Assembly (NCBI GenBank): GCA_050175015.1 | Contig: JBFXJJ010000005.1 | Span: 1-64,000 of the forward strand | From: Alphaproteobacteria bacterium | GTDB lineage: Bacteria > Pseudomonadota > Alphaproteobacteria > JBFXJJ01 | DNA: 64,000 nucleotides | Direction of reading: 5' to 3' | Shown here: positions 1 through 64,000 of the stretch, in pieces | How the letters are laid out: the number at the start of each line of letters is the position of its first letter | Numbering within the stretch: the stretch's first letter is position 1 | The notes under the pieces: model-generated | What the model was told of the DNA's origin: nothing | Seen by the model: only the letters and a program-made list of their open reading frames with translations | Database searches by the model: none | Position numbers and translations under genes: made by a program

Positions 1-11
1 GAAATAAAATT

Positions 12-623
12 ATGAATTATGAACTTTTTAATATCTTTATGATTTCAGCGTTTATTCAAAACCTAGCATTGTCATATTTCTTAGGAATGTGTACCTTTTT
101 AGCTGTATCTAAAAAAATTGAAACAGCATTAGGTTTAGGATTGGCTGTTATTGTGGTTCAGACCATAACGGTTCCCGTTAATAACCTTTTGCTTAATTAT
201 ATTTTGAAAAAAGGTGCGCTTAGCTGGCTCGGTTTTCCTGATGTTGATTTAAGCTTCTTGTCTTTAATCTGCTTTATCGGCTCGATTGCAGCAATCGTTC
301 AAATTCTTGAGATGGTTTTGGATAAGTTTTTTCCAGCTTTATATAATGCCTTGGGAATATTCTTGCCGCTTATTACCGTAAATTGTGCAATTTTAGCGGG
401 ATCGTTATTTATGGAAAGCAACGCTTATAATTTTTCACAGAGTATTGCTTTTGGCTTAGGAAGCGGTTTCGGCTGGGCTTTGGCAATAACATTGCTCGCA
501 GCAATTAGAGAAAAATTAAAATACAGCGACGTTCCTGACGGTTTGAAAGGTTTGGGTATAACTTTTGTTACCGCAGGTCTTATGGCTCTTGGTTTTATGG
601 CTTTTGCAGGATTTAAAGTATGA
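12..623 (+). CDS. nqrE: Na(+)-translocating NADH:quinone reductase subunit E
   Basis: Hydrophobic 203 aa with [13 protein letters not shown] and [10 protein letters not shown] motifs; directly upstream of nqrF. Confidence 0.95.
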
Positions 624-1855
624 TGAATAACGAAATGATGCAGGAAGTATGGCTGGGCGTTTTATTCTTTACTGCAGTGATAATTGCGCTAGTAATTTTA
701 ATTGTTATTGCCAGAAAATATTTAGTTCCATCGGGCAAAGTTAAAATTGTAGTTAATAAGGATAACGAATTTGAAACATCTCTTGGCGGCAAATTGTTGA
801 ATGTTTTAGCTGACAACGGAGTTTATGTGTCATCGGCTTGTGGTGGCGGTGGTACTTGTGGTCAATGCAGAGTTAAAGTTGAAGAGGGCGGTGGTAGTAT
901 TCTGCCGACCGAAAAGACGCATATTACAAACAAAGAGGCTCGAGAAGGCGATAGACTATCCTGCCAGCTTGTTGTTAAACGTGATTTGAAGATAAAAGTT
1001 CCTGAGAGTGTTTTGGGCGCTAAAAAATATATCTGTAAGGTCAAATCAAATCGAAATGTGGCATCTTTTATCAAAGAGTTGGTCTTGGAGCTGCCCAAGG
1101 GTGAAACTATCGATTTTAGAGCTGGCGGTTATATTCAGATTGAAAATAAGCCATATAACATAAGTTTTAGAGACTTCGATATTGATGAAAAGTTTAAAGA
1201 AGAGTGGGATAAATATAAGCTTTGGGATTTGAAAGCAGAGTGCAAAACTGTTGAGCAGCGTGCCTATTCTATGGCTAACTATCCTTTAGAGAATAATATC
1301 ATTATGCTCAATGTTCGAATCGCAACCCCTCCTTTAAGAAAAAATGTTCCACCTGGCATTATGTCTTCATATATCTTTAATTTAAAGGCTGGTGATGAGG
1401 TTACCGTTTATGGTCCTTTTGGTGAGTTTTTCGCTAAAGAAACAGATAAAGAAATGGTGTTTATTGGCGGTGGAGCTGGTATGGCGCCTATGCGTTCTCA
1501 TATTTTTGACCAGTTGATAAGATTAAAAAGCAATCGTAAAATTTCATTTTGGTACGGCGCCAGAAGTAAAAAAGAAATGTTCTATGAAGAAGATTTTAAT
1601 AAACTTGCTAAAGAATACCCTAATTTTTCTTGGAATATTGCGTTATCAGAACCAGATAAAAGTGATAATTGGGGAGGTTATTGCGGTTTTATCCATAGTG
1701 TTATATGTGATAACTATCTTAAGAATCATAAAGAACCAGAAGAATGTGAATTTTATATCTGCGGTCCTCCTATGATGCTTGACTGTGTAACAAATTTGTT
1801 GGATAACCTCGGGGTCGATAAAGAAAATGTGATGTTTGATGATTTCGGCGGTTAG
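620..1855 (+). CDS. nqrF: Na(+)-translocating NADH:quinone reductase subunit F
   Basis: N-terminal TM helix, 2Fe-2S motif [18 protein letters not shown] motif RAYSMA, NAD motif GGGAGMAP, C-terminal DDFGG. Confidence 0.97.
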
Positions 1856-1919
1856 GGCGGTTTTTGATAAGAGGTGTTTTTAAAAAACGATTTTTTTTAT
1901 TGTAATATAACGTTTTTTG

Positions 1920-1948
1920 TTGACTATTCTATCGTTTATTATTATTTT
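1920..1948 (+). promoter_or_regulatory. Possible sigma70 promoter for the ATPase operon
   Basis: TTGACT-17 nt-TATTTT; weak evidence in AT-rich DNA. Confidence 0.3.
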
Positions 1949-2088
1949 ACAAACCGTCTGGTTAGTTAAGAAAAGACAATAAAGATTGATTACCTAAATC
2001 AAAAGTTTTAGGTTAATATACGAAAGTTTTCTGGCATAAATAAAAAAATTGTGTTAAATGACTTTGAAGAAAATATAAATGCTTGTAA

Positions 2089-3525
<1,437 letters not shown>

Positions 3526-3562
3526 TGTTTAATCTAAAACATAATAAAAAGAGGATAACGCT

Positions 3563-3955
3563 TTGCAATTAAAAGTTTTTCTTCCAACTCAAATTTTAGT
3601 AGATGAGCCTTGCAGTAAAGTTGTTGCTGAAGATGCTAAAGGCTTATTCTGTTTGCTTCCTAAGCATATTGACTATGTTTCAGAAATTGCACCATCGGTT
3701 GTCAGTTATGTTGATGACAATGGTAATGAAAAGTTTATTGCCACGGATAAGGGCGTTTTAACTAAGCAAGGCAATGAAGTTAGAATTTGTACCGCAAGAG
3801 GTTTTGTTTCTAATAATATTGATGACATTAATAAAAAAATGAAAGAAGAGTTCTTAGTCGCTAATGAAGCTGATGAATACAAAGAAGCTCAAAATGCGTT
3901 GGCTCGACTTGAAATTGGAATTATGCGTCACTTAATGACTTTGGGTGGTAAATAA
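3563..3955 (+). CDS. atpC: N-type ATPase epsilon subunit
   Basis: TTG start; GLFCLLPKHIDYV resembles the epsilon beta-sandwich; follows atpD. Confidence 0.9.
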   Translation: MQLKVFLPTQILVDEPCSKVVAEDAKGLFCLLPKHIDYVSEIAPSVVSYVDDNGNEKFIATDKGVLTKQGNEVRICTARGFVSNNIDDINKKMKEEFLVANEADEYKEAQNALARLEIGIMRHLMTLGGK

Positions 3956-4342
3956 ATGGACGATAAGTTTTTTATCAAAGATGACGCAAAAAAAGAAAAT
4001 ATCTTTGATAGAGGCATATCAAAAAATGTTGATGAGAAAACGGTAGAAAAGATAGGAGAAAAGTTAAAGAGAAGGATAGAAGCAAGAAAAGGCAAAAGAG
4101 GTAATCCTTATATGGGATTTCTTTTTATGGGAATGGTTGGCTGGTCATTTGCGGTTCCCTTTGTTTTAAGTCTTGGTTTGGGAGTTTGGCTTGATAGCAA
4201 ATTTGAAACTTCTAGTGTTTGGACGTTAAATTTTTTGTTTATTGGTCTTGGGCTTGGTCTCTTTAATGTTTTTGTTTGGTTTAAAAAAGAACTTTTGATT
4301 ATGAATAGAGAGAAAGAGGAAAAAGAAAAAAGTGGCAGCTAG
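3956..4342 (+). CDS. atpQ: N-ATPase accessory membrane protein AtpQ (AtpZ/AtpI-like)
   Basis: Two TM helices with GMVGWS..P..LGVWLD; operon position. Confidence 0.85.
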   Translation: MDDKFFIKDDAKKENIFDRGISKNVDEKTVEKIGEKLKRRIEARKGKRGNPYMGFLFMGMVGWSFAVPFVLSLGLGVWLDSKFETSSVWTLNFLFIGLGLGLFNVFVWFKKELLIMNREKEEKEKSGS

Positions 4343-4652
4343 TTTTATAATTGCAGGTTGTTTTTTTTCAGGGATTATGGTTGGTTTGCTATATCTCTGT
4401 GCTTTGTGGCATACAGTAAAAAAACTACCTCAAGGAGATAAGACTAAATTATGGTTTCTTGGAAATGCTCTTTTAAGAGTTATTATGGTGGTTGTTGCTT
4501 TTTATTACTTATCTGGAGGCGATTTTTATAATTTAATAGCTTTACTTGTGGGTTTTATGGTTGTCAGATACTTTGGAACTAAAAAAATTATAAAAAAAAT
4601 TGAAAAGATGGTTGCTCAAAGAAAAGAAGTAGCGTTAAAAGAAGTAGAATAA
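4332..4652 (+). CDS. atpR: N-ATPase subunit AtpR
   Basis: Small hydrophobic protein with LWHTV and two membrane-embedded Arg (LLRV, VVRY); lies between atpQ and atpB. Confidence 0.85.
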   Translation: MAASFIIAGCFFSGIMVGLLYLCALWHTVKKLPQGDKTKLWFLGNALLRVIMVVVAFYYLSGGDFYNLIALLVGFMVVRYFGTKKIIKKIEKMVAQRKEVALKEVE

Positions 4653-4689
4653 AAAATAAATTAAAAATATTTTCCATTTAGGGAGAAAT

Positions 4690-5481
4690 TTGATGGATTT
4701 TAAAATTGATGAAATAATAGTTTTTAGTTGGAAAATGCCTGATATTGGGTTGATTGGCGGTTATGATATAGCTAAATATCTTCCTAAATATATTGAAGTT
4801 CCAGCAACAATTTTTAATGCTTGGATTGTTATGGCGGTATTGTCTGTTATTGCTTGGCTTGCAACTAGAAGACTTACATCTAGTTTTGAGATGAGCAAAT
4901 GGCAAAATCTTATGGAAGTTGTTATTAAAGGCATTAGAGACCAAATTAGAGAAGTCTGTGGTCAGGATCCAAAAAGATTTTTACCTTTTATTGGAACATT
5001 ATTTTTATTTATTTTTGTAAGTAATTTAATGGCGATTATTCCAGGGTTTGTGCCACCTACAGCCTCGCTTTCAACCACAGCGTCTTTTGGTATCTGTGTG
5101 TTTTTTGCTGTTCCATTATATGGCATTTCAAGTGTTGGCGTAAAAAAATATTTCAAACAATATGTTGAGCCTTTTCCAGCAATGCTTCCTATGAACATTA
5201 TTTCAGAGTTTGCTAGAACGCTTTCTTTATCAGTTCGTTTGTTTGGAAATATTTTAAGCGGCGTAGTTATAGGTCTTATCTTGCTGTCTCTTGCTCCTTA
5301 TTTCGTGCCTGTCATTATGTCAGCAATGGGAATTCTTACAGGAACAATACATGCATATATTTTTCCTGTGTTAGCTATGGTTTACATAGCTTCTGCTCTT
5401 CAAACTTCTCCTTCAGAAGAAGTCTATGCGGATTCAGTTTTCGGTGCGGAAATTGAACCTGAAGCAAAGTTTGAAGCTTAA
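4690..5481 (+). CDS. atpB: Fo subunit a
   Basis: RTLSLSVRLFGNI with the essential Arg; PPTASLSTT. Confidence 0.95.
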   Translation: MMDFKIDEIIVFSWKMPDIGLIGGYDIAKYLPKYIEVPATIFNAWIVMAVLSVIAWLATRRLTSSFEMSKWQNLMEVVIKGIRDQIREVCGQDPKRFLPFIGTLFLFIFVSNLMAIIPGFVPPTASLSTTASFGICVFFAVPLYGISSVGVKKYFKQYVEPFPAMLPMNIISEFARTLSLSVRLFGNILSGVVIGLILLSLAPYFVPVIMSAMGILTGTIHAYIFPVLAMVYIASALQTSPSEEVYADSVFGAEIEPEAKFEA

Positions 5482-5528
5482 AAAAAATCGTTATCTGTTT
5501 AATAAATTAATTTAAAGGAGAAAATAAA

Positions 5529-5798
5529 ATGGATGCAGAAACTCTAGTTGGAGCTATGTCAGTTCTCGGAGCTTGCTTAGTAATGGGAATTGGTTCTATC
5601 GGCTCAGCTATTGGTGAAGGTTTGGCTGTTTCACAGGCTTTAGCTTCAATGGCACAACAACCTGATGAAGCTGGTAATGTTACCAGAACAATGTTTGTTG
5701 GTTGCGCAGTTGTTGAATCTACCGCTATTTATTCATTCGTTATCGCGATGATTGTGTTGTTTGCTAATCCTATCTGGAATCATGTAATCGGAGGTTAA
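5529..5798 (+). CDS. atpE: Fo subunit c with Na+-binding signature
   Basis: Helical hairpin with QQP loop; E30 and E63-S64-T65-x-x-Y68; SD AAGGAG. Confidence 0.95.
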   Translation: MDAETLVGAMSVLGACLVMGIGSIGSAIGEGLAVSQALASMAQQPDEAGNVTRTMFVGCAVVESTAIYSFVIAMIVLFANPIWNHVIGG

Positions 5799-5802
5799 TA
5801 TA

Positions 5803-6591
5803 ATGCTACCTAGCATGAATATAGTAATAGCTCAAGCTGTTAACTTCTTTGTTCTTATTTGGCTTATGGTGAAGTTTCTTTATCGCCCAATCATAAATGC
5901 TATGAACGAAAGAGAAAAAAGAATAGCTTGGAGTATCAAAGAAGCTAGAGAACAGGCTGAAAATGCACGTAAAGAGGCTGAAACATTCCGTTCTAAAAAT
6001 GAAGAATTTGATAAAAAACGTGAAGAAGCATTAGCTAAAATGCAAGGTGAAGTTGAAGATTTACGCAAAGCTATGATGACTGAAATCAAAAGCGATGTAG
6101 ATGGTTTACGTCTTCGCTGGAAAGAAGAGCTTGATGGCGAAAGATCTTCAATGGCAACTGATGCTCGTCGTCTTTTTGCAAAACAATTTTCAAATTTTGC
6201 TAGCAAGGCTTTAAGCGATCTTGCTGAACAAGGATTAGAAGATCGTATGATTGATAAATTCATAAGCAAAATTGAAGGTCTTGATAAAAAAGAAGTTGAA
6301 GCATTCAAAAAAGCTATTGAATCAACAAAGAAAGTTGCAATTCGCAGTTCTTTCAAAGTATCAAAAGATATGGAAAAAGGAATTGTTGCTGCTCTTAAAA
6401 AAGTTTCTAACGTTGACAGTTTTGAAGTTGAAACCAAACTTTCGGAAGAATTAGTTTGCGGAATAGAGGTTGATGCTGGAAGCTGGTCAGTTTTATGGAG
6501 CTTAAACAGCTATATTGAAAGTTTTGCAAGTGAACTTGACGCTAGATTAGAAGAGCTTTCTTCTGTGGCTGTCAAAGGTGTTGCTGCATAA
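5803..6591 (+). CDS. atpF: Fo subunit b fused to a delta-like C-terminal domain
   Basis: N-terminal TM (QAVNFFVL..LYRPI), coiled coil, delta-like LVCGIEV..WSL; no separate atpH in the operon. Confidence 0.9.
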   Translation: MLPSMNIVIAQAVNFFVLIWLMVKFLYRPIINAMNEREKRIAWSIKEAREQAENARKEAETFRSKNEEFDKKREEALAKMQGEVEDLRKAMMTEIKSDVDGLRLRWKEELDGERSSMATDARRLFAKQFSNFASKALSDLAEQGLEDRMIDKFISKIEGLDKKEVEAFKKAIESTKKVAIRSSFKVSKDMEKGIVAALKKVSNVDSFEVETKLSEELVCGIEVDAGSWSVLWSLNSYIESFASELDARLEELSSVAVKGVAA

Positions 6592-6624
6592 ATAATAATA
6601 GATAGAAAAATCAGGAGTTTATCG

Positions 6625-8178
6625 ATGCTAAAGAGTGCATTAAATGAAGCATTCGAACTTATAGACGAAGTTTCAAAGAAAGATATTTCAGAGTTACGTT
6701 TTGTTGAAACGGGAACAATTACCGTAGTTGGTGATGGTATGGCAGAAGTGGAAGGTCTTGACGGCGTTAAAGCTGATGAGCTCGTGATTTTTCCAAATAA
6801 CCTTCTTGGCGTTGTTATCTCACTTGGCACTGAAAAAGTTGGTATTGCCCTTTTGGGTGCTTCAGAAGAATTAAAAGCTGGTGATAAGGTAAGAAGAACA
6901 GGCCGCGTTATTGACGTTCCTGTGGGTGAAGGACTTTTGGGACGTATTGTTGACGTCGTTGGTCGTCCTCTCGATAACAAAGGACCTATTCGTTATTCTG
7001 AACGTCGTCCTATTGAAAGAGAAGCTCAACCGATTATGCATAGAAAATCAGTTGAGGTTCCTTTGCAGACTGGTATTAAGGCTATTGATGCTTTAATTCC
7101 AATCGGTCGTGGTCAACGTGAACTTATTATTGGTGATAGACAAACAGGTAAAACGGCTATAGCCCTTGATGCCATTATTAATCAACGTGATTCCGATGTT
7201 ATATGTATTTATTGTGCTATCGGACAGCGTGGAACTGCGGTTGCTCGTGTGGTCAGTGATCTTAAAAAATATGGAGTTATGGAAAAATGCGTAGTTGTCG
7301 TTGCTTCTGGTGAAGATCCTGCTGGTATGCAGTATATGTCTCCTTATGCTGCAACCTCTATCGGTGAGTATTTTATGGAAAAAGGCAAAGATGTTTTAGT
7401 TGTTTATGATGACTTAACAAGGCATTCACAAGCTTATCGTCAGATGTCTTTGCTTTTACGCCGCCCACCTGGTCGTGAAGCTTTTCCTGGTGACGTTTTC
7501 TACATTCACTCAAGATTGCTTGAACGTTCAACCAGACTTAGACCAGAATTTGGAGGTGGTTCATTAACAGCTCTTCCTATTATTGAAACCCAAGCTCAAA
7601 ACCTTTCAGGTTATGTTGAAACTAACTTAATATCTATTACAGACGGACAAATTTATCTCAATCCAATTTTGTTCCAAAAAGGACAATTGCCTGCGATTGA
7701 TATGGGACGTTCCGTTTCTCGTGTTGGTGGTAAGGCTCAGGTTCCTGCATATCGTTCAGTTGCTGGTGACTTACGTCTTTCTTATGCTCAGTTCGAAGAA
7801 TTAGAAGCATTTGCAAGATTTGGTACTCAGCTTGACCCTGAAACCCGCAAAAACTTAACTCGTGGTGAACGTGTTCGTGAAATTTTGAAGCAAAACCAAT
7901 ATAAAGTTTTGGAAGTTGCTGACCAAATTATAACAATGTTAGTTGCGACCGAAGGCTTGTTTGATGATATTGAACTGCCAAAGGTTCTTGACGCTGCTGA
8001 TGTTGTTAGAAAATATGTTAAAGAAAGACACAGCGATATTCATAGCGCTATTACTAATCGTGAAAAACTAACTGACGATATGAAGAAGACTTTAGCTGCT
8101 ACAGCTAAAGAAGGCTTAGAAATCAGTGGTTTTATAAAGAAACAAAGTGATATGGAAACATTAGATGCAAACGCTTGA
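6625..8178 (+). CDS. atpA: N-type ATPase alpha subunit
   Basis: GDRQTGKT, RRPPGREAFPGDVFY, SITDGQI. Confidence 0.97.
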   Translation: MLKSALNEAFELIDEVSKKDISELRFVETGTITVVGDGMAEVEGLDGVKADELVIFPNNLLGVVISLGTEKVGIALLGASEELKAGDKVRRTGRVIDVPVGEGLLGRIVDVVGRPLDNKGPIRYSERRPIEREAQPIMHRKSVEVPLQTGIKAIDALIPIGRGQRELIIGDRQTGKTAIALDAIINQRDSDVICIYCAIGQRGTAVARVVSDLKKYGVMEKCVVVVASGEDPAGMQYMSPYAATSIGEYFMEKGKDVLVVYDDLTRHSQAYRQMSLLLRRPPGREAFPGDVFYIHSRLLERSTRLRPEFGGGSLTALPIIETQAQNLSGYVETNLISITDGQIYLNPILFQKGQLPAIDMGRSVSRVGGKAQVPAYRSVAGDLRLSYAQFEELEAFARFGTQLDPETRKNLTRGERVREILKQNQYKVLEVADQIITMLVATEGLFDDIELPKVLDAADVVRKYVKERHSDIHSAITNREKLTDDMKKTLAATAKEGLEISGFIKKQSDMETLDANA

Positions 8179-9046
8179 GGGACTTCGCAGAAAACTTGCC
8201 ACAACTAAAGATCTTCGTGATATTGTAAGCACGATGAAAACTCTTTCTGCGGTTAGTATTAACCAGTTTGAAAGAGCGGCAGTTTCTCTTGGCGAATATG
8301 ATAAAACCGTTAGAGAAGGTTTGAAAGCCGTATTAAAAGGCGGCGATGCTATGTTCAATTTTGATGCTAATTCTGAGAAACAGACGTTAGTTGTTGTTTT
8401 TGGCTCAGATTTAGGGTTGGTTGGGCGCTTTAATAAGGAAATAACCAAAACAGCGGTTGAATATTTATCTAAAAACGGTTTAGAAAAAGATGCCGAATTC
8501 ATAGCTTTAGGGCGCAGATGTTTTCCTCTTGTTGAAAGTATGGGGAAAAAACCTGTCGGTTTCTTTACACTTCCTAGTGCTGTTAAAGATATTGTTCCAG
8601 CGGCTATGGCTCTTTTGGTCAAGATTGATGATCTTTGCCAAGAAAAAAACATTAAAAGAGTTGTGTTGTTTAATAACTGCAAAAAAGGCAATTCTTTTGC
8701 TGTACCTGTTACGACTGAAATTTTACCAATTTCTAACGATTTTATTAAAGAAATCAAAGATGAAAAATGGCCAACCAATCAACAGCCCATTCATCGTACA
8801 GCTACGAGAGAGCTTTTTTCTTCACTTATTAAAGAACAACTGCTCACTTGGTTGTGCAGGGCTTGTGCGGAATCTTTAGCATCTGAATATGCTACAAGGT
8901 TAGCGACAATGCAGGCAGCTGAAAAAAATATTGATGAACATATCGATAATTTAACGATGGAATTTCAACAAAAACGCCAAGACAGCATTACTAATGAATT
9001 GTTAGACGTTGTTTCTGGAAGTGAAGTTCTTAAGTCAAGCAAGTAG
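8165..9046 (+). CDS. atpG: N-type ATPase gamma subunit
   Basis: IVSTMKTLSA, GSDLGLVGRFN, ASEYATRLATM, RQDSITNEL. Confidence 0.95.
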   Translation: MQTLEGLRRKLATTKDLRDIVSTMKTLSAVSINQFERAAVSLGEYDKTVREGLKAVLKGGDAMFNFDANSEKQTLVVVFGSDLGLVGRFNKEITKTAVEYLSKNGLEKDAEFIALGRRCFPLVESMGKKPVGFFTLPSAVKDIVPAAMALLVKIDDLCQEKNIKRVVLFNNCKKGNSFAVPVTTEILPISNDFIKEIKDEKWPTNQQPIHRTATRELFSSLIKEQLLTWLCRACAESLASEYATRLATMQAAEKNIDEHIDNLTMEFQQKRQDSITNELLDVVSGSEVLKSSK

Positions 9047-9097
9047 ACTCTCATCTAGCAGAGGTTTTATAATTATCTTTGTTATAAAATTAAATAT

Positions 9098-9127
9098 AGC
9101 CGCCGTAATTGGCGGCTTATTTTTTTA
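9098..9127 (+). terminator. Intrinsic terminator of the ATPase operon
   Basis: AGCCGCC-GTAATT-GGCGGCT followed by a T tract. Confidence 0.85.
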
Positions 9128-9450
9128 TCAATTTTTACAAGTTTTTTTATTTAAATCTAAAAGAGACATTTAGTATAAAAAAATATTACAAAATTATCTT
9201 TAAAATTGAACAAGGTTAGAAAGAAATTAAATATTTATCCCCTTAATAATATTTATTATTGTTGTTTTTTATTCTTTTTAAAGAAGCTTGACTATATTGC
9301 TTAAAAAATAAGTTTTTTTGTTTGTTTTGTTTCATCTTGGGTATATTGTTTTGGTATCATAAAAAATTCTTTTATACGTTTTAACCTCATTTTATTATGT
9401 TTTGCAAAAGACATTTATTTTAAAAAAAAATTAAAGGAGATAGGCTTCTT

Positions 9451-11076
9451 ATGACTAATGCTTTTTTTAAAGTTCCTGAACCTTGTAATGAACCAATTAA
9501 ATCTTATGAAAAAGGTTCTAAAGAAAGAGAAGATGTTATTAAATCCATTACCGAATTAAAAAATAAGCAGATAGAGATTCCACTTATTATCGGAGGGAAA
9601 GAAGTAAAAACGGGCAATATAAGGAAAATAACCTGTCCGCATAATCATTCTCAAGTTTTAGGTTTTTATCATCAAGCTGGTGAAAAAGAGATAAAAGAAG
9701 CGATTACTTCCAACCTTAGAGCAAGAAAAGAATGGGCTAATATGCCTTGGGAAGATCGGGCGGCTATTTTCTTGAAGGCGGCAGAGCTTCTTTCTGGTTC
9801 TTGGCGTTCAAAGCTAAATGCGGCCACAATGCTGGCTCAATCAAAAACCATTTTTCAAGCCGAAATAGATGCGGCTTGTGAATTAGCTGATTTTTGGAGA
9901 TTTAACAGTTATTATATGACGGAATTAATGTCTGAGCAGCCTTGTTCGTCAAAAGGTGTTTGGAATAAGGTGGAATACCGTCCTTTAGAAGGATTTGTTT
10001 TTGCTGTTACACCATTTAATTTCACGTCAATTGCAGGTAACTTACCGACAGCACCTGCAATGCTTGGAAATGTTGCTCTGTGGAAACCTGCGTCTAGTGC
10101 GGTTTATTCTTCTTATTTTGTTATGAAACTTTTAATGGCGGCGGGACTTCCTGATGGTGTAATCAACTTTGTTCCAGGGCTTGGCACTGAAGTTGGCGAT
10201 ATTGTTATGGCTTCGCCAGATTTAGCCGGAGTTCATTTTACTGGTTCAACGGCGGTATTTAAAAATATGTGGCAAGCTATTGCTTCTAATCTTGATAAAG
10301 CTAAATATTATCCCAGAATAGTTGGCGAAACTGGTGGCAAAGATTTTATTTTTGCTCATAGTTCGGCTGACGTTGATGAACTAGTCGTTGCATCTCTTAG
10401 GGGAGCTTTTGAATATCAGGGACAGAAATGTTCTGCGGCATCAAGACTTTATATTCCTAAAAGCATTTGGGGAAGTTTTAAAACAAAATATGTTGCCGAA
10501 GTCGGCAAGATAAAAATGGGTGATGTTGAAGACTTTTCTAATTTTATGTCAGCCGTGATTGATAAAAAATCATATGCCTCAATTACCGAATATATTGATT
10601 ATGCTAAAATTTCTCAAGAAACAGAAATAATTACTGGAGGCAGTTATAATGATGAGGTTGGCTATTTTGTGGAGCCAACTACTATTGTCACCACTAACCC
10701 TAAATTCAAGACTATGGTTGAGGAAATTTTTGGACCTGTTCTTACTATTTATGTTTACGATGATGATAAATTTGAAGAAACACTAAAACTTTGTGATGAA
10801 AGTTCCATTTACGGTCTAACAGGAGCTGTTTTTGCTAAGGATAGAAACATCATTAATAAAATGTCTAAAGCTCTTAAAGATGCTGCGGGCAATTTCTATA
10901 TAAATGATAAGCCCACTGGTGCTGTAGTTGGACAGCAGCCTTTTGGTGGAGGAAGAGCCTCTGGGACTAATGACAAAGCAGGGAGCAAACTTAATCTCTT
11001 ACGATGGGTTAATGCAAGGACAATTAAAGAAACTTTTGAACCAGCTAAAACTTGGCGTTATCCTTTTATGGATTAA
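9451..11076 (+). CDS. pruA: L-glutamate gamma-semialdehyde (P5C) dehydrogenase
   Basis: ALDH4-type motifs PFNFTSI, GETGGK, FEYQGQKCSA, EEIFGP, NDKPTGAVVGQQPFGG. Confidence 0.95.
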   Translation: MTNAFFKVPEPCNEPIKSYEKGSKEREDVIKSITELKNKQIEIPLIIGGKEVKTGNIRKITCPHNHSQVLGFYHQAGEKEIKEAITSNLRARKEWANMPWEDRAAIFLKAAELLSGSWRSKLNAATMLAQSKTIFQAEIDAACELADFWRFNSYYMTELMSEQPCSSKGVWNKVEYRPLEGFVFAVTPFNFTSIAGNLPTAPAMLGNVALWKPASSAVYSSYFVMKLLMAAGLPDGVINFVPGLGTEVGDIVMASPDLAGVHFTGSTAVFKNMWQAIASNLDKAKYYPRIVGETGGKDFIFAHSSADVDELVVASLRGAFEYQGQKCSAASRLYIPKSIWGSFKTKYVAEVGKIKMGDVEDFSNFMSAVIDKKSYASITEYIDYAKISQETEIITGGSYNDEVGYFVEPTTIVTTNPKFKTMVEEIFGPVLTIYVYDDDKFEETLKLCDESSIYGLTGAVFAKDRNIINKMSKALKDAAGNFYINDKPTGAVVGQQPFGGGRASGTNDKAGSKLNLLRWVNARTIKETFEPAKTWRYPFMD

Positions 11077-11162
11077 AAAGTCACAATGTTTTGTAACTAT
11101 AAAAAACAAAATGATTTTATTTAGACGACAGTTTTTCAAAATAGACTTTTTTATAGAGAACA

Positions 11163-12434
11163 TTACTCTGTTGTTTCGAGTTTATCCAAATCTGTACCGC
11201 AGAGATCTTTGACTTTTTGTTTAAGATAGGTTTCGATTTCATTAGCAAGTTTATCTTTACCCTTTGCTCGTTCTTTGATTTCATCGGCAAAGCTTTGATC
11301 ATATAAGGGAACGTTCTCATTAACATGTTGAATCGTCATAACTGATGCCGCATAAGCTTTGATCATATTGGGGGTAGGCTTATTGAATTCGGTATTATGC
11401 CCCATTGTTGAACAAACTTTTTTACATTCGTTTCTTCCGAGCAAATAAACATAACCTTTATTTTCGTTGAAGAGGTATTTTTTATGTTTAAATTTAAAGA
11501 ACCGAGAATGTTTGAAAAAATAGCTTTGAGAATCAACAGGATCTTCCTTTTTTTCATCAGGAATATAGTTGATGCTTGGGGTTACATCATCAGAAAAAGG
11601 GGAGACATCTGAAAAATAAAGACGGTTCTTGTCAAAATTGGAACATTTTTCGACCATATCATAGTCGCCATTTATTTGGGCTATTTTAAGTTCTTTTTCA
11701 TGTTGGAAATAAAAATCTGGATCAGAAACCATATAATCATAGCTAGCAGCAACGGCATAACAAACCAAGGTATTATCAGTTAAGGGATGCATAAGACTAG
11801 GCATTTCAAATATATCCCAAAGTTTAGGGTTATAAATGCCATCAATCTGATCAATTGGGAATTCGGGATCTATTTCAGAAAGATCTTTCTTATAAAGATT
11901 TTTATTCCAAAACCATCTGTCGCTAATACCACTATATAGCCGCCACTTTCTTTCTAAAAGCCAAGAAGAGCCTTCTTCGATAATTGCACGGACAAAGTCG
12001 CTTCGCAGGCAATTCATCGGTTTGCCATAATTCTTATAAGTCAATTTTTCAAAAGTTACATTCTGTTGACAAATCCAATTTTTTCTACGAGCATCAAGAT
12101 ACTTTTTTAAGTCATTTGAAACAAAAAGATAATTTTTATTCATTTCTTCAATCATTTTTGGAAAATCATTGCAAAAAACGTTCATTTCATCAAAGTCATA
12201 TTTGGTTGCGTCAAAAAAATATTTTTTTACTTCTGCAACATTTGGAATTTCATTCCACCTTGGTGAATATTTTAACCGAGCAAAAACAGAAGCAGGAGTA
12301 AAACTTTGTTCGGGAGGAGTTGAGGCAAATAAAGATTTTATTTGAGCATAAGTTACACCCTCGTGTTGAACATAACCTATGCTCGTTAGAGAAATTAAGA
12401 ATAGTATAATTAATAATATTTCTTTTTTGCTCAT
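11163..12434 (-). CDS. Hypothetical exported or membrane-anchored protein
   Basis: 423-codon ORF with a basic then hydrophobic N-terminus; no family recognised. Confidence 0.75.
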   Translation of the reverse strand: MSKKEILLIILFLISLTSIGYVQHEGVTYAQIKSLFASTPPEQSFTPASVFARLKYSPRWNEIPNVAEVKKYFFDATKYDFDEMNVFCNDFPKMIEEMNKNYLFVSNDLKKYLDARRKNWICQQNVTFEKLTYKNYGKPMNCLRSDFVRAIIEEGSSWLLERKWRLYSGISDRWFWNKNLYKKDLSEIDPEFPIDQIDGIYNPKLWDIFEMPSLMHPLTDNTLVCYAVAASYDYMVSDPDFYFQHEKELKIAQINGDYDMVEKCSNFDKNRLYFSDVSPFSDDVTPSINYIPDEKKEDPVDSQSYFFKHSRFFKFKHKKYLFNENKGYVYLLGRNECKKVCSTMGHNTEFNKPTPNMIKAYAASVMTIQHVNENVPLYDQSFADEIKERAKGKDKLANEIETYLKQKVKDLCGTDLDKLETTE

Positions 12435-12621
12435 TTAAAATATCTTTAACTTATCGTTGTTTTGCTTTTATTAGACGATAACAAAATAAAGTCTTTTTAT
12501 ACTACTATTAAAATAGTATTAAAGCAATATGCTATTAATGATTTACTTTATTAAAGTTATAAGACTATAGTTTGTTAGCCGTTCTATAATTATAAAATTT
12601 CTTAAATTCTAAATGATTATT

Positions 12622-15168
12622 TTAAAAATTAAATTTTATTGCTAAAACGCCAAAATCTTCTTCTTTATCGCCATTATGGTTAAGATTGAACGAGTGCCCT
12701 AAACCAAGGCTTAAGCTATTATTATCATTTTCTATGAGATTATAATTTAAGCCTAAAGTTATCTGCTTGTTTTCAGGAGCAAGATTGGCACTTAAATTTT
12801 GATTGATGATAGATTTATCATAAGTCCTTTTAATCGGGAGGCTTAGTTCCGCATCTCCGTTAGTAATAGCTAGAGGCTGGTTAGCAAAGGCTGTAATTTT
12901 ATCATTTTTATTAAATAATCCCTTTTTGGTAATGCCAAAAGAAAGAGATTGTGATGTAAGCGTTGATATATCCTTTATGAGAGAGCTTTCCGAAACGCCT
13001 AAATTAGTAAAACCATTATAGAAACTGGCGGCTAAACCATAATTGTTATCAAATTCTGTGGCAAAATTAACACCAGTGAAGTAAGTATGGCTGTTTTTGT
13101 CGGTTGCAAAGGCTCCTCTGGCTTTTGTTCCTAAAAAGCCGTTTTCTTCTTCTAACGCACCTAATTCAAAGGCAAACATAGCTTTTTTGTTGTTTAATAA
13201 GAAAGGGGTTTTTAATTCTGAGACAAAGCCATTACTAATAATATCATCTTGAACCGCATTTTCGTAATAACTGTTGCTGCCATCATCATTATGATTAAAA
13301 AACAAGAATTTAATTTCATTATTAGCAAATGACGTTTTAAAACTTATATTATAACTATTATCTTGAAAATTAAGAAAAGGATTAGAAAAACTGCTGTCTA
13401 AATAGGCTAAATCATAATTAATAAATTCATCTTCATAAAGACCTAGGCTAAGGGCAGGGTTTTGGTTATATCCTAGTTCAAAACCTAAATTTTCTGCGGC
13501 ATTATAAGACATAGCAAAGCTTTTTAGAGATGGATTTTTTTCTTTGGTAAATTCATTTTCATCTTGCGTGAGTGAAGTTGAAATTTTGCCTTGCCCATTT
13601 AAATCTAATTCATAATCGGCGGACATTTTCATAACATTGTTTAAATACTGCTGGCTGTTACTGTGAGTTGAGCTTGTTGTAAGACTTTTGCCATTAAGAT
13701 AAAAAGGAAAATCCATACTATCCAAAACCATAACATCAACGCTGGCTAAGGCGTTTTGCAGGCTGTTTCCAAGTGCGCCTCCTGTTTCAATAACACTTCC
13801 GCTTAAAGATGCACTTCCTGACGATGTGTCAGTGCTAAGGGCTAAAGAGGCATTGCCAACAGGGGTTGTTGCGGCATCTAAATCCATAAAACCTTGGCCA
13901 TAGGTATCCTCATCGCTATAAATACCCGTTTTATTAGCTGTTGCAAAAAGTCTGTTAGTAATTTCTGCTGCGGTAACAGAGTCTCCAAACATATCTACAA
14001 GCAATGCTAGTCCGCCAGATACCATCGGGGTTGCCATAGATGTGCCGCTCATCGTGCCATAAGCATTGTCTGGAAGCGTAGAGTAAATGTTTGTTCCTGG
14101 CGCCGCAATGCAAAAATCTTTGGCTATTCCGCAGTGATTACTATAATCAGCTATAGTGCCGCTGGCATCGGTTGCAACAACCGTTACCCAAATATCTTCA
14201 AAACTTTCATAGTCTGTATAAGTTGGAAGCGCAGCATTAAAAGTTGGTTGGTCATTGCCTTGATTTCCCGCTGCCCAAACTAAGAATGTCCTGTTAGACA
14301 AGGCATTTTGTAAAGCTGTATAATACGTTGTGTTTTTTAAAGTAGAGGCTTTAGTTATCGCTTCTGCGGTATTAGATGCGAGGCAGTTGCTGTCATTTCC
14401 AAGCCAACAATAACTGTTATTAATAATATCTGCATTAAAATTATTTATAGCATAGTTAATAGCATTAGCCTCAAGCGTTGTTGTCGTCGCTGAATCTAAA
14501 TTAAGTGAATATAAATTAGCATTATAAGCAACTCCGTGCATTCCAGAATCATTTTTTGCAGCCCCGATGATACCAGCAACATGTGTTCCATGGTTATCAG
14601 CGGTTAAGCCGCTGCAAGTTGTAGAACCAGTTGCGGGGTCATAACAGCCGCTTACATTGGCTGCCAAATCAGTATGGTCGGTATCTACCCAGCCATCAAA
14701 TATGGCAACATTAACACCAGAGCCATTATAATTTCTTGCGTAGGCACCGCTGGCATTGACACTCGCTAGGGCATATTGGTTATTATATTCTGTGGTTTCA
14801 TAATGATCTTCGGAATATACCGTATTGTCATCATTACTAGATGACGTCGTTGTGCTGCTTTTAGATGAACCGCCACTTCCTGCGGCAACAGCAACACCAG
14901 CAATGGCGGCTCCTGCAACCACTGTTACTACTAGCGGCGTAAAAATGCTTCCTGCAGCAACCGCCGTGCCGCCAACGGTAACGGGTGAAGTGTATATGAC
15001 GTAAGGGTAGGGAGCTATTGCAAAATTTTCTTCTACAACATATCTTTCAGCCCAGTCTGATGAAAGCTCCAAACTATTATTGTTAAGAGGTAAGTTTTTA
15101 ATGTTTTCCTTGGCATTTGACACTAATGGAAAGAGCATAAAAACAGCAAAAATAATTTTTTTTATCAT
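12622..15168 (-). CDS. S8 subtilisin-family protease with C-terminal outer-membrane beta domain (autotransporter-like)
   Basis: Signal peptide; triad AIFDG / HGTHVAG / GTSMATP; oxyanion AAGN; amphipathic strands ending in Phe. Confidence 0.9.
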   Translation of the reverse strand: MIKKIIFAVFMLFPLVSNAKENIKNLPLNNNSLELSSDWAERYVVEENFAIAPYPYVIYTSPVTVGGTAVAAGSIFTPLVVTVVAGAAIAGVAVAAGSGGSSKSSTTTSSSNDDNTVYSEDHYETTEYNNQYALASVNASGAYARNYNGSGVNVAIFDGWVDTDHTDLAANVSGCYDPATGSTTCSGLTADNHGTHVAGIIGAAKNDSGMHGVAYNANLYSLNLDSATTTTLEANAINYAINNFNADIINNSYCWLGNDSNCLASNTAEAITKASTLKNTTYYTALQNALSNRTFLVWAAGNQGNDQPTFNAALPTYTDYESFEDIWVTVVATDASGTIADYSNHCGIAKDFCIAAPGTNIYSTLPDNAYGTMSGTSMATPMVSGGLALLVDMFGDSVTAAEITNRLFATANKTGIYSDEDTYGQGFMDLDAATTPVGNASLALSTDTSSGSASLSGSVIETGGALGNSLQNALASVDVMVLDSMDFPFYLNGKSLTTSSTHSNSQQYLNNVMKMSADYELDLNGQGKISTSLTQDENEFTKEKNPSLKSFAMSYNAAENLGFELGYNQNPALSLGLYEDEFINYDLAYLDSSFSNPFLNFQDNSYNISFKTSFANNEIKFLFFNHNDDGSNSYYENAVQDDIISNGFVSELKTPFLLNNKKAMFAFELGALEEENGFLGTKARGAFATDKNSHTYFTGVNFATEFDNNYGLAASFYNGFTNLGVSESSLIKDISTLTSQSLSFGITKKGLFNKNDKITAFANQPLAITNGDAELSLPIKRTYDKSIINQNLSANLAPENKQITLGLNYNLIENDNNSLSLGLGHSFNLNHNGDKEEDFGVLAIKFNF

Positions 15169-15197
15169 CTTATGTATTTTCTAAAATTATATGTTTT

Positions 15198-18100
15198 CTA
15201 AAAATTTTTTCTAAAACTTAAAATTGCAGTTGTTTCACTAGGGGCATTTTTTATATGATTAGGTTCTAAAGTATAGTTTAAGCCTAAACTTATTGATGTT
15301 GTATCCTTTGGTTTTAAGCTATAGAAAGCCCCAAAATTAATTTCTTGTCCCCGAGGGGTTAAATTAACTTTACTGTTTGAAATAGTAACTGAACCGTCAG
15401 TAGAAAGGTCGGTTGGCATTGTTAAGTTAGCTGTTCCTGAGACAACCCTGACAGGCTGATTTACATAAATTCCAAATTGATCGTGTTTTTCTGTGAAATC
15501 GTGCCCGATAAGACCAAACGTGAAATTATCAGTTCTGATATTGGACATATCTTTAACAATAGAATTATATGCTAAATTAGGTGTTGTTATAGCCGTGTTA
15601 TAACTGCTGACCAAGTTAAAATTATCGGCAACAGGTAACTTGGTATTAATTCCTGCAAACCATGTCGGGCTTGATGATGAAACATCAAAAAGCCCATCAC
15701 TTTTAGTTCCCAAGAAAGATTCTTTTTCATTTACGGTTCCTAATTGCAAAGAGATAGACGAACCGTGCTGCAAAGGAATGGAAAATTCACTTATGGCACC
15801 AATGACGCTTGAATCTCCATACATACTGCCTTTGCCTTGGAATATTCCTGATTTAAGTGCAAAAGTATCCATATTTAGGTTAAAAGAAAGAGCCTTGGCA
15901 TCTTCGGCAAGATTGATATAAGGATTAGAAAAAGCAGAATCATCAATTAAAAGTTCTTTGTTGATTGTGCTTTCAGAGAAGCCGAAATCATCAGAAGGAG
16001 AACGATTGTAAGATATTTTTAAGGTGTCACCACTCGTCGTTTTTTGAGTAAAAGCAAAATCGGCAAGCGATGTTATGCTGTCTTTTTTATCATCAGGCAA
16101 ATAAGAACCATTAGCTTGAGTATAATAATTAAATTCTAATTTGCTGTAATCGCCATACCTTACACCTTGAGAATCTTTTATGGCATCAAAATTATTCAAT
16201 GTTGCTTCTAATATGTTTCTTTTAGGTGATAAGCTAACGAATGTCCCCATATTGTAATAAAAAGGAAAATTCATATCGTCTAAAGCCATAACCGTATTTT
16301 GAGCCATACCAAACAAAAGACCATCACCAAAAGCATAACCACTATCAATAGAAGCCGATGATGCATCAAAAGAAATTGATTGGCTTTCAACGGAGGTTCC
16401 TAAGCTTAAAGAAAGTGAACCGACAGGGCTTGTGGCAGCATCTAAATCAAGCAAGCCTTGCCCATAAATTTCTTCATTAGCATAATCACCTGTTTTGTTG
16501 GCGGTATCAAAAAGCCTTTGAATAATTTGGTAGGTTTCAACTGAATGTCCAAACATATCAACTAATATTGCAAGCGCTCCAGACACGTGAGCCGTTGCCA
16601 TAGATGTGCCTGATTCATAGTCATATTGGTTGTTAGAAATTGATGAATAAATACCCGTGTCAGGCTGGTTGCCGTGTCCCCCTGGAGCCGAAATACAAAA
16701 ATCTTTAGCATCGCCGCAATAGTTGCTGTAGTTGGTGGCTTTGCCATCAGAACCAACAGCGTTAACAACAACCCAGTTTTTAATAAGATAAGAGCCGGGA
16801 TTATCCGGGTCCTCAATCCAATATTCATCAAATACAGTGTTGCCGTTAACACTGTCAACAACACTTGCGTAAAGAGGGATAGCCGCATCAACAGAAGGCT
16901 GCTCTTCCATTCCGTTTCCTGTTGGCCATACAAAAATTACTTTTTCTGCAATTCCTTCGGATAATATATCTAAATAAGGTCGATCATCAACGCCAGAACC
17001 AAGCCAGCCTGTAACAATATTCGTTGCCTCAGTTGAGCCGTATACGGCACAAGGATCATCGGTTGTAATGTTAGTACTGCTGTAAACTAAGTTACGTTCA
17101 ACACCGTTAATAGTTCTTCTTATGGTGCAATAGTTAGGATTCATAATGCCTATTCTTTGATCTACGCCGATGTCAAAGAAATGTGTCATTGGGTGTTTTA
17201 AGGCATTTTGAATCATAGTTTCGTTAATACTGCACAACTCCGTCCATACAGGGCTGTCATAGTTAGTATAATCGACACTGCTCATCCAGATATTGTTCGC
17301 ATTACATAAAACGCCAGTACTTTGGATAGCTGTGGTGAAAGCTCCTGAACGCCAAGTAGTTAATGCCGTGGTATATGCTGCGGTGTCTTCTACCGTATTG
17401 CCGTCAGCATCAGTTGTTGTGTAGTCATCAGGGTCAGGTGGCGTGGTTGTTAGATTGCTTAGGTATTGTTCTTTGGAATAAGCATAAAAGCGATCATAAG
17501 TTGGGAATATGTTAGAAGTTAAGATCATAGAATCATAAGCAACTCCCTGCATTTCATTGCCATCTTTAAGACCGGCAATAATGCCTGCAATATGAGTTGC
17601 CTCATCTTTTATTTCGTCTTTGTATTCTTCGCAGTCGTTTGTTCCTTTGTTATCAATAGCGTCATAACACATAGGAACGTTGGTAGTTTCATTGTCTACT
17701 CTAAAGTTTTCGTGTTCATAATCAACTAAACCATCAAGCAGGGCAATTCTAGCGCTGGATCCAGTGTAACCTCGAGCATAAGCAGAGCTTGCATTAATCA
17801 TATCAAGACCATACTGAGCTAGATACTCTGTGGTAACAATTCCATCACTACTCGAAGACGTTTCACTATCACCTCCGCCACCACCGACTCCTGCTGCAAC
17901 AACTCCTGCCGCCGCAACTCCGCCGATAGCCAGTGTTGTTATAACTGATGCCGGAATAACCGAAGCTGCTCCTGCTGCACCTATAGTAGTTGCGGTTGTA
18001 ACAGGTTTAACAACAGTTGGAATTACTCTTATATAGGTTGGTCGAGGATAAATATATGGGCTTGCAGCTAAAACATCTTCAAAGCCATTGTCAAGCAAAG

Positions 18101-18491
18101 AAAAAGTATTGTTATCTAAGGGGTTATTTAGATATTCAGCCTTTTCATAACCAACCTCTGTTTCCTCTGGTAAATCATTTGAAGTACTTTGGTTTGAATC
18201 GTTTAAGTGCTTGTCGTTATGACTTTTTTCAGGATAATCTGATGTCTGTTCGCTGAAAACTACGTTAATAATTTTACTGCTGGTTTCTATATCATCAATA
18301 GTAGCATTGTTGCTTAATTTTGTTGTTTTATGGTTAGTTGTATTATGGTTTTTTACAATGCTTCTAGTTTCAATATCATCAATTGCAGTATTATTATGGA
18401 AAATGGGAAAATCGTAGCCTTTGGCATTAGCTTCTAATGCCCAAAAAACTACGATAAAAGATAACAAATAGATCTTTTGCTTCATCAACAA
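15198..18491 (-). CDS. S8 subtilisin-like autotransporter-like paralogue with catalytic His replaced by Glu
   Basis: ALLDG / DEATHIAG / GTSMATA and PTGN; large insertions; C-terminal beta domain ending in Phe. Confidence 0.88.
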   Translation of the reverse strand: MLMKQKIYLLSFIVVFWALEANAKGYDFPIFHNNTAIDDIETRSIVKNHNTTNHKTTKLSNNATIDDIETSSKIINVVFSEQTSDYPEKSHNDKHLNDSNQSTSNDLPEETEVGYEKAEYLNNPLDNNTFSLLDNGFEDVLAASPYIYPRPTYIRVIPTVVKPVTTATTIGAAGAASVIPASVITTLAIGGVAAAGVVAAGVGGGGGDSETSSSSDGIVTTEYLAQYGLDMINASSAYARGYTGSSARIALLDGLVDYEHENFRVDNETTNVPMCYDAIDNKGTNDCEEYKDEIKDEATHIAGIIAGLKDGNEMQGVAYDSMILTSNIFPTYDRFYAYSKEQYLSNLTTTPPDPDDYTTTDADGNTVEDTAAYTTALTTWRSGAFTTAIQSTGVLCNANNIWMSSVDYTNYDSPVWTELCSINETMIQNALKHPMTHFFDIGVDQRIGIMNPNYCTIRRTINGVERNLVYSSTNITTDDPCAVYGSTEATNIVTGWLGSGVDDRPYLDILSEGIAEKVIFVWPTGNGMEEQPSVDAAIPLYASVVDSVNGNTVFDEYWIEDPDNPGSYLIKNWVVVNAVGSDGKATNYSNYCGDAKDFCISAPGGHGNQPDTGIYSSISNNQYDYESGTSMATAHVSGALAILVDMFGHSVETYQIIQRLFDTANKTGDYANEEIYGQGLLDLDAATSPVGSLSLSLGTSVESQSISFDASSASIDSGYAFGDGLLFGMAQNTVMALDDMNFPFYYNMGTFVSLSPKRNILEATLNNFDAIKDSQGVRYGDYSKLEFNYYTQANGSYLPDDKKDSITSLADFAFTQKTTSGDTLKISYNRSPSDDFGFSESTINKELLIDDSAFSNPYINLAEDAKALSFNLNMDTFALKSGIFQGKGSMYGDSSVIGAISEFSIPLQHGSSISLQLGTVNEKESFLGTKSDGLFDVSSSSPTWFAGINTKLPVADNFNLVSSYNTAITTPNLAYNSIVKDMSNIRTDNFTFGLIGHDFTEKHDQFGIYVNQPVRVVSGTANLTMPTDLSTDGSVTISNSKVNLTPRGQEINFGAFYSLKPKDTTSISLGLNYTLEPNHIKNAPSETTAILSFRKNF

Positions 18492-18580
18492 AAACTATCC
18501 CATAAAAAACAATAAACCTTAAATTAATAAGCATTTTTTTTAGGATATGTCTACAATCTTTTGTACTTTGAGGCTGTTTT

Positions 18581-18600
18581 GATACAAAATGATACAATAT
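18581..18600. repeat. Tandem 10-bp direct repeat upstream of the protease pair
   Basis: GATACAAAAT GATACAATAT. Confidence 0.4.
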
Positions 18601-18843
18601 GTTGTGGATTATTTTTTTAAATTCATACTATGTTTTTTTAAAAAAACAATGTCCAAAGCTTATGAAATCAAGCTTTTTATCGATTTTTATAATAATCTTT
18701 TGAAAGAGTTGTTATTAGTTTTTCTTATAATTTAAGAATATTCTACCCAAATAAAAAATACTATGTTCAAAAAATAGATATTATCATTGATAAAATATAG
18801 TCATTCAAACTTATGAACGTTGTTCAAACGCAAGTTCACAAAA

Positions 18844-19734
18844 TTATTTGAGTAGGGCATAAGACATAATTTTATAAGCAAGTTTTGCCGCTAGAAAATT
18901 GCAACTGTGGAACCCATCTATGGGGGCAAGTTCATTAACATCAGCGCCAACAAAAGTACAAACTTTTGATGCTGCTTTTAGTATTTTCATTGCGTCATTC
19001 CAAAATAACCCGCCAGGTTCTGGCGTGCCTGTTGCAGGCATAAGACTGGCATCAAAGCCGTCAAGATCGAAAGTTACATAAACGTGTTTGTCTTTTAATG
19101 GTTCAATAATATCGTTGATATTCCAAGAAGAGATATCTCTTCCCCAGTGAATGTTGATACGATGTTTGTTATTTTCTAAAAAAGGAATTTCTTCGCTTGA
19201 AATGTTTCTTATGCCGCAGGAGATTAATTTCAGATGTTCAAAATCTAGGCACCTTCTAAGAGCTGCGGCGTGAGAGTAGTGTTCACCGTCATATCCATCT
19301 CTAAGATCGGCGTGAGCATCAAAATGCAGGATAACTAGATCTTGATACTTGCGGGCAAAAGGGCGGATAGCCCCAGATGTTAAAGAATGTTCTCCTCCAA
19401 AGACGACAGGAAACTTTTCGTTGTCAATAAGTTGAGAGACTATTTCATCTAATTTTTCTAAAGCTTTTGGTAAAGATTTAGGTATTTTAAATTCTTTCAG
19501 TGTTGCAACACCATATTGGCGAAAAGGTTCTAACCAAAACTCATCATCAAATAATTCTACTTCGTAAGATGCCTCTATCATCGCCTGTGGTCCTTCAGAT
19601 GTGCCTCCACCATAGGAAACACTAGCCTCAAGACCAAAAGGAACAATAACAGCTTTTGCTTTTTCAGGAGAAACCGCATCTTCTTCAGGTAATCCTAAAA
19701 AAGCATCATTTGGAAGCATATATTCAAATTTCAT
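18844..19734 (-). CDS. speB: Agmatinase-family ureohydrolase
   Basis: GGEHS, HFDAHAD, FDLDGFD and PATGTPEPGG Mn-binding motifs. Confidence 0.93.
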   Translation of the reverse strand: MKFEYMLPNDAFLGLPEEDAVSPEKAKAVIVPFGLEASVSYGGGTSEGPQAMIEASYEVELFDDEFWLEPFRQYGVATLKEFKIPKSLPKALEKLDEIVSQLIDNEKFPVVFGGEHSLTSGAIRPFARKYQDLVILHFDAHADLRDGYDGEHYSHAAALRRCLDFEHLKLISCGIRNISSEEIPFLENNKHRINIHWGRDISSWNINDIIEPLKDKHVYVTFDLDGFDASLMPATGTPEPGGLFWNDAMKILKAASKVCTFVGADVNELAPIDGFHSCNFLAAKLAYKIMSYALLK

Positions 19735-19767
19735 TGGTTAAAACCTTTTGCCCATTTAATTTATTAG

Positions 19768-20810
19768 TTATTTTTTATCAAACATTTTGCTGTATTCACG
19801 AGTTTTACGATTTTTCCAATAACCGCGATGATAAGCATCACTTGCAATCAAAGGAATTACGCTGCCAGCTTCGGCATAAACCATTTGTTCGAATACGGTG
19901 TCAACTTTGCCCCAAGAACAAGCTTCTTTAAGAGTAGATGAGGAGCAAGCACCATCTCTAACATCAGCAACTGTAATTTGAATTGCGTATTTATGCATAT
20001 CAACATCTTTACCTAAAACTTCAGCGCAAACAACGGTATCTTGTACGAAGTTTTTAGGAACACCGCCGCCAATCATTAATAAACCGCTGGTGCCGCCTGC
20101 AATTTTGATGTTGGTTAATTCTCTAAAATCTCTTATAGAGTCAATCGTAACACATTTATCTGGGTTTTTATCTTGATGTAATACCAAGCCAAAGCCTGCA
20201 CTTGAATCTGTGAAAGCAGGGCAGAAAATTGGAACGTTATGTTCATATGCTAATTGAACTAAAGAATTTTTCTTTTTGGAATGTTTAGTTAAATAGCGTC
20301 CCATTTCTCTAATAAATTCTCTTGATGAATAAGGACGAGGTTCTAATTCATCAGCAATTTTACAAATAGTAGCATCGCAGTTTTGCAATTCTTCTTCATC
20401 AATATAGGTATCATAAATACGATCAATATAAAGTTCTCTTAAATCTTTATCATTAACATTTGGGCTGCCTTGATAATGTTTAAAGCCAAGAGCCTCAAAG
20501 AAATCCATATCAACAATGCTTGCCCCAGTTGAAACAATAGCATCAACCATATTATAACGAATTAAATCTGCATATAGCTGCATACAGCCGCCAGCTGATG
20601 TGGAACCTGCAAGCGTTAAAATATAGAGCAGTCTTTATCTTGCAGCATACGGTTATAAATTTCAGCTGCACGAGCAAGGTCTCTTGAGGTAAAGGACATT
20701 TTGCTCATAGAATCAATAATTGGTCTTGCATCAAAAGATGTAAAATCTATGTGTTCAATATGTTTGGTTAAAATATCTTTTTTGGTTAGGCTTTGGTTTT
20801 CGGTTTTCAT
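19768..20810 (-). pseudogene. speY: Deoxyhypusine-synthase-like SpeY, split by a 1-nt deletion (possibly an assembly error)
   Basis: ORFs 20616-20810 and 19768-20583 join as DCSIF-LTLAGSTSAGGCM if one base is added to the A4 run at 20618-20621; GGGVPKNF and SSSTLKEACSWGK motifs present. Confidence 0.85.
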
Positions 20811-20852
20811 TTTTTATTCCTTAAAAATTAAATTAATAAAGTTAGTTGGATT

Positions 20853-22025
20853 TTAAGCTGCAGTTTTGCCTGAGCAGCTTGGAATTCTGGTAAGAGAAGG
20901 GAATTTATCATCAATAATAACAGTTTCATCAGAATAGAAACCGTTGAATTTAGTTCTCATTGTGCTGCCATAAGCGCCTAGCATTTTGATTTCGATATAA
21001 TCGCCTTCTTTCATATCGGAAGGCAACATAAATGGTCCAGGCATAAAGTCAGCACTGTCACAAGTTGGACCATAAAATTTAAACGGAGCAAGTTTTTTGG
21101 TTGATACTCTATCGACTAACTCAGTGGGAAAGATAAAATCAACACCATTTCCAGCATCATAAAGAGCTCCGAAAGTTCCTTCGTTAAGATAAAGAATATT
21201 CTTTTTTCTAAGTTCAACCTTAACAATATAAGATACAGATTCGGCAACTAGCACACGACCAGGTTCACACCAAAGTTCCATCTTTTCATAACCCGGTATT
21301 TGAGTAAAAGCGGCTTTGATGGTCTCAAGATATTTAATCATATTAGGAGGATTAAGCTTAGGATAATGGCACGGAAAACCACCTCCAATATCTACAATAT
21401 CAAGCTCTACCCCAGTTTTTGCTACAATCTTACTAATTGTTTTCAGCGGATTGGAATAAGCATTAGGCTTCATACATTGAGAACCTGCGTGAAAGGAAAT
21501 GCCGAGTTTATTCGCTAACGGACGGGCTTTTTTTAAAAGCGATGCGGCATAATAAGGATACGCTCCAAATTTGCTGGATAATGGTAGAATAGATTTTTTA
21601 TTTTCAATCGCCATACGAACAATTAAATTTAGGTCGCCAGCAAAATTAGTACATTCTAAAATCTTCTGTAATTCATCATCGCAGTCAAAAGCAAAATCTC
21701 TTATGCCATATTCAAAATAAGCTTTAGTTATGGCTAAACGGCTTTTGACAGGGTGCATAAAAGACATATGAGCATTAGGGCTAATGCTGTAAATTGTTTC
21801 TATTTCACCAAGAGAAGCAACGTCAAAATGATTAAGACCATCTTGAACCATTGTTTCAATGATATATGGAGAAGGGTTAGTTTTTACCGCGAACATAGTT
21901 GTTCCCGGAAAATTCTTTTTAAACCAGCGGACTTTCCTGCTTACGGCGTTTGGAAAGTAACACGCTACAGATGAAGCCGGTCTGTTTGTCCGGACCATTT
22001 CTGCAGAGGATTTAAATCTTTGCAT
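20853..22025 (-). CDS. PLP-dependent alanine-racemase-fold (ODC-like) basic amino acid decarboxylase
   Basis: FAVKTN (PLP Lys), FHAGSQ, DIGGGF, EPGR, GPTCDS, GAY; likely start is the ATG at 22025, 9 nt after SD AGGTG. Confidence 0.92.
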   Translation of the reverse strand: MQRFKSSAEMVRTNRPASSVACYFPNAVSRKVRWFKKNFPGTTMFAVKTNPSPYIIETMVQDGLNHFDVASLGEIETIYSISPNAHMSFMHPVKSRLAITKAYFEYGIRDFAFDCDDELQKILECTNFAGDLNLIVRMAIENKKSILPLSSKFGAYPYYAASLLKKARPLANKLGISFHAGSQCMKPNAYSNPLKTISKIVAKTGVELDIVDIGGGFPCHYPKLNPPNMIKYLETIKAAFTQIPGYEKMELWCEPGRVLVAESVSYIVKVELRKKNILYLNEGTFGALYDAGNGVDFIFPTELVDRVSTKKLAPFKFYGPTCDSADFMPGPFMLPSDMKEGDYIEIKMLGAYGSTMRTKFNGFYSDETVIIDDKFPSLTRIPSCSGKTAA

Positions 22026-22033
22026 TTCATAAA

Positions 22034-22100
22034 TCACCTATACAGTAGTTGAACCAAATATTCAGCCCTGGCCACGGTCCGGCTGTACCGAATAGGGAGT
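22034..22100 (-). promoter_or_regulatory. Candidate structured 5' leader (riboswitch/attenuator-like) of the polyamine operon
   Basis: GC-rich island with mutually exclusive pairings, one of which covers the SD; upstream TTTACT-16-TAATAT. Confidence 0.5.
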
Positions 22101-22261
22101 AGATATTAGCTGCAAAAAATAAAAAGTAAATAAGAATTTATTATTTAAAATAAAAAATTTAATTTTGCTTTTTTATAATATGCTTGCTTAAGGTGTTTTC
22201 TCTTTGCTATGCTACAAGTTCTTAAAATTTATCAGTCATTAATAAAATAAAGGAATAAAAA

Positions 22262-23188
22262 ATGAGAGTAGTAATTGCTCTTGGCGGTAACGCCCTTATT
22301 AGACGTGGGGAAAAAGCTGAAGCTTCAACCCAGATGAAAAATATTGATATTGCTTGTAAATCAATCTCTGAAATTGCTAAAGAGCACCAAGTGGTTTTAA
22401 CACACGGAAACGGTCCTCAAGTTGGGCTTTTAGCTTTACAGGCAGATTCTTATAAAGACGTAACACCTTATCCTCTAGATGTTCTTGGCGCTGAAACCCA
22501 AGGTATGATTGGTTATATGCTTGATCAAAGTTTAGAAAATCTTATGCCAAATCAAAAAATTGCAATTATTCTTACGCAGATAGAAGTTGACCCTAATGAC
22601 AACGCATTCAAAAATCCAACAAAACCTATCGGTCCAGTCTATGATCAAGCAACAGCAGAAAAACTAGCAGCAGATAGAGGCTGGACTATTGCTCCTGATG
22701 GTAATTATTTTAGAAGAGTTGTTCCATCACCAGAGCCTATGGAAATTGTTGAAAAGAGATCTATTAATCTCTTAGTTGAAAATGATGTTTTGGTTGTTTG
22801 CAACGGCGGTGGCGGTATTCCCGTTATGAAACAAAATGATGGCAAATTAAAAGGCATTGAAGCCGTTATTGATAAAGATCGTGCTGCAGCATTACTTGCT
22901 AAAGAAGTTAAAGCTGATGCTCTTGTTATTTTAACAGATGCTGAAGCTGTTGCGACCGATTGGGGTAAACCTGATTCTAAAAACATTAAAACCGCATCTC
23001 CAGAAGATATGAAGCAATGGAAATTCCCTGCTGGTTCAATGGGACCTAAAGTTGATGCTTGCTGTGCTTATGCTAAAGCTAATCCAAAAGGAATTGCCTG
23101 CATAGGAAGGTTAGAAGATGCGCTTGATATTTTAGCAGGTAAAAAAGGCACGATTATTAAATCTGATGCTAAACTTACCTATTACTAA
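22262..23188 (+). CDS. arcC: Carbamate kinase
   Basis: ALGGNAL, THGNGPQVG, PTKPIGP, RRVVPSP, EAVIDKD, GSMGPK. Confidence 0.96.
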   Translation: MRVVIALGGNALIRRGEKAEASTQMKNIDIACKSISEIAKEHQVVLTHGNGPQVGLLALQADSYKDVTPYPLDVLGAETQGMIGYMLDQSLENLMPNQKIAIILTQIEVDPNDNAFKNPTKPIGPVYDQATAEKLAADRGWTIAPDGNYFRRVVPSPEPMEIVEKRSINLLVENDVLVVCNGGGGIPVMKQNDGKLKGIEAVIDKDRAAALLAKEVKADALVILTDAEAVATDWGKPDSKNIKTASPEDMKQWKFPAGSMGPKVDACCAYAKANPKGIACIGRLEDALDILAGKKGTIIKSDAKLTYY

Positions 23189-23210
23189 ATATCAGTAATA
23201 TTTTGAATTT

Positions 23211-23246
23211 AAAAAGCTTCTAAAAATTTTTTTAGAAGCTTTTTTT
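23211..23246 (+). terminator. Intrinsic terminator after arcC
   Basis: AAAAAGCTTCTAAA...TTTAGAAGCTTTTT inverted repeat with T tract. Confidence 0.75.
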
Positions 23247-23306
23247 ATTTTTTTGCCAAATAAATGTTATATTAAATAAAAAACTTTTCTATTCTGGGAA
23301 AAAATA

Positions 23307-24251
23307 ATGTTTCATATTTTGTTGGTAGCTCTTTTTTTTAGTTTCTTATCTATTTCATCATTTGCAGGAGATGCCTCTATTACAATGAAAGAAGCGTTTC
23401 CAAGTGAAAAAACAACGGAAAACCTCCAAGATAATGATGATAATTTACGGGCTATAATTGATAAAACTTTTTTAGACGCAGAACAGGGAGATGTAAAATC
23501 TCAGTTTGCTTTAGGCGCACTTTACGCCAATGGAAAAGGAGTAGAGCAAGATTTCAAAAAAGCGCTTTATTGGTATAGAAAGGCAGCAGAGCAGGGATAT
23601 GCAAGAGCACAGTTTATAATAGGTCTTAGCTATTATCGCGGACAAGGGGAGAAACAGGATTATCAGAAAGCGATAAAATGGTTTAAATTATCAGCCGAAA
23701 ATGGGGACACTTTAGCTCAATATAAGCTGGGCGATATGTATTATAGCGGTGATGGTGTAACTTTAAATTATCAGGAAGCATTTAGGTGGTTTAGTGTGGC
23801 AGCTAAAGCTGGGACTAGTGCCGCCCAAATAGACTTGGGATATATGTATAGCAATGGTTTAGGTGTTACACAAAATTATAATGAGGCTCTAAAATGGTTT
23901 AAATTAGCCGCAGAACAGGGAAATGCTGCGGGATATTTTAATCTTGGCTTGGCCTACGAAAGAGGAAAAGGGGTATCTAAGGATATTTCAAAAGCAATAT
24001 CATATTATGAAACTGCGGCTCAAAACGGTTATGCCGCAGCTTCATATAACTTAGGCGCTCTTTACGGTGTTGGAGAACTAGTTAAACAAGATAATATCAA
24101 TGCTTACCTATGGTTTTCTGTTGCTCTATATCAAGGAATGCCATCTTGCCAGAAGCAAATTATTAGCCTTGAAAGCGTTATGAATAAAACTCAAATCAAA
24201 AAAGCTAAAGAGCTGTTTGAAGATTGGAAAAAACATAATATTTCTGAATAA
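23307..24251 (+). CDS. Exported Sel1-like repeat protein
   Basis: Signal peptide; about six 36-aa AQ..LG..Y..G.GV..D...A..W...AA..G repeats. Confidence 0.92.
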   Translation: MFHILLVALFFSFLSISSFAGDASITMKEAFPSEKTTENLQDNDDNLRAIIDKTFLDAEQGDVKSQFALGALYANGKGVEQDFKKALYWYRKAAEQGYARAQFIIGLSYYRGQGEKQDYQKAIKWFKLSAENGDTLAQYKLGDMYYSGDGVTLNYQEAFRWFSVAAKAGTSAAQIDLGYMYSNGLGVTQNYNEALKWFKLAAEQGNAAGYFNLGLAYERGKGVSKDISKAISYYETAAQNGYAAASYNLGALYGVGELVKQDNINAYLWFSVALYQGMPSCQKQIISLESVMNKTQIKKAKELFEDWKKHNISE

Positions 24252-24254
24252 AAA

Positions 24255-25469
24255 TTATATTTTTAATTTTATCAGTCTTATTAATGGATATATTGCCAGC
24301 AAAACAAAAACGGTTGCAATCATAAACGTTATTTGAACTCCCGCATTATCCAAAAGCGGTTTAAGTGTCATCATTGAAAGTCCTGAAAAAATTCTAAAAA
24401 ACATTTCTTTAACGGATAAAACCGTTGCTCTTTCATCAGATTTAATGCGGTTGTTCACCATAGATGATGTAACGAGCCTTAACGCTATTTGAGAGCCTGC
24501 CGCCATACCGATTAAAATAAGTAAGGTAAACAAAATTATTTTATTAGAAACGAGGCAAACCAAATTGGCAGAAAGAAACCCTATGATTAAAATTATGAAT
24601 AAAACAACCGCAAATTTATTTGTTTTTAGCGTACTAAACAGATAATGCGAAAATTTGGCAAAAAATGCTCTAAATATCTGATTGCTGGCAACAATAAAGC
24701 CAAAAATTGATACCGAAATTCCAGAAATATCCATCAAAGGCTGTAAGCTCCAAAACAGAATGCTTGTACCTGTGCCAAAAAAAGCAGGAAAAATCATAAG
24801 CCATTTAATTTCGTGGTGTTTAGAAGCATAAATTACAATGTTAATAATATCGCGCCACCTGCTAATGCCTGTTTCAATTTGCCTTAAATCATCATTAAGC
24901 TCCGGAAGAAAAAACATCAGAACAAGAGCTATCGTAACAGCACTAATATCCATTAAAATAATAAAATCTGTTCCAAATTTACTATAAATAATGCCACCAA
25001 AAAAAGTGGCAGCCGCAATCCCAAAGGCTGACATTGTTTCTAATCGTCCTTGTATCTTAATATAGCAATCCTCCATCTTCTGTTTCTTTAGAACATCATA
25101 GAGGTAAGCTTCTGAGGTACCAGAATATAAAGCACAACCTAAAGATAAAAACATCTCGCCTGTTAAAATGGGGAAGAAGCCACTCATAAAATAAAAGAAG
25201 AAATATCCCGTAAGATATGAAACAATGGAAAAAATCATAATCTTTTTACGAGAAAAGATGTCTCCCAAATAACCTGTTGGAATCTCTAAAACAAACATTG
25301 CTATAGCAAAGATACCTTGAAATAGAAAAAAGTCTCCTAAGGTTAATCCCTTGTTTTGATATATTAAGGTGATTACGGGCAGGGTAAACATTAATAAATT
25401 AAAAAATCGTCCCCACATCAAAATGTTATGGGCATTTTTTAAACGGTTTTCATAACTTAAATTAAACAT
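24255..25469 (-). CDS. MFS transporter (efflux-like)
   Basis: About 12 hydrophobic segments; EIPTGYLGDIFSRK, SGTSEAYLYD, RATVLS. Confidence 0.9.
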   Translation of the reverse strand: MFNLSYENRLKNAHNILMWGRFFNLLMFTLPVITLIYQNKGLTLGDFFLFQGIFAIAMFVLEIPTGYLGDIFSRKKIMIFSIVSYLTGYFFFYFMSGFFPILTGEMFLSLGCALYSGTSEAYLYDVLKKQKMEDCYIKIQGRLETMSAFGIAAATFFGGIIYSKFGTDFIILMDISAVTIALVLMFFLPELNDDLRQIETGISRWRDIINIVIYASKHHEIKWLMIFPAFFGTGTSILFWSLQPLMDISGISVSIFGFIVASNQIFRAFFAKFSHYLFSTLKTNKFAVVLFIILIIGFLSANLVCLVSNKIILFTLLILIGMAAGSQIALRLVTSSMVNNRIKSDERATVLSVKEMFFRIFSGLSMMTLKPLLDNAGVQITFMIATVFVLLAIYPLIRLIKLKI

Positions 25470-25635
25470 CTCGCACCTTAATGGTATTGTTATATTTTAA
25501 AACAGTATTGCTAAATTTAATTATTTTTATAAGGCTTATAAAAACAAAAAGAGGTAGCTTCTTTGTGATATTTCTTATCTACTTTAGCCCGTATTACTAC
25601 AAAGCTTTTGACAATTTGCCAAAGTTTTTTTGCAT

Positions 25636-25665
25636 ATAGTAAAATCTTTTAAAAGATAATGTCAA
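25636..25665 (-). promoter_or_regulatory. Sigma70-like promoter for the MFS gene
   Basis: TTGACA-18 nt-TACTAT on the minus strand. Confidence 0.5.
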
Positions 25666-25768
25666 AAAACAAACTTTTCATATGATTTCAATTAAGGCAA
25701 CTTTAGTTCATTTTAATAATCAACGTATTTTGGTTTGGCTATACTTATTGAAATTAAACTACAGATAC

Positions 25769-25800
25769 AAAAAAGCCCCTGTTTTTTAAAGGGGCTTTTT
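25769..25800. terminator. Bidirectional-type intrinsic terminator after the 220-aa gene
   Basis: AAAAAAGCCCCT...AGGGGCTTTTT. Confidence 0.85.
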
Positions 25801-25828
25801 GAATAAAAATAAATCTTAAAGTTTAAAA

Positions 25829-26491
25829 CTATCTGCCATTTGCTCTTTGAGCAGCAATAATATTAGAGGCATTAGTTTTCTGTTGGACTTCTTGTTTAAC
25901 TTTATCCATAGACCCAGGTCTATAAGTATAAGAATAAGTTGTTTGAGGCACTATCATAGTTGAAGTTGTTTTGCCATTAGATATAACGATAGGAACCATA
26001 ATAGTGCTGCTTTGTTCTTCGAAGCAACTATTATAAACAGCTTCTTTAGTTTCTTTAGCAATATAATATTCTCCACTGTTTTTAGCGGTTTTTCCTTCAG
26101 CTTTAAGGGCTTCTTTTTTTGCTTCCCAGCTAGATGAAATGCTTTTTTCTGCTAAACTGCCGTCATCTTTGTTGGGCGAAGCTTTTTTTAGCTCATCAAA
26201 GTTGCTAACAATGTTTTGTTTCATACTATATTCGATATTCATTGTTTCTGTAGCCGAAATGCTGCTTTTCATAGTGTTGATTTCTTCACGAGAAGGTCCA
26301 CAGCCAGTTAAAGACGCAACAAGAACAACTCCAGCCGCTAAAACGGTAGCTTTACGGCATAATTTAGAAAAACGAGATTTTTCTTTGGCGGCCTCTGTTT
26401 CTTTTTTAGCGCCCATAATACCGCTTGCGTAAGCGATAACTTTCTTTCCCGCAGCAAAATTTTTGACTCTTAATTCGGCACTTTGACTCAT
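25829..26491 (-). CDS. Hypothetical protein with an internal lipoprotein-like signal
   Basis: SD AGGAGG; hydrophobic segment ending in LTGC at residue ~64; own terminator. Confidence 0.8.
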   Translation of the reverse strand: MSQSAELRVKNFAAGKKVIAYASGIMGAKKETEAAKEKSRFSKLCRKATVLAAGVVLVASLTGCGPSREEINTMKSSISATETMNIEYSMKQNIVSNFDELKKASPNKDDGSLAEKSISSSWEAKKEALKAEGKTAKNSGEYYIAKETKEAVYNSCFEEQSSTIMVPIVISNGKTTSTMIVPQTTYSYTYRPGSMDKVKQEVQQKTNASNIIAAQRANGR

Positions 26492-26601
26492 AATATTATC
26501 CTCCTGATACTCTCAATAATAAAAGGTTTAAACAGAAAAATTTAAAAAATAGTATCAGGTCAATAGTGTTTTTTGTCAATAAAATTTTACGTAGTTTGTC
26601 A

Positions 26602-28314
26602 TCATTTTATCACTTGAAATTTATCGACGTCGACAAGTCCCAAGTCTGTTATTTTTAAATGAGGAATTACGGAAAGCGGCAAAAAAGCTAATTGCAAGAA
26701 AGGTTCGTTAAGCGTTGTTCCAAGTTCTTTAACGCCACTTCTAAGTAATTTCAACTGTTCTGCAACTTTCGTATACGGCAAGTTCGACATTAAACCGCCC
26801 ACAGGCAAGGCTAAAGACGCAATTATTTGGCCATTTTTAGCACAGACAAAGCCGCCACCGTTTTCTATCAGGTAATTTACAGCCATAGCCATATCATTAT
26901 CGTTCGTTCCAATAACGCAAAGATTATGGCTGTCGTGTCCTACAGTTGACGCAATCGCACCTTCTTTTAAACCAAAACCCTTAACAAATCCTCGTCCTAT
27001 ATTATGATTATGACCGTGTCTGGCAAATACACAAACTTTGGAGATATCTTCTTTTATATCAGTAAGTTTAACACCATCTTTAATGTTAAGGTTTATGTTT
27101 AAATCATCTGTAATGATAGAGCCTTCTGTAATTCCAATCACTCTGGTTGAAGATTTTTCATCTCTAATAACGAAATCGTCGCAAGAAACAGGTGATAGTT
27201 TTACTGAGTTTAGACCGATGTTTTGTTTATTAAATTCTTTTCTTTTGTCAAAAACGGTATCGTCAATTAAAACGCCGTTGCAAATAACTTTTTGAACATC
27301 ACATTTTTCTAAAGAGCCTATTAAAACAATATCGGCACGGTAACCTGGTGCTACAAGTCCTCTATCTCTAAGCCCAAAGGCTTTAGCTGCCGAATAAGAA
27401 GCCGCTCGGTAAGCAGCAAGAGGCTCGACGCCTAATGAAATTAATTTTCTAATGATAAAATCAATATGACCTTCCTTAGCGATTTCTAAAGGATTTCTAT
27501 CATCAGTACAAAGAGCCATAAAAGGGGAGGTTTTGGTGTTTAGGACAGGAAATAGTGCTTGAATGTCTTTGCATACGCTTCCTTCCCTTATAAAAACCAT
27601 CATTCCTTTATTAATTTTTTCCTGTGCTTCTTCTTTCGACGTTGTTTCGTGGCAATTATTGATGCCTACGGCACAGTAAGCGTTTAAATCCTTTCCTCTG
27701 ACTAACGGGCTGTGTCCGTCTATATATTTGCCATAAAATAATTCTAATTTATTAAGGCAGGTTTCATCTTTCATAAAAATTCCAGGAAAATTCATAAATT
27801 CAGCAAGTCCAATAACTTTGCGATGATTCATAAAAGTTTTTAAATCGTCTAATGTTATTTCGCCGCCAGATGTTTCCAGCGGGCTTGCAGGTACGCAGGA
27901 ACTTAACTGAACTCTTAAGTCCATAACCATTGTTTCGGAAGCATCTAAAAAATACTCGATAGCGGTTTTGCCTAACACATTACTTAACTCGTGAGGGTCA
28001 CAGACTGCGGTTGTTGTGCCGTGGGGTAAAACGCATTTTTCAAATTCTCGAGGTGTTAAAAGTGATGATTCAATGTGTAGGTGGCTGTCAATAAATCCTG
28101 GAACCGCAATTAATCCTTTAGCATCAATTTCGGTTTTACCTTCATATTTTTCTCCAATACCCACGATTTTTTCATCGCAAATAGCAATATCGCCATTAAT
28201 CATATCGCCTGTTGCAAGTGAAAAAACAGAAGCGTTTTTTATAACCAAATCGCAAGGCTCATTTGATCTGGCTTGATCAATAATATTGCATAATTTTTGT
28301 TTAATTGGAGACAT
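26602..28314 (-). CDS. ade: Adenine deaminase
   Basis: DSHLHIES, DPHE, EFMN, DGHSP, CTDD, HDSHN. Confidence 0.95.
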   Translation of the reverse strand: MSPIKQKLCNIIDQARSNEPCDLVIKNASVFSLATGDMINGDIAICDEKIVGIGEKYEGKTEIDAKGLIAVPGFIDSHLHIESSLLTPREFEKCVLPHGTTTAVCDPHELSNVLGKTAIEYFLDASETMVMDLRVQLSSCVPASPLETSGGEITLDDLKTFMNHRKVIGLAEFMNFPGIFMKDETCLNKLELFYGKYIDGHSPLVRGKDLNAYCAVGINNCHETTSKEEAQEKINKGMMVFIREGSVCKDIQALFPVLNTKTSPFMALCTDDRNPLEIAKEGHIDFIIRKLISLGVEPLAAYRAASYSAAKAFGLRDRGLVAPGYRADIVLIGSLEKCDVQKVICNGVLIDDTVFDKRKEFNKQNIGLNSVKLSPVSCDDFVIRDEKSSTRVIGITEGSIITDDLNINLNIKDGVKLTDIKEDISKVCVFARHGHNHNIGRGFVKGFGLKEGAIASTVGHDSHNLCVIGTNDNDMAMAVNYLIENGGGFVCAKNGQIIASLALPVGGLMSNLPYTKVAEQLKLLRSGVKELGTTLNEPFLQLAFLPLSVIPHLKITDLGLVDVDKFQVIK

Positions 28315-28414
28315 TATTTATTCGTCCTTTCTTTAATTTGATTTCAGTCAATTACAAGATACCGTTTTGCTTATAATAATAAACATTATTTCATTTTTAT
28401 TGTAGGGGAAAATT

Positions 28415-28747
28415 ATGAATAACCATAAAAATATTGCATCATCTAAGGTTTTTGAAGCTATAGAATTAGTTAATTATACAGAAGATGGTATTGTAAGTAG
28501 AATTATATGTGAAAATGGAGTTAACAGTGTAACAATAATGGCTTTTGATGAAAAGCAAGCTCTCAGCGAACATACGGTTCCATTCAATGCTTTGGTTTAT
28601 GTTGTAGATGGTACAGGTGAATTTACTATAGGATACGATAAATATATTCTAAAGGCAGGGCAGATAATATTAATGCCAGCTAATATGCCCCATTCAGTGA
28701 ATGCTTTGAGTCAGTTCAAAATGATTTTAACTATGCTTAGAAGCTAG
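28415..28747 (+). CDS. Cupin domain protein
   Basis: LSEHT..A...V.DG and MPANMPH cupin motifs. Confidence 0.88.
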   Translation: MNNHKNIASSKVFEAIELVNYTEDGIVSRIICENGVNSVTIMAFDEKQALSEHTVPFNALVYVVDGTGEFTIGYDKYILKAGQIILMPANMPHSVNALSQFKMILTMLRS

Positions 28748-28755
28748 ATTTTTGC

Positions 28756-28784
28756 TTGACTTTTTACGTTTATATATTTATAAG
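28756..28784 (+). promoter_or_regulatory. Sigma70-like promoter for the ABC-F gene
   Basis: TTGACT-17 nt-TATAAG. Confidence 0.55.
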
Positions 28785-28818
28785 GCTTTTCATATTTAAC
28801 TTTTATGAGGTTAGTCCA

Positions 28819-28836
28819 ATGAGAATGTCTCTTTAA
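28819..28836 (+). promoter_or_regulatory. Candidate leader peptide MRMSL
   Basis: GAGG 8 nt upstream of ATG; its 3' end is complementary to the ABC-F ribosome-binding region. Confidence 0.45.
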
Positions 28837-28942
28837 AAAAAGCCCAGAATCTAAATAGGGCTCAAGGCTTTGAAACGATTAGTTTTTCAGTTTTGTTATT
28901 AAGTTGTCCTGTTTTAATTTTTTTTAAAAAAGAGATGTTTTA

Positions 28943-30376
28943 ATGTTTCATAAACCTATTAGACTGAGTGGTCTCAGTCTTTATTTTCCCCATAAAATAT
29001 GTTTTGAAGATTTTTCAGCTATTATTAACTATGGCACCAAAATTGCTATTATGGGGCGTAATGGCTGCGGCAAATCGAGCCTTATTAAAAGTATTGCAAA
29101 ACAAGGCAATGATGTTGGCGGTGATATTATTATACCTAATGACGCCGTTGTTAGCTTAATCCCCCAAGTTATTAATAATTATGATACTTTTAGCGGGGGC
29201 GAGCGTTTTAACAAAAGTCTTACCGAGGCTTTACTTTCCAACCCTAATGTTTTGCTTCTTGATGAGCCGACCAATCATCTTGATGTTCATAATAGACAAT
29301 CATTAATGCGTATGCTTAACAATTTTGATGCTACGGTAATTGTGGTAACTCACGATGTCGAGCTGCTTAGAAATGTTGATATTATATGGCATATTGATAA
29401 TGGCAAAATTAAGACCTTTGCTGGCAATTACGATGACTATATAAGAGAAAACCGTGTAGAATATGCAAAAATTGAAAGGAAGCTTCAACTTTTGGGTTAT
29501 GAACAAAAGATGGTTCATGAATCTATTATGAAAGAGCAGAAAAGGTCATCAGAAAGTGCGGCTCGAGGCAGGAAAAATGTTGCTAATAATAAATGGCAAA
29601 AAATAGTTGGCAATTCGAAAGCTTCTCAAGGGGAGAAAACCTCGGGACGAAAGAAAAAGCAGATTGAAGCTCAGAAGCAAGATATTATGCAAAAAAAAGC
29701 CGACCTTTATCTGCCCGAGAATATTTTGCCTAAATTCCATTTTGATAATAATAATGGGTATATGAATTCTATAGCGATAAGCGATGGCGCTGTAGGTTAT
29801 GATGACGAGGTTATCCTCAAAGATATTAATTTTTCGATTGCCTCAAAAGCTCGATTGGCGATTAAAGGCGACAACGGCAGTGGCAAAACAACCTTAATAA
29901 AAGCAATCTTAAACCATTCCAATATTGCTAAAAAAGGCGATTGGCTGGTTGGTGATGCCAAACATATAGGTTATTTAGACCAGCATTACAGCCTTTTGGA
30001 TCCAGAAAAGACGGTATTGGAAACAATAAAAGATGTGGTTCCAAATTGGGATTTATCAGATATTAGGAAGCATCTTAATGATTTTTTATTCAGAAAAAAT
30101 GAAGAAGTTAATATTTTGGTTAAAAACATTTCTGGAGGCGAAAAAGCTCGGCTAAATTTGGCTTTAATAGCGGCTAAAACACCAAGGTTTTTAATCTTAG
30201 ATGAAATTACTAACAATATTGATTTAGAGACAAGAAACCATATCATTAGTGTTCTTAATCAATATCAAGGTGCGATTTTAGCGGTTTCTCACGATGAGGA
30301 CTTTTTAAAAGAAATCAAAATCAATGATTTTTATATTATAAAAAATCAGAGGTTAGAGCAGATATTTTATTTTTGA
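28943..30376 (+). CDS. ABC-F family ATPase (ribosomal-protection-like)
   Basis: Two ABC domains (GRNGCGKS/SGGE/LLLDEPTNHLD; GDNGSGKT/SGGE/LDEITNNID), long basic linker, no TM segment. Confidence 0.92.
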   Translation: MFHKPIRLSGLSLYFPHKICFEDFSAIINYGTKIAIMGRNGCGKSSLIKSIAKQGNDVGGDIIIPNDAVVSLIPQVINNYDTFSGGERFNKSLTEALLSNPNVLLLDEPTNHLDVHNRQSLMRMLNNFDATVIVVTHDVELLRNVDIIWHIDNGKIKTFAGNYDDYIRENRVEYAKIERKLQLLGYEQKMVHESIMKEQKRSSESAARGRKNVANNKWQKIVGNSKASQGEKTSGRKKKQIEAQKQDIMQKKADLYLPENILPKFHFDNNNGYMNSIAISDGAVGYDDEVILKDINFSIASKARLAIKGDNGSGKTTLIKAILNHSNIAKKGDWLVGDAKHIGYLDQHYSLLDPEKTVLETIKDVVPNWDLSDIRKHLNDFLFRKNEEVNILVKNISGGEKARLNLALIAAKTPRFLILDEITNNIDLETRNHIISVLNQYQGAILAVSHDEDFLKEIKINDFYIIKNQRLEQIFYF

Positions 30377-30499
30377 GGATTTGCCCTTATTTGGGCGATT
30401 TGAGCTAAATTTCTATCCACAAACCGTGTCATTGTTTTTGAAAATTTATAAAGGGTGTGCTAAAAATTTTTTTTAAACCACTTTCAATATTTTAGAGGA

Positions 30500-31567
30500 A
30501 TGCTAAAAATGAGAATAGAGCGAGATTTAAAATTGGATTTTAAAGATGTTCTTTTTAGACCAAAGAGAAGTACCTTAAAATCACGCTCCGAAGTTGATTT
30601 AACTAGAAATTTTGTTTTCAGAAACAGCGGCAATAACTGGAGCGGAGTTCCTGTTGTTGCAGCCAATATGGATACTGTCGGAACAATGGAAATTTTTAGA
30701 GCTCTTTTAAATTTCGATTTGTTTACCTGCCTTCATAAACATTATAATAATGATGAAATTTATGAATTTTCTAAAACTTTAGAAGCTGCAAATTATCAAA
30801 AATTTGCTATTTCGACTGGCACTTCAGATAATGATTATGAAAAAATCAAAACCGTTATTGGTAAAATTCCCCAAATAGCATTCATTTGTATTGATGTTGC
30901 TAATGGCTATAGCCAGCATTTTGTTGATTTTGTAAAGAAAGTTAGAGCCGATTTTCCAACAAAAAATATTATCGCAGGTAACGTTGTTACTGGTGAAATG
31001 ACAGAAGAACTTTTATTATCTGGAGCAGATATTGTAAAAGTAGGCATTGGCCCAGGTTCCGTTTGTACAACCAGAATTAAAACTGGTGTGGGGTATCCGC
31101 AGCTTTCCGCTATTATTGAATGTGCAGATTCTGCTCACGGTTTGGGCGGTCATATTATTGCTGATGGCGGCTGTACTTGTCCTGGTGATGTTTCTAAAGC
31201 TTTTGGAGCTGGAGCAGACTTTGTGATGCTTGGTGGTATGTTTGCAGGACATGACGAGTCTGGCGGTGATATTGTTGCCGATGAGAAAAATCCTGATAAA
31301 AAATACAAGTGTTTTTATGGTATGAGTTCTGATACCGCTATGAAAAAATATTCAGGCGGAGTTGCAGAATATCGTGCTAGTGAAGGTCGTACAGTTAAAG
31401 TCGACTATAGAGGTCCTGTTGAAAATACGGTAAAAGATATTTTGGGCGGAATTCGTTCAACTTGTACCTATGTTGGCGCAAAAACTTTAAAAGAACTTAG
31501 CAAAAGAACAACGTTTGTCAGAGTTACACAACAGTTTAATACGCAAATGATTGATAAAGAAATCTAA
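30500..31567 (+). CDS. guaC: GMP reductase (type 1); start may be 30509
   Basis: [44 protein letters not shown]. Confidence 0.96.
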
Positions 31568-31597
31568 GTTTTCTTTTCTAATTTTAAAATAAAAAAC

Positions 31598-31636
31598 AAG
31601 GTGCTGTTAAAAAAAACTTGATTTTTGCAGCACCTT
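31598..31636 (+). terminator. Hairpin after guaC, overlapping the next promoter
   Basis: AAGGTGCTG...CAGCACCTT; TTGATT and TGnTATAAC overlap it. Confidence 0.55.
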
Positions 31637-31646
31637 TGTTATAACT

Positions 31647-31674
31647 AAAAAAGTTTTAGTAATCAAACTTTTTT
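31647..31674. promoter_or_regulatory. Palindromic operator, probably for the adjacent DtxR/MntR regulator
   Basis: AAAAAAGTTT-TAGTAATC-AAACTTTTTT directly after the -10 element. Confidence 0.6.
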
Positions 31675-31696
31675 TAAAGTATCAAAAGTAAATAAT

Positions 31697-32161
31697 ATGC
31701 TGAGTAAAAAAATAACAACAAGTCAGGAAGACTATCTTGAAGCAATATTAGAGCTTTCTCAAATAAGTTATAATGTTCATTCTAAGGATATAGCAGATAT
31801 TTTAGGCGTTCATCGCTCCACCGTTACCGCATCATTAAAATCGCTTAGCAAAAAGAATTTAATCAATTATAGGCCGTACGAAGCGGTTACGCTGACTGCT
31901 GCCGGCGAAAAATTAGCTCAGAAAGTAACCAAAAGACATAAGATTTTATGCCATTTTCTTATTAATGTTTTGGGACTTAATTATGAAGATGCGGATAATT
32001 TTGCGTGTAAAATAGAACATTCTGTTTCGGAAGAAATTATAAGCAAGTTGGTTTTTTTAACAGATTTTTTAGAAAAATGTCCTTCTTGTGATGCTGATTT
32101 GATAGCGAATTTTAAAGATTTTTGCGTAGAAAAGGAAAAAAACAATGAACACAACGCTTAA
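31697..32161 (+). CDS. DtxR/MntR-family metal-dependent repressor
   Basis: EDYLEAI, helix-turn-helix, RH..L..FL, ACKIEH. Confidence 0.93.
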   Translation: MLSKKITTSQEDYLEAILELSQISYNVHSKDIADILGVHRSTVTASLKSLSKKNLINYRPYEAVTLTAAGEKLAQKVTKRHKILCHFLINVLGLNYEDADNFACKIEHSVSEEIISKLVFLTDFLEKCPSCDADLIANFKDFCVEKEKNNEHNA

Positions 32162-32378
32162 TAATCTCAAAATTGGTCAAAAGGCTAAAATACTTTCCTT
32201 GAAAGCCAATATTACCTTAAAGAAAAGATTTGTTGATATGGGTTTTACTAAGGGATCTTTAATTGAGGTAGAAAGACTAGCACCTCTTGGAGATCCTATT
32301 GAAGTAATTATCAAAGGCTATCATTTGTCATTAAGGAAAGAAGAAGCCGAAGGCATTGAAGTTGAGGTTGTAAGCTAA
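32145..32378 (+). CDS. feoA: Ferrous iron transport protein A
   Basis: RFVDMG, APLGDPI, LSLRKEEA. Confidence 0.93.
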   Translation: MNTTLNNLKIGQKAKILSLKANITLKKRFVDMGFTKGSLIEVERLAPLGDPIEVIIKGYHLSLRKEEAEGIEVEVVS

Positions 32379-32385
32379 GAAGAAA

Positions 32386-32637
32386 ATGCTTGATAACAAC
32401 AATATAAATGTGCCGCTGGCTTTAGCCACAGCAAGAAAAAAATATGAGGTTATTGAAATTCTAGCAGGGCAAAAGCTTAATTCGCTTTTACTTGGAGTTG
32501 GAATTATTCCTGGAGTAGAAATCGAACTTATCCAAAATTCATCGTATTTAAAAGATGGCATCATTGTGAAAGTTGGCAGGTCTCGTTTTGCTATGGGGAA
32601 GGGTATGGCTTTAAAAATTATGGTAAAAGAAGTTTAA
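32386..32637 (+). CDS. feoA: Second FeoA-domain protein
   Basis: GIIPG...SRFAMGKGMALKIMV. Confidence 0.85.
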   Translation: MLDNNNINVPLALATARKKYEVIEILAGQKLNSLLLGVGIIPGVEIELIQNSSYLKDGIIVKVGRSRFAMGKGMALKIMVKEV

Positions 32638-32661
32638 TTATAAAAAAATTTAAGGTGTTTA

Positions 32662-34755
32662 ATGAATATAACGATTGCTTTAGCGGGAAACCCTAATTCT
32701 GGAAAAACAACTATTTTTAATGCTTTAACTGGTGCAAGGCAGCACGTTGGCAACTATCCTGGTGTTACCGTCGAAAAAAAAGAAGGTGTTGCAACGCACA
32801 AAGGAGTTAAAGTCAAAGTTTTAGATATTCCTGGCATTTATACTTTAGCAGCACAGTCCCCTGAAGAAATTGTCGCTAGGGATTGTGTGCTGTATGAAAA
32901 GCCCGATTATATTGTAGATATTATAGATTCCTCGAATATTGAAAGAAATCTTTATCTTGCAATGCAGTTTATGGAAATGGGAGCTAAAACAATTTTAGCT
33001 TTTAATATGTCAGATGTTGCGAAAAACCAAGGAATTGTATTTGATATTGAAAAAATGCAGGAAGTTCTTGGCGTCCCTATTATTGAAACGGTCGGGTTTA
33101 GAAATAAAGGGACAGATACACTTTTAGATGTGGTTGTTGATTGTGCTAAAGGCGATAGAGGTGTTAAGCCTATTTCTATGAACTATGGTGAAGAAATTGA
33201 AAATGAAATTAGAAATATCGTTGATTTAATTCATAAAGCTAAAATCAAAATTCCTGAGAATATTCCAGTACGCTGGGTTGTTGTTAAACTAATGGAAGGT
33301 GATGATGGCATTTTAGAAAAATATTCTAATGAAGAAATTAGGAATTACATTGCTACGGTTAATGCTAAATTAGAAGAAACCAAGGGGTTCGGACTTGAAA
33401 TTATGGTTGCGGAAGCAAGGTATGGCTTTATTGCTGGGCTTTGCCGTCAGTGTGTCAAAACTTCTGTAGAATCAAGATACAGTTGTTCCGATAAAATAGA
33501 TTGTTTATTACTTAATCGTGTTTTGGGACTGCCAATATTTTTCATTCTAATGTACTTGGTGTTTAATCTTACATTTACGCTTGGCGAAGTTCCTATGAGT
33601 ATGATTGAGAGCGGATTTGAATGGCTTTCAGGATTTATATCATCTTTTTGGCCAGAGGGCTCTGACAGTGCTTTAAAATCTTTGTTAGTTGATGGGGTTA
33701 TTGGCGGAGTTGGAGGCGTTGTTGTTTTCCTGCCTAATATTTTGTTCTTGTTCTTGGCTATTGCTATATTGGAAGATACAGGATATATGGCAAGAGTTGC
33801 CTTTCTTATGGATAAAATTATGCATAAAATAGGTCTGCACGGCAAAAGCTTTATTCCGATGTTAATTGGTTTTGGGTGTACCGTTCCCGCAATTATGGCA
33901 ACAAGGGTTCTCGATAATAAAAGAGACCGTTTTACCACAATTTTAATTGCACCGCTTATGAGCTGTGGAGCAAGACTTCCGATATATGTCTTGTTAATAC
34001 CAGCATTTTTTCCTGAACATATGCAAGGGACAATACTTTGGCTTATATATATGGTTGGTATAATGATAGCCATTGTTTTTGCTAAAGTTTTAAGAAAAAC
34101 ATTGTTCAAAGGAAAGGCTATGCCTTTTGTTATGGAGCTTCCACCATATCGTTTTCCAACACTTAAAAGCATTTTGCTCAAAATGTGGGAGAGGGCAGTT
34201 ATTTATTTAAAAAAAGCAGGTACCATTATTCTTGCAATATCCGTTATTTTATGGGCGATGTCATCTTATCCTAAGAAAAAAGTTTATTCTGAAGAATATT
34301 ACGCTTTGCAAAGTGTTTCCGAAGAAGCTGCGGAGCAGTTAAAAGTTACGGAAGATTTAGAATATTCTATTGCTGGAAGAGTGGGACGTTTCATTGAACC
34401 CGCGATTAAACCTCTAGGTTTTGACTGGAAAATAGGGACGGCTTTAATTGGCGCTTTTGCGGCAAAAGAGGTCTTTGTATCTCAGATAGGAATTGTTTAC
34501 TCAATCGGCGATGCTGATGAAGAATCAGATGCGTTAAGAAACCGCTTAAAGAAAGATTATACGCCGCTTCAAGCTCTTTGTATTATCTTGTTTTGCTTAA
34601 TATCGGCGCCTTGTTTTGCTACGATTGCGATAACTAAGAGGGAAACAGCATCTTGGAAATGGGCCTTCTTCCAACTAGGAAGTTTGACGCTAATTGCTTA
34701 TGCCTTTGTTTTAGTCGTATTTCAAACAGGTCGTATTCTAGGGCTTGGTATATAG
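32662..34755 (+). CDS. feoB: Ferrous iron transporter B
   Basis: GNPNSGKT, VGNYPGVTVE, DIPG, GFGCTVPA, MSCGARLP. Confidence 0.97.
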   Translation: MNITIALAGNPNSGKTTIFNALTGARQHVGNYPGVTVEKKEGVATHKGVKVKVLDIPGIYTLAAQSPEEIVARDCVLYEKPDYIVDIIDSSNIERNLYLAMQFMEMGAKTILAFNMSDVAKNQGIVFDIEKMQEVLGVPIIETVGFRNKGTDTLLDVVVDCAKGDRGVKPISMNYGEEIENEIRNIVDLIHKAKIKIPENIPVRWVVVKLMEGDDGILEKYSNEEIRNYIATVNAKLEETKGFGLEIMVAEARYGFIAGLCRQCVKTSVESRYSCSDKIDCLLLNRVLGLPIFFILMYLVFNLTFTLGEVPMSMIESGFEWLSGFISSFWPEGSDSALKSLLVDGVIGGVGGVVVFLPNILFLFLAIAILEDTGYMARVAFLMDKIMHKIGLHGKSFIPMLIGFGCTVPAIMATRVLDNKRDRFTTILIAPLMSCGARLPIYVLLIPAFFPEHMQGTILWLIYMVGIMIAIVFAKVLRKTLFKGKAMPFVMELPPYRFPTLKSILLKMWERAVIYLKKAGTIILAISVILWAMSSYPKKKVYSEEYYALQSVSEEAAEQLKVTEDLEYSIAGRVGRFIEPAIKPLGFDWKIGTALIGAFAAKEVFVSQIGIVYSIGDADEESDALRNRLKKDYTPLQALCIILFCLISAPCFATIAITKRETASWKWAFFQLGSLTLIAYAFVLVVFQTGRILGLGI

Positions 34756-34805
34756 CAGCCTAAAGTTTTAATTAAAAAAGTAAGGTATTAAGGAATAAGT
34801 GATAA

Positions 34806-34976
34806 TTGATTGAAAATATAATTATTTTTGTTGTTATTGGAATTGCATTATATTATGTAATTAAAACGTTTAAAAAAGCACTTTCGGAAAAAAGTCAAGG
34901 TTGCTTGTCGTGCTGTTTTGATAAAAATAAATTAAAATGCAATGGCTTATGCGGCAAAATTAAACGAAAAGATTAA
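34806..34976 (+). CDS. FeoB-associated Cys-rich small membrane protein (56 aa, not in the ORF track)
   Basis: TTG start; MIENIIIFVVIGIALYYVIKTFKKALSEKSQGCLSCCFDKNKLKCNGLCGKIKRKD; directly after feoB. Confidence 0.8.
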   Translation: MIENIIIFVVIGIALYYVIKTFKKALSEKSQGCLSCCFDKNKLKCNGLCGKIKRKD

Positions 34977-34999
34977 TAACAGAAAATAAGGAGGGGACC

Positions 35000-36502
35000 T
35001 TGAACGATGGCATATGTTTTAATGATTTAATTAAATCAGGTTATCATAAAGCCCCTTCTTTTATTAGCCAGTATCATATTGATGCGGTTGACTTATTAAA
35101 AGAATTAATCAGATATAAGTCGGTTACTCCAGATTATTCAGATGCTCAAAAACTCTTGGCTGAAGAACTTTCAAAACTAGGTTTTGAGGTGGATATTTTT
35201 GAATGTTTTGATGAAAGTACCCCAGAGAATTTAAAAGTATACAATCTCTTTGCTAAGCTTGGAGATGGGAGACCATCGTTTCTTTTTTGTGGGCATAGCG
35301 ACGTTGTTCCAACGGGAAGCGGCTGGGAATTTGATCCTTTTGGCGGTGAAGTTATAGGTGACTATGTTTGCGGCAGAGGTTCCGAAGATATGAAAAGCGG
35401 TATAGCTTGTTTTTTGGCGGCCTTATCTCAATTTGTTAATAAACATCAAGATTTAAAAGGGCAAATTGCGATTTTAATTTCTGGGGCAGAAGAAAACCAT
35501 TCTCATAATGGCGTTAATTCTTTTGCTAAGTACTTAAAATCACGCAATATTTCTTTTGATGTTTGTCTAACTGGTGAGCCGACAAGTACCAAAGTTGTTG
35601 GTGACACTTACAAACCAGGTCGAAGGGGTAATATTGACTTTTCATTAAAACTAAATGGTGATTTGAATGCCTTTATTCCTGTAGTTATGAATTTATGCCA
35701 AACGCCGCTTGATAATGGCGAACTTGGTTTCCCTCCTTCTGATATTGTGCCTGTTGGAATAGATTTTTTTCATAATATAACAGGGAAAGAGGAAAAGGAG
35801 TTTGTGAAACTTACGATAACAGGGAGTCAGGGGCATTCTGCCTACAGTTATTTAGCTCTTAATCCTATTGGCGTTTTCCTAAATCTCTTAGATGAATTTG
35901 AGAAATATAATATTAATGTTGAGGTTGCCAAAGTTCTTTCAAACTTTTTAGCGGTTAATATTATTCCTCCTGTAGCAGAGGTAATCTTAGCTATTGAGAA
36001 AAATGATTATCAAAAAGCTTATGACAATATTTTATCAAAAGCTGAGCATATCGAGATGTTCAAGACCTATAATGTAGAAAAAGATGATGAAAAAGCTGAA
36101 ATTTTTGTAAATTTTAGATTTGGAGCTAAGTGGAATTTTACTACGCTTAAGAATGAAGTTGAAACAAGGATAAAAACGGCTCTAAATGGTTTTAATGCCG
36201 CCACTGAAAATTGCTATAAAGGGTTGGCAGACAGTTATGCGTCTAAGGGTGATAAGACTGCCAATTTGCTTGCGAAAATACTGAAAGATGAATTTAATCT
36301 TGAAACTAAAGCCAATTTTGGCGGCGGTACATCCGACACAAGGCATCTAGTTAGAGAAGGGGTATGTATCGAGGCTATGGATTTAGGTGTTTTGTCGCAG
36401 ACGATGCATAAAGTTAATGAAAAGACTTCGGTTGAGGGCATAAAAAAATTAGCAGTGATTTATGAAAAACTTATAGAAAACTTTTTTAATGTAAGGTCTT
36501 AA
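35000..36502 (+). CDS. dapE: DapE-like M20 metallopeptidase with a duplicated dimerisation domain
   Basis: GHSDVVP, GRGSEDMK, GAEE, GEPT, GRRG, GGTSD, MHKVNE; 500 aa versus ~375-380 for typical DapE. Confidence 0.75.
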   Translation: MNDGICFNDLIKSGYHKAPSFISQYHIDAVDLLKELIRYKSVTPDYSDAQKLLAEELSKLGFEVDIFECFDESTPENLKVYNLFAKLGDGRPSFLFCGHSDVVPTGSGWEFDPFGGEVIGDYVCGRGSEDMKSGIACFLAALSQFVNKHQDLKGQIAILISGAEENHSHNGVNSFAKYLKSRNISFDVCLTGEPTSTKVVGDTYKPGRRGNIDFSLKLNGDLNAFIPVVMNLCQTPLDNGELGFPPSDIVPVGIDFFHNITGKEEKEFVKLTITGSQGHSAYSYLALNPIGVFLNLLDEFEKYNINVEVAKVLSNFLAVNIIPPVAEVILAIEKNDYQKAYDNILSKAEHIEMFKTYNVEKDDEKAEIFVNFRFGAKWNFTTLKNEVETRIKTALNGFNAATENCYKGLADSYASKGDKTANLLAKILKDEFNLETKANFGGGTSDTRHLVREGVCIEAMDLGVLSQTMHKVNEKTSVEGIKKLAVIYEKLIENFFNVRS

Positions 36503-36504
36503 AA

Positions 36505-37527
36505 TTGAGAAAAATAACAGCAATAGTAATATTTCTTATGGGAATATGGGGGCTTTATTCTTTTAATAATAACCAAGAATTTAAAGTTTTTAAAGGCAGT
36601 GCTATAGGAACTTATTATTCCATTAAAATTGCAGATGAAATTAATACTAAACAGATAAATGATGTGATTTTAAGCGAGATAGATAATGTAAACAATAAAA
36701 TGTCTTGCTTTAAAACCACGTCAGAATTGTCAAATTTTAATAATCTTGTCCCTAACGAATGGTTTAAAGTTTCTGATGATTTATTTGAGGTATTGTTAAA
36801 GGCAAGAGATGTTTTTGAATCTTCTAATGGCGCTTTTGATGTAACGGTTGGTGATTTAGTAGATCTTTGGGGATTTGGAACCAAAAATAAGGGCAGGGTA
36901 GATATTCCGTCATCGCAAGAAATTGCGGCTGCCAAAAAAACGGTTGGTTTTAATTTAATCGATTTTGATAGTGGAAATAAATCAATCAGAAAAAAAGCAA
37001 ACAGCAAAATCAACTTATCGGCAATAGCAAAAGGTGATTTAGTAGATAAGATTGCGCTTCATTTTGATAACTTAAAAATTAATAACTATATTGTTGAAAT
37101 AGGCGGCGAAACCAAAGTAAAAGGTTATCGTAATCCTAAAAATAAAGAGAAGTGGCGGATAGGCATCGAAAAACCAGATGCCAATCAAGAAGGCATATTA
37201 AGAATAGTTGCAATGCACAATATGTCAGTTGCTACATCTGGTGATTATCGCAATTTCTTTGATTATAACGGCAAACGCTATTCTCATACGATTAATCCCA
37301 AAACAGGGTTTCCCGTTACGCATAATATTGTTTCGGCAAGTGTTTTTAATGAGAGTTGTATGACAGCTGATGCCTACGCCACAGCTATTCTAGCCTTAGG
37401 CAAAGACGATGCTTTAAAATGGATTGCAGATAATAAGATTCCTGTTATTTTATATTTTGCTGAAGAAAATGATAAATTTGAAGAATATGTTTCAGATAAA
37501 GCTAAGGAAATTTTAAATGAATTGTGA
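36505..37527 (+). CDS. apbE: FAD:protein FMN transferase
   Basis: SAIAKG, EIGGE, ATSGDYR, SHTINPKTG, ADAYATA. Confidence 0.94.
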   Translation: MRKITAIVIFLMGIWGLYSFNNNQEFKVFKGSAIGTYYSIKIADEINTKQINDVILSEIDNVNNKMSCFKTTSELSNFNNLVPNEWFKVSDDLFEVLLKARDVFESSNGAFDVTVGDLVDLWGFGTKNKGRVDIPSSQEIAAAKKTVGFNLIDFDSGNKSIRKKANSKINLSAIAKGDLVDKIALHFDNLKINNYIVEIGGETKVKGYRNPKNKEKWRIGIEKPDANQEGILRIVAMHNMSVATSGDYRNFFDYNGKRYSHTINPKTGFPVTHNIVSASVFNESCMTADAYATAILALGKDDALKWIADNKIPVILYFAEENDKFEEYVSDKAKEILNEL

Positions 37528-37930
37528 TTTTTTCAGGCAGGAAGGGGTTGTTTCTGCTATTGATGACAATAACATAAGTATTAGCATTAGCGTTTGTTCA
37601 GGATGCCATGCTAGTGGAAATTGTGCGATGAAGCATTCTAGTGAAAGAATAATACAAGCGGCACAAAATCCAAAGTATAAAGAACTAAAAATAGGCTCGA
37701 AAGTTTTGGTATCCGTTGATAAAAAATTTGGAATTAAATCAATTTATTATTGTTATATAATTCCATTTTTTGTGCTTATTACTTCATTAGTTGCGGGATA
37801 TTCTGTTTTAGAAAATGAACTTTTATCGGTAATACTGTCTATCTTGGCATTAGTTGGTTATTATTTTTTTCTTTATTTTTATAGCAAAACAAAAGCAAAT
37901 AATCCTAATTTCATTATTGAAATTCTCTGA
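37517..37930 (+). CDS. rseC: RseC/MucC family protein
   Basis: CSGCH...C followed by two TM helices; precedes rnfB. Confidence 0.85.
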   Translation: MNCDFFRQEGVVSAIDDNNISISISVCSGCHASGNCAMKHSSERIIQAAQNPKYKELKIGSKVLVSVDKKFGIKSIYYCYIIPFFVLITSLVAGYSVLENELLSVILSILALVGYYFFLYFYSKTKANNPNFIIEIL

Positions 37931-37984
37931 TTATAGCTATATGTTAACCCTAGTTTTAATTTTTAAATTTTGTTGGAATAAAAT

Positions 37985-38851
37985 ATGAGCCCAATTTTAA
38001 ATTCCATTTTGGTTTTAAGCGGCAGTGGTATCTTAATTGCTGCTGTTTTGTACTTGGTGGCAAAAAAGTTTAAAGTTTATGAAGATCCTAGAATAGATGA
38101 AGTTGAGAAAATTTTGCCTGGAGCAAATTGTGGAGCTTGTGGATCGGCTGGATGCCATGCTTTTGCGGAACGTTTAGTCGGTTCTGATGAAGAAAATTTT
38201 GCTAAATGTTTTTGTCCTGTAGGTGGCAATAATACTATGAAAACCGTTGCTTCATATCTTGGTTTTGCCGCTTCAGATAAGGAAAAAACTATCGCTGTTT
38301 TAAGATGTAATGGTTCTAAGAAAAATGCTCCTCAAAAAGTAAAATATGAAGGAACCAAAAGTTGCCGCTTAGCTCATATGACGTTTGCTGGTGAAAGCGG
38401 TTGTCCTTATGGCTGTCTAGGTTTTGGTGATTGTGTAGAAGTTTGTAAATTTGGAGCTCTAAGTATTGATGAAGAAACGGGGCTTCCTGTTGTTGACGAA
38501 GAAAAGTGTACTTCTTGTGGAGCCTGTGTTGCTAAATGTCCTAGAAACCTTTTTGAAATAAGACCTGCGGGCAAAAACAACAAAAGAATTTATGTCGCTT
38601 GTATGAATCAAGAAAAAGGAGCAACTGCAAGAAAGAATTGTGTGGCCGCTTGTATTGGCTGTGGCAAATGCTCTAAGGTTTATGAAACAGATGCGATTGT
38701 AGTTAATAATAATCTTTCTTATATTAGCCCCAAGGTTGATATTGAGAATTATGGTTCTCAAATTGTTGGCTGTTGTCCTACGGGTGCTATTATCGGGGTT
38801 GGGATTGCATCTGAAAAAACAGAAAAAATTATAAAAGATAAGGAAGTTTAG
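37985..38851 (+). CDS. rnfB: Rnf complex subunit B
   Basis: LPGANCGACG..GC plus ferredoxin motifs. Confidence 0.93.
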   Translation: MSPILNSILVLSGSGILIAAVLYLVAKKFKVYEDPRIDEVEKILPGANCGACGSAGCHAFAERLVGSDEENFAKCFCPVGGNNTMKTVASYLGFAASDKEKTIAVLRCNGSKKNAPQKVKYEGTKSCRLAHMTFAGESGCPYGCLGFGDCVEVCKFGALSIDEETGLPVVDEEKCTSCGACVAKCPRNLFEIRPAGKNNKRIYVACMNQEKGATARKNCVAACIGCGKCSKVYETDAIVVNNNLSYISPKVDIENYGSQIVGCCPTGAIIGVGIASEKTEKIIKDKEV

Positions 38852-38853
38852 AT

Positions 38854-40185
38854 ATGGTAAAAACTTTTGCTGTAGGGGGGATTCATCCTCATGATAATAA
38901 GCTTTCAAACAAAGTTGAAATATATCCGGTTCCGATTCCTAAAGTAGTTTATGTGCCGTTATCTCAACACTTAGGTGCGCCGGCAAAAGCTATTGTAAAT
39001 AAGGGCGATGAAGTAAAAGTTGGAACCTTAATTGCCGAAAGCTCTTCTTTTATCTCTGCCAATATTCATTCTCCTGTTTCTGGGAAAGTTTCTAAAGTAG
39101 ATAAAGTTTTGGGTTCCTCAGGTTATCTTGAAGATATGATTGTTATTAATGTTGAGGGTGATGTTTGGGAAGATGAAATTGATCGTTCTAAAGATTTGAT
39201 TTCCGATATTAAAATGTCATCAAAGGATATTATTAGTAAAATTAAGGAAAAAGGTATTGTTGGTATGGGAGGAGCAGGTTTTCCAACTCATGTCAAAATT
39301 TCTGTTCCTGATGGTAAAAAAGCAGAATATTTGCTAATTAATGGTGTGGAATGTGAACCATATTTAACCTCTGATCACAGATTGATGCTTGAAAAAAGCG
39401 AAGAAATTATGGTTGGAATAAAAATTCTTATGAAAGCTTTAAACGTCGACACGGCAGTAATAGGCATTGAAGCGAACAAGCCAGATGCAATTGCAAAATT
39501 AAGAGACGTTTCTAAGAAATATGATGGAATAAAGATTCAGCCTCTTAAAGTTAAATATCCGCAGGGCGGAGAAAAACAGCTTATCGCTGCGGCTCTAAAA
39601 AGAGAAGTTCCTTCTAAAGGACTGCCGATTGATGTTGGTGTTATTGTTCAAAACGTTGGAACCGTTTTTGCGGTTTATGAAGCTGTTCAAAAAAACAAAC
39701 CATTAATAGAAAGAATTGTGACCGTTAGTGGTAAATGTCTTAAGGAACCGTCTAATTTCTTGTCAAGAATAGGTGTTCCGTTCGGAATCTTAATTGATAT
39801 GGCAGGAGGAGTGCCAGAAAATACGGCAAAATTAATTAATGGTGGCCCTATGATGGGCAAAACTATGGTTTCTGATGAAATACCTGTTACCAAAACCTGC
39901 TCAGGTCTTTTGTTAATATCAGAGAAAGATGCCGTAAGAGATGAAGAAACTCCTTGTATAAGATGCGGCCGTTGTTCAGAAGCATGTCCTGCTGGGCTTG
40001 AACCATTTATGATTGCGAGTGTTTCTAAAATTGGTGATTGGGAAAGACAGAGAGAAAATCACGTCTTCGACTGTATTGAATGCGGTTCGTGTACTCATGT
40101 TTGTCCTGCAAAAATACCTCTTCTTGATTACTGCCGTTTGGCTAAAGCTGAACTGCGCAAGATTGATGCTAAAAAAAGGAGTTAA
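38854..40185 (+). CDS. rnfC: Rnf complex subunit C
   Basis: GMGGAGFPT, ECEPYLTSD, YPQGGEK, two 4Fe-4S motifs. Confidence 0.96.
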   Translation: MVKTFAVGGIHPHDNKLSNKVEIYPVPIPKVVYVPLSQHLGAPAKAIVNKGDEVKVGTLIAESSSFISANIHSPVSGKVSKVDKVLGSSGYLEDMIVINVEGDVWEDEIDRSKDLISDIKMSSKDIISKIKEKGIVGMGGAGFPTHVKISVPDGKKAEYLLINGVECEPYLTSDHRLMLEKSEEIMVGIKILMKALNVDTAVIGIEANKPDAIAKLRDVSKKYDGIKIQPLKVKYPQGGEKQLIAAALKREVPSKGLPIDVGVIVQNVGTVFAVYEAVQKNKPLIERIVTVSGKCLKEPSNFLSRIGVPFGILIDMAGGVPENTAKLINGGPMMGKTMVSDEIPVTKTCSGLLLISEKDAVRDEETPCIRCGRCSEACPAGLEPFMIASVSKIGDWERQRENHVFDCIECGSCTHVCPAKIPLLDYCRLAKAELRKIDAKKRS

Positions 40186-40190
40186 ATTTC

Positions 40191-41171
40191 GTGTTTATAG
40201 TTTCAACTTCACCACATATTAAATCAGATGTTTCAACTTCTAAAATTATGTTCGGAGTAGTTATTGCTCTTATTCCAGCTATAATTGCCGCACTCGCTTT
40301 CTTTGGTATGGGTGCTGTCAAAGTTATTGTTGTATCTGTTTTGTCTTGCGTTATTTTTGAATATCTCATTCAAAAAATGTTGTTCAAGCAAGAAAATATA
40401 AGTATTAAAGATGGCTCAGCTATCATTTCAGGTCTTCTTTTGGCTTTTAACCTGCCTGCAATAGTTCCTTTATGGACAGTTGTTGTTGGGGCATTGGTTA
40501 CAATTGGGGTTGCTAAAATGTCATTTGGCGGCCTTGGAAAAAACCCATTTAATCCAGCAATTGTTGGACGTTTGTTTTTGATGATTTCTTTTCCATCATA
40601 TATGTCAACATGGGGAGTCCCAAGACTTTTGGATTTTTCTAATACGGATGCTCAAACAGGAGCCACCACACTTGGTGTGATTAAAGAAGCTGTCGCTAAT
40701 GGTCAGTCTTTAACAGACGTTAACCTGCCTTCCTATTGGGATTTGTTCGTTGGACAAATTGGAGGTTCTTTAGGAGAGGTCTCTGCTTTAGCTCTGCTTT
40801 TAGGCGGAATATATATGCTGATTAGAAAAATAATTTCTTGGCATATCCCTGTGGCATATTTAGGCACCGTTGCCTTTATTTCATTGCTTCTTTGGTATTA
40901 TGATCCGACTAAATTTGCAGATCCTATAGTTCATCTGATTTCTGGTGGTGTCATGCTTGGAGCCATATTTATGGCAACCGATTATGCTACTTCGCCAATG
41001 TATAGCAAAGGTAAAATTGTATTTGGAATTGGCTGTGGCTTACTTACGATTTCAATTAGAAATTTTGGGGCATATCCTGAAGGTGTTGCTTTTTCTATTT
41101 TAATTATGAACTCTTTCGTGCCTTTGATTAATAATTATTTTAAACCAAGAGTTTTCGGAACTAAGGGGTAA
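40191..41171 (+). CDS. rnfD: Rnf complex subunit D
   Basis: FGGLGKNPFNPA, FMN site TGAT, FMATD. Confidence 0.95.
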   Translation: MFIVSTSPHIKSDVSTSKIMFGVVIALIPAIIAALAFFGMGAVKVIVVSVLSCVIFEYLIQKMLFKQENISIKDGSAIISGLLLAFNLPAIVPLWTVVVGALVTIGVAKMSFGGLGKNPFNPAIVGRLFLMISFPSYMSTWGVPRLLDFSNTDAQTGATTLGVIKEAVANGQSLTDVNLPSYWDLFVGQIGGSLGEVSALALLLGGIYMLIRKIISWHIPVAYLGTVAFISLLLWYYDPTKFADPIVHLISGGVMLGAIFMATDYATSPMYSKGKIVFGIGCGLLTISIRNFGAYPEGVAFSILIMNSFVPLINNYFKPRVFGTKG

Positions 41172-41174
41172 ATT

Positions 41175-41804
41175 ATGAAACAAAAAATTTCTTCAAGTTT
41201 TATTAATATGGTTGGGGTTTTGTTTTTTGTAACCCTAATTTCTGCTAGTTCTCTTGCTGGAGTTTATAAAGTTACTAAAAATATTATCAATGAGATTGCG
41301 ATAAAAAAACAACAGGAAGCTCTAAAAGCTGTTATTGCAACGGATTATGACAATAATCCATTTGAAGAAAAAACGGTTGCAGGAAATATTGAGGTTTATC
41401 CAGCTAAGAAAAATGGCGATGTTACATCATATGCTATAAAATCCGTGAGTTCTAAGGGGTATAATGGCAATATCGAAATTATGCTTGGCTTACTTCCTGA
41501 TGGCGTTGTAAGTAATTTGGTTATTGTATCTCAATCTGAGACCCCAGGATTAGGAACAAGAGTTACAGAACCTCCTTTTGTTAATCAATTTAATGGCAAA
41601 AATTTGGCAAAAGGAATTTTAAAAGTTAAAAAAGATGGCGGTGATGTTGATGCGATAACAGGAGCAACTATTAGCTCTAGAGCTGTGACTGATGCTATAG
41701 CTAGAGCTTACTATTATTTTGTTAATGGTAAAGAGATGAGCAACGTGGAAAATGATGCTAAAACTAGTTCTGATAGTAAAACTGGCGCTAGCAAACTTTA
41801 TTAA
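41175..41804 (+). CDS. rnfG: Rnf complex subunit G
   Basis: ETPGLG; FMN site DAITGATISS. Confidence 0.95.
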   Translation: MKQKISSSFINMVGVLFFVTLISASSLAGVYKVTKNIINEIAIKKQQEALKAVIATDYDNNPFEEKTVAGNIEVYPAKKNGDVTSYAIKSVSSKGYNGNIEIMLGLLPDGVVSNLVIVSQSETPGLGTRVTEPPFVNQFNGKNLAKGILKVKKDGGDVDAITGATISSRAVTDAIARAYYYFVNGKEMSNVENDAKTSSDSKTGASKLY

Positions 41805-41839
41805 TTATTTTTTTACTACTATTTTTAAGGTGCTGACTA

Positions 41840-42427
41840 ATGAATAATTGGCAAAATTTAACTAAAGGAATTTTTAAAGAAAATCCTACTTTTGTTATGC
41901 TGCTGGGAATGTGTCCAACCCTAGGGGTTACAACTTCGGCAATTAATGGATTAGGTATGGGAGTGGCAACTCTTTTTGTGCTGATTATGGCTAATATTAC
42001 GGTTGCTGCTGTAAAAAACGTTATTCCTGATAAGGTTAGAATTCCTTGTTATATTGTAATTATTGCATCTTTTGTTACGATTGTTGATATGCTTATGGCG
42101 GCGTATTTGCCAGCACTCCACGCCCAACTCGGAATTTTTATTCCGTTAATCGTTGTTAACTGCATTATTTTAGGAAGAGCTGAAGCCTTTGCGGCTAAAA
42201 ATGGTATTTTTGCATCAATTCTTGATGCTGTGGGTATGGGGCTTGGGTTTACTCTTAGTTTAACCCTGCTTGGCAGTGTTCGTGAAATTTTAGGTAATGC
42301 TTCAATCTTTGGTTATGACTTGGGATTCAGCGGCAGTAAGATTATGTTCTTTATAACTCCGCCTGGAGCATTCTTAGTTTTGGGTTACTTGGTTGCTCTC
42401 ATTAATTGTTGTCGTAAAAAGGCTTAA
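41840..42427 (+). CDS. rnfE: Rnf complex subunit E
   Basis: LGMCPTL, PLIVVNCIILGRAE. Confidence 0.95.
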   Translation: MNNWQNLTKGIFKENPTFVMLLGMCPTLGVTTSAINGLGMGVATLFVLIMANITVAAVKNVIPDKVRIPCYIVIIASFVTIVDMLMAAYLPALHAQLGIFIPLIVVNCIILGRAEAFAAKNGIFASILDAVGMGLGFTLSLTLLGSVREILGNASIFGYDLGFSGSKIMFFITPPGAFLVLGYLVALINCCRKKA

Positions 42428-42451
42428 AATAAGTTTTAAAAGGTTTATAAA

Positions 42452-43027
42452 ATGGAATATGTAGCTATCATATTTACAGCAGTATTTGTAAATAATATTG
42501 TTTTATCACAGTTTCTCGGAATTTGTCCTTTTCTTGGCGTATCCAGTAAAAAAACAACCGCTTTTGGTATGGGTATGGCGGTTATGTTTGTTATGACATT
42601 GGCAACAATCGTAACTTGGGCCATATTTAATTATGTTTTAAAACCATTTGATATTGTTTTTATGCAAACTGTTACCTTTATTTTGGTAATTGCTGGTTTA
42701 GTTCAAATGGTGGAAATCATCTTAAAAAAAGTAGCGCCTCCATTATATCAGGCTTTAGGAATTTTCTTACCTCTTATTACTACTAACTGTACGGTATTAG
42801 GGGTTGCTTTGCTTGTTGTTCAAAAAGAATTTTCCTTATTTCAAGGCGTAGCATACGCCGTTGGAAATTCTTTAGGATTTACATTGGCAATAGTAGTATT
42901 TGCGGGAATAAGAGAGCATACAGCTTTACTTTCTATGCCGAAAGCAATGAAGGGTGCTCCGATTGCTCTTATAACTGCTAGCATTTTATCCTTGGCTTTT
43001 ATGGGCTTTGCAGGACTTGGAAATTAA
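42452..43027 (+). CDS. rnfA: Rnf complex subunit A
   Basis: [19 protein letters not shown]. Confidence 0.95.
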
Positions 43028-43030
43028 GCC

Positions 43031-44179
43031 TTGATGTGTGATGCCACGAAAAATAAAGTTCAATTCAAATCTACAGGAATAGCTTTTGATAACAGCAATC
43101 TTGATAAAAGTGTTGCGGTATTAATGAGTGGCGGAGTAGACAGCAGTGTAACAGCCGTATTGTTGAAAGAAGAGGGCTGGAATGTCGTTGGGGTAACAAT
43201 GACTATTCCTGTTGCTGATGGTTCTTGCAATGGAACCGCTGCTTGCTGTGGTGCTGGTGCCGCTTTAATCTGTGCTAAAATCGGTATTCCTCATTTTATT
43301 GCATATACAGAAGAAGTTTTTACTAGAGAAGTAATCGATAGATTTAGGAATAGTTATCTTGAGGGCGGAACTCCAAGCCCGTGCGTTGATTGTAATACCT
43401 TTTTGAAATTCGGAGCGGTTTGGAACATCATAGAAGAAAACTTAGGAATTAAACACTTAGCTACGGGGCATTATGCTGAGATTAGACAGCTTGAAAACAA
43501 TGAATTTGCTTTAGCTAGAGGCAAAGATGCCAATAAAGATCAAAGCTATTTCCTTTATGGGATTCCTAAGGTGAAGCTGCCCTTTTTACATTTTCCTTTA
43601 GCCGCAACAACTAAAGATAAGACCAGATTAATTGCAGAAAAAACTAAACTACCCTGTGCTAAAAGGGCAGAAAGTATGGAAATATGCTTTGCTCCCAATG
43701 GCGATTACCGCCATATCTTTAGTAATGATATGCCTCGAACAGGAAATATTGTCGACAAAGACGGAAAGGTTTTAGGGGTTCACCAAGGAATTTATCGTTA
43801 TACTTTAGGGCAGAGAAGAGGTCTTGGTATTTCAAGTGCAGATGGTGAACCATTGTATGTTATAGCACTTAAAACAGATACCAATGAAGTGGTTGCGGGT
43901 AAAAAAGACGATTTGTTTACTAATACGGTTTTTGCTTGTAACGTTAATATTTTGATGCCTGAAAAGCTTAACAAATCTTGCAAGCTTTTTGGAAAAATTA
44001 GATCAACAGGAGCAGCGGAAAAATGTGAAGTTGCCTATTATGATGATATGATTTGTGCCGTTTTTGAAAAACCTGTTCTTGCTCCTGCAAAAGATCAACG
44101 ACTTGTTATCTATGATGAAAGCGGTATTGTTGTTGCTGGAGGATATATTACCTCTAAAACAGGGCTCTCTTTATCTTAA
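43031..44179 (+). CDS. mnmA: tRNA 2-thiouridylase (CC and CxxC type)
   Basis: SGGVDS, PCVDCN, ATGHY, KDQSYFL, ESMEICF, YTLGQRRG. Confidence 0.93.
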   Translation: MMCDATKNKVQFKSTGIAFDNSNLDKSVAVLMSGGVDSSVTAVLLKEEGWNVVGVTMTIPVADGSCNGTAACCGAGAALICAKIGIPHFIAYTEEVFTREVIDRFRNSYLEGGTPSPCVDCNTFLKFGAVWNIIEENLGIKHLATGHYAEIRQLENNEFALARGKDANKDQSYFLYGIPKVKLPFLHFPLAATTKDKTRLIAEKTKLPCAKRAESMEICFAPNGDYRHIFSNDMPRTGNIVDKDGKVLGVHQGIYRYTLGQRRGLGISSADGEPLYVIALKTDTNEVVAGKKDDLFTNTVFACNVNILMPEKLNKSCKLFGKIRSTGAAEKCEVAYYDDMICAVFEKPVLAPAKDQRLVIYDESGIVVAGGYITSKTGLSLS

Positions 44180-44261
44180 AAATTATAAATATTTTGAAAT
44201 TAGTTCTTACTCTTTCTTTAAAGTGAGCTAGATATTATCTAAAGTTAAGATTCATTTACAT

Positions 44262-44296
44262 AAAAAAAGAGAGAGGAAATGGGGCTCCTCTCTCTT
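44262..44296 (-). terminator. Strong intrinsic terminator oriented for the minus strand
   Basis: Perfect 11-bp stem 44267-44277/44286-44296; A7 at 44262-44268 reads as U7 on the minus strand. Confidence 0.85.
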
Positions 44297-44390
44297 CAGT
44301 TTAGCTATAAACGGTTTCCCCCCTTGTTATTATTATCATTTTTTTATTATTGTTTGTTTATAGCTCTTATTTTTATTTTTTTCTTTATAT
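44262..44390 (-). ncRNA. Candidate ~130-nt small RNA with an A-rich loop
   Basis: TTGACA(44423-44418)-16-TAATAT promoter, 10-bp stem 44303-44312/44356-44365, terminator; no credible CDS. Confidence 0.55.
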
Positions 44391-44439
44391 AATAAATATT
44401 ACATAATTTTAACAAAGTGTCAACATTGAAATAACAAAA

Positions 44440-44476
44440 TTAGCAAAAAATACCACTTTAAAGTGCTTTTTGCTAA
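44440..44476. promoter_or_regulatory. Extended inverted repeat upstream of the sRNA promoter
   Basis: TTAGCAAAAA...TTTTTGCTAA enclosing the palindrome CACTTTAAAGTG. Confidence 0.45.
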
Positions 44477-44794
44477 TAAAACATTGTTTTATATAGCATA
44501 ATTCTACTAAAAAATGTTAGATTTGTTAAAATATTGTAACAATTGTATGGCGTTTTTTAACCTAAAATAACTGATTTTAGCAAAAATAACTGAGCATTAA
44601 TTCCTATAGCACCAAATATCAAAGCGATTCTATAAAATTATTCATCATTTTTTAAAATAAAAAAAGATAGCAAATGCCATATAAACATTAAAAAAGATAG
44701 TAATTAATTTTTCTATAACATTTTAAAATTAAATTATTACTTTATAAATGAATAATCAGGTTGTGCAGCTTTAGAGCTGGTTTTGATATTGTTA

Positions 44795-45742
44795 TTATGA
44801 TTTTTTACAAAAACATTTTAGAAATTTAGGCAGATTAATAATCAAAAAACGTTTAATAATTTGAGGAAGTCTCAATGCAACATATTTTAAAAGCTTAAAA
44901 AAGGATGTTTCGGTTAAAATAACATTGGTTGCTAAATCTAAATAATAATCAGCATATTCTTTTTTGCCAATCTTAGCGTAATATTTATGGGTTAGAATTT
45001 TATCCATAAAATTATCTACATAGCCTGTTTGGCGATCCGTATTAGTTATACCTGTTGTGAGTCTGTTGTAAACGGAAGGTTTTATATCGGGTAAATATTT
45101 GCCCTTGCCATGGTTGCCAAGCAATGAGTTTAAGAAAAAATCACCGCCTTTTAACAAATTATATTCATAAGGCAGGGGCATAATAACATTACGAAAGAAA
45201 GAAGAGGAGGTGTGAAAAAACACCTTTCTTTTAATAAGGTCTTCACAACTGGCATCGCTAGATTTTTGCAAAGTAGTTGTGTTATACACTTCATCTTTCC
45301 AAATAATGTCGTGGTAACATACAGAATAGTCAGGATTGCTTTCTAGGAAATCAAATTGTATCTGTAATTTATTCTCATCAGTCCAATAGTCATCGCATTC
45401 ACAAATAGCCATATATTTGGTTTTTATATCATCAAAAAAATTCTTAAAGCCGGCATTCCTAGGTTCTTTAGTGAATTGATTTTCTTTTCTAATAATGGTT
45501 TTAATAATATTAGGAAATTTTTCAGCATATTCTTTTACAATTTTGGTTGTATCATCGGTCGAAGCATCATCATGAATAATTATGATAAATGGAAAGTTTG
45601 TTTTCTGCATTAAAAAGCTATCTAAAGCGGCAGCAATAAAACGTTCGTGGTTATAAGCTATGGCTGCAATAGTAAGAAGAGGAATTTTAGAATTCCAATT
45701 TTTCATTATTTCAGCTTCGTTTTTTTTAAACATTTTAAGCAC
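44795..45742 (-). CDS. GT2 family glycosyltransferase
   Basis: AYNHE, HDDASTD, CECDDYWTDENKLQ. Confidence 0.92.
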   Translation of the reverse strand: MLKMFKKNEAEIMKNWNSKIPLLTIAAIAYNHERFIAAALDSFLMQKTNFPFIIIIHDDASTDDTTKIVKEYAEKFPNIIKTIIRKENQFTKEPRNAGFKNFFDDIKTKYMAICECDDYWTDENKLQIQFDFLESNPDYSVCYHDIIWKDEVYNTTTLQKSSDASCEDLIKRKVFFHTSSSFFRNVIMPLPYEYNLLKGGDFFLNSLLGNHGKGKYLPDIKPSVYNRLTTGITNTDRQTGYVDNFMDKILTHKYYAKIGKKEYADYYLDLATNVILTETSFFKLLKYVALRLPQIIKRFLIINLPKFLKCFCKKS

Positions 45743-45767
45743 CGGGAAAAAGCAATTTTAAGAATGG

Positions 45768-46637
45768 TTATTTTTCTTTTACAATTTCTTGCAAATATTT
45801 GCCATAAGGATTTTTAGTATAATTTTTAGCACTTTTTAAAATAGTTTCTGCACTTAACCAATTATTATTAAATGCTATTTCTTCAAGGCAGCCGATTTTA
45901 AAACCTTGCCGTTGTTCTATGGTTTCAACAAATTGTGAAGCCGATAATAAATTTTCGTGGGTTCCTGTATCAAGCCACGCAAAACCACGTCCTAAAATTT
46001 CGACTTTAACTGCTTCTTTTTCAAGATAAATTTGATTTATACTTGTTATTTCATATTCTCCACGTTTAGACGGTTTTACTTGTTTAGCAATATCAACCAC
46101 GTGATTATCATAAAAATACAGACCCGTTAGAGCAAAGTTGGATTTGGGCTCGCTTGGTTTTTCTTCAATAGATAAGACCTTAAAATCATCATCAAATTCA
46201 ACAACTCCAAAATGCTCTGGATTTTTTACTTGGTAACCAAAAAGAATTGCGCCGTATTCAATTTGGGCTGATCTTTTTAAAATTGGTGTAAATCCTGGAC
46301 CATAAAAAATATTGTCGCCCAGAATAAGGCAAACATTGTCATCACCAATAAACTCTTCGCCAATTATAAATGCTTGAGCAAGTCCGTTTGGTTTAGGCTG
46401 GACAGAATAAGAAAGATTAATGCCAAATTGAGAACCATCTTGCATAAGACGCTTAAAGCTGGACTGATCTTCTGGTGTTGTAATAATTAGAATATCTCGA
46501 ATTCCAGCCAGCATTAAAACTGACAGCGGATAATAAATCATAGGCTTATCATAAATGGGAAGCAACTGTTTAGAAACGCCTATCGTTGCAGGGTATAATC
46601 TTGTTCCACTGCCGCCTGCAAGAATAATTCCCTTCAT
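45768..46637 (-). CDS. rfbA: Glucose-1-phosphate thymidylyltransferase
   Basis: [32 protein letters not shown]. Confidence 0.97.
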
Positions 46638-46647
46638 TTTAATACTC

Positions 46648-47712
46648 CTATTTAATTAATCCTAATCGTTCACCTTGATAGGAACCATTTTTAATTCTTT
46701 GCCACCAAGTTTTATGTTCTAAATACCATCTTACCGTTTTTCTAAGTCCAGTTTCAAATGTTTCGAGCGGCTTCCAACCAAGTTCATTCCTGATTTTAGA
46801 CGCATCAATGGCATAGCGCATATCATGACCTGGTCTATCGGTTACAAAAGTTATTAAATCTTCATATTTTGTAACTCCAGATGGTTTATGCGGCTCTAGC
46901 TCTTCCATAAGTTTGCAAATGGTTTTTACAATATCAATATTGCGTTGTTCATTAAAACCGCCAATATTATAAGTCTCGCCATTTTTGCCTTTGGTTAAAA
47001 CTGAATATAAAGCTCTTACGTGATCGTCCACATAAAGCCAGTCTCTAATCTGATTCCCTTGACCATAAACGGGCAATTTTTTTCCTTCCAGACAATTTAA
47101 AATCATTAAAGGGATAAGTTTTTCTGGAAATTGATAAGGACCATAATTGTTGGAACAGTTAGTAATAACAGTTGGCAGTCCATAGGTTCTAAACCAAGCT
47201 CTGACTAGATGATCAGAACTTGCTTTGCTGGAAGAATAGGGTGAGCTTGGCGCATAGGGGGTTTTCTCAGTGAAAAAACTCTTAGTATCAGCTAAATCGC
47301 CATAGACTTCATCAGTAGAAATATGGTGAAATTTGAATAATGACTTTTTGTTTGTCTCTAGCTCCGAGTAGTATTTTCTTGATGTTTCTAAAAGATTGTA
47401 GGTTCCGATTATATTAGTTTGAATAAATGCCAAAGGACCATCTATTGAGCGGTCAACGTGTGATTCTGCGGCTAAATGCATAACTGCATCGGGCTTATGT
47501 TTTTTAAAAATGGTTTCAATTTCTTTTAAGTTACAAATATCTGCTTGTTCAAAAGTATAGCGGCTGCTGCTTGTTACATCTTCTAAAGATTCTAAATTCC
47601 CAGCATAAGTTAATTTATCAAGATTGATGATTTCATCAGAAGTTTCTTGGAAAATAAACCTAAGAACTGCTGAACCTATAAAACCTGCGCCGCCTGTAAC
47701 TAGAATTTTCAT
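46648..47712 (-). CDS. rfbB: dTDP-glucose 4,6-dehydratase
   Basis: [30 protein letters not shown]. Confidence 0.97.
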
Positions 47713-47724
47713 AAATAATCCTTC

Positions 47725-49269
47725 TTATTTCTGGTTAAAATCGCTGGTAAGTTTTTTCTTATCGATTTTACCATTAGCATTTTTAGGAAGCATATCTTTA
47801 ATTTCAATTATGTTCGGAAGCATATAATCAGGAAGATATTTTTTCAAATCTTCTCTAACCTCTTTTTCTTCTTTGTTTTCAGAGGTGGCAACAAAAGCTA
47901 TTATTTTGCCATAACCGACATTAGATCTTTGATAAATAGCAGCTGATTGCGAAATATAATCAAGCTGATTAATCGCATTTTCAATTTCTTCAAGCTCAAT
48001 GCGATACCCCATATGTTTAATTTGATTGTCTTTACGACCAATAAACCATAATAGACCATCTTCTTCTTTTACTAAGTCTCCCGTTTTATACATAATTTCA
48101 GTATAATTAGGCTGCATAGGATTTTTAACAAACGATTTTTGTGTTTGTTCTAAGCTGTTATAATATCCCATCGAGATATTAGAACCTAAGATGCAAAGTT
48201 CACCTTTTTCACCCAAGTTTGCAGGTTTTTCATCATCATCTAAAATAAGGTAATCAAAATTGGGATTTATTTTCCCAAGCGGGGGAAGGGTATCAAAGTT
48301 TTCGAAATCCTTATCAGTAATATCATAAAAACTGCAAATGCACGTTCCCTCTGTTGGTCCATAAACATTAACAAAACGAGCTTTTTCCTTGTATAAATCA
48401 TAAAGCTTTTTAAGCTCAACTTTAGGGAAGCCTTCGCCGCCAAAAGTGAAAACTCTAATGGTGTTCATCGTATCTTTTCTTAAAACACGCATTGTTAAAA
48501 GGTATATAAGAAGAGATGGAACCGAAAACCAAATGCTGCACTCTAGCTTATCAATATATTTTACAAGTTCTAACGGTGATTTTAAAAGTTCTTTAGAGAT
48601 TGGAGCAAGTGAAGCTCCTGCGAATAATGCGGTATAAAAATCAAAAACCGAATTGTCAAAATAAACGGGGCTTAACTGTGCAAAAATATCTTTAGAACTT
48701 ATGTTATAACAAGGAATGCTCCAGTTAAGAAAGCTGATAATATTAGCGTGAGAAATAACAACACCTTTAGGAACGCCCGTAGAACCTGATGTAAACATAA
48801 TATAAGCAGGGACGGCACCTGTTACTAGCTTGGTTAATTCCAAATTGTTGTCGTCATAATCTTTTAGAAAATCTTTGGAAAGTTCTGATAGTTTTAAATT
48901 TTCTTCGTTTAAATGATTTTTAAAATCGTCTGAAGGCTTGTGGTCTATAAGCAGTAATTTGGGCTGGCATTGCTCAAAAATTTTATTAAGCCGTTCTTTA
49001 GGATTATTTTCATCAATATTAGTATAAGTCGCACCAATTTTTAGGCAGGCAATCATTGAAGCATAGCCTATAGGCGTTTTATCATTAAAGATGCCAACAA
49101 CATCTTTGGTTTTTATTTGACTGGCAACTAAAAAATGAGCAATTTTATTGGCAAGTTTATTGATTTCGGAATAAGTTACCGATGAATTTTCATATCTTAA
49201 ACTAATATTATCGGCATTTTTTAAGGCAATATCTTCAAAAAGAAGACCTAAGTTAAAAGAATAAAGCAA
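47725..49269 (-). CDS. Stand-alone amino-acid adenylation domain (DltA-like)
   Basis: YIMFTSGSTGVPKG, FDNS, NVYGPTE, YKTGD, GRKDNQIK, NGKID. Confidence 0.92.
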   Translation of the reverse strand: MLYSFNLGLLFEDIALKNADNISLRYENSSVTYSEINKLANKIAHFLVASQIKTKDVVGIFNDKTPIGYASMIACLKIGATYTNIDENNPKERLNKIFEQCQPKLLLIDHKPSDDFKNHLNEENLKLSELSKDFLKDYDDNNLELTKLVTGAVPAYIMFTSGSTGVPKGVVISHANIISFLNWSIPCYNISSKDIFAQLSPVYFDNSVFDFYTALFAGASLAPISKELLKSPLELVKYIDKLECSIWFSVPSLLIYLLTMRVLRKDTMNTIRVFTFGGEGFPKVELKKLYDLYKEKARFVNVYGPTEGTCICSFYDITDKDFENFDTLPPLGKINPNFDYLILDDDEKPANLGEKGELCILGSNISMGYYNSLEQTQKSFVKNPMQPNYTEIMYKTGDLVKEEDGLLWFIGRKDNQIKHMGYRIELEEIENAINQLDYISQSAAIYQRSNVGYGKIIAFVATSENKEEKEVREDLKKYLPDYMLPNIIEIKDMLPKNANGKIDKKKLTSDFNQK

Positions 49270-49271
49270 AA

Positions 49272-50201
49272 CTATTCCTCCAAAACCGCATAACCAAAGC
49301 CAGATTGACCAAAACCGTTACCATTATAAAACATATATATACCATAAGGCGTTTTTACAACATAAGGATAGGCAAGCATTTTGCTGTCCCAGCCATCTGG
49401 TGAAACTTCAATTCCTGCATTATCATCATCTCTAGTCCAATTTTTTAAGTCTTTAGAATAGGCGTAACCTATACGATACGCATCTTTGCCATCACGAAAG
49501 TCTTCAATGCCACGGTAACAGAACCACATATGATATGTATCATTAATTTTTATAAAACTGGGTCTAGTATTAGCCTCATTTTTTAATTTAGTAGGAAGAA
49601 GAGGGGTCGTGTTTCTTTCCCAGTTAATTAAATCTTTTGATTTTGTAAAAACAATTTCATACATACTTTCAAGCTTGCCATTGGCTTCGATCCATTTGGT
49701 GCCTGTTACATAGTTGCCATAATATTCCCCATCATATTTTTCAAAATTAACGGCTAATGCAGAATAAATTTCATCTCTAGTTCTATCCATTACAGGACCA
49801 ATAAACATTTTTTCAAATGTTAAACCATTATCGTTACTAACGGCTAAGCCTTCCCAATTACTATAAGGAATTGTTGTTCTTCTACTCCAGCCAGCATAGT
49901 AAAAATAAATTTCTCCATCATCTTTCCGATAAACAAAATTAGGCATAGCTCCGTGTTCGTCGAAATGACCTTCTTCTCCTGGCGTCAAAACAGGTTTATC
50001 GTAAATTTTTAAAATGTTTTGAGGATTTTTTATATCTAAATCCATCATTGCGGAATATGTTAATCCTATTTCAGGTCTTGTTGCAAAGTAAACTCTAAGT
50101 CTATCTTCTAAAACTAAAACGGTTGGGATTTGAGCGTGGCTTTTAATCCAACCATATTCACCGTTGGCTTTAAATATTAAGCCTTTTTTTATCCACCTCA
50201 T
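49272..50201 (-). CDS. Cytoplasmic five-bladed beta-propeller glycoside-hydrolase-like protein
   Basis: Asp-box-like repeats SNDNGLTF, SKDLINW, SKDLKNW; YMFYNGNGFG; no signal peptide. Confidence 0.7.
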   Translation of the reverse strand: MRWIKKGLIFKANGEYGWIKSHAQIPTVLVLEDRLRVYFATRPEIGLTYSAMMDLDIKNPQNILKIYDKPVLTPGEEGHFDEHGAMPNFVYRKDDGEIYFYYAGWSRRTTIPYSNWEGLAVSNDNGLTFEKMFIGPVMDRTRDEIYSALAVNFEKYDGEYYGNYVTGTKWIEANGKLESMYEIVFTKSKDLINWERNTTPLLPTKLKNEANTRPSFIKINDTYHMWFCYRGIEDFRDGKDAYRIGYAYSKDLKNWTRDDDNAGIEVSPDGWDSKMLAYPYVVKTPYGIYMFYNGNGFGQSGFGYAVLEE

Positions 50202-50204
50202 AAC

Positions 50205-51062
50205 TTAATCCTTTAGAATTGTTCCGTTTTTTATTAAAGAAACTTCTTGGTCAAAATTTCTTAATTTTAAATAACAGTCATTTTTTTTAATTAGAAGATG
50301 ATTTTCATAATTGATGACAACTTCACCGTCTTGATAGTCATTTAATTTTGATAAAAGATATTCATTACTAACAATTTCGCAATCAAATACCTTATACGTA
50401 TCGTTTTCAAATATAAAATAAGCCCCTTGAGACTTATTAGAAAACGCTTTTATTTTTTGATAAATCTCAAGTGCTGTTTTAGAAAAATCGATTTTTAAAT
50501 CATCATCTTTTTTAGTGTAATAAATTTCACTACCAGATTTTTCCTGTTTTTTTATCGGTTTAAAATTTTTATTAAAAGCATCAATAAAAACTTCTTTTTC
50601 AGCCATAAAACTTAGTTGATATAAAAGAGCGGCATCTAAATCTTTAGAATATGGAATCTTAATTTGGGAAACAATATCTCCATTATCAATTTTATCGTCC
50701 ATAATATGACAGGTTGCGCCTGCATCTTTTCCATATAACAACGCTCCGACTTGAGGATCTGCGCCTCTTAAATCAGGTAAAAAAGACGGGTGAATATTGA
50801 TAAATTCTTTCCCATCTTTTTTTAAGTCTGAAATTGGTAAGATATGAGGGCAGCCGTTAGAAATCATAATATTAAATGGGGTATTATTGATTTCTTTTAT
50901 TAGCTCGGATTTGCTGGCAATAGATATAAAATTTAGGTTGCGGCTTTTTAATTCTTTTTCTAAATAGGAACCTTTAATTGCAAAAATTTTCACAATGTTT
51001 AAACCAAGCTTAAACATTTCCTCTAAAACAAAACAACGGTTTCCTACAAAAGTAAAAGTCAT
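50205..51062 (-). CDS. Sugar N-formyltransferase-like protein
   Basis: INIHPSFLPDLRG, GATCHIMDDKIDNGDI. Confidence 0.88.
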   Translation of the reverse strand: MTFTFVGNRCFVLEEMFKLGLNIVKIFAIKGSYLEKELKSRNLNFISIASKSELIKEINNTPFNIMISNGCPHILPISDLKKDGKEFINIHPSFLPDLRGADPQVGALLYGKDAGATCHIMDDKIDNGDIVSQIKIPYSKDLDAALLYQLSFMAEKEVFIDAFNKNFKPIKKQEKSGSEIYYTKKDDDLKIDFSKTALEIYQKIKAFSNKSQGAYFIFENDTYKVFDCEIVSNEYLLSKLNDYQDGEVVINYENHLLIKKNDCYLKLRNFDQEVSLIKNGTILKD

Positions 51063-51072
51063 AACCCTATTT

Positions 51073-51816
51073 TTAAATTACTAAACCACCATCAACTTCA
51101 ATAATTTTGCCGCTGAAATGGTCATTTTCGATAACAAATTCAATGGTGCTCGCAATGTTTTGAGCATTTCCTAGTTTTTTGATAGGTGTATGGTTTTTCA
51201 TATCATCTAGGATTTGTTCACTTATTGCGTGATGGGTTGATTCTGTGTCCATAAATCCAGGGGCAATCGCAGCGGTTCTAATTCCAAAGCCGCCAAGTTC
51301 TTTTGCCCAAACCTTAGTTAACGCTTCAACTCCAGCTTTTGCTGCCGCATAAGCTGATTGTCCAGCATTACCTTTAGAACTAATAGAACTGATATTAATA
51401 ATAATACCCTTTATTCTGTTAACAATCATTTGCTCCGCTACATAAGAACTTAAAACAAACGGAGCCGTGAGGTTTAAATCGATTGTTTTTTGCCAAGTAG
51501 AGATTTTATGGCGGCGTTCTTTGGACATAATATTGATTAAAGGCTCACTATGCAAAATGCCCGCATTATTAACTAAAATATCAATATTACCAAGTTTTGC
51601 TTTTACTTGTTCTAATGCCTGTTCAACAGAATCTGTTTTTGTTATATCACAGTTAAGTTTTAAAATATCTGTGGAATCGCCAATATTATCGAGCGCCTCT
51701 TGATCTATGTCTAAAATGGCAACTTTTCCACCACATGAGAGAAGCATATCGGTGATAGCTTTTCCTAAACCTTTAGCTCCGCCAGTAACAACTGCTACAC
51801 TATTTTCTATTTTCAT
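51073..51816 (-). CDS. FabG-like short-chain dehydrogenase/reductase
   Basis: TGGAKGLG, NNAG, YAAAK, VDGG. Confidence 0.92.
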   Translation of the reverse strand: MKIENSVAVVTGGAKGLGKAITDMLLSCGGKVAILDIDQEALDNIGDSTDILKLNCDITKTDSVEQALEQVKAKLGNIDILVNNAGILHSEPLINIMSKERRHKISTWQKTIDLNLTAPFVLSSYVAEQMIVNRIKGIIINISSISSKGNAGQSAYAAAKAGVEALTKVWAKELGGFGIRTAAIAPGFMDTESTHHAISEQILDDMKNHTPIKKLGNAQNIASTIEFVIENDHFSGKIIEVDGGLVI

Positions 51817-51824
51817 TTTTTATC

Positions 51825-52049
51825 CTAATTAATTTTTTTAGAAACAATATCTTTAATCGTTTTGATATCTTTCATTGCTACGATTTCGTCCATATCTAAC
51901 TGAATTTTAAGATTTTCTTCCAGCGATACAATTAAATTCATATGAGTTAGAGAATCCCATACTTCAATGTCGTCCATAGACATTTCATCTTTGATGTCGT
52001 TTTCCTTAAGCCGAAAAACTTCGCATAATATTTTGTTTACTTTTTCCAT
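51825..52049 (-). CDS. Acyl/aminoacyl carrier protein
   Basis: 74 aa, acidic, WDSL phosphopantetheine site. Confidence 0.92.
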   Translation of the reverse strand: MEKVNKILCEVFRLKENDIKDEMSMDDIEVWDSLTHMNLIVSLEENLKIQLDMDEIVAMKDIKTIKDIVSKKIN

Positions 52050-52052
52050 AAA

Positions 52053-52718
52053 TCATACTCCAGCAAATTGGAGGAATCTTAAACTGTCTAGTCTAAACTT
52101 TTCTCCGTCTTTAGAAATAAATACCTCTTTTTCTTTTGTGTTTCTACTAATTAAAACATTGGCACCAATAAAATTTTCACGCTCAATCGTAATGTTGTGT
52201 CCGATTGTGGCATTGATTCCTAAAAAACAATTTGATTTTATAGTGCTGTCGCCTGCGATTGTAACGCCTGACGTTATCCAGCAGTTATCCTCAACATTAC
52301 AGCCGTGAGCAACAACGGCTCCACTCCAAATAATATTGCTGTTGCCAATTTTAGCAAAAGGCTGCACTGAGGCGTGGTCTAAAATAATATTATTTTCACC
52401 AATCGTTACATTGCTATGCCAGACAACACTGGAATCAATATAATTTACAAAAGAATATCCTTTGGCTTTGGCTTCACCATATTTTTTTTCACGAACGCTG
52501 TTCATTCCAATATAGCCAACTGCAATCAGCATCTTATAATCGTTGGGAGCAAAGTGTTTTTCAATCTCATCAAAAGCTATAACAGGGAGATTTTCTAAAA
52601 CATCTTCTTTTAAAAAAGCTCTATCGACTGTAAATGCGACAACATCAAAGGTGTTTTTTACAAAATGATAAATTATTTGAGCTATTTTGCCATTGCCGAA
52701 GATAACAATTTTTTCCAT
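52053..52718 (-). CDS. PglD/NeuD-type hexapeptide-repeat acyltransferase
   Basis: IFGNG N-terminal domain, left-handed beta-helix repeats, VVAHG catalytic His. Confidence 0.88.
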   Translation of the reverse strand: MEKIVIFGNGKIAQIIYHFVKNTFDVVAFTVDRAFLKEDVLENLPVIAFDEIEKHFAPNDYKMLIAVGYIGMNSVREKKYGEAKAKGYSFVNYIDSSVVWHSNVTIGENNIILDHASVQPFAKIGNSNIIWSGAVVAHGCNVEDNCWITSGVTIAGDSTIKSNCFLGINATIGHNITIERENFIGANVLISRNTKEKEVFISKDGEKFRLDSLRFLQFAGV

Positions 52719-52730
52719 TAGTTTAAGCCT

Positions 52731-53956
52731 TTATTTTTTTGAAACCGCATATAAAACAGTTTCTTCCTTGTGCATTGTATGATGGTCTAAGTAGAAAACA
52801 TAGTCATTGAAATTTTCTTTTAACCACAAAGGAATAGCAAAAAAATCTTCATTGTTGTGATAAAGACAGATTGCTAATTTAGGTTTGTATTTTTTAATCG
52901 TATAAATGCACCTTTTAAAGCATCTAATTCAAAACCTTCAATATCCATTTTAATAAAATCAATTTTTTTAGCGTTGTTCTGAGAACAAAAATCATCAATA
53001 TTGATGATTGAAAAACCTTGATTATTACTTAAATTAAAGCCTGGTTTTATAACTAAGTCGCTGTTTTCAATGCTGTTTCCTAAAATTTTTGTTTCTTTGC
53101 CAACCGCATAAGGAACATAGGTTATGTTGCTGGCAAGTCCATTTTGTTCAGCATTAAGTTTTATAACTTTTCCGTGGGCAGGCAAGGGATCAAAGCTGTA
53201 AATATGACCATTAGAGCCAACTGATTTAGCAAAAACGACGGCAGTATCACCAACACAAGCCCCAGCATCAATAAGAATATCTCCTAAAGACGGCTTAACT
53301 GAAATGCCGTCTCTATTAAAATAATATTGTTTGATATGTAAATATAAACCTATTGCAGAGGTCATTGTCTCCAAGTTTATTATTCCTTCATCTAATGGGA
53401 TACCTTCAAAATGTTCTATTCTTCCCAACTCTGAAGTCATATTAGATGATGAATTAGATTTATAATATTTTTTACCTTCATCATAGATGGCTTTAAAATA
53501 TTCCCAAGTAAAATTCTCTTTAATTCTAATGTGTTGATAACCTAAAATACGGTAAAGGATTAATTTGATGTAAAGTTCTTTAGAAGCATTGTCTGATAGC
53601 AAGCTGTAACTTTTAAAGAATTTATCCTTGTTTAATAATAAAAAATCAAAATATTTGAGGTTAGGGCGTTTAGCCTCATTAACAATTTTGTCATTTTGGA
53701 AACGAAAAAAATCATAATTATCAGGGATGGTTTCTTTTAAGCTCTTTTTAATGTTTGAGGCTATGCAACTTATAAATTGAGCTTCATTTGCTATTTTTTC
53801 AAATGATATTAATTCATTATCTTGAGATGCTGATAGAATTTTATTTGCTACTTGTTTTGTTTTAATCTTATCTAACTTATTTTTAAAAAGATAATAGGTT
53901 TCTAAAGCTACATCTGGGGTGTTTTGCTTTATTTTTTGTTTTATGACTGTAAGCAT
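52731..53956 (-). pseudogene. FkbM-family methyltransferase with a 1-nt deletion near the 3' end (possibly an assembly error)
   Basis: IDAGACVGD and FIKMDIEGFE; the normal C-terminus TIKKYKPKLAICLYH...EETVLYAVSKK continues in the -1 frame from ~52903 to the stop at 52731. Confidence 0.85.
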
Positions 53957-54039
53957 TTATGAGGTTCTCTTAAATCTTAGTAAATAGCTTTTTATATGTA
54001 GCATAATAATCAAATTTGTAAATTAAACAACGCCATAAT

Positions 54040-54729
54040 TCAAATTAATTCGTATGAATTAAGCTGCTCAGTTATCATATTTTTATGATTAAACATAAGA
54101 ACATCAATAATTGATAAATTTGGTATAAAATCATGGTTAAACTGCGGATAAGCAGTTGGAATATTTTTAATAAAACTAAGTGTTATATTTTGCTTTTTAA
54201 ACAATGACTTATCATAAAGATCTACGCCGCCAATCGCATTAATATAATCTGATGCCTCTAAAGCTTTACATATAGCAATAATTTTATCCTGACCTTTTAA
54301 ATCATTGTCTTTTGAAAGCTTGCTAGAATAAACAAAAGATGTTGAAATATCTAAATATTTACTAATTTCGACAATCGAGTAACCTATGTATTTTGCCAGA
54401 TTTTTTTCAGTGTTTAAAAAAATGTTTTCTAATAAAGGAAAGACAGCTTTAAATTGGGAGGCTTTTTTATAAGATTGTTCAACTGTTTTTAATATTTTGG
54501 TTGAGTTTTCTCCAATATCGGTTTGATTTATAAACTTATTTTGACTTGCATGTTTTAGCTCCAAAGTAAAACGGTAAGGCTGGTTATTAACCAAGATGGA
54601 ATTGCGGTTTATATAACCCTTATTGATGAAATTAACGTCATCAAAAATTACAAAGGTATCAACCGCATTAATTAGCTGCCAATAACCGATATACGGCATA
54701 AAATAGGGCTGCATAATTGCAAGTTTCAT
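54040..54729 (-). CDS. wbqC: WbqC family protein
   Basis: MQPYFMPYIGYWQLI, INRN, YINAIGG, LSIIDVLM. Confidence 0.92.
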   Translation of the reverse strand: MKLAIMQPYFMPYIGYWQLINAVDTFVIFDDVNFINKGYINRNSILVNNQPYRFTLELKHASQNKFINQTDIGENSTKILKTVEQSYKKASQFKAVFPLLENIFLNTEKNLAKYIGYSIVEISKYLDISTSFVYSSKLSKDNDLKGQDKIIAICKALEASDYINAIGGVDLYDKSLFKKQNITLSFIKNIPTAYPQFNHDFIPNLSIIDVLMFNHKNMITEQLNSYELI

Positions 54730-54739
54730 AAATTATATC

Positions 54740-56632
54740 CTATAAATATTTGTGTTTTAATAGATAATCAAAAACAATTTGAGCTTGCTCCTCAGCTGTA
54801 CCCTTGGAGCCATCTATGATTATTTCTGAATTTTTAGGCTTTTCATAAGGTGCTGAAATTCCAGTAAAATTGGGAATTTTGCCTTCCCTTGCTTTTTTAT
54901 ATAATCCCTTAACGTCTCTCTTTTCACATATTTCTATTGGAGTTTTAATCCATATTTCTAGGAATTCACCGTCTTCTAATAAACTTCTAGCCATTTCTCT
55001 TTCGCTTTTAAATGGTGAAATAAAAGCTGTTATAACTATTAAACCAGCATCTATCATTAATTTAGAAACTTCTGCGATACGTCTTATATTTTCTACCCTA
55101 TCAACATCGGTGAATCCTAGATCCTTATTAAGCCCGTGTCTTATGTTATCACCATCTAATAAATAGGTATGTTTATTTTCGGATAAAAGCTTTTTTTCAA
55201 TAATGTTTGCTATCGTAGATTTTCCAGATCCGGACAAACCTGTAAACCAAAGAACAAAAGGTTTTTGTTTTTTCTGGTTAGCTCTAGTTGTTTTATTAAC
55301 ATCTAAATGTTGCCAATGAACGTTTGTTGATCTTCGTAATTCATAATTAATTATTCCTGCTCCGACAGTATTGTTTGATATTTTATCAATTAATATAAAC
55401 CGTCCAGTATTAGGATTATCTTTAAACACATCAAATGCTAAATCTTCATATACAAAAACATTACAACAGCCGATTTCATTGAGCTGCAAAGTTTTAGCAG
55501 ATTCTTTGACCATAGTGTTAACATTAAGACGATATTTTAACTCGGTTATTTGAGCTGAGGTTTCTGTTGTGCCTAGTTTTATAAAATAGGGGCGTTCAGG
55601 TAATAGTTCTTTTTCATCTAACCAAACTATTTGTGCTTGAAACTGGTTAGCTTGAATGGGACATTTCGAGACTTCTGATAAAACATCTCCTTTTGAAATA
55701 TCTATTTCATCTTCTAAAACAATCGTTATAGATTGCCCCGCAATAGCTTCATTTAGTGAGCCATCAAAAGTAACAATATCTTTAACACGAGACGTCTTTC
55801 CTGAAGATACGACCAAGATATCATCACCTTTTTTTACCGAACCACTGACGATTGTTCCAGAAAAACCTCTAAATTTATGATTTGGTCTATTAACCCATTG
55901 AACAGGCATTCTAAATGGAAGATTTATCTTTTTTTCATCTATTTTGACATTTTCCAAGTATCCTAAAAAACTAGGTCCTTTATACCATTTTGTTTTATCT
56001 GAATTGTTGACAACATTAGTGCCATTTAAGGCTGAAATTGGAATGCAGGCGATTTCTTCAAATGCAAAGTTTTGGGCAAATTTTTGATATTCTTGTTTAA
56101 TTTTAGAGAATGTTTCCTGATTATAATTTACTAGATCCATTTTGTTGATTGCTAATAAAACCTTTTTAATACCCATTAAAGAAACTATTAAGCTATGTCT
56201 CTTTGTTTGAGGCAAAACGCCTTTGGTGGCATCAATTAAAATAACTGCTACATCTGCCGTTGATGCTCCTGTTGCCATATTTCTTGTATACTGCTTATGC
56301 CCAGGGGTATCTGCTACTATAAATTTACGTTTGTCAGTTGTAAAAAAACGATATGCAACATCAATGGTAATGCCTTGCTCTTGCTCTGCTTGCAATCCGT
56401 CTAACAACAAAGCATAATCAATATTGTCGCCTTGAGTACCAAATTTTTTGCTTGTGTTTTCTAATGATTGTAATTGATCTTCAAAGATTAATTTAGTATC
56501 CCATAATAAACGACCAATTAATGTACTTTTGCCATCATCAACACTGCCACAAGTGATAAATCGTAGTAACTCTTTGTTTTCTTGCTCTTTTAAGTAAGAA
56601 GCTACATCTTGATTAATAACTTCAGATTGCAT
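54740..56632 (-). CDS. cysNC: Bifunctional sulfate adenylyltransferase subunit 1 / APS kinase (NodQ-like)
   Basis: GSVDDGKST, DTPGH, NKMD, then GLSGSGKST and LDGDN; likely start is ATG 56632, just after the cysD stop. Confidence 0.95.
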   Translation of the reverse strand: MQSEVINQDVASYLKEQENKELLRFITCGSVDDGKSTLIGRLLWDTKLIFEDQLQSLENTSKKFGTQGDNIDYALLLDGLQAEQEQGITIDVAYRFFTTDKRKFIVADTPGHKQYTRNMATGASTADVAVILIDATKGVLPQTKRHSLIVSLMGIKKVLLAINKMDLVNYNQETFSKIKQEYQKFAQNFAFEEIACIPISALNGTNVVNNSDKTKWYKGPSFLGYLENVKIDEKKINLPFRMPVQWVNRPNHKFRGFSGTIVSGSVKKGDDILVVSSGKTSRVKDIVTFDGSLNEAIAGQSITIVLEDEIDISKGDVLSEVSKCPIQANQFQAQIVWLDEKELLPERPYFIKLGTTETSAQITELKYRLNVNTMVKESAKTLQLNEIGCCNVFVYEDLAFDVFKDNPNTGRFILIDKISNNTVGAGIINYELRRSTNVHWQHLDVNKTTRANQKKQKPFVLWFTGLSGSGKSTIANIIEKKLLSENKHTYLLDGDNIRHGLNKDLGFTDVDRVENIRRIAEVSKLMIDAGLIVITAFISPFKSEREMARSLLEDGEFLEIWIKTPIEICEKRDVKGLYKKAREGKIPNFTGISAPYEKPKNSEIIIDGSKGTAEEQAQIVFDYLLKHKYL

Positions 56633-56633
56633 A

Positions 56634-57545
56634 TCAAAAATATCCTTCTCTTTTTTTCTTCTCCATTGAACCTGCTTGGTCAAAGTCTATAACCCGACCT
56701 TGCCGTTCAGAAGTTTTTGTTAGAAGTGTCTCTTTTATTATATCCAAAAGAGTTTCAGCTTCAGATTCAATCGCACCGCTTAAGGGATAGCAACCAAGTG
56801 TTCTAAAACGAACTTTTTTCATAGTTATTTCTTTAGGATCATTTATTGGCAATCTTTCATCATCAACTAAAATTAAGTTTCCATTACGATTAACAACAGA
56901 GCGTTCTTTGGCGAAATACAAAGGTACAATAGGAATATTCTCAAGATAAATATATTGCCAAATATCTAGCTCAGTCCAATTAGAAATAGGAAAGACTCTA
57001 ATGCTCTCGCCTTTATTTATTTTAGTATTATATAAATCCCATAGCTCTGGGCGTTGTTTTTTAGGTTTCCAAGTATGTTTCTTATCTCTAAAAGAGAAAA
57101 CTCGTTCCTTTGCTCTAGACTTTTCTTCGTCTCTTCTAGCCCCACCGAATGCCGCATCAAAAGCATATTTGTCTAGTGCTTGTTTCAAGCTCTGTGTCTT
57201 CATTACATCAGTATAAACTGTAGAATTATGAGTAAATGGAGAAATGCCGTCTTTGATACCATCTTCATTGATATGAACAAGTAATTTGAAGCCAATATCT
57301 TTTGCCATTTTTTCTCTGAAAGAAATCATTTCCTTGAATTTGAAAGTTGTATCTACATGCAGTAACGGAAATGGTATTGGACTAGGATAAAAAGCTTTTT
57401 GGGCTAAACGCAGCAAAACCGAAGAATCCTTTCCTATAGAATATAGCATTACAGGATTTTCAAAACTTGAAACTACCTCTCTAAAAATAAAAATACTTTC
57501 AGCTTCTAATTTTTTTAAATGGGTTAATTTATCTTCATTCATCAT
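56634..57545 (-). CDS. cysD: Sulfate adenylyltransferase subunit 2
   Basis: [35 protein letters not shown]. Confidence 0.97.
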
Positions 57546-57547
57546 AT

Positions 57548-58348
57548 CTAAACTAAATTCAAATTATTAACGGCAAAAATGCCTTCTACTTTGATTCCTT
57601 TATTATAAACAACGTTTTCTTGGTTGTAATTTTTTAAACTGCATCCTGTTGCCTCTAAAATGGCATGCCCCCCAGCAACATCCCAGATATAAAAATGATT
57701 TGCTTTGATATAAGCATCTGCTTTGCCTTCAGCAACATAGCAAAATTTTAGGCAACTGCCCATTTTTACAGTGTCAGCGTTATACTTTTTTACAATATCT
57801 TCAGTTGTTTTATCAAAATGGCTTCTACTAACAACAATTTTTTGTATCTTTTTAGTATTAGATGGTTTTAATCTATACCAAAAATTATCTTTATACTTAT
57901 AAGATATTTTTTCTTTACACAACCCTAGATACATTTCATTTTTTGCTGGAGCATAGACCATTCCAAAAACAGGCTTGCCATTAGCAATTAAAGCAAGAGA
58001 AATTGCAAAATCATCATAATTATTAATATATTCTTTAGTGCCGTCAAGTGGGTCTAAAAGCCAGTATAGAGAGGCTTTTTTTACATATTGAAAACTATCT
58101 TTGTTTTCTTCGGATAAAACGGGAATATCAGGAGTATATAAATTTAAAATATTAGAAAAAGTAGTATGAACTAATAAATCTGCCTTAGTTACAGGAGAAC
58201 TATCCGATTTATTTTTTATATCAAAATTTTTATTTTCTCTAATAAAAATAATTTCATCTCTTAAATCTTCTATAATTTCAAAAAGTTGTAGAGGACATTT
58301 TTCTCCTATTTGTTTCTGAATTTTTGTTGGTAATAAAGAGAAAAACAA
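57548..58348 (-). CDS. cysQ: 3'(2'),5'-bisphosphate nucleotidase
   Basis: [29 protein letters not shown]. Confidence 0.92.
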
Positions 58349-58393
58349 TTTATAAAGTCCTTATAAGATATTTTTTTAATTCTAGGAGTATAA

Positions 58394-59164
58394 ATGTTTT
58401 ATCAAAGTATAAAAGAAAAAATTAAAGATATTTTAGGCGAAAAGCAAAGTGATAAAGTTAGAAAAATTAAAGAAAATGTTGTTGGTTCTATAGTAAGAAC
58501 TAAAGAAAATATCATTAATCCATTCTTGGTTGCTAATAAAACAAAAATATTCTGTATTGGTCAAAATAAAACAGGGACTACCTCTTTAAGACAGGTTTTC
58601 TTAGATTTGAACATTGTTGTCGGTAATCAACGAACAGCTGAGAATTTTTTAGAAGAATATTTGGAAGGAAACTTTGAACCTATTATAAAATATTGCAAAA
58701 CAGGGCAATTTTTCCAAGACTTTCCCTTTAGTTTTCCTCCAACTTATAAATATATAGATAAGGCTTATCCTAACAGTAAATTTATTTTATCGGTTAGAGA
58801 TAATCCAGAACAATGGTATAACTCGGTCGTTAATTTTCATGCTAAATTATTTGGAAATGGCCACATTCCTAAAAAGGAAGATTTGCAAAAAGCTATCTAC
58901 ATAAGAGAAGGCTATGTATGGAAAAGCTTTTCTAATATCTATAAAACGCCTGAAGATGATCTATATAATAAAGATATGATGATAGATTATTATAATAAAT
59001 ATAATAACGAAGTTATTGAATATTTTGCAGATAGACCAAATGACTTGGCAGTGATTAATGTCAGTCAAAATGACGATTATAAAAAGCTTATGAATTTTTT
59101 AAGCATAAAATCTCCATTTAATGCGTTTCCATATAAGAATAAGACTAATTATACGGCAAAATAA
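58394..59164 (+). CDS. PAPS-dependent sulfotransferase
   Basis: KIFCIGQNKTGTTSL 5'-PSB loop and SKFILSVRD..WYNS 3'-PB motif. Confidence 0.85.
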   Translation: MFYQSIKEKIKDILGEKQSDKVRKIKENVVGSIVRTKENIINPFLVANKTKIFCIGQNKTGTTSLRQVFLDLNIVVGNQRTAENFLEEYLEGNFEPIIKYCKTGQFFQDFPFSFPPTYKYIDKAYPNSKFILSVRDNPEQWYNSVVNFHAKLFGNGHIPKKEDLQKAIYIREGYVWKSFSNIYKTPEDDLYNKDMMIDYYNKYNNEVIEYFADRPNDLAVINVSQNDDYKKLMNFLSIKSPFNAFPYKNKTNYTAK

Positions 59165-59167
59165 CAT

Positions 59168-60283
59168 TTAACTTTTTATTATTTTTGTAATCTTATCGCA
59201 ATCTTCCAATGTTAAATTTGGGTGCAGAGGAAGGCATAAGACTTCTTCGGCTATTTTTTCAGCGACAGGCATTTTGCCTTTGGCGGCAGATGGAAGATTT
59301 TTATATGGCTCAAACTGGCTTATTAGAGGGTAAAAATAACGACGACTAAAAATATTATGTGCTTTAAGTTCTTCATAAACGTCATCTCTCGATTTCCCCA
59401 ATTTTTTTTCATCAATTAAGATTGGAAAATAAGAATAGCAATGTTTAACGCCATCGAAATCATTAAAATAAGAAATACCAGCTATTTCCTTTAGTTTTTC
59501 ACGATAATAATATGCTATTTCTTTTCTTTTTAAGATATATTCATCTACTTTAGTAAGTTGCAGGATTCCTAAAGCAGCACTAAACTCATTAACCTTGGCA
59601 TTTAAACCGATTTCATCAAGAGTTATTTCCCCTGTAAAACCAAAATTTTTTAATTTATCAATTCTTTTCTTATCTTCAAGCGTATGTGAGATAATCGCTC
59701 CGCCTTCAAAAGTGTTATAAACTTTTGTAGCGTGAAAACTCATAACAGATAAATCGCCAAAATTAAGAACAGGTATGCCTTTAAGTGTAACGCCAAAAGT
59801 ATGGCAGGCGTCATAGATAACTTTCAATTTATGTTTATCTGCTATTTCTTGAATTCGGTAAACATTACAAGGGTTGCCATATACGTGAACAGGCATAATA
59901 GCTGATGTTTTTGGAGTAATAGCAGCTTCAATTTTATCAGGATCAAGATTAAAGGTATCTGGTTCAACATCAACAAATACAGGTGATAAGTTATTCCAAA
60001 AAAGCGAATGAGTAGTTGCCACAAAACTAAATGGCGTTGTTATAACTTCTCCTGCTAAATTTAGGTGCTGCATTGCTGTAATAAGCGCTAAAGTTCCGTT
60101 AGAAAAAAGACTAATATATTTAACACCAAGGTAATCGCAAAGTTTTTGCTCTAATTCTTGGTGAAACTGCCCATTATTAGTCAAATATTTGCTTTCCCAA
60201 ATTTTTTGCAAGTATGGGATTAGTTGATTAAGTTCAGGCAGAGATGGCTCAGAAACATATATATTTTTATTTTCTAAAGACAT
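59168..60283 (-). CDS. vioA: DegT/DnrJ aminotransferase, VioA-like
   Basis: NGTLAL, TTPFSF, DACH, SFHATKVYNTFEGG, RRYFYP. Confidence 0.85.
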   Translation of the reverse strand: MSLENKNIYVSEPSLPELNQLIPYLQKIWESKYLTNNGQFHQELEQKLCDYLGVKYISLFSNGTLALITAMQHLNLAGEVITTPFSFVATTHSLFWNNLSPVFVDVEPDTFNLDPDKIEAAITPKTSAIMPVHVYGNPCNVYRIQEIADKHKLKVIYDACHTFGVTLKGIPVLNFGDLSVMSFHATKVYNTFEGGAIISHTLEDKKRIDKLKNFGFTGEITLDEIGLNAKVNEFSAALGILQLTKVDEYILKRKEIAYYYREKLKEIAGISYFNDFDGVKHCYSYFPILIDEKKLGKSRDDVYEELKAHNIFSRRYFYPLISQFEPYKNLPSAAKGKMPVAEKIAEEVLCLPLHPNLTLEDCDKITKIIKS

Positions 60284-60338
60284 TAGTTTAACAACTCTAT
60301 GATTAAAAATTTTTTAAGTTAAATTTATTTTTAAACAA

Positions 60339-60376
60339 TAAAGCACAAAGAAACAATCAATTTTCTCTGTGCTTTA
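60339..60376 (-). terminator. Hairpin after hcp
   Basis: TAAAGCACA...TGTGCTTTA. Confidence 0.55.
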
Positions 60377-60404
60377 CGTTATCTAAACTATTTTTAGATT
60401 TTTT

Positions 60405-62036
60405 TTAACTAGCCATAGCTTTTAAATCATCATCAGCATCGCCAACAGGCATAATACTAAATTTTTCAACCAAAACATTTAAAACCGCAGGAGTGATAAA
60501 AGCTGGTAGCTTGGGACCTAATCTTATGTTTTTTACACCAAGATGTAAGAGAGCCAAAAGAACACAAACAGCCTTTTGTTCAAACCAAGAAATAACTAAT
60601 GATAAAGGCAGGCTGTTGACATCGGTGTTAAATGCTTTTGCAAGTTCTAGCGCCACTTTAATTGCGGAATAAGAATCATTACATTGTCCCATATCCAAGA
60701 GTCTTGGTAACTCACCAATAGTGCCTAGTTCAGAATTTATAACTCGATATTTGCCACACCCTAAAGTTAAAATTACCCAATCTTTAGGAGCTTTTTCAAC
60801 CACATCAGTATAATAGTTGCGTTCTCCTTCAGAACCATCACAGCCGCCAACCAGCATAAATCGTTTAATCGTTCCCGATTTTACCGCATCGATAACTTTA
60901 TCGGCTACGCCTAACACGGCGTTATGTCCAAAACCTACGGTATGGTATTTTTTAGGAGAATCTTCTTTGAAACCATCAGCTTTTAATGCCGCATCAATTA
61001 CGGGTGAAAAATCTTGATTTTTAATATGAACAACATTTGGCCAAGCAACAACACTATTAGTAAAAATACGGCTTATATAATCAGCCTTTGGTTCCTGAAT
61101 ACAGTTAGTTGTCATTAAAATAGATCCTGGAAATTCGGAAAACTCTTTGCGTTGAAGCTGCCAAGCACCGCCGAAATGACCAACTAAATGTTTATATTTT
61201 TTAAGTTCTGGATAGCCGTGAGCAGGGAGCATTTCACCGTGAGTATAGATATTAATTCCTTTGCCTTCAGTTTGTTTTAGCAGCTCTTCTAAATCTTTCA
61301 GATCGTGCCCTGAAACCAAGATTGCTTTTCCCTTTACATATCCCATCAAAACTTGTGTTGGAACAGGGTTGCCATATGCCGAAGTATTGGCTTCATCTAA
61401 AAGAGCTAAAGTTTTGACACTAATTTCGCCGCAGCGCATATTAAGAGCAAAAAGACTCTCAATAGTTTGCTCGGGCTTGGTTATGGCATCGAAAGCTTCA
61501 TGTATAAAAGCATATATTTCAGAATTGTCTTTGCCAAGTACGTGTGCGTGGTAAGCATAAGCTGCCATTCCTCTTATGCCATAGGTCAACAACTCTTGAA
61601 GTCCTGTAATATCGGCGCCGTTTTTAGCGATGCGCTTATCTATAGAGCTGCACTCGCCTTGTTTTAACAATCCTTCTTTGGTTGCCTCTGGTTTCCAAGG
61701 TGCAGGGCAGGTTAAAACTTCTTCATCTTTTTTAGCTTTTTCATATTTACTAACAATTTTTTGTTTTATTTCCCACGCTTTGCCTAAAATTTCTCGCATT
61801 CTATCAGCATCAAAATTAACGTTAGTTACCGTGGTAAATAAAGCTTCTAAAGTAAAAACATTAACTTCATCATCTTCAATTCCAAGCAATCTAGCTCTAT
61901 GAGCATACATTGAAATAGCTTTAGTAACATTGGTCAAAAGATCTTGTAAAATTGCAACTTCTGGGGTTTTACCGCAAACGCCTTTTATCGTACAAGCTGT
62001 CCCTTTTGCCGTTTGTTCACACTGATAACAAAACAT
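60405..62036 (-). CDS. hcp: Hybrid cluster protein (class I Cys spacing)
   Basis: MFCYQCEQT with C-x2-C-x8-C-x5-C; SGHD, HGEM, TTNC, GGCD, GQCND, WFEQKA. Confidence 0.97.
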   Translation of the reverse strand: MFCYQCEQTAKGTACTIKGVCGKTPEVAILQDLLTNVTKAISMYAHRARLLGIEDDEVNVFTLEALFTTVTNVNFDADRMREILGKAWEIKQKIVSKYEKAKKDEEVLTCPAPWKPEATKEGLLKQGECSSIDKRIAKNGADITGLQELLTYGIRGMAAYAYHAHVLGKDNSEIYAFIHEAFDAITKPEQTIESLFALNMRCGEISVKTLALLDEANTSAYGNPVPTQVLMGYVKGKAILVSGHDLKDLEELLKQTEGKGINIYTHGEMLPAHGYPELKKYKHLVGHFGGAWQLQRKEFSEFPGSILMTTNCIQEPKADYISRIFTNSVVAWPNVVHIKNQDFSPVIDAALKADGFKEDSPKKYHTVGFGHNAVLGVADKVIDAVKSGTIKRFMLVGGCDGSEGERNYYTDVVEKAPKDWVILTLGCGKYRVINSELGTIGELPRLLDMGQCNDSYSAIKVALELAKAFNTDVNSLPLSLVISWFEQKAVCVLLALLHLGVKNIRLGPKLPAFITPAVLNVLVEKFSIMPVGDADDDLKAMAS

Positions 62037-62109
62037 ACTTTATTCTCCTTTTAAGTTTTAAATTTATTTAATAATACTTAAATGGTAATATTTTTTAAAT
62101 TAGATAAAA

Positions 62110-62123
62110 TTGACTATAGTCAA
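62110..62123. promoter_or_regulatory. Crp/Fnr-type palindromic site between hcp and its regulator
   Basis: Perfect palindrome TTGAC-TATA-GTCAA. Confidence 0.75.
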
Positions 62124-62155
62124 GTGGTTTAGTTTTTTTAAAAAAAGGCTTAATA

Positions 62156-62854
62156 ATGAATATTGATAATGGGCGTGATTTAATTAATGCCGATTTTGAG
62201 CTTCTCAAAAACACAAGTTTTTTTTCTAAGCTTAAAGATGAATCAATTAAAGATTTATTCAATGGCGCTTATGTGAAATGCTATTCTAAAGGTCAGCTTT
62301 TGTTTCTTCAAGGTGATATGGCTGAGGCTTTTTATATTGTTATTGATGGCTGGGTTAAGCTTTTCCGCAATAGTGAAGATGGACAGGAAGTTGTTATCGC
62401 CGCTTTCTCTCACGGTGATATTTTTGCCGAAGCGGCTATCTTTGGTGAAGGTAAATATCCTGTTTCAGCATCTATAATTGAAGATGCTAAGCTTTTAGTC
62501 GTGCCAAGAAAAATATTTTTAGAACGGCTAAAAAATAATTCAGAATTATGTTTCGAGATTTTTGCATCTATGTCAAAACATCTGCGTTTTATGGTTAGCC
62601 ATATGGAACAAATGGGAACAAGATCTGCGCCACAACGATTAGCTGGTTTTTTATGCAATTTAGCTCAAGATGAAAATGGCAAAATTATAGCCAATCTTCC
62701 TCACGACAAAAGCCTAATTGCGGCAAGACTTGGAATGCAGCCCGAAACGCTTTCTCGCTCTTTTGCCAAATTAAAATCTATGGGAGTAGAGGTTGATGGG
62801 CTTAAAATTATTATAAATAGTTTACTTAAATTAAAAGATTTTGCTGGAGAATAA
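62156..62854 (+). CDS. Crp/Fnr-family regulator (HcpR/DNR-like)
   Basis: cNMP-binding fold; HTH LGMQPETLSR; no N-terminal FNR Cys cluster; divergent from hcp. Confidence 0.92.
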   Translation: MNIDNGRDLINADFELLKNTSFFSKLKDESIKDLFNGAYVKCYSKGQLLFLQGDMAEAFYIVIDGWVKLFRNSEDGQEVVIAAFSHGDIFAEAAIFGEGKYPVSASIIEDAKLLVVPRKIFLERLKNNSELCFEIFASMSKHLRFMVSHMEQMGTRSAPQRLAGFLCNLAQDENGKIIANLPHDKSLIAARLGMQPETLSRSFAKLKSMGVEVDGLKIIINSLLKLKDFAGE

Positions 62855-62855
62855 A

Positions 62856-63374
62856 ATGAAGCATTTTATATATGTTATTATTATGAGTGCAATTTGCATT
62901 GTTGGTAACTTAAATTATGTTCAGGCTGAAGAAAATAAGAATTTATATCATATTAATGTTACAAGTTATGAAGTAAAAAATCGTATTGTTGAGAGTAAAG
63001 TTCGCAATCATACGGTTAGAATTGACCAGCCTAAAGAATTTGGTGCTGATGATACAGCTCCAACCCCACCAGAATATTTGGCCATTGCATTTGGCAGCTG
63101 TGTCGTTTCTACTCTACGTTTTATTGCCATTTTAGAAAATATTGAAATCAAAAATATTCAAGTTGATGTAAGCGGTACCATTGATTTTTCTAAAGCCATG
63201 GAAATGCCAACCGAAAAAAGGGCAGGGATTGAAGGACTAAATGTTGACGTAAGTTTTGATTCTAATTTATCTAAAGCTGAAAAACAGTCATTGCTTGATA
63301 AGGCTCTGAATCGAGGCGCCGCAATCGATAATGTTATGAATAATACGAAAGTTATCTATAAACTAGTTGATTGA
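62856..63374 (+). CDS. Exported OsmC/Ohr-family protein
   Basis: SD GGAGA and ATG at 62856; signal peptide VQA|EE; IDQP..FG..D.APTPPEY...FGSC. Confidence 0.85.
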   Translation: MKHFIYVIIMSAICIVGNLNYVQAEENKNLYHINVTSYEVKNRIVESKVRNHTVRIDQPKEFGADDTAPTPPEYLAIAFGSCVVSTLRFIAILENIEIKNIQVDVSGTIDFSKAMEMPTEKRAGIEGLNVDVSFDSNLSKAEKQSLLDKALNRGAAIDNVMNNTKVIYKLVD

Positions 63375-63400
63375 AATCATATACTTTAAGTTATTCCAAC

Positions 63401-63793
63401 TTAAAAATTAAGTTTCATACCAAAATCGACTTGTTTAAACCCGAATTTTTGATAAAAACTAATGTTTATAGGATTTTTATTCCAAGCAAAAAGTCCAACC
63501 GATTGATATGAACCCTCTTTAATTTCAAGTATGATAGATGACATAATTTTAGAGCCAATTTTTTGATTTTGATGAATTGGTAAAACGGCAATGTCATAAA
63601 CCATACACATACAGCCGTCTTCTACAATTCTTCCCATACCAACTATTTTGTCATTATCCCAAGCTGTTATTATATAGGAAGATTTAGCAATTATTTCTTT
63701 CCATAGTTCCCCACGTTTTCCCCAGCCAACAGCATCTGTTAAATTATCAAGATCTACGATAGATAAATCTTTGGTTTGTTTATAAGTTATCAT
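63401..63793 (-). CDS. GNAT acetyltransferase
   Basis: VGMGR, DIAVLPIHQNQKIGS, FYQKFGF; likely start ATG 63793. Confidence 0.88.
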   Translation of the reverse strand: MITYKQTKDLSIVDLDNLTDAVGWGKRGELWKEIIAKSSYIITAWDNDKIVGMGRIVEDGCMCMVYDIAVLPIHQNQKIGSKIMSSIILEIKEGSYQSVGLFAWNKNPINISFYQKFGFKQVDFGMKLNF

Positions 63794-63854
63794 TCTTTCT
63801 ATACTTTCATAAAAACGTTCCGATATATAAAGCGGTTTTTGATGTTTATAGCGG

Positions 63855-64000
63855 TTATTCTTTAATATAACCTCGTTCGGTTGCTTCATCAAAATAATAT
63901 AAATAAAAAGGAACAGGGATATTAATCTGCGCAAATTGATTAGGTTTTATAATAGCATCTTGATAGCCGTCGTTAAAATAAGCAATATCAACTTGAGAAA
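63855..64000 (-). CDS. 3' end of an unidentified gene running off the window
   Basis: Open frame ...SQVDIAYFNDGYQDAIIKPNQFAQINIPVPFYLYYFDEATERGYIKE* ending at 63855. Confidence 0.55.
   Translation of the reverse strand, partial: SQVDIAYFNDGYQDAIIKPNQFAQINIPVPFYLYYFDEATERGYIKE

Follow-up and report, generated by a model that had tools for sequence, protein, structure and literature searches.

Paired start codons and a GC-rich leader upstream of an alphaproteobacterial homospermidine operon: a possible reduced odc1-type translational control element

Introduction

What kind of element is the short GC-rich stretch that precedes a polyamine operon in an AT-rich alphaproteobacterial genome? The stretch lies between two divergent genes in the 64,000-nucleotide piece of DNA analyzed here (the window). 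An original prediction, made from the letters of the window, had described it as an undescribed translational switch responding to polyamine, agmatine, or arginine. The proposed switch consisted of two mutually exclusive folds, one leaving the Shine-Dalgarno sequence (SD) free (Fold A) and one burying it (Fold B), and it was accompanied by a short upstream open reading frame (uORF) that begins with GUG.

The genes of the operon belong to a pathway that has been described in work from 2024 to 2026 (PMC13625781, PMC10981699), in which the decarboxylase encoded beside speY yields agmatine and SpeY forms a bis-guanidino intermediate that leads to homospermidine. According to PMC13625781 (2026), such clusters produce homospermidine from agmatine. 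The agmatine comes from an ODC-fold enzyme that has turned into an arginine decarboxylase, two agmatines are coupled by SpeY, and the product is completed by a SpeB-like ureohydrolase. The word riboswitch does not appear in the available text of that paper.

Two orphan alphaproteobacterial leaders are located before genes for ODC-fold decarboxylases, speF (2005) and odc1 (2021), and the available text of the two papers gives no signal for either so far. The speF motif (RF00518; Corbino et al. 2005, PMC1273637) was not bound by ornithine, lysine, diaminopimelate, putrescine, cadaverine, or spermidine, as far as the available text reports. The odc1 motif (uORF-25-1; Brewer et al. 2021, RNA Biol 18:2417, PMC8632094) was described from 272 alphaproteobacterial examples before a gene annotated as ODC. 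It has a long P1 hairpin with a large loop, a ribosome binding site (RBS) in the right shoulder, and a pseudoknot formed by the 5' end with the P1 loop. The main start codon is UUG, a second UUG is always present two nucleotides upstream, and the uORF peptide is conserved and has a fixed length of 11 residues. Reporter assays in E. coli showed initiation at each of the two starts, with about threefold more use of the upstream one, and mutations near the pseudoknot abolished expression in the main frame (PMC8632094).

Results

Genomic context of the leader

The assembly is alphaproteobacterial, comprises 2.53 Mb with 35% GC, and among the genomes compared has its nearest relative at class level only. 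The DNA of the window was recovered from landfill metagenome runs only, all of which were DNA runs and none RNA, and the contigs of four landfill runs did not cover 21992-22078. No close relatives were found in the collections searched, where the best orthologues reach 40-52% identity. Its own genome contains the leader once, and the leader does not represent a repeat element there.

The features of the locus are listed in Table 1. As proposed originally, the leader belongs to a polyamine operon, since Pfam and NCBIfam assigned its genes to a decarboxylase, SpeY, and the agmatinase family. This is the gene set of the agmatine-dependent homospermidine pathway, and the ODC-fold decarboxylase is probably an arginine decarboxylase when judged by the pathway context given in the available text of PMC13625781. 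Its reading frame opens at 22025, and the alignment with orthologues begins at residue 1. The speY gene is read as two open reading frames because of a frameshift in a T run near 20615; operon decay or an assembly error may therefore be involved. The divergent neighbor on the plus strand encodes a carbamate kinase (NCBIfam).

Table 1. Coordinates of the genes and leader features discussed in the text
Feature	Position	Strand	Remarks
Intergenic region between the divergent genes	22038-22261		224 nt; contains the flagged stretch
Leader and translation-initiation region of the polyamine operon	22026-22100	minus	
TTTACT, candidate -35 element of the original prediction (option a)	22125..22130	minus	16 nt before TAATAT
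TAATAT, candidate -10 element of the original prediction (option a)	22103..22108	minus	16-nt spacer
TTTTGCA, candidate -35 element of a family-type promoter (option b)	22111..22117	minus	In the window, TTTTGC-N16-CTATTC
CCCTATTC, candidate -10 box (option b) or 5' arm of Fold B	22090..22097	minus	
GC-rich hairpin CAGCC-GGACCGUGGCCAG-GGCUG, core of Fold A	22063..22085	minus	-7.8 kcal/mol, z -0.43
CCGGACCGU, leader strand of the predicted 9-bp helix with codons 10-12	22074..22082	minus	
GUG uORF of the original prediction, MARAEYLVQLLYR	22034..22075	minus	13 codons; stop inside AGGUGA
GGUUCAAC box	22048..22055	minus	30 nt before the main start
Extended Shine-Dalgarno AGGUGAU	22033..22039	minus	Complementary to the 16S 3' end of its own genome, ...GGAUCACCUCCUUUC
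Out-of-frame AUG (22030-22028) and its ORF, MKCKDLNPLQKWSGQTDRLHL	21965..22030	minus	21 codons; overlaps the main ORF
AUGGUCCGG, codons Met10-Val11-Arg12, coding strand of the predicted helix	21990..21998	minus	
ODC-fold PLP decarboxylase	20853..22025	minus	Main AUG 22025-22023; Pfam PF02784 and PF00278
speY, 1,9-bis(guanidino)-5-aza-nonane synthase family	19768..20810	minus	Deoxyhypusine-synthase homologue; NF002699, 490.9 bits (larger piece)
Agmatinase-family ureohydrolase, speB-like	18844..19734	minus	Arginase family; TIGR01230, 204.1 bits

The minus strand was confirmed to contain the letters quoted in the original prediction, both promoter hexamers, the GUG uORF, and the segments whose complementarity underlies Folds A and B. 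The contrast between a GC-rich island and its AT-rich flank was also confirmed, with a GC content of 0.50 at 22050-22109 and 0.12-0.15 directly upstream. The best 40-nt segment of the island reaches 0.65 GC, which is a tied rank of 13-22 among 950 crude intergenic regions of its own genome. The other 21 regions with at least 0.65 GC comprise 17 with a tRNA or tmRNA, 1 with a 16S rRNA, and 3 without an Rfam match; thus, 18 of the 21 peers are tRNA, tmRNA, or rRNA.

Paired start codons behind one Shine-Dalgarno sequence

The main AUG at 22025 is preceded 5 nt upstream by the out-of-frame AUG at 22030, which leaves two nucleotides between the two codons and was not part of the original prediction. 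The distance between an SD and its start codon usually has its optimum at 5-9 nt. By our own reckoning from the position that corresponds to the final G of GGAGG, this distance would be 6 nt for the upstream AUG and 11 nt for the main AUG. Most bases of the SD AGGUGAU have a predicted pairing probability of 0.64-0.96.

The conservation of the upstream start was studied in 83 orthologous loci of 40-52% identity from alphaproteobacterial records, whose start regions were dereplicated to 68 and amounted to 69 with the window added. Of these 69 leaders, 38 had ATG or GTG at -5, and they fell into 6 of 16 leader groups. At the other offsets from -40 to -1, ATG or GTG was never found in more than 5 of the 69. 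In the genome of the window itself, 37 of 1433 candidate starts have ATG or GTG at -5. The start codon, not a stop, is the conserved feature, because locus L086 and the GUGCG variants of family f197 keep the NUG without UGA; a conserved UGA at -4 was ruled out on the same grounds. A long uORF running through the box was likewise rejected, since group A relatives have no start codon in that frame.

A pair of start codons two nucleotides apart before the same gene family is the published hallmark of odc1 in the available text of PMC8632094, and the element is therefore not wholly undescribed. The alignment of orthologous leaders, which had been suggested as a check, showed the -5 start in many leaders and the -30 box in group A, but the GUG uORF is not conserved and covariation is thin. 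Among the orthologous leaders inspected, the GUG uORF had no conserved counterpart, and it was confirmed to lack an SD of its own.

Leader forms in relatives

Many of the relatives share a promoter, which is followed by a leader body that varies by lineage. The Caulobacteraceae-type leaders (group A) are about 80 nt long and have the layout CCGGCG-GGAC..GUCC-..GCUAA-CGCCGG-CCUGGGUUCAAC-N8-GGGGG-N4-GUG-AA-UUG; leader forms of about 80 nt carry the CUAACGCC module. A covariance model (R1) built from 13 Caulobacteraceae-type leaders was found in exactly one copy per genome in all 13 genomes of family f71, including the unpublished G436 (12 of 12 without this genome). Within the same order, it was found in 3 of 12 genomes of f197, in 1 of 12 of f210, and in 0 of 35 genomes of three other families. 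One strong match was obtained in a sample of 150 genomes of the class. Three weak matches in this sample were discarded, as they lie at unrelated genes, one of them with a similar RBS layout.

A minimal form of about 57 nt was present in 13 of 37 genomes of f197, with the 5' hairpin CCGGC-GGAGGYGACGAU-GCCGG and its 12-nt loop. The tandem form of the Hyphomonadaceae has a length of about 200-290 nt and contains two GGACC..GUCC-N-ACUAACGCC modules with long-range complementarities. The SAR11-like, AT-rich form keeps the promoter, a GUUUAAC box, GGGG, and AUG-AG-AUG without GC structure, and no leader-coding helix was found in the SAR11-like relatives. A 5' hairpin is located at the same place in relatives, and in locus L175 its sequence is different. 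The unrelated hairpin sequence in L175 indicates that the structure rather than the sequence is kept. At gathering score, Rfam gave 0 matches among 29 related loci, and locus L047 gave nothing at E<=10.

RNAalifold was applied to 12 minimal leaders and 16 of the Caulobacteraceae type, each continued into the coding sequence. In the consensus, the box region GGAUUGGGUU pairs with GGACCUGGUCC in codons 8-12, and the SD context CAGGGG pairs with CCCCUG in codons 7-8. Codons 12-15 are paired with GCUGCUAA and with the 3' strand of P1 in the longer forms, and in this model P1 and the helix that closes the RBS would therefore compete. The coding element CCCCUGGACCUGGUCCG shows no synonymous variation in the minimal and Caulobacteraceae-type leaders. 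The covariation support is thin because most pairs never vary, with double changes in 4 of 29 and 2 of 28 pairs. Compensatory changes in a small start-codon hairpin were recognized by eye (ACGUG/CACGU, UCGUG/CACGA, and CGUGA/UCACG). A helix between a 5' anti-SD and the SD in the minimal variants was rejected: pairing in 47 of 48 cells, including one compensatory change, was equaled by 40 of 500 shuffles and by a slide by +1.

Box and leader-coding helix

The GGUUCAAC box is an identical 8-mer at an identical offset in group A relatives, and it is the portion of the window leader that is aligned by model R1. The box and the -5 start occur together at only 2 of 1433 candidate starts of the genome; the second case is a phage-like gene and was attributed to chance. 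In the window, the box pairs with the same codons as in the RNAalifold consensus once the 5' hairpin is enforced.

Another predicted helix joins the leader to codons 10-12. The fold with this leader-coding helix has -27.6 kcal/mol, and enforcing the 5' hairpin gives -19.6 kcal/mol. A contiguous helix of such strength was reached in 38 of 5000 synonymous recodings (p ~0.008) and in 10 of 600 real coding pieces (p ~0.017). The codons in the helix are rare in the genome, with GUC making up 10.3% of Val and CGG 2.9% of Arg codons, and GGUCCG at codons 11-12 is shared by the window and the Caulobacterales relatives. An RNAduplex comparison of the leader with recoded coding sequence gave no useful information, as 733 of the 2000 recodings performed equally well, and it was replaced by the contiguous-helix test. 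The MFE of the start region from -61 to +41 ranked 21st of 1432 candidate starts (top 1.5%) and 59th of 1432 after GC correction. For the extended fold, the shuffle z was -1.55, and 13 of 200 shuffles were as good. All helices in the window were found post hoc.

Comparison of the window leader with the leaders of relatives

The window leader shares many features with the leaders of Caulobacterales and Hyphomonadaceae: the orthologous operon, a GGUUCAAC-type box at -30 and its distance to the SD, an SD at about -14, NUG at -5, a 5' hairpin shortly downstream of the predicted start site, GGUCCG at codons 11-12, and a predicted leader-coding helix. In contrast to these leaders, it does not contain CCGGCG...GGACC..GUCC..CUAACGCCGG, and its hairpin sequence is unrelated. 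CTAACGC is absent from the window leader, and P1 CCGGCG/CGCCGG with GGACC..GUCC and CUAA was not found in it.

As far as profile searches go, the homology of the window leader to the leaders of relatives is statistically unproven. The best R1 match in the 64-kb window was the flagged leader, with 11 bits and E=0.27 for the box-to-start part only. Model R2 gave no match to the window leader at E<=10. With nhmmer, the group A profiles and an RBS profile of 31 leaders gave E=12 in the window, outside the top 15/top 12 genome-wide. In Smith-Waterman comparisons of the GC part with the modules of relatives, 188 of 500 shuffles were as similar, and a loose pattern search of 400 genomes returned more control matches than real matches.

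We regard it as an even bet that the window leader is a divergent, reduced odc1-type translational control leader of an AT-rich genome. An ordinary, unregulated leader, in which the GC island, the AUG at -5, and the coding helix arose by chance or as side effects of promoter and coding sequence, is somewhat unlikely and would be in line with several results. The profile searches gave nothing significant, the folding z-scores described below are near zero, chance look-alikes are known, a start codon at -5 occurs anyway at the 37 of 1433 starts mentioned above, and the helices were all recognized post hoc. Such a leader would not readily explain the positional peak of NUG at -5 across six leader groups, the same box at the same offset as in group A, the rare codons placed exactly at the helix, the rank of the start region within the top 1.5% of predicted structure, or the grouping of the GC island with structured RNAs.

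Promoter candidates

The TTTACT and TAATAT hexamers of the original prediction are present with their 16-nt spacer, but a consensus promoter scan of 21900-22400 returned 0 sites; the two hexamers agree with the consensus at 8 of 12 positions, which is under the scan threshold. With this promoter (option a), the start site would be near 22097, CCCUAUU would be retained in the RNA, and the topology of Fold B would then be odc1-P1-like.

The relatives offer a second candidate (option b). Many of them carry the promoter CTTTACA-N16/17-CTAT(T/A), to which the match in the window is imperfect. In group A relatives, CCCTATTT is the -10 box, and in the Caulobacterales relatives the CCCUAUU segment used by Fold B is the -10 box, located 17 nt after CTTTAC. 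The candidate leader of option b has a length of 58 nt; the minimal variants have 56-59 nt.

Predicted folds and the metabolite-binding alternative

The segments of Fold A and Fold B can pair as proposed, but the folds are no more stable than those of shuffled sequence. The MFE of the 86 nt at 22020-22105 (minus strand) was -17.9 kcal/mol (z +0.42), and 134 of 200 shuffles were as good. A 75-nt transcript had an MFE of -16.7 kcal/mol (z 0.00), and a 64-nt transcript one of -11.0 kcal/mol (z +0.76). The MFE structure of the tested leader transcripts corresponds to Fold B. Of the claim of a translational switch, a role in control is plausible in view of the rank of the start region, and the two specific folds cannot be told from shuffles. 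Rfam 15 gave 0 matches at gathering score in the 64 kb, in agreement with the original prediction, in which the leader was not recognized as a member of the speF, guanidine, or SAM class. At E<=10, the 501-nt region 21900-22400 gave chance matches only, all with E of at least 0.19.

A riboswitch that is switched between Folds A and B by agmatine, arginine, homospermidine, or a guanidino compound as its bound ligand is improbable. It would fit the GC island, an intergenic outlier whose peers are mostly structured RNAs, and Fold B, which is the MFE structure and has a topology resembling the P1 description of odc1 in the available text of PMC8632094. The larger conserved modules of Caulobacterales and Hyphomonadaceae, in which P1 CCGGCG/CGCCGG competes with the leader-coding helix, would also suit a riboswitch. 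Against it stand the folding energies, which do not exceed those of shuffles, and the absence of the conserved CUAACGCC module from the window. The 5' hairpin varies in sequence and in the minimal variants has a loop of only 12 nt, unlike a conserved aptamer, and CCCUAUU is possibly a promoter -10 box. In addition, for the speF motif a ligand was not found (PMC1273637) and for odc1 none is reported (PMC8632094), as far as the available text of both papers goes.

It is improbable that the GC segment acts as DNA, whether as a transcription factor operator placed between the polyamine operon and the divergent gene for carbamate kinase or as a promoter component. The palindrome CCCTGGCCA/TGGCCACGG in the segment, the divergent intergenic location, the unusual conservation of the CTTTACA-N16/17-CTAT promoter in relatives, and the partial palindrome GTTCAAC would favor such a role. 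Against it, the sequence of the GC segment is not conserved among relatives, and the ability to form a hairpin persists when the sequence differs (L175), a pattern more suited to RNA than to a site bound by a protein. The divergent neighbor is not constant among relatives, and no regulator gene adjoins the leader within the window.

Discussion

Comparison with odc1, speF, and speFL

The odc1-type assignment of the window leader would be one by hallmark and not by covariance score. Like the window leader, odc1 is alphaproteobacterial and located directly before the gene for an AR-fold decarboxylase annotated as ODC. Both have a single RBS, predicted to lie in a helix, that is followed by two starts in different frames exactly two nucleotides apart (PMC8632094, available text). 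Fold B would have the P1 topology of odc1, at a z of about 0 and with a 5' arm that is possibly promoter DNA. In contrast, the start codons of odc1 are UUG/UUG, whereas those of the window are AUG/AUG and those of relatives GUG/UUG or AUG/AUG. The uORF of odc1 has 11 codons, compared with 21 in the window and 11-31 in relatives with ATG or GTG at -5.

The RBS of the odc1 construct in the supplement of PMC8632094 reads GGAGG-UCCC-UUG-AG-UUG-CAC-AAG-CAU-CAU. By eye, it appears homologous to the Caulobacterales leaders with GGGGG-UUAC-GUG-AA-UUG-CAC-ACG-UAC-CAU. A 20-nt degenerate motif for odc1 representatives found only unrelated sites in 150 genomes.

The speF motif (PMC1273637) resembles the window leader in preceding a gene for an AR-fold decarboxylase (COG0019) in Alphaproteobacteria. 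Its conserved part opens close to the transcription start with a hairpin of the CCGG type in which insertions are tolerated, and with about 400 nt it is much longer than the window leader. RF00518 matched neither the window, whether at gathering score or at E<=10, nor its genome nor the 29 related loci. As a positive control, RF00518 matched in genomes G037 and G039, where it precedes a paralogue that is 32-33% identical to the enzyme of the window.

In Gammaproteobacteria, speFL is an ornithine-sensing arrest peptide, whose upstream ORF acts via ribosome stalling and Rho. There, as proposed for the window, the expression of a polyamine decarboxylase gene is governed by a short ORF. In contrast to the upstream ORF of speFL, the ORF in the window overlaps the main start out of frame and has no known arrest motif.

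Proposed mechanism

In the odc1-type reading, the single strong SD AGGUGAU would serve both starts, with AUG 22030 leading to the 21-codon ORF and AUG 22025 to the enzyme. Ribosomes that take the upstream AUG would be lost to the productive frame. The GC-rich leader may either form the local 5' hairpin CAGCC/GGCUG or pair over 9 bp with codons 10-12. In the latter arrangement, the SD region would pair locally with codons 4-8, and the SD and both starts would be enclosed. We infer that the balance between frames or folds would set the output of the operon and that a signal from the polyamine pathway would shift this balance. This scheme builds on the sequence features, their conservation in relatives, and the predicted structures; in one published relative, both starts are used according to the available text.

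Implications for polyamine control in Alphaproteobacteria

The leader type is more varied than the published motif and includes a 57-nt minimal form, forms of about 80 nt, tandem forms of about 240 nt, and AT-rich forms. Their common core is the pair of start codons spaced by two nucleotides. A choice between adjacent start codons is a rare form of control in bacteria and is directly testable.

The leaders studied here sit on the agmatine/SpeY operon, and agmatine, the bis-guanidino intermediate, and homospermidine are therefore candidate ligands. They are absent from the lists of tested compounds in the available text of PMC1273637 and PMC8632094. A more speculative and rather doubtful extension is that the window leader, odc1, and the larger Caulobacterales and Hyphomonadaceae leaders form one family of sensors of the agmatine/SpeY pathway. 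The larger leaders carry the GGACC..GUCC-N-ACUAACGCC module once or in tandem, with a P1 that competes with a leader-coding helix. Such a sensor would have agmatine, N1,N9-bis(guanidino)homospermidine, or homospermidine as its ligand or would react to polyamine charge, and it would set the choice of start codon; the window would hold a stripped-down form consisting of the hairpin, the box, the dual start, and the coding helix. The interest of the finding lies less in the copy in the window than in the linking of two orphan leader families to the agmatine/SpeY pathway.

Leader families and possible kinship with speF

A promoter-like element, CTTTACA-N16/17-CTAT(T/A), lies about 60 to 280 nt upstream of the decarboxylase start in many loci and is kept across otherwise dissimilar leader types, from SAR11-like organisms through Caulobacterales. 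The speF element (RF00518) precedes a paralogous decarboxylase at two loci, L176 (genome G037) and L177 (genome G039), where it opens with a UCCGG...CCGG hairpin. This hairpin closely resembles the one at the 5' end of the present leaders, and the two families may have a common ancestry.

In 10 of the 13 minimal leaders of family f197 (loci L162-L173), the loop of the 5' hairpin carries GGAGG-N5-AUG, a perfect Shine-Dalgarno sequence with the start codon of a further ORF. This ORF would span the box, the Shine-Dalgarno sequence and the main start.

The operon, its surroundings and the rest of the genome

The speY gene of the window (minus strand) reads as two ORFs of 64 and 271 aa. The frame shifts in the 20583-20616 region, at four consecutive T; the orthologues are uninterrupted at this point, and identity to the SpeY of a related locus (L083) is 75% on one side of the change and 69% on the other. 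Either the frameshift is genuine and speY may be a pseudogene, or the assembly has the wrong homopolymer length here.

The neighboring genes are listed in the table. Short contigs of landfill metagenome run X1 are about 85% identical to the window at 20708-21088 and 22249-22564, and none covers the leader. This level of sequence identity suggests that a related organism was present in the same landfill sample.

Elsewhere in the genome, three further intergenic regions each hold a 40-nt stretch of at least 65% GC. No tRNA, tmRNA or Rfam match was found in them, and each is a candidate site of an unknown structured RNA. On contig C5, beyond the window, the start of a phage-like gene (C5:98501) likewise combines GGTTCAAC near -30 with an ATG at -5, within the coding sequence of the gene upstream. 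The two features coincide there by chance, and the site served as a control.

Locations of neighboring genes, GC-rich regions and long leaders
Feature	Location	Strand	Remark
Subtilase-family protein	15198-18491	-	1097 aa
Carbamate kinase	22262-23188	+	divergent from polyamine operon
Sel1-repeat protein	23307-24251	+	five repeats
GC-rich intergenic region	C15:9802-10177
GC-rich intergenic region	C1:114531-115407
GC-rich intergenic region	C11:71658-71889
Long leaders of Hyphomonadaceae orthologues	L047:2735-2982, L038:2760-2982, L053:1236-1447, L092:2685-2970, others		~200-290 nt

Large Hyphomonadaceae leaders

The long leaders of the Hyphomonadaceae orthologues contain two copies of a GGACC..GUCC-N-ACUAACGCC module, a CUG/CAG helix with a GAAA cap, and CCCAGGCC...GGCCUGGG. 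The start-codon region is complementary to the 5' end of the leader. A comparison with Rfam gave no match for these leaders, which look like a large structured RNA and merit separate study.

What the first reader, a model, noticed from the sequence alone, without database searches (positions are those of the whole stretch)
44262..44476. Free-standing sRNA candidate that mimics an mRNA leader: possible Hfq or sRNA sponge
Seen (minus strand): TTGACA-16-TAATAT, then a perfect 10-bp stem (AGCUAUAAAC/GUUUAUAGCU) presenting a 43-nt loop AAACAAUAAUAAAAAAAUGAUAAUAAUAACAAGGGGGGAAACC, then an 11-bp terminator with U7. No start codon follows the SD-like G6 and no minus-strand gene lies downstream. A long palindrome sits just upstream of the -35. 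Known: (ARN)n tracts bind the Hfq distal face, Pseudomonas CrcZ titrates Hfq through AANAANAA motifs, and GcvB/AbcR-type sRNAs target A/C-rich enhancers and SD sequences. Inference: a regulated decoy RNA. A Fur-like DNA site (AATGATAATAATAAC) is an alternative reading of part of the loop.
Basis: partly seen in the sequence, partly recalled or inferred. Interest (0 to 1): 0.7.

Follow-up and report, generated by a model that had tools for sequence, protein, structure and literature searches.

The report
Orphan small RNA, likely sRNA decoy
Between two facing operons of an uncultured alphaproteobacterium sits a promoter, a hairpin with a large A-rich loop and a terminator that are predicted to make a ~130-base RNA, likely a decoy that soaks up C-rich regulatory RNAs on the chaperone Hfq, but neither its expression nor its conservation could be shown.

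Summary
The anatomy is as described: on the minus strand, a perfect -35, a 10-bp stem, a 43-nt loop and a U7 terminator (z -4.5). The host is an AT-rich alphaproteobacterium with Hfq and no close relative in the databases. The loop shares a 16-nt word with the Hfq-binding tract of E. coli ChiX (2 of 5,000 shuffles). Its G6 end is complementary to published alphaproteobacterial anti-SD seeds, as in the Caulobacter sponge CrfA. The best partner in the genome is a 16-nt perfect complement in a predicted C-rich loop after an oligoendopeptidase gene (p about 0.004). No alpha-r8, AbcR or CrfA family member was found, no homologue, and no RNA run. The scan has not noted this on other DNA. Best reading: a free-standing Hfq-bound decoy RNA (0.33). 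Rivals: only the distant terminator of the polysaccharide operon (0.25), a base-pairing sRNA using its C-rich terminator loop (0.2), and a plus-strand 3'UTR RNA (0.1). The Fur reading is not supported.

The parts
44439..44478 (.). Imperfect palindrome centred about 70 nt upstream of the predicted start; either an operator or a weak terminator of the upstream polysaccharide operon (-12.4 kcal/mol, U-rich tail on the minus strand only)
   Evidence: (core unique in the genome); no match to NtrC, LsrB, CRP, FNR or sigma-54 motifs
44396..44423 (-). Sigma-70-type promoter, TTGACA-16-TAATAT (predicted)
44409..44424 (.). CtrA-like box (one mismatch) over the -35; not above background (5.7 such sites per kb of intergenic DNA)
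   Evidence: ctrA present
44259..44389 (-). Predicted small RNA of about 130 nt; both ends inferred
44366..44389 (-). A-rich 5' single strand with 5 consecutive AAN (6 ARN) triplets
44356..44365 (-). 5' arm of the 10-bp stem
   Evidence: (pair probabilities 0.91-1.0)
44313..44355 (-). 43-nt loop, 33 purines, predicted 81% unpaired; resembles a translation initiation region
44336..44351 (-). 16-nt word identical to the AAN tract of E. coli ChiX; predicted Hfq distal-face site
44315..44330 (-). SD-like decoy site with G6 at 44323-44318; 16-nt perfect complement at G000:C12 about 20786-20801 (-)
44303..44312 (-). 3' arm of the 10-bp stem
44262..44296 (-). Intrinsic terminator (-17.1 kcal/mol, rank 53 of 365) with a CCCC loop and a U7 tail (predicted Hfq proximal-face site)
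44301..44339 (-). 12-codon ORF starting inside the loop, with no SD before it; probably incidental
44279..44392 (+). 37-codon hydrophobic ORF antisense to the RNA; scores as non-coding
43031..44179 (+). mnmA, last gene of the rnf operon (flanking gene)
44795..45742 (-). Glycosyltransferase, last gene of the rfbB-rfbA polysaccharide cluster (flanking gene)

Best explanation
The stretch holds a promoter match, a 10-bp stem with a 43-nt purine-rich loop and a U7 terminator on the minus strand, and it likely makes a ~130-nt RNA that is predicted to bind Hfq and would act as a decoy for C-rich anti-Shine-Dalgarno regulatory RNAs. Steps: (1) transcription from TTGACA-16-TAATAT to the U7 terminator, inferred from motifs; (2) the stem holds the loop open, predicted by folding; (3) the AAN tracts dock on the distal face of Hfq and the U tail on the proximal face, as for ChiX, inferred from sequence identity and from published binding of ChiX by Caulobacter Hfq; (4) the SD-like G6 end pairs with C-rich loops, most strongly one after the oligoendopeptidase gene on contig C12, a predicted pairing only; (5) with no start codon behind the SD, the partner would be sequestered or degraded and its mRNA targets freed, inferred by analogy with CrfA. 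The upstream palindrome may make expression conditional (untested).
For: Hfq is present in the ntrX-trkA-hfq-hflX context and is closest to Caulobacter Hfq (E 2e-34). Caulobacter Hfq binds A18 tightly and binds ChiX about as well as E. coli Hfq does (PMC6561178, passages). A 16-nt word is shared with ChiX, whose AAN motifs drive competition for Hfq (PMC7987339, passages); it occurs once in the genome, with about 1e-5 expected per 130-nt window and 2 of 5,000 shuffles reaching that length. The G6 region pairs with this genome's 16S tail at -11.4 kcal/mol, reached by 1.4% of 2,003 gene starts, and 91 of 2,003 leaders use GGGG. [quoted passage not shown] The best partner among 11,838 intergenic windows (top 150 rescored for accessibility) gives 16 bp and -22.3 kcal/mol net, against -18.9 for the next; 72 of 20,000 flank shuffles reach 16 nt. 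A separate free-standing C8-loop RNA candidate pairs at about -13 kcal/mol net. 21 of 25 intergenic promoter matches of this strength point into genes.
Against: There is no expression evidence and no homologue: 0 of 150 class genomes and 0 of 150 phylum genomes match the single-sequence model, and only short AT-rich matches appear in 40 relatives, plasmids and phages. No same-order genome exists to test covariation. The known anti-SD families gave no match over cut-off in this genome (alpha-r8, its FGase marker gene, alpha-r15). The C12 complement also reads on its other strand as part of a G-U-rich terminator of folC, and on the pairing strand it has no U tail, so it may never exist as a stable RNA. 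ChiX and the partner were both picked after seeing the sequence, so their p-values are optimistic. The stem is not rare if G-C content is ignored (209 of 1,000 shuffles). The RNA's own CCCC terminator loop could pair with G6 (-8.7 kcal/mol duplex) and mask it.
Confidence: 0.33

Rival explanations
1. There is no separate RNA: the hairpin is the distant terminator of the minus-strand polysaccharide operon (and a weak stop for rnf-mnmA), and the rest is AT-rich filler or the orphaned promoter and leader of a gene lost at this variable junction.
For: The glycosyltransferase ends on the same strand at 44795 and no strong terminator was called in between. 62 of 291 terminators with a co-oriented upstream gene lie at least 150 nt away, and 15 of 291 at least 400 nt. 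There are 62 comparable stems in intergenic DNA. The loop looks like an ordinary leader, and 1 of 7 exact 18-nt matches in other genomes is a real leader.
Against: It must explain as coincidence a perfect -35 with the right orientation and distance, a stem with 3 G-C pairs (6 of 1,000), a top-0.24% purine window, the ChiX word and the 16-nt complement. The median terminator distance is 39 nt. The palindrome at 44439-44478 could stop the upstream operon earlier.
Confidence: 0.25
2. It is a class II-type Hfq sRNA that represses mRNAs: the A-rich tracts load Hfq, and the CCCC terminator loop is the seed that pairs with G-rich Shine-Dalgarno sequences.
For: Only 6 of 365 called terminators have CCC in the loop. 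The best Rfam match is CyaR, far below cut-off (23.7 against 47 bits). C-rich loops act as seeds in Caulobacter CcnA and AbnZ (PMC8959179, PMC11724286, passages). The ChiX word fits this reading equally well.
Against: The seed is only 4 C in a 6-8-nt loop. The 49 of 2,003 start regions with a short complement show no common function by eye. It does not explain the SD-like G6 or the stem around it.
Confidence: 0.2
3. The working RNA is the plus strand: a 3'UTR piece of the rnf-mnmA transcript whose U-rich loop with C6 blocks G-rich ribosome sites, and a sibling of the oligoendopeptidase 3'UTR, which has the same 16-nt word.
For: The plus strand folds nearly as well (-27.6 against -29.2 kcal/mol) and has a U-rich tail after the second stem. 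No terminator lies between the mnmA stop and this hairpin. The shared 16-mer is explained just as well.
Against: The perfect -35 and the clean U7 are both on the minus strand. No plus-strand promoter match lies between 44180 and 44300. The tail after the strong hairpin is interrupted on the plus strand. The 30 best predicted leader targets show no common function by eye.
Confidence: 0.1
4. It is an Ibs/Sib-like type I toxin-antitoxin pair: the plus-strand 37-residue hydrophobic peptide is the toxin, and the minus-strand RNA, which spans the ORF and its ribosome site, is the antitoxin.
For: The geometry matches Ibs/Sib (PMC8594479, passages). Only 3 of 481 intergenic ATG ORFs of 25-70 codons are this hydrophobic. 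The SD and AUG are buried in the hairpin.
Against: Its codon score is below all 334 real membrane segments of this genome and its T content (70%) is above all of them. 4.3% of 20,000 shuffles give such a frame. The SD is 2 nt from the AUG. There is no promoter of its own, no tandem copy, no charged C-terminus and no Pfam match, and it lies only 99 nt from the upstream gene.
Confidence: 0.04
5. It is a short leader-peptide gene or attenuator relic: translation of the 12-codon Ile-rich frame would cover the terminator's 5' arm and set read-through antisense into mnmA.
For: The AUG is exposed in an A-rich loop, three Ile codons follow, and the stop falls at the base of the stem 5 nt before the terminator.
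Against: There is no SD and no gene downstream on that strand. Ile codons follow automatically from AAU repeats, and the ChiX tract also contains an AUG.
Confidence: 0.04

Closest known systems
CrfA, the Hfq-dependent sponge of the alpha-r8 sRNAs SisA-D in Caulobacter crescentus (PMC12559287; Rfam RF01527)
   Same: Free-standing, similar length (Rfam model 136 positions), alphaproteobacterial, and a G/A-rich stem-loop complementary to an anti-SD seed; this loop end pairs with the alpha-r8 core with one G-U pair.
   Different: No match to RF01527; no alpha-r8 RNA or FGase gene in this genome; the loop carries a ChiX-type AAN tract. The CrfA sequence and structure figures were not seen, so loop sizes could not be compared.
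ChiX (MicM/SroB), the class II Hfq sRNA of E. coli (NC_000913 507204-507287)
   Same: Identical 16-nt AAN word and a U-tailed terminator; ChiX can also draw Hfq away from mRNAs (PMC7987339).
   Different: Here the tract lies inside a closed loop; ChiX was not among the Rfam matches at E up to 10; nothing longer than the 16-nt word is shared. Convergence is more likely than homology.
CyaR/RyeE (Rfam RF00112)
   Same: A-rich 5' part and a terminator with a C-rich loop; best Rfam match.
   Different: 23.7 bits against a cut-off of 47, E 0.07; the longest word shared with E. coli CyaR is 6 nt; no CRP site upstream.
CrcZ, the Hfq-titrating RNA of Pseudomonas (PMC4063720, start of abstract only)
   Same: Many AAnAAnAA words (9 overlapping matches).
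   Different: Much shorter, with a sigma-70-type promoter rather than the sigma-54 promoter recalled for crcZ; crc was not searched; G6 is not explained.
Ibs/Sib type I toxin-antitoxin loci
   Same: An antisense RNA spanning a whole small hydrophobic ORF.
   Different: The ORF scores as non-coding, is single-copy and has no promoter of its own.

Membership tests
CrfA (RF01527) | Covariance-model score at or above the gathering cut-off | tested here: not met
   0 matches at E up to 10 in the genome; the Caulobacter control is over cut-off
sRNA sponge (CrfA type, functional class) | Independently transcribed non-coding RNA | not testable with these tools
   Promoter and terminator motifs only; no RNA run available
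sRNA sponge (CrfA type, functional class) | Exposed site complementary to the seed of a regulatory RNA in the same genome | tested here: inconclusive
   16-nt complement and a C8-loop candidate found, but neither is a known or expressed sRNA; alpha-r8 and alpha-r15 are not over cut-off
sRNA sponge (CrfA type, functional class) | Hfq encoded by the host | tested here: met
sRNA sponge (CrfA type, functional class) | Lowers the partner's level or activity by pairing (compensatory mutants) | not testable with these tools
   needs experiments
Class II Hfq sRNA (ChiX type) | At least 4 AAN/ARN triplets in single strand plus a U-tailed terminator | tested here: met
   4 consecutive AAN occur 0.8 times per kb of intergenic DNA, so the feature is not rare by itself
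Class II Hfq sRNA (ChiX type) | Stability depends on the distal and proximal faces of Hfq | not testable with these tools
   needs Hfq mutants
CyaR (RF00112) | Score of at least 47 bits | tested here: not met
   23.7 bits
Any Rfam 15 family | Gathering score reached in the window | tested here: not met
   0 matches in 64 kb
Type I toxin-antitoxin (Ibs/Sib) | ORF under 70 aa with a hydrophobic segment, spanned by the antisense RNA | tested here: met
Type I toxin-antitoxin (Ibs/Sib) | Coding-like sequence, polar or aromatic C-terminal tail, distance from flanking genes or tandem copies, own promoter | tested here: not met
   criteria from PMC2887945 passages; the C-terminus has aromatic but no charged residues
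Fur-regulated site | Fur box above background and a Fur protein | tested here: not met
   13 of 19, reached at 121 intergenic positions; the only family member is Irr-like
CsrB/Rsm sponge | csrA gene in the host | tested here: not met
   no PF02599 match in a genome 99.4% complete

The most novel reading that the evidence does not exclude
A purpose-built translation-start decoy: one stem-clamped loop holds both a ChiX-grade Hfq distal site and a generic G6 Shine-Dalgarno bait. It would titrate a whole set of unrelated C-rich RNAs of this genome (an oligoendopeptidase 3'UTR, a C8-loop sRNA, an HTH-gene 3'UTR) in a deep alphaproteobacterial lineage where none of the alpha-r8, AbcR and CrfA families was found. 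That would be an independent invention of the CrfA logic, possibly from an orphaned mRNA leader.
Probability: 0.15. Interest if true: 0.65.

Novelty: new member of a known kind. Interest (0 to 1): 0.4.

Why it matters
Few free-standing sponge RNAs have been characterised, and CrfA was the only alphaproteobacterial one seen in the searches made. A second, unrelated one with a predicted 16-bp partner would show that anti-SD regulators and their decoys arise repeatedly. The exact ChiX word in a distant lineage would also point to a convergent optimum for the Hfq distal face. Both points can be tested with synthetic RNA and this genome's Hfq without culturing the organism. The value is limited because the element is known from one genome and has no expression or conservation support.

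Tried and rejected
Expression: no RNA holder listed; this is no evidence either way. Laying three DNA runs gave the source contig and only short foreign pieces. Relatives: no genome of the same order; one MnmA relative at 70% identity in the protein collection whose DNA could not be fetched, and the rest at 53% or less; the metagenome scan returned one locus at 36% identity; the best of 400 class genomes was 45% identical and not syntenic. A one-sequence covariance model found no paralogue in the genome (next best E 1.1) and nothing in 150 class and 150 phylum genomes; such a model is insensitive, so this is weak. An exact 18-nt loop pattern gave 7 unrelated genomes and a 19-nt pattern gave 1 viral contig, none with the stem and terminator in the folds inspected. 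Plasmid and phage searches gave only partial AT-rich matches. RF01867 was searched by mistake for a CrfA-type family and is irrelevant. Operator identity: NtrC and LsrB motifs from PMC10746234 and PMC8844928, and recalled CRP, FNR and sigma-54 motifs, are all absent from 44380-44600; the palindrome core has no second intergenic copy within one mismatch. The CtrA-like box is not above background. Target prediction gave no coherent gene set for either strand. No homologue search result exists for the 37-residue ORF beyond Pfam, so its relatives are untested. CRISPR or tracr origin was rejected: no other copy of the stem arms in the genome. Gene calls in my scripts are crude longest-ORF calls (2,125 ORFs), so intergenic sets include some small genes, tRNAs and rRNAs. 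The unpublished genome G040 enters only as one row of the tallies.

Full report
Observation. The predicted RNA folds better than all 200 shuffles (z -4.52). The stem alone is only moderately unusual: 209 of 1,000 shuffles of the intergenic region give one, 6 of 1,000 with at least 3 G-C pairs, and the genome has 62 and 18 of these. The promoter match is more telling: 21 of the 25 intergenic matches of this strength point into a gene, and this is one of the 4 that do not. The terminator ranks 53 of 365 by energy. No Rfam family reaches its cut-off in the window.

Setting. The element lies between the rnf-mnmA operon (plus strand, ending at 44179) and a polysaccharide cluster (minus strand, ending at 44795). 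The genome is 2.5 Mb and 35% G+C. It is alphaproteobacterial by its permuted tmRNA, CtrA and Caulobacter-like Hfq, and it has no same-order relative among the genomes held. Hfq is present. CsrA was not found, and the single Fur-family protein is most like Irr.

The loop. It has 33 purines in 43 nt, matched by 0.24% of intergenic windows, and is predicted 81% unpaired. It shares a 16-nt word with the AAN tract of E. coli ChiX, fetched from the reference genome. The word occurs once in this genome, and 2 of 5,000 shuffles share as long a word with ChiX. I chose ChiX from recall, so this overstates the surprise. ChiX's AAN motifs are what let it displace mRNAs from Hfq (PMC7987339, passages), and Caulobacter Hfq binds ChiX about as well as E. 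coli Hfq does (PMC6561178, passages). The G6 end pairs with this genome's 16S tail more strongly than 98.6% of 2,003 gene starts, and G-run SDs are in real use here (91 of 2,003 with GGGG). No start codon follows it. The same end is complementary, with one G-U pair, to the alpha-r8 core bound by the G/A-rich stem-loop of the Caulobacter sponge CrfA (PMC12559287, passages, section 7 and part 1 of section 12) and to AbcR aSD2 (PMC8844928, passages). The CrfA figures and supplements were not seen and may bear on how close the likeness is.

Partners. Alpha-r8, its marker gene, alpha-r15 and CrfA gave no match over cut-off. A scan of 11,838 intergenic windows, with the best 150 rescored for accessibility, put one site well ahead: 16 perfect pairs (-22.3 kcal/mol net) with a predicted C-rich hairpin loop 56-71 nt after the stop of an M3 oligoendopeptidase gene on C12. 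Shuffling the flanks of G6 reached 16 nt in 72 of 20,000 trials. Against this, the site has no U tail on that strand, and its other strand reads as the folC terminator. Second was a site after a gene on C1 (-18.9). A separate, convincing free-standing candidate at C12:79388-79468 (promoter match, 14-bp hairpin with a C8 loop, terminator) pairs at about -13 kcal/mol net. C-tract loops that recognise G runs are known from RepG (PMC8295292, start of abstract) and from Caulobacter CcnA and AbnZ (passages). None of these partners is shown to be expressed.

Conservation and expression could not be tested. No RNA run holds the stretch. Searches of relatives, metagenomes, 300 genomes with a one-sequence model, GTDB and viral patterns, plasmids and phages found no homologue. 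The scan's own index has no look-alike.

Rivals. (a) Null: the hairpin may just end the polysaccharide transcript 498 nt after its last stop; 15 of 291 terminators lie at least 400 nt out. It needs several coincidences, and the palindrome could stop that transcript earlier. (b) A class II repressor with the CCCC terminator loop as seed: such loops are rare here (6 of 365) and the best Rfam hint is CyaR at 23.7 against 47 bits, but no coherent targets emerged. (c) A plus-strand 3'UTR RNA with an anti-SD loop: it folds almost as well but lacks a promoter match and a clean U tail. (d) An Ibs/Sib-like pair: a 37-codon hydrophobic ORF lies exactly opposite (geometry from PMC8594479 and criteria from PMC2887945, passages), but its codons score below all 334 real membrane segments of the genome. 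(e) A 12-codon Ile-rich frame in the loop has no SD and no downstream gene. (f) A Fur site is at background level. The palindrome matches none of the motifs tried (NtrC and LsrB from PMC10746234, passages; the others recalled).

Verdict. The anatomy is real and reads best as a lineage-specific Hfq-binding small RNA (about 0.55-0.6 that a discrete minus-strand RNA exists). Within that, a decoy for C-rich anti-SD RNAs is the likeliest job (0.33 overall). It would work like CrfA with a ChiX-type Hfq site, but it is a member of neither family. Shown: the sequence features, Hfq, the ChiX word, the complementarities and their shuffle statistics. Inferred: transcription, Hfq binding, the partner and the regulatory effect. 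Interest 0.4: testable in vitro and plausible, but a known kind of device resting on one genome.

Noticed in passing
G000:C12:79353-79475 (+), locus L021: Free-standing sRNA candidate antisense to both flanking genes: TTGAAT-17-TATCAT, a 14-bp hairpin with a C8 loop, then a terminator; no sRNA family match. Looks like a RepG/AbnZ-type anti-G-run regulator and deserves its own study.
   Followed up: partly
G000:C12:20725-20856, locus L022: The convergent folC / M3 oligoendopeptidase gap folds on both strands; the minus strand shows a loop with two C runs and shares 16 nt with the finding.
   Followed up: partly
G000:C1:199160-199255 (+), locus L023: The 3'UTR of an HTH gene has two C-rich tracts, one in the loop of its terminator; a possible 3'UTR-derived anti-SD RNA.
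   Followed up: partly
G000:C1:188715-188800 and G000:C13:2850-2940: G7 runs flanked as in the finding, away from start codons: one before a terminator after hemW, one about 120 nt upstream of a probable sensor gene. Possible further sites for C-rich RNAs.
   Followed up: no
G000:C3:123166-123490 and G000:C26:305-701: Two tmRNA genes: a permuted alphaproteobacterial one and a second one-piece gene with a different tag on a 10-kb contig (mobile element or contamination).
   Followed up: no
window 37517-44179 (+): An rseC-like gene, then rnfB-C-D-G-E-A, then mnmA; this MnmA's nearest named relatives in the protein collection are from other phyla (about 50% identity), which suggests the block was acquired.
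   Followed up: no
window 44216-44243: Ten bases of the palindrome core recur at 44217-44226, next to a small 13-nt inverted repeat, between mnmA and the terminator; unexplained.
   Followed up: no
window 12622-18491 (-): Two tandem subtilisin-like autotransporter-type ORFs (848 and 1,097 aa), judged by eye from the translations.
   Followed up: no
G000:C15 about 16645-16845 (+): A small Flp/Fap pilin-like ORF below my gene-calling cut-off, judged by eye.
   Followed up: no
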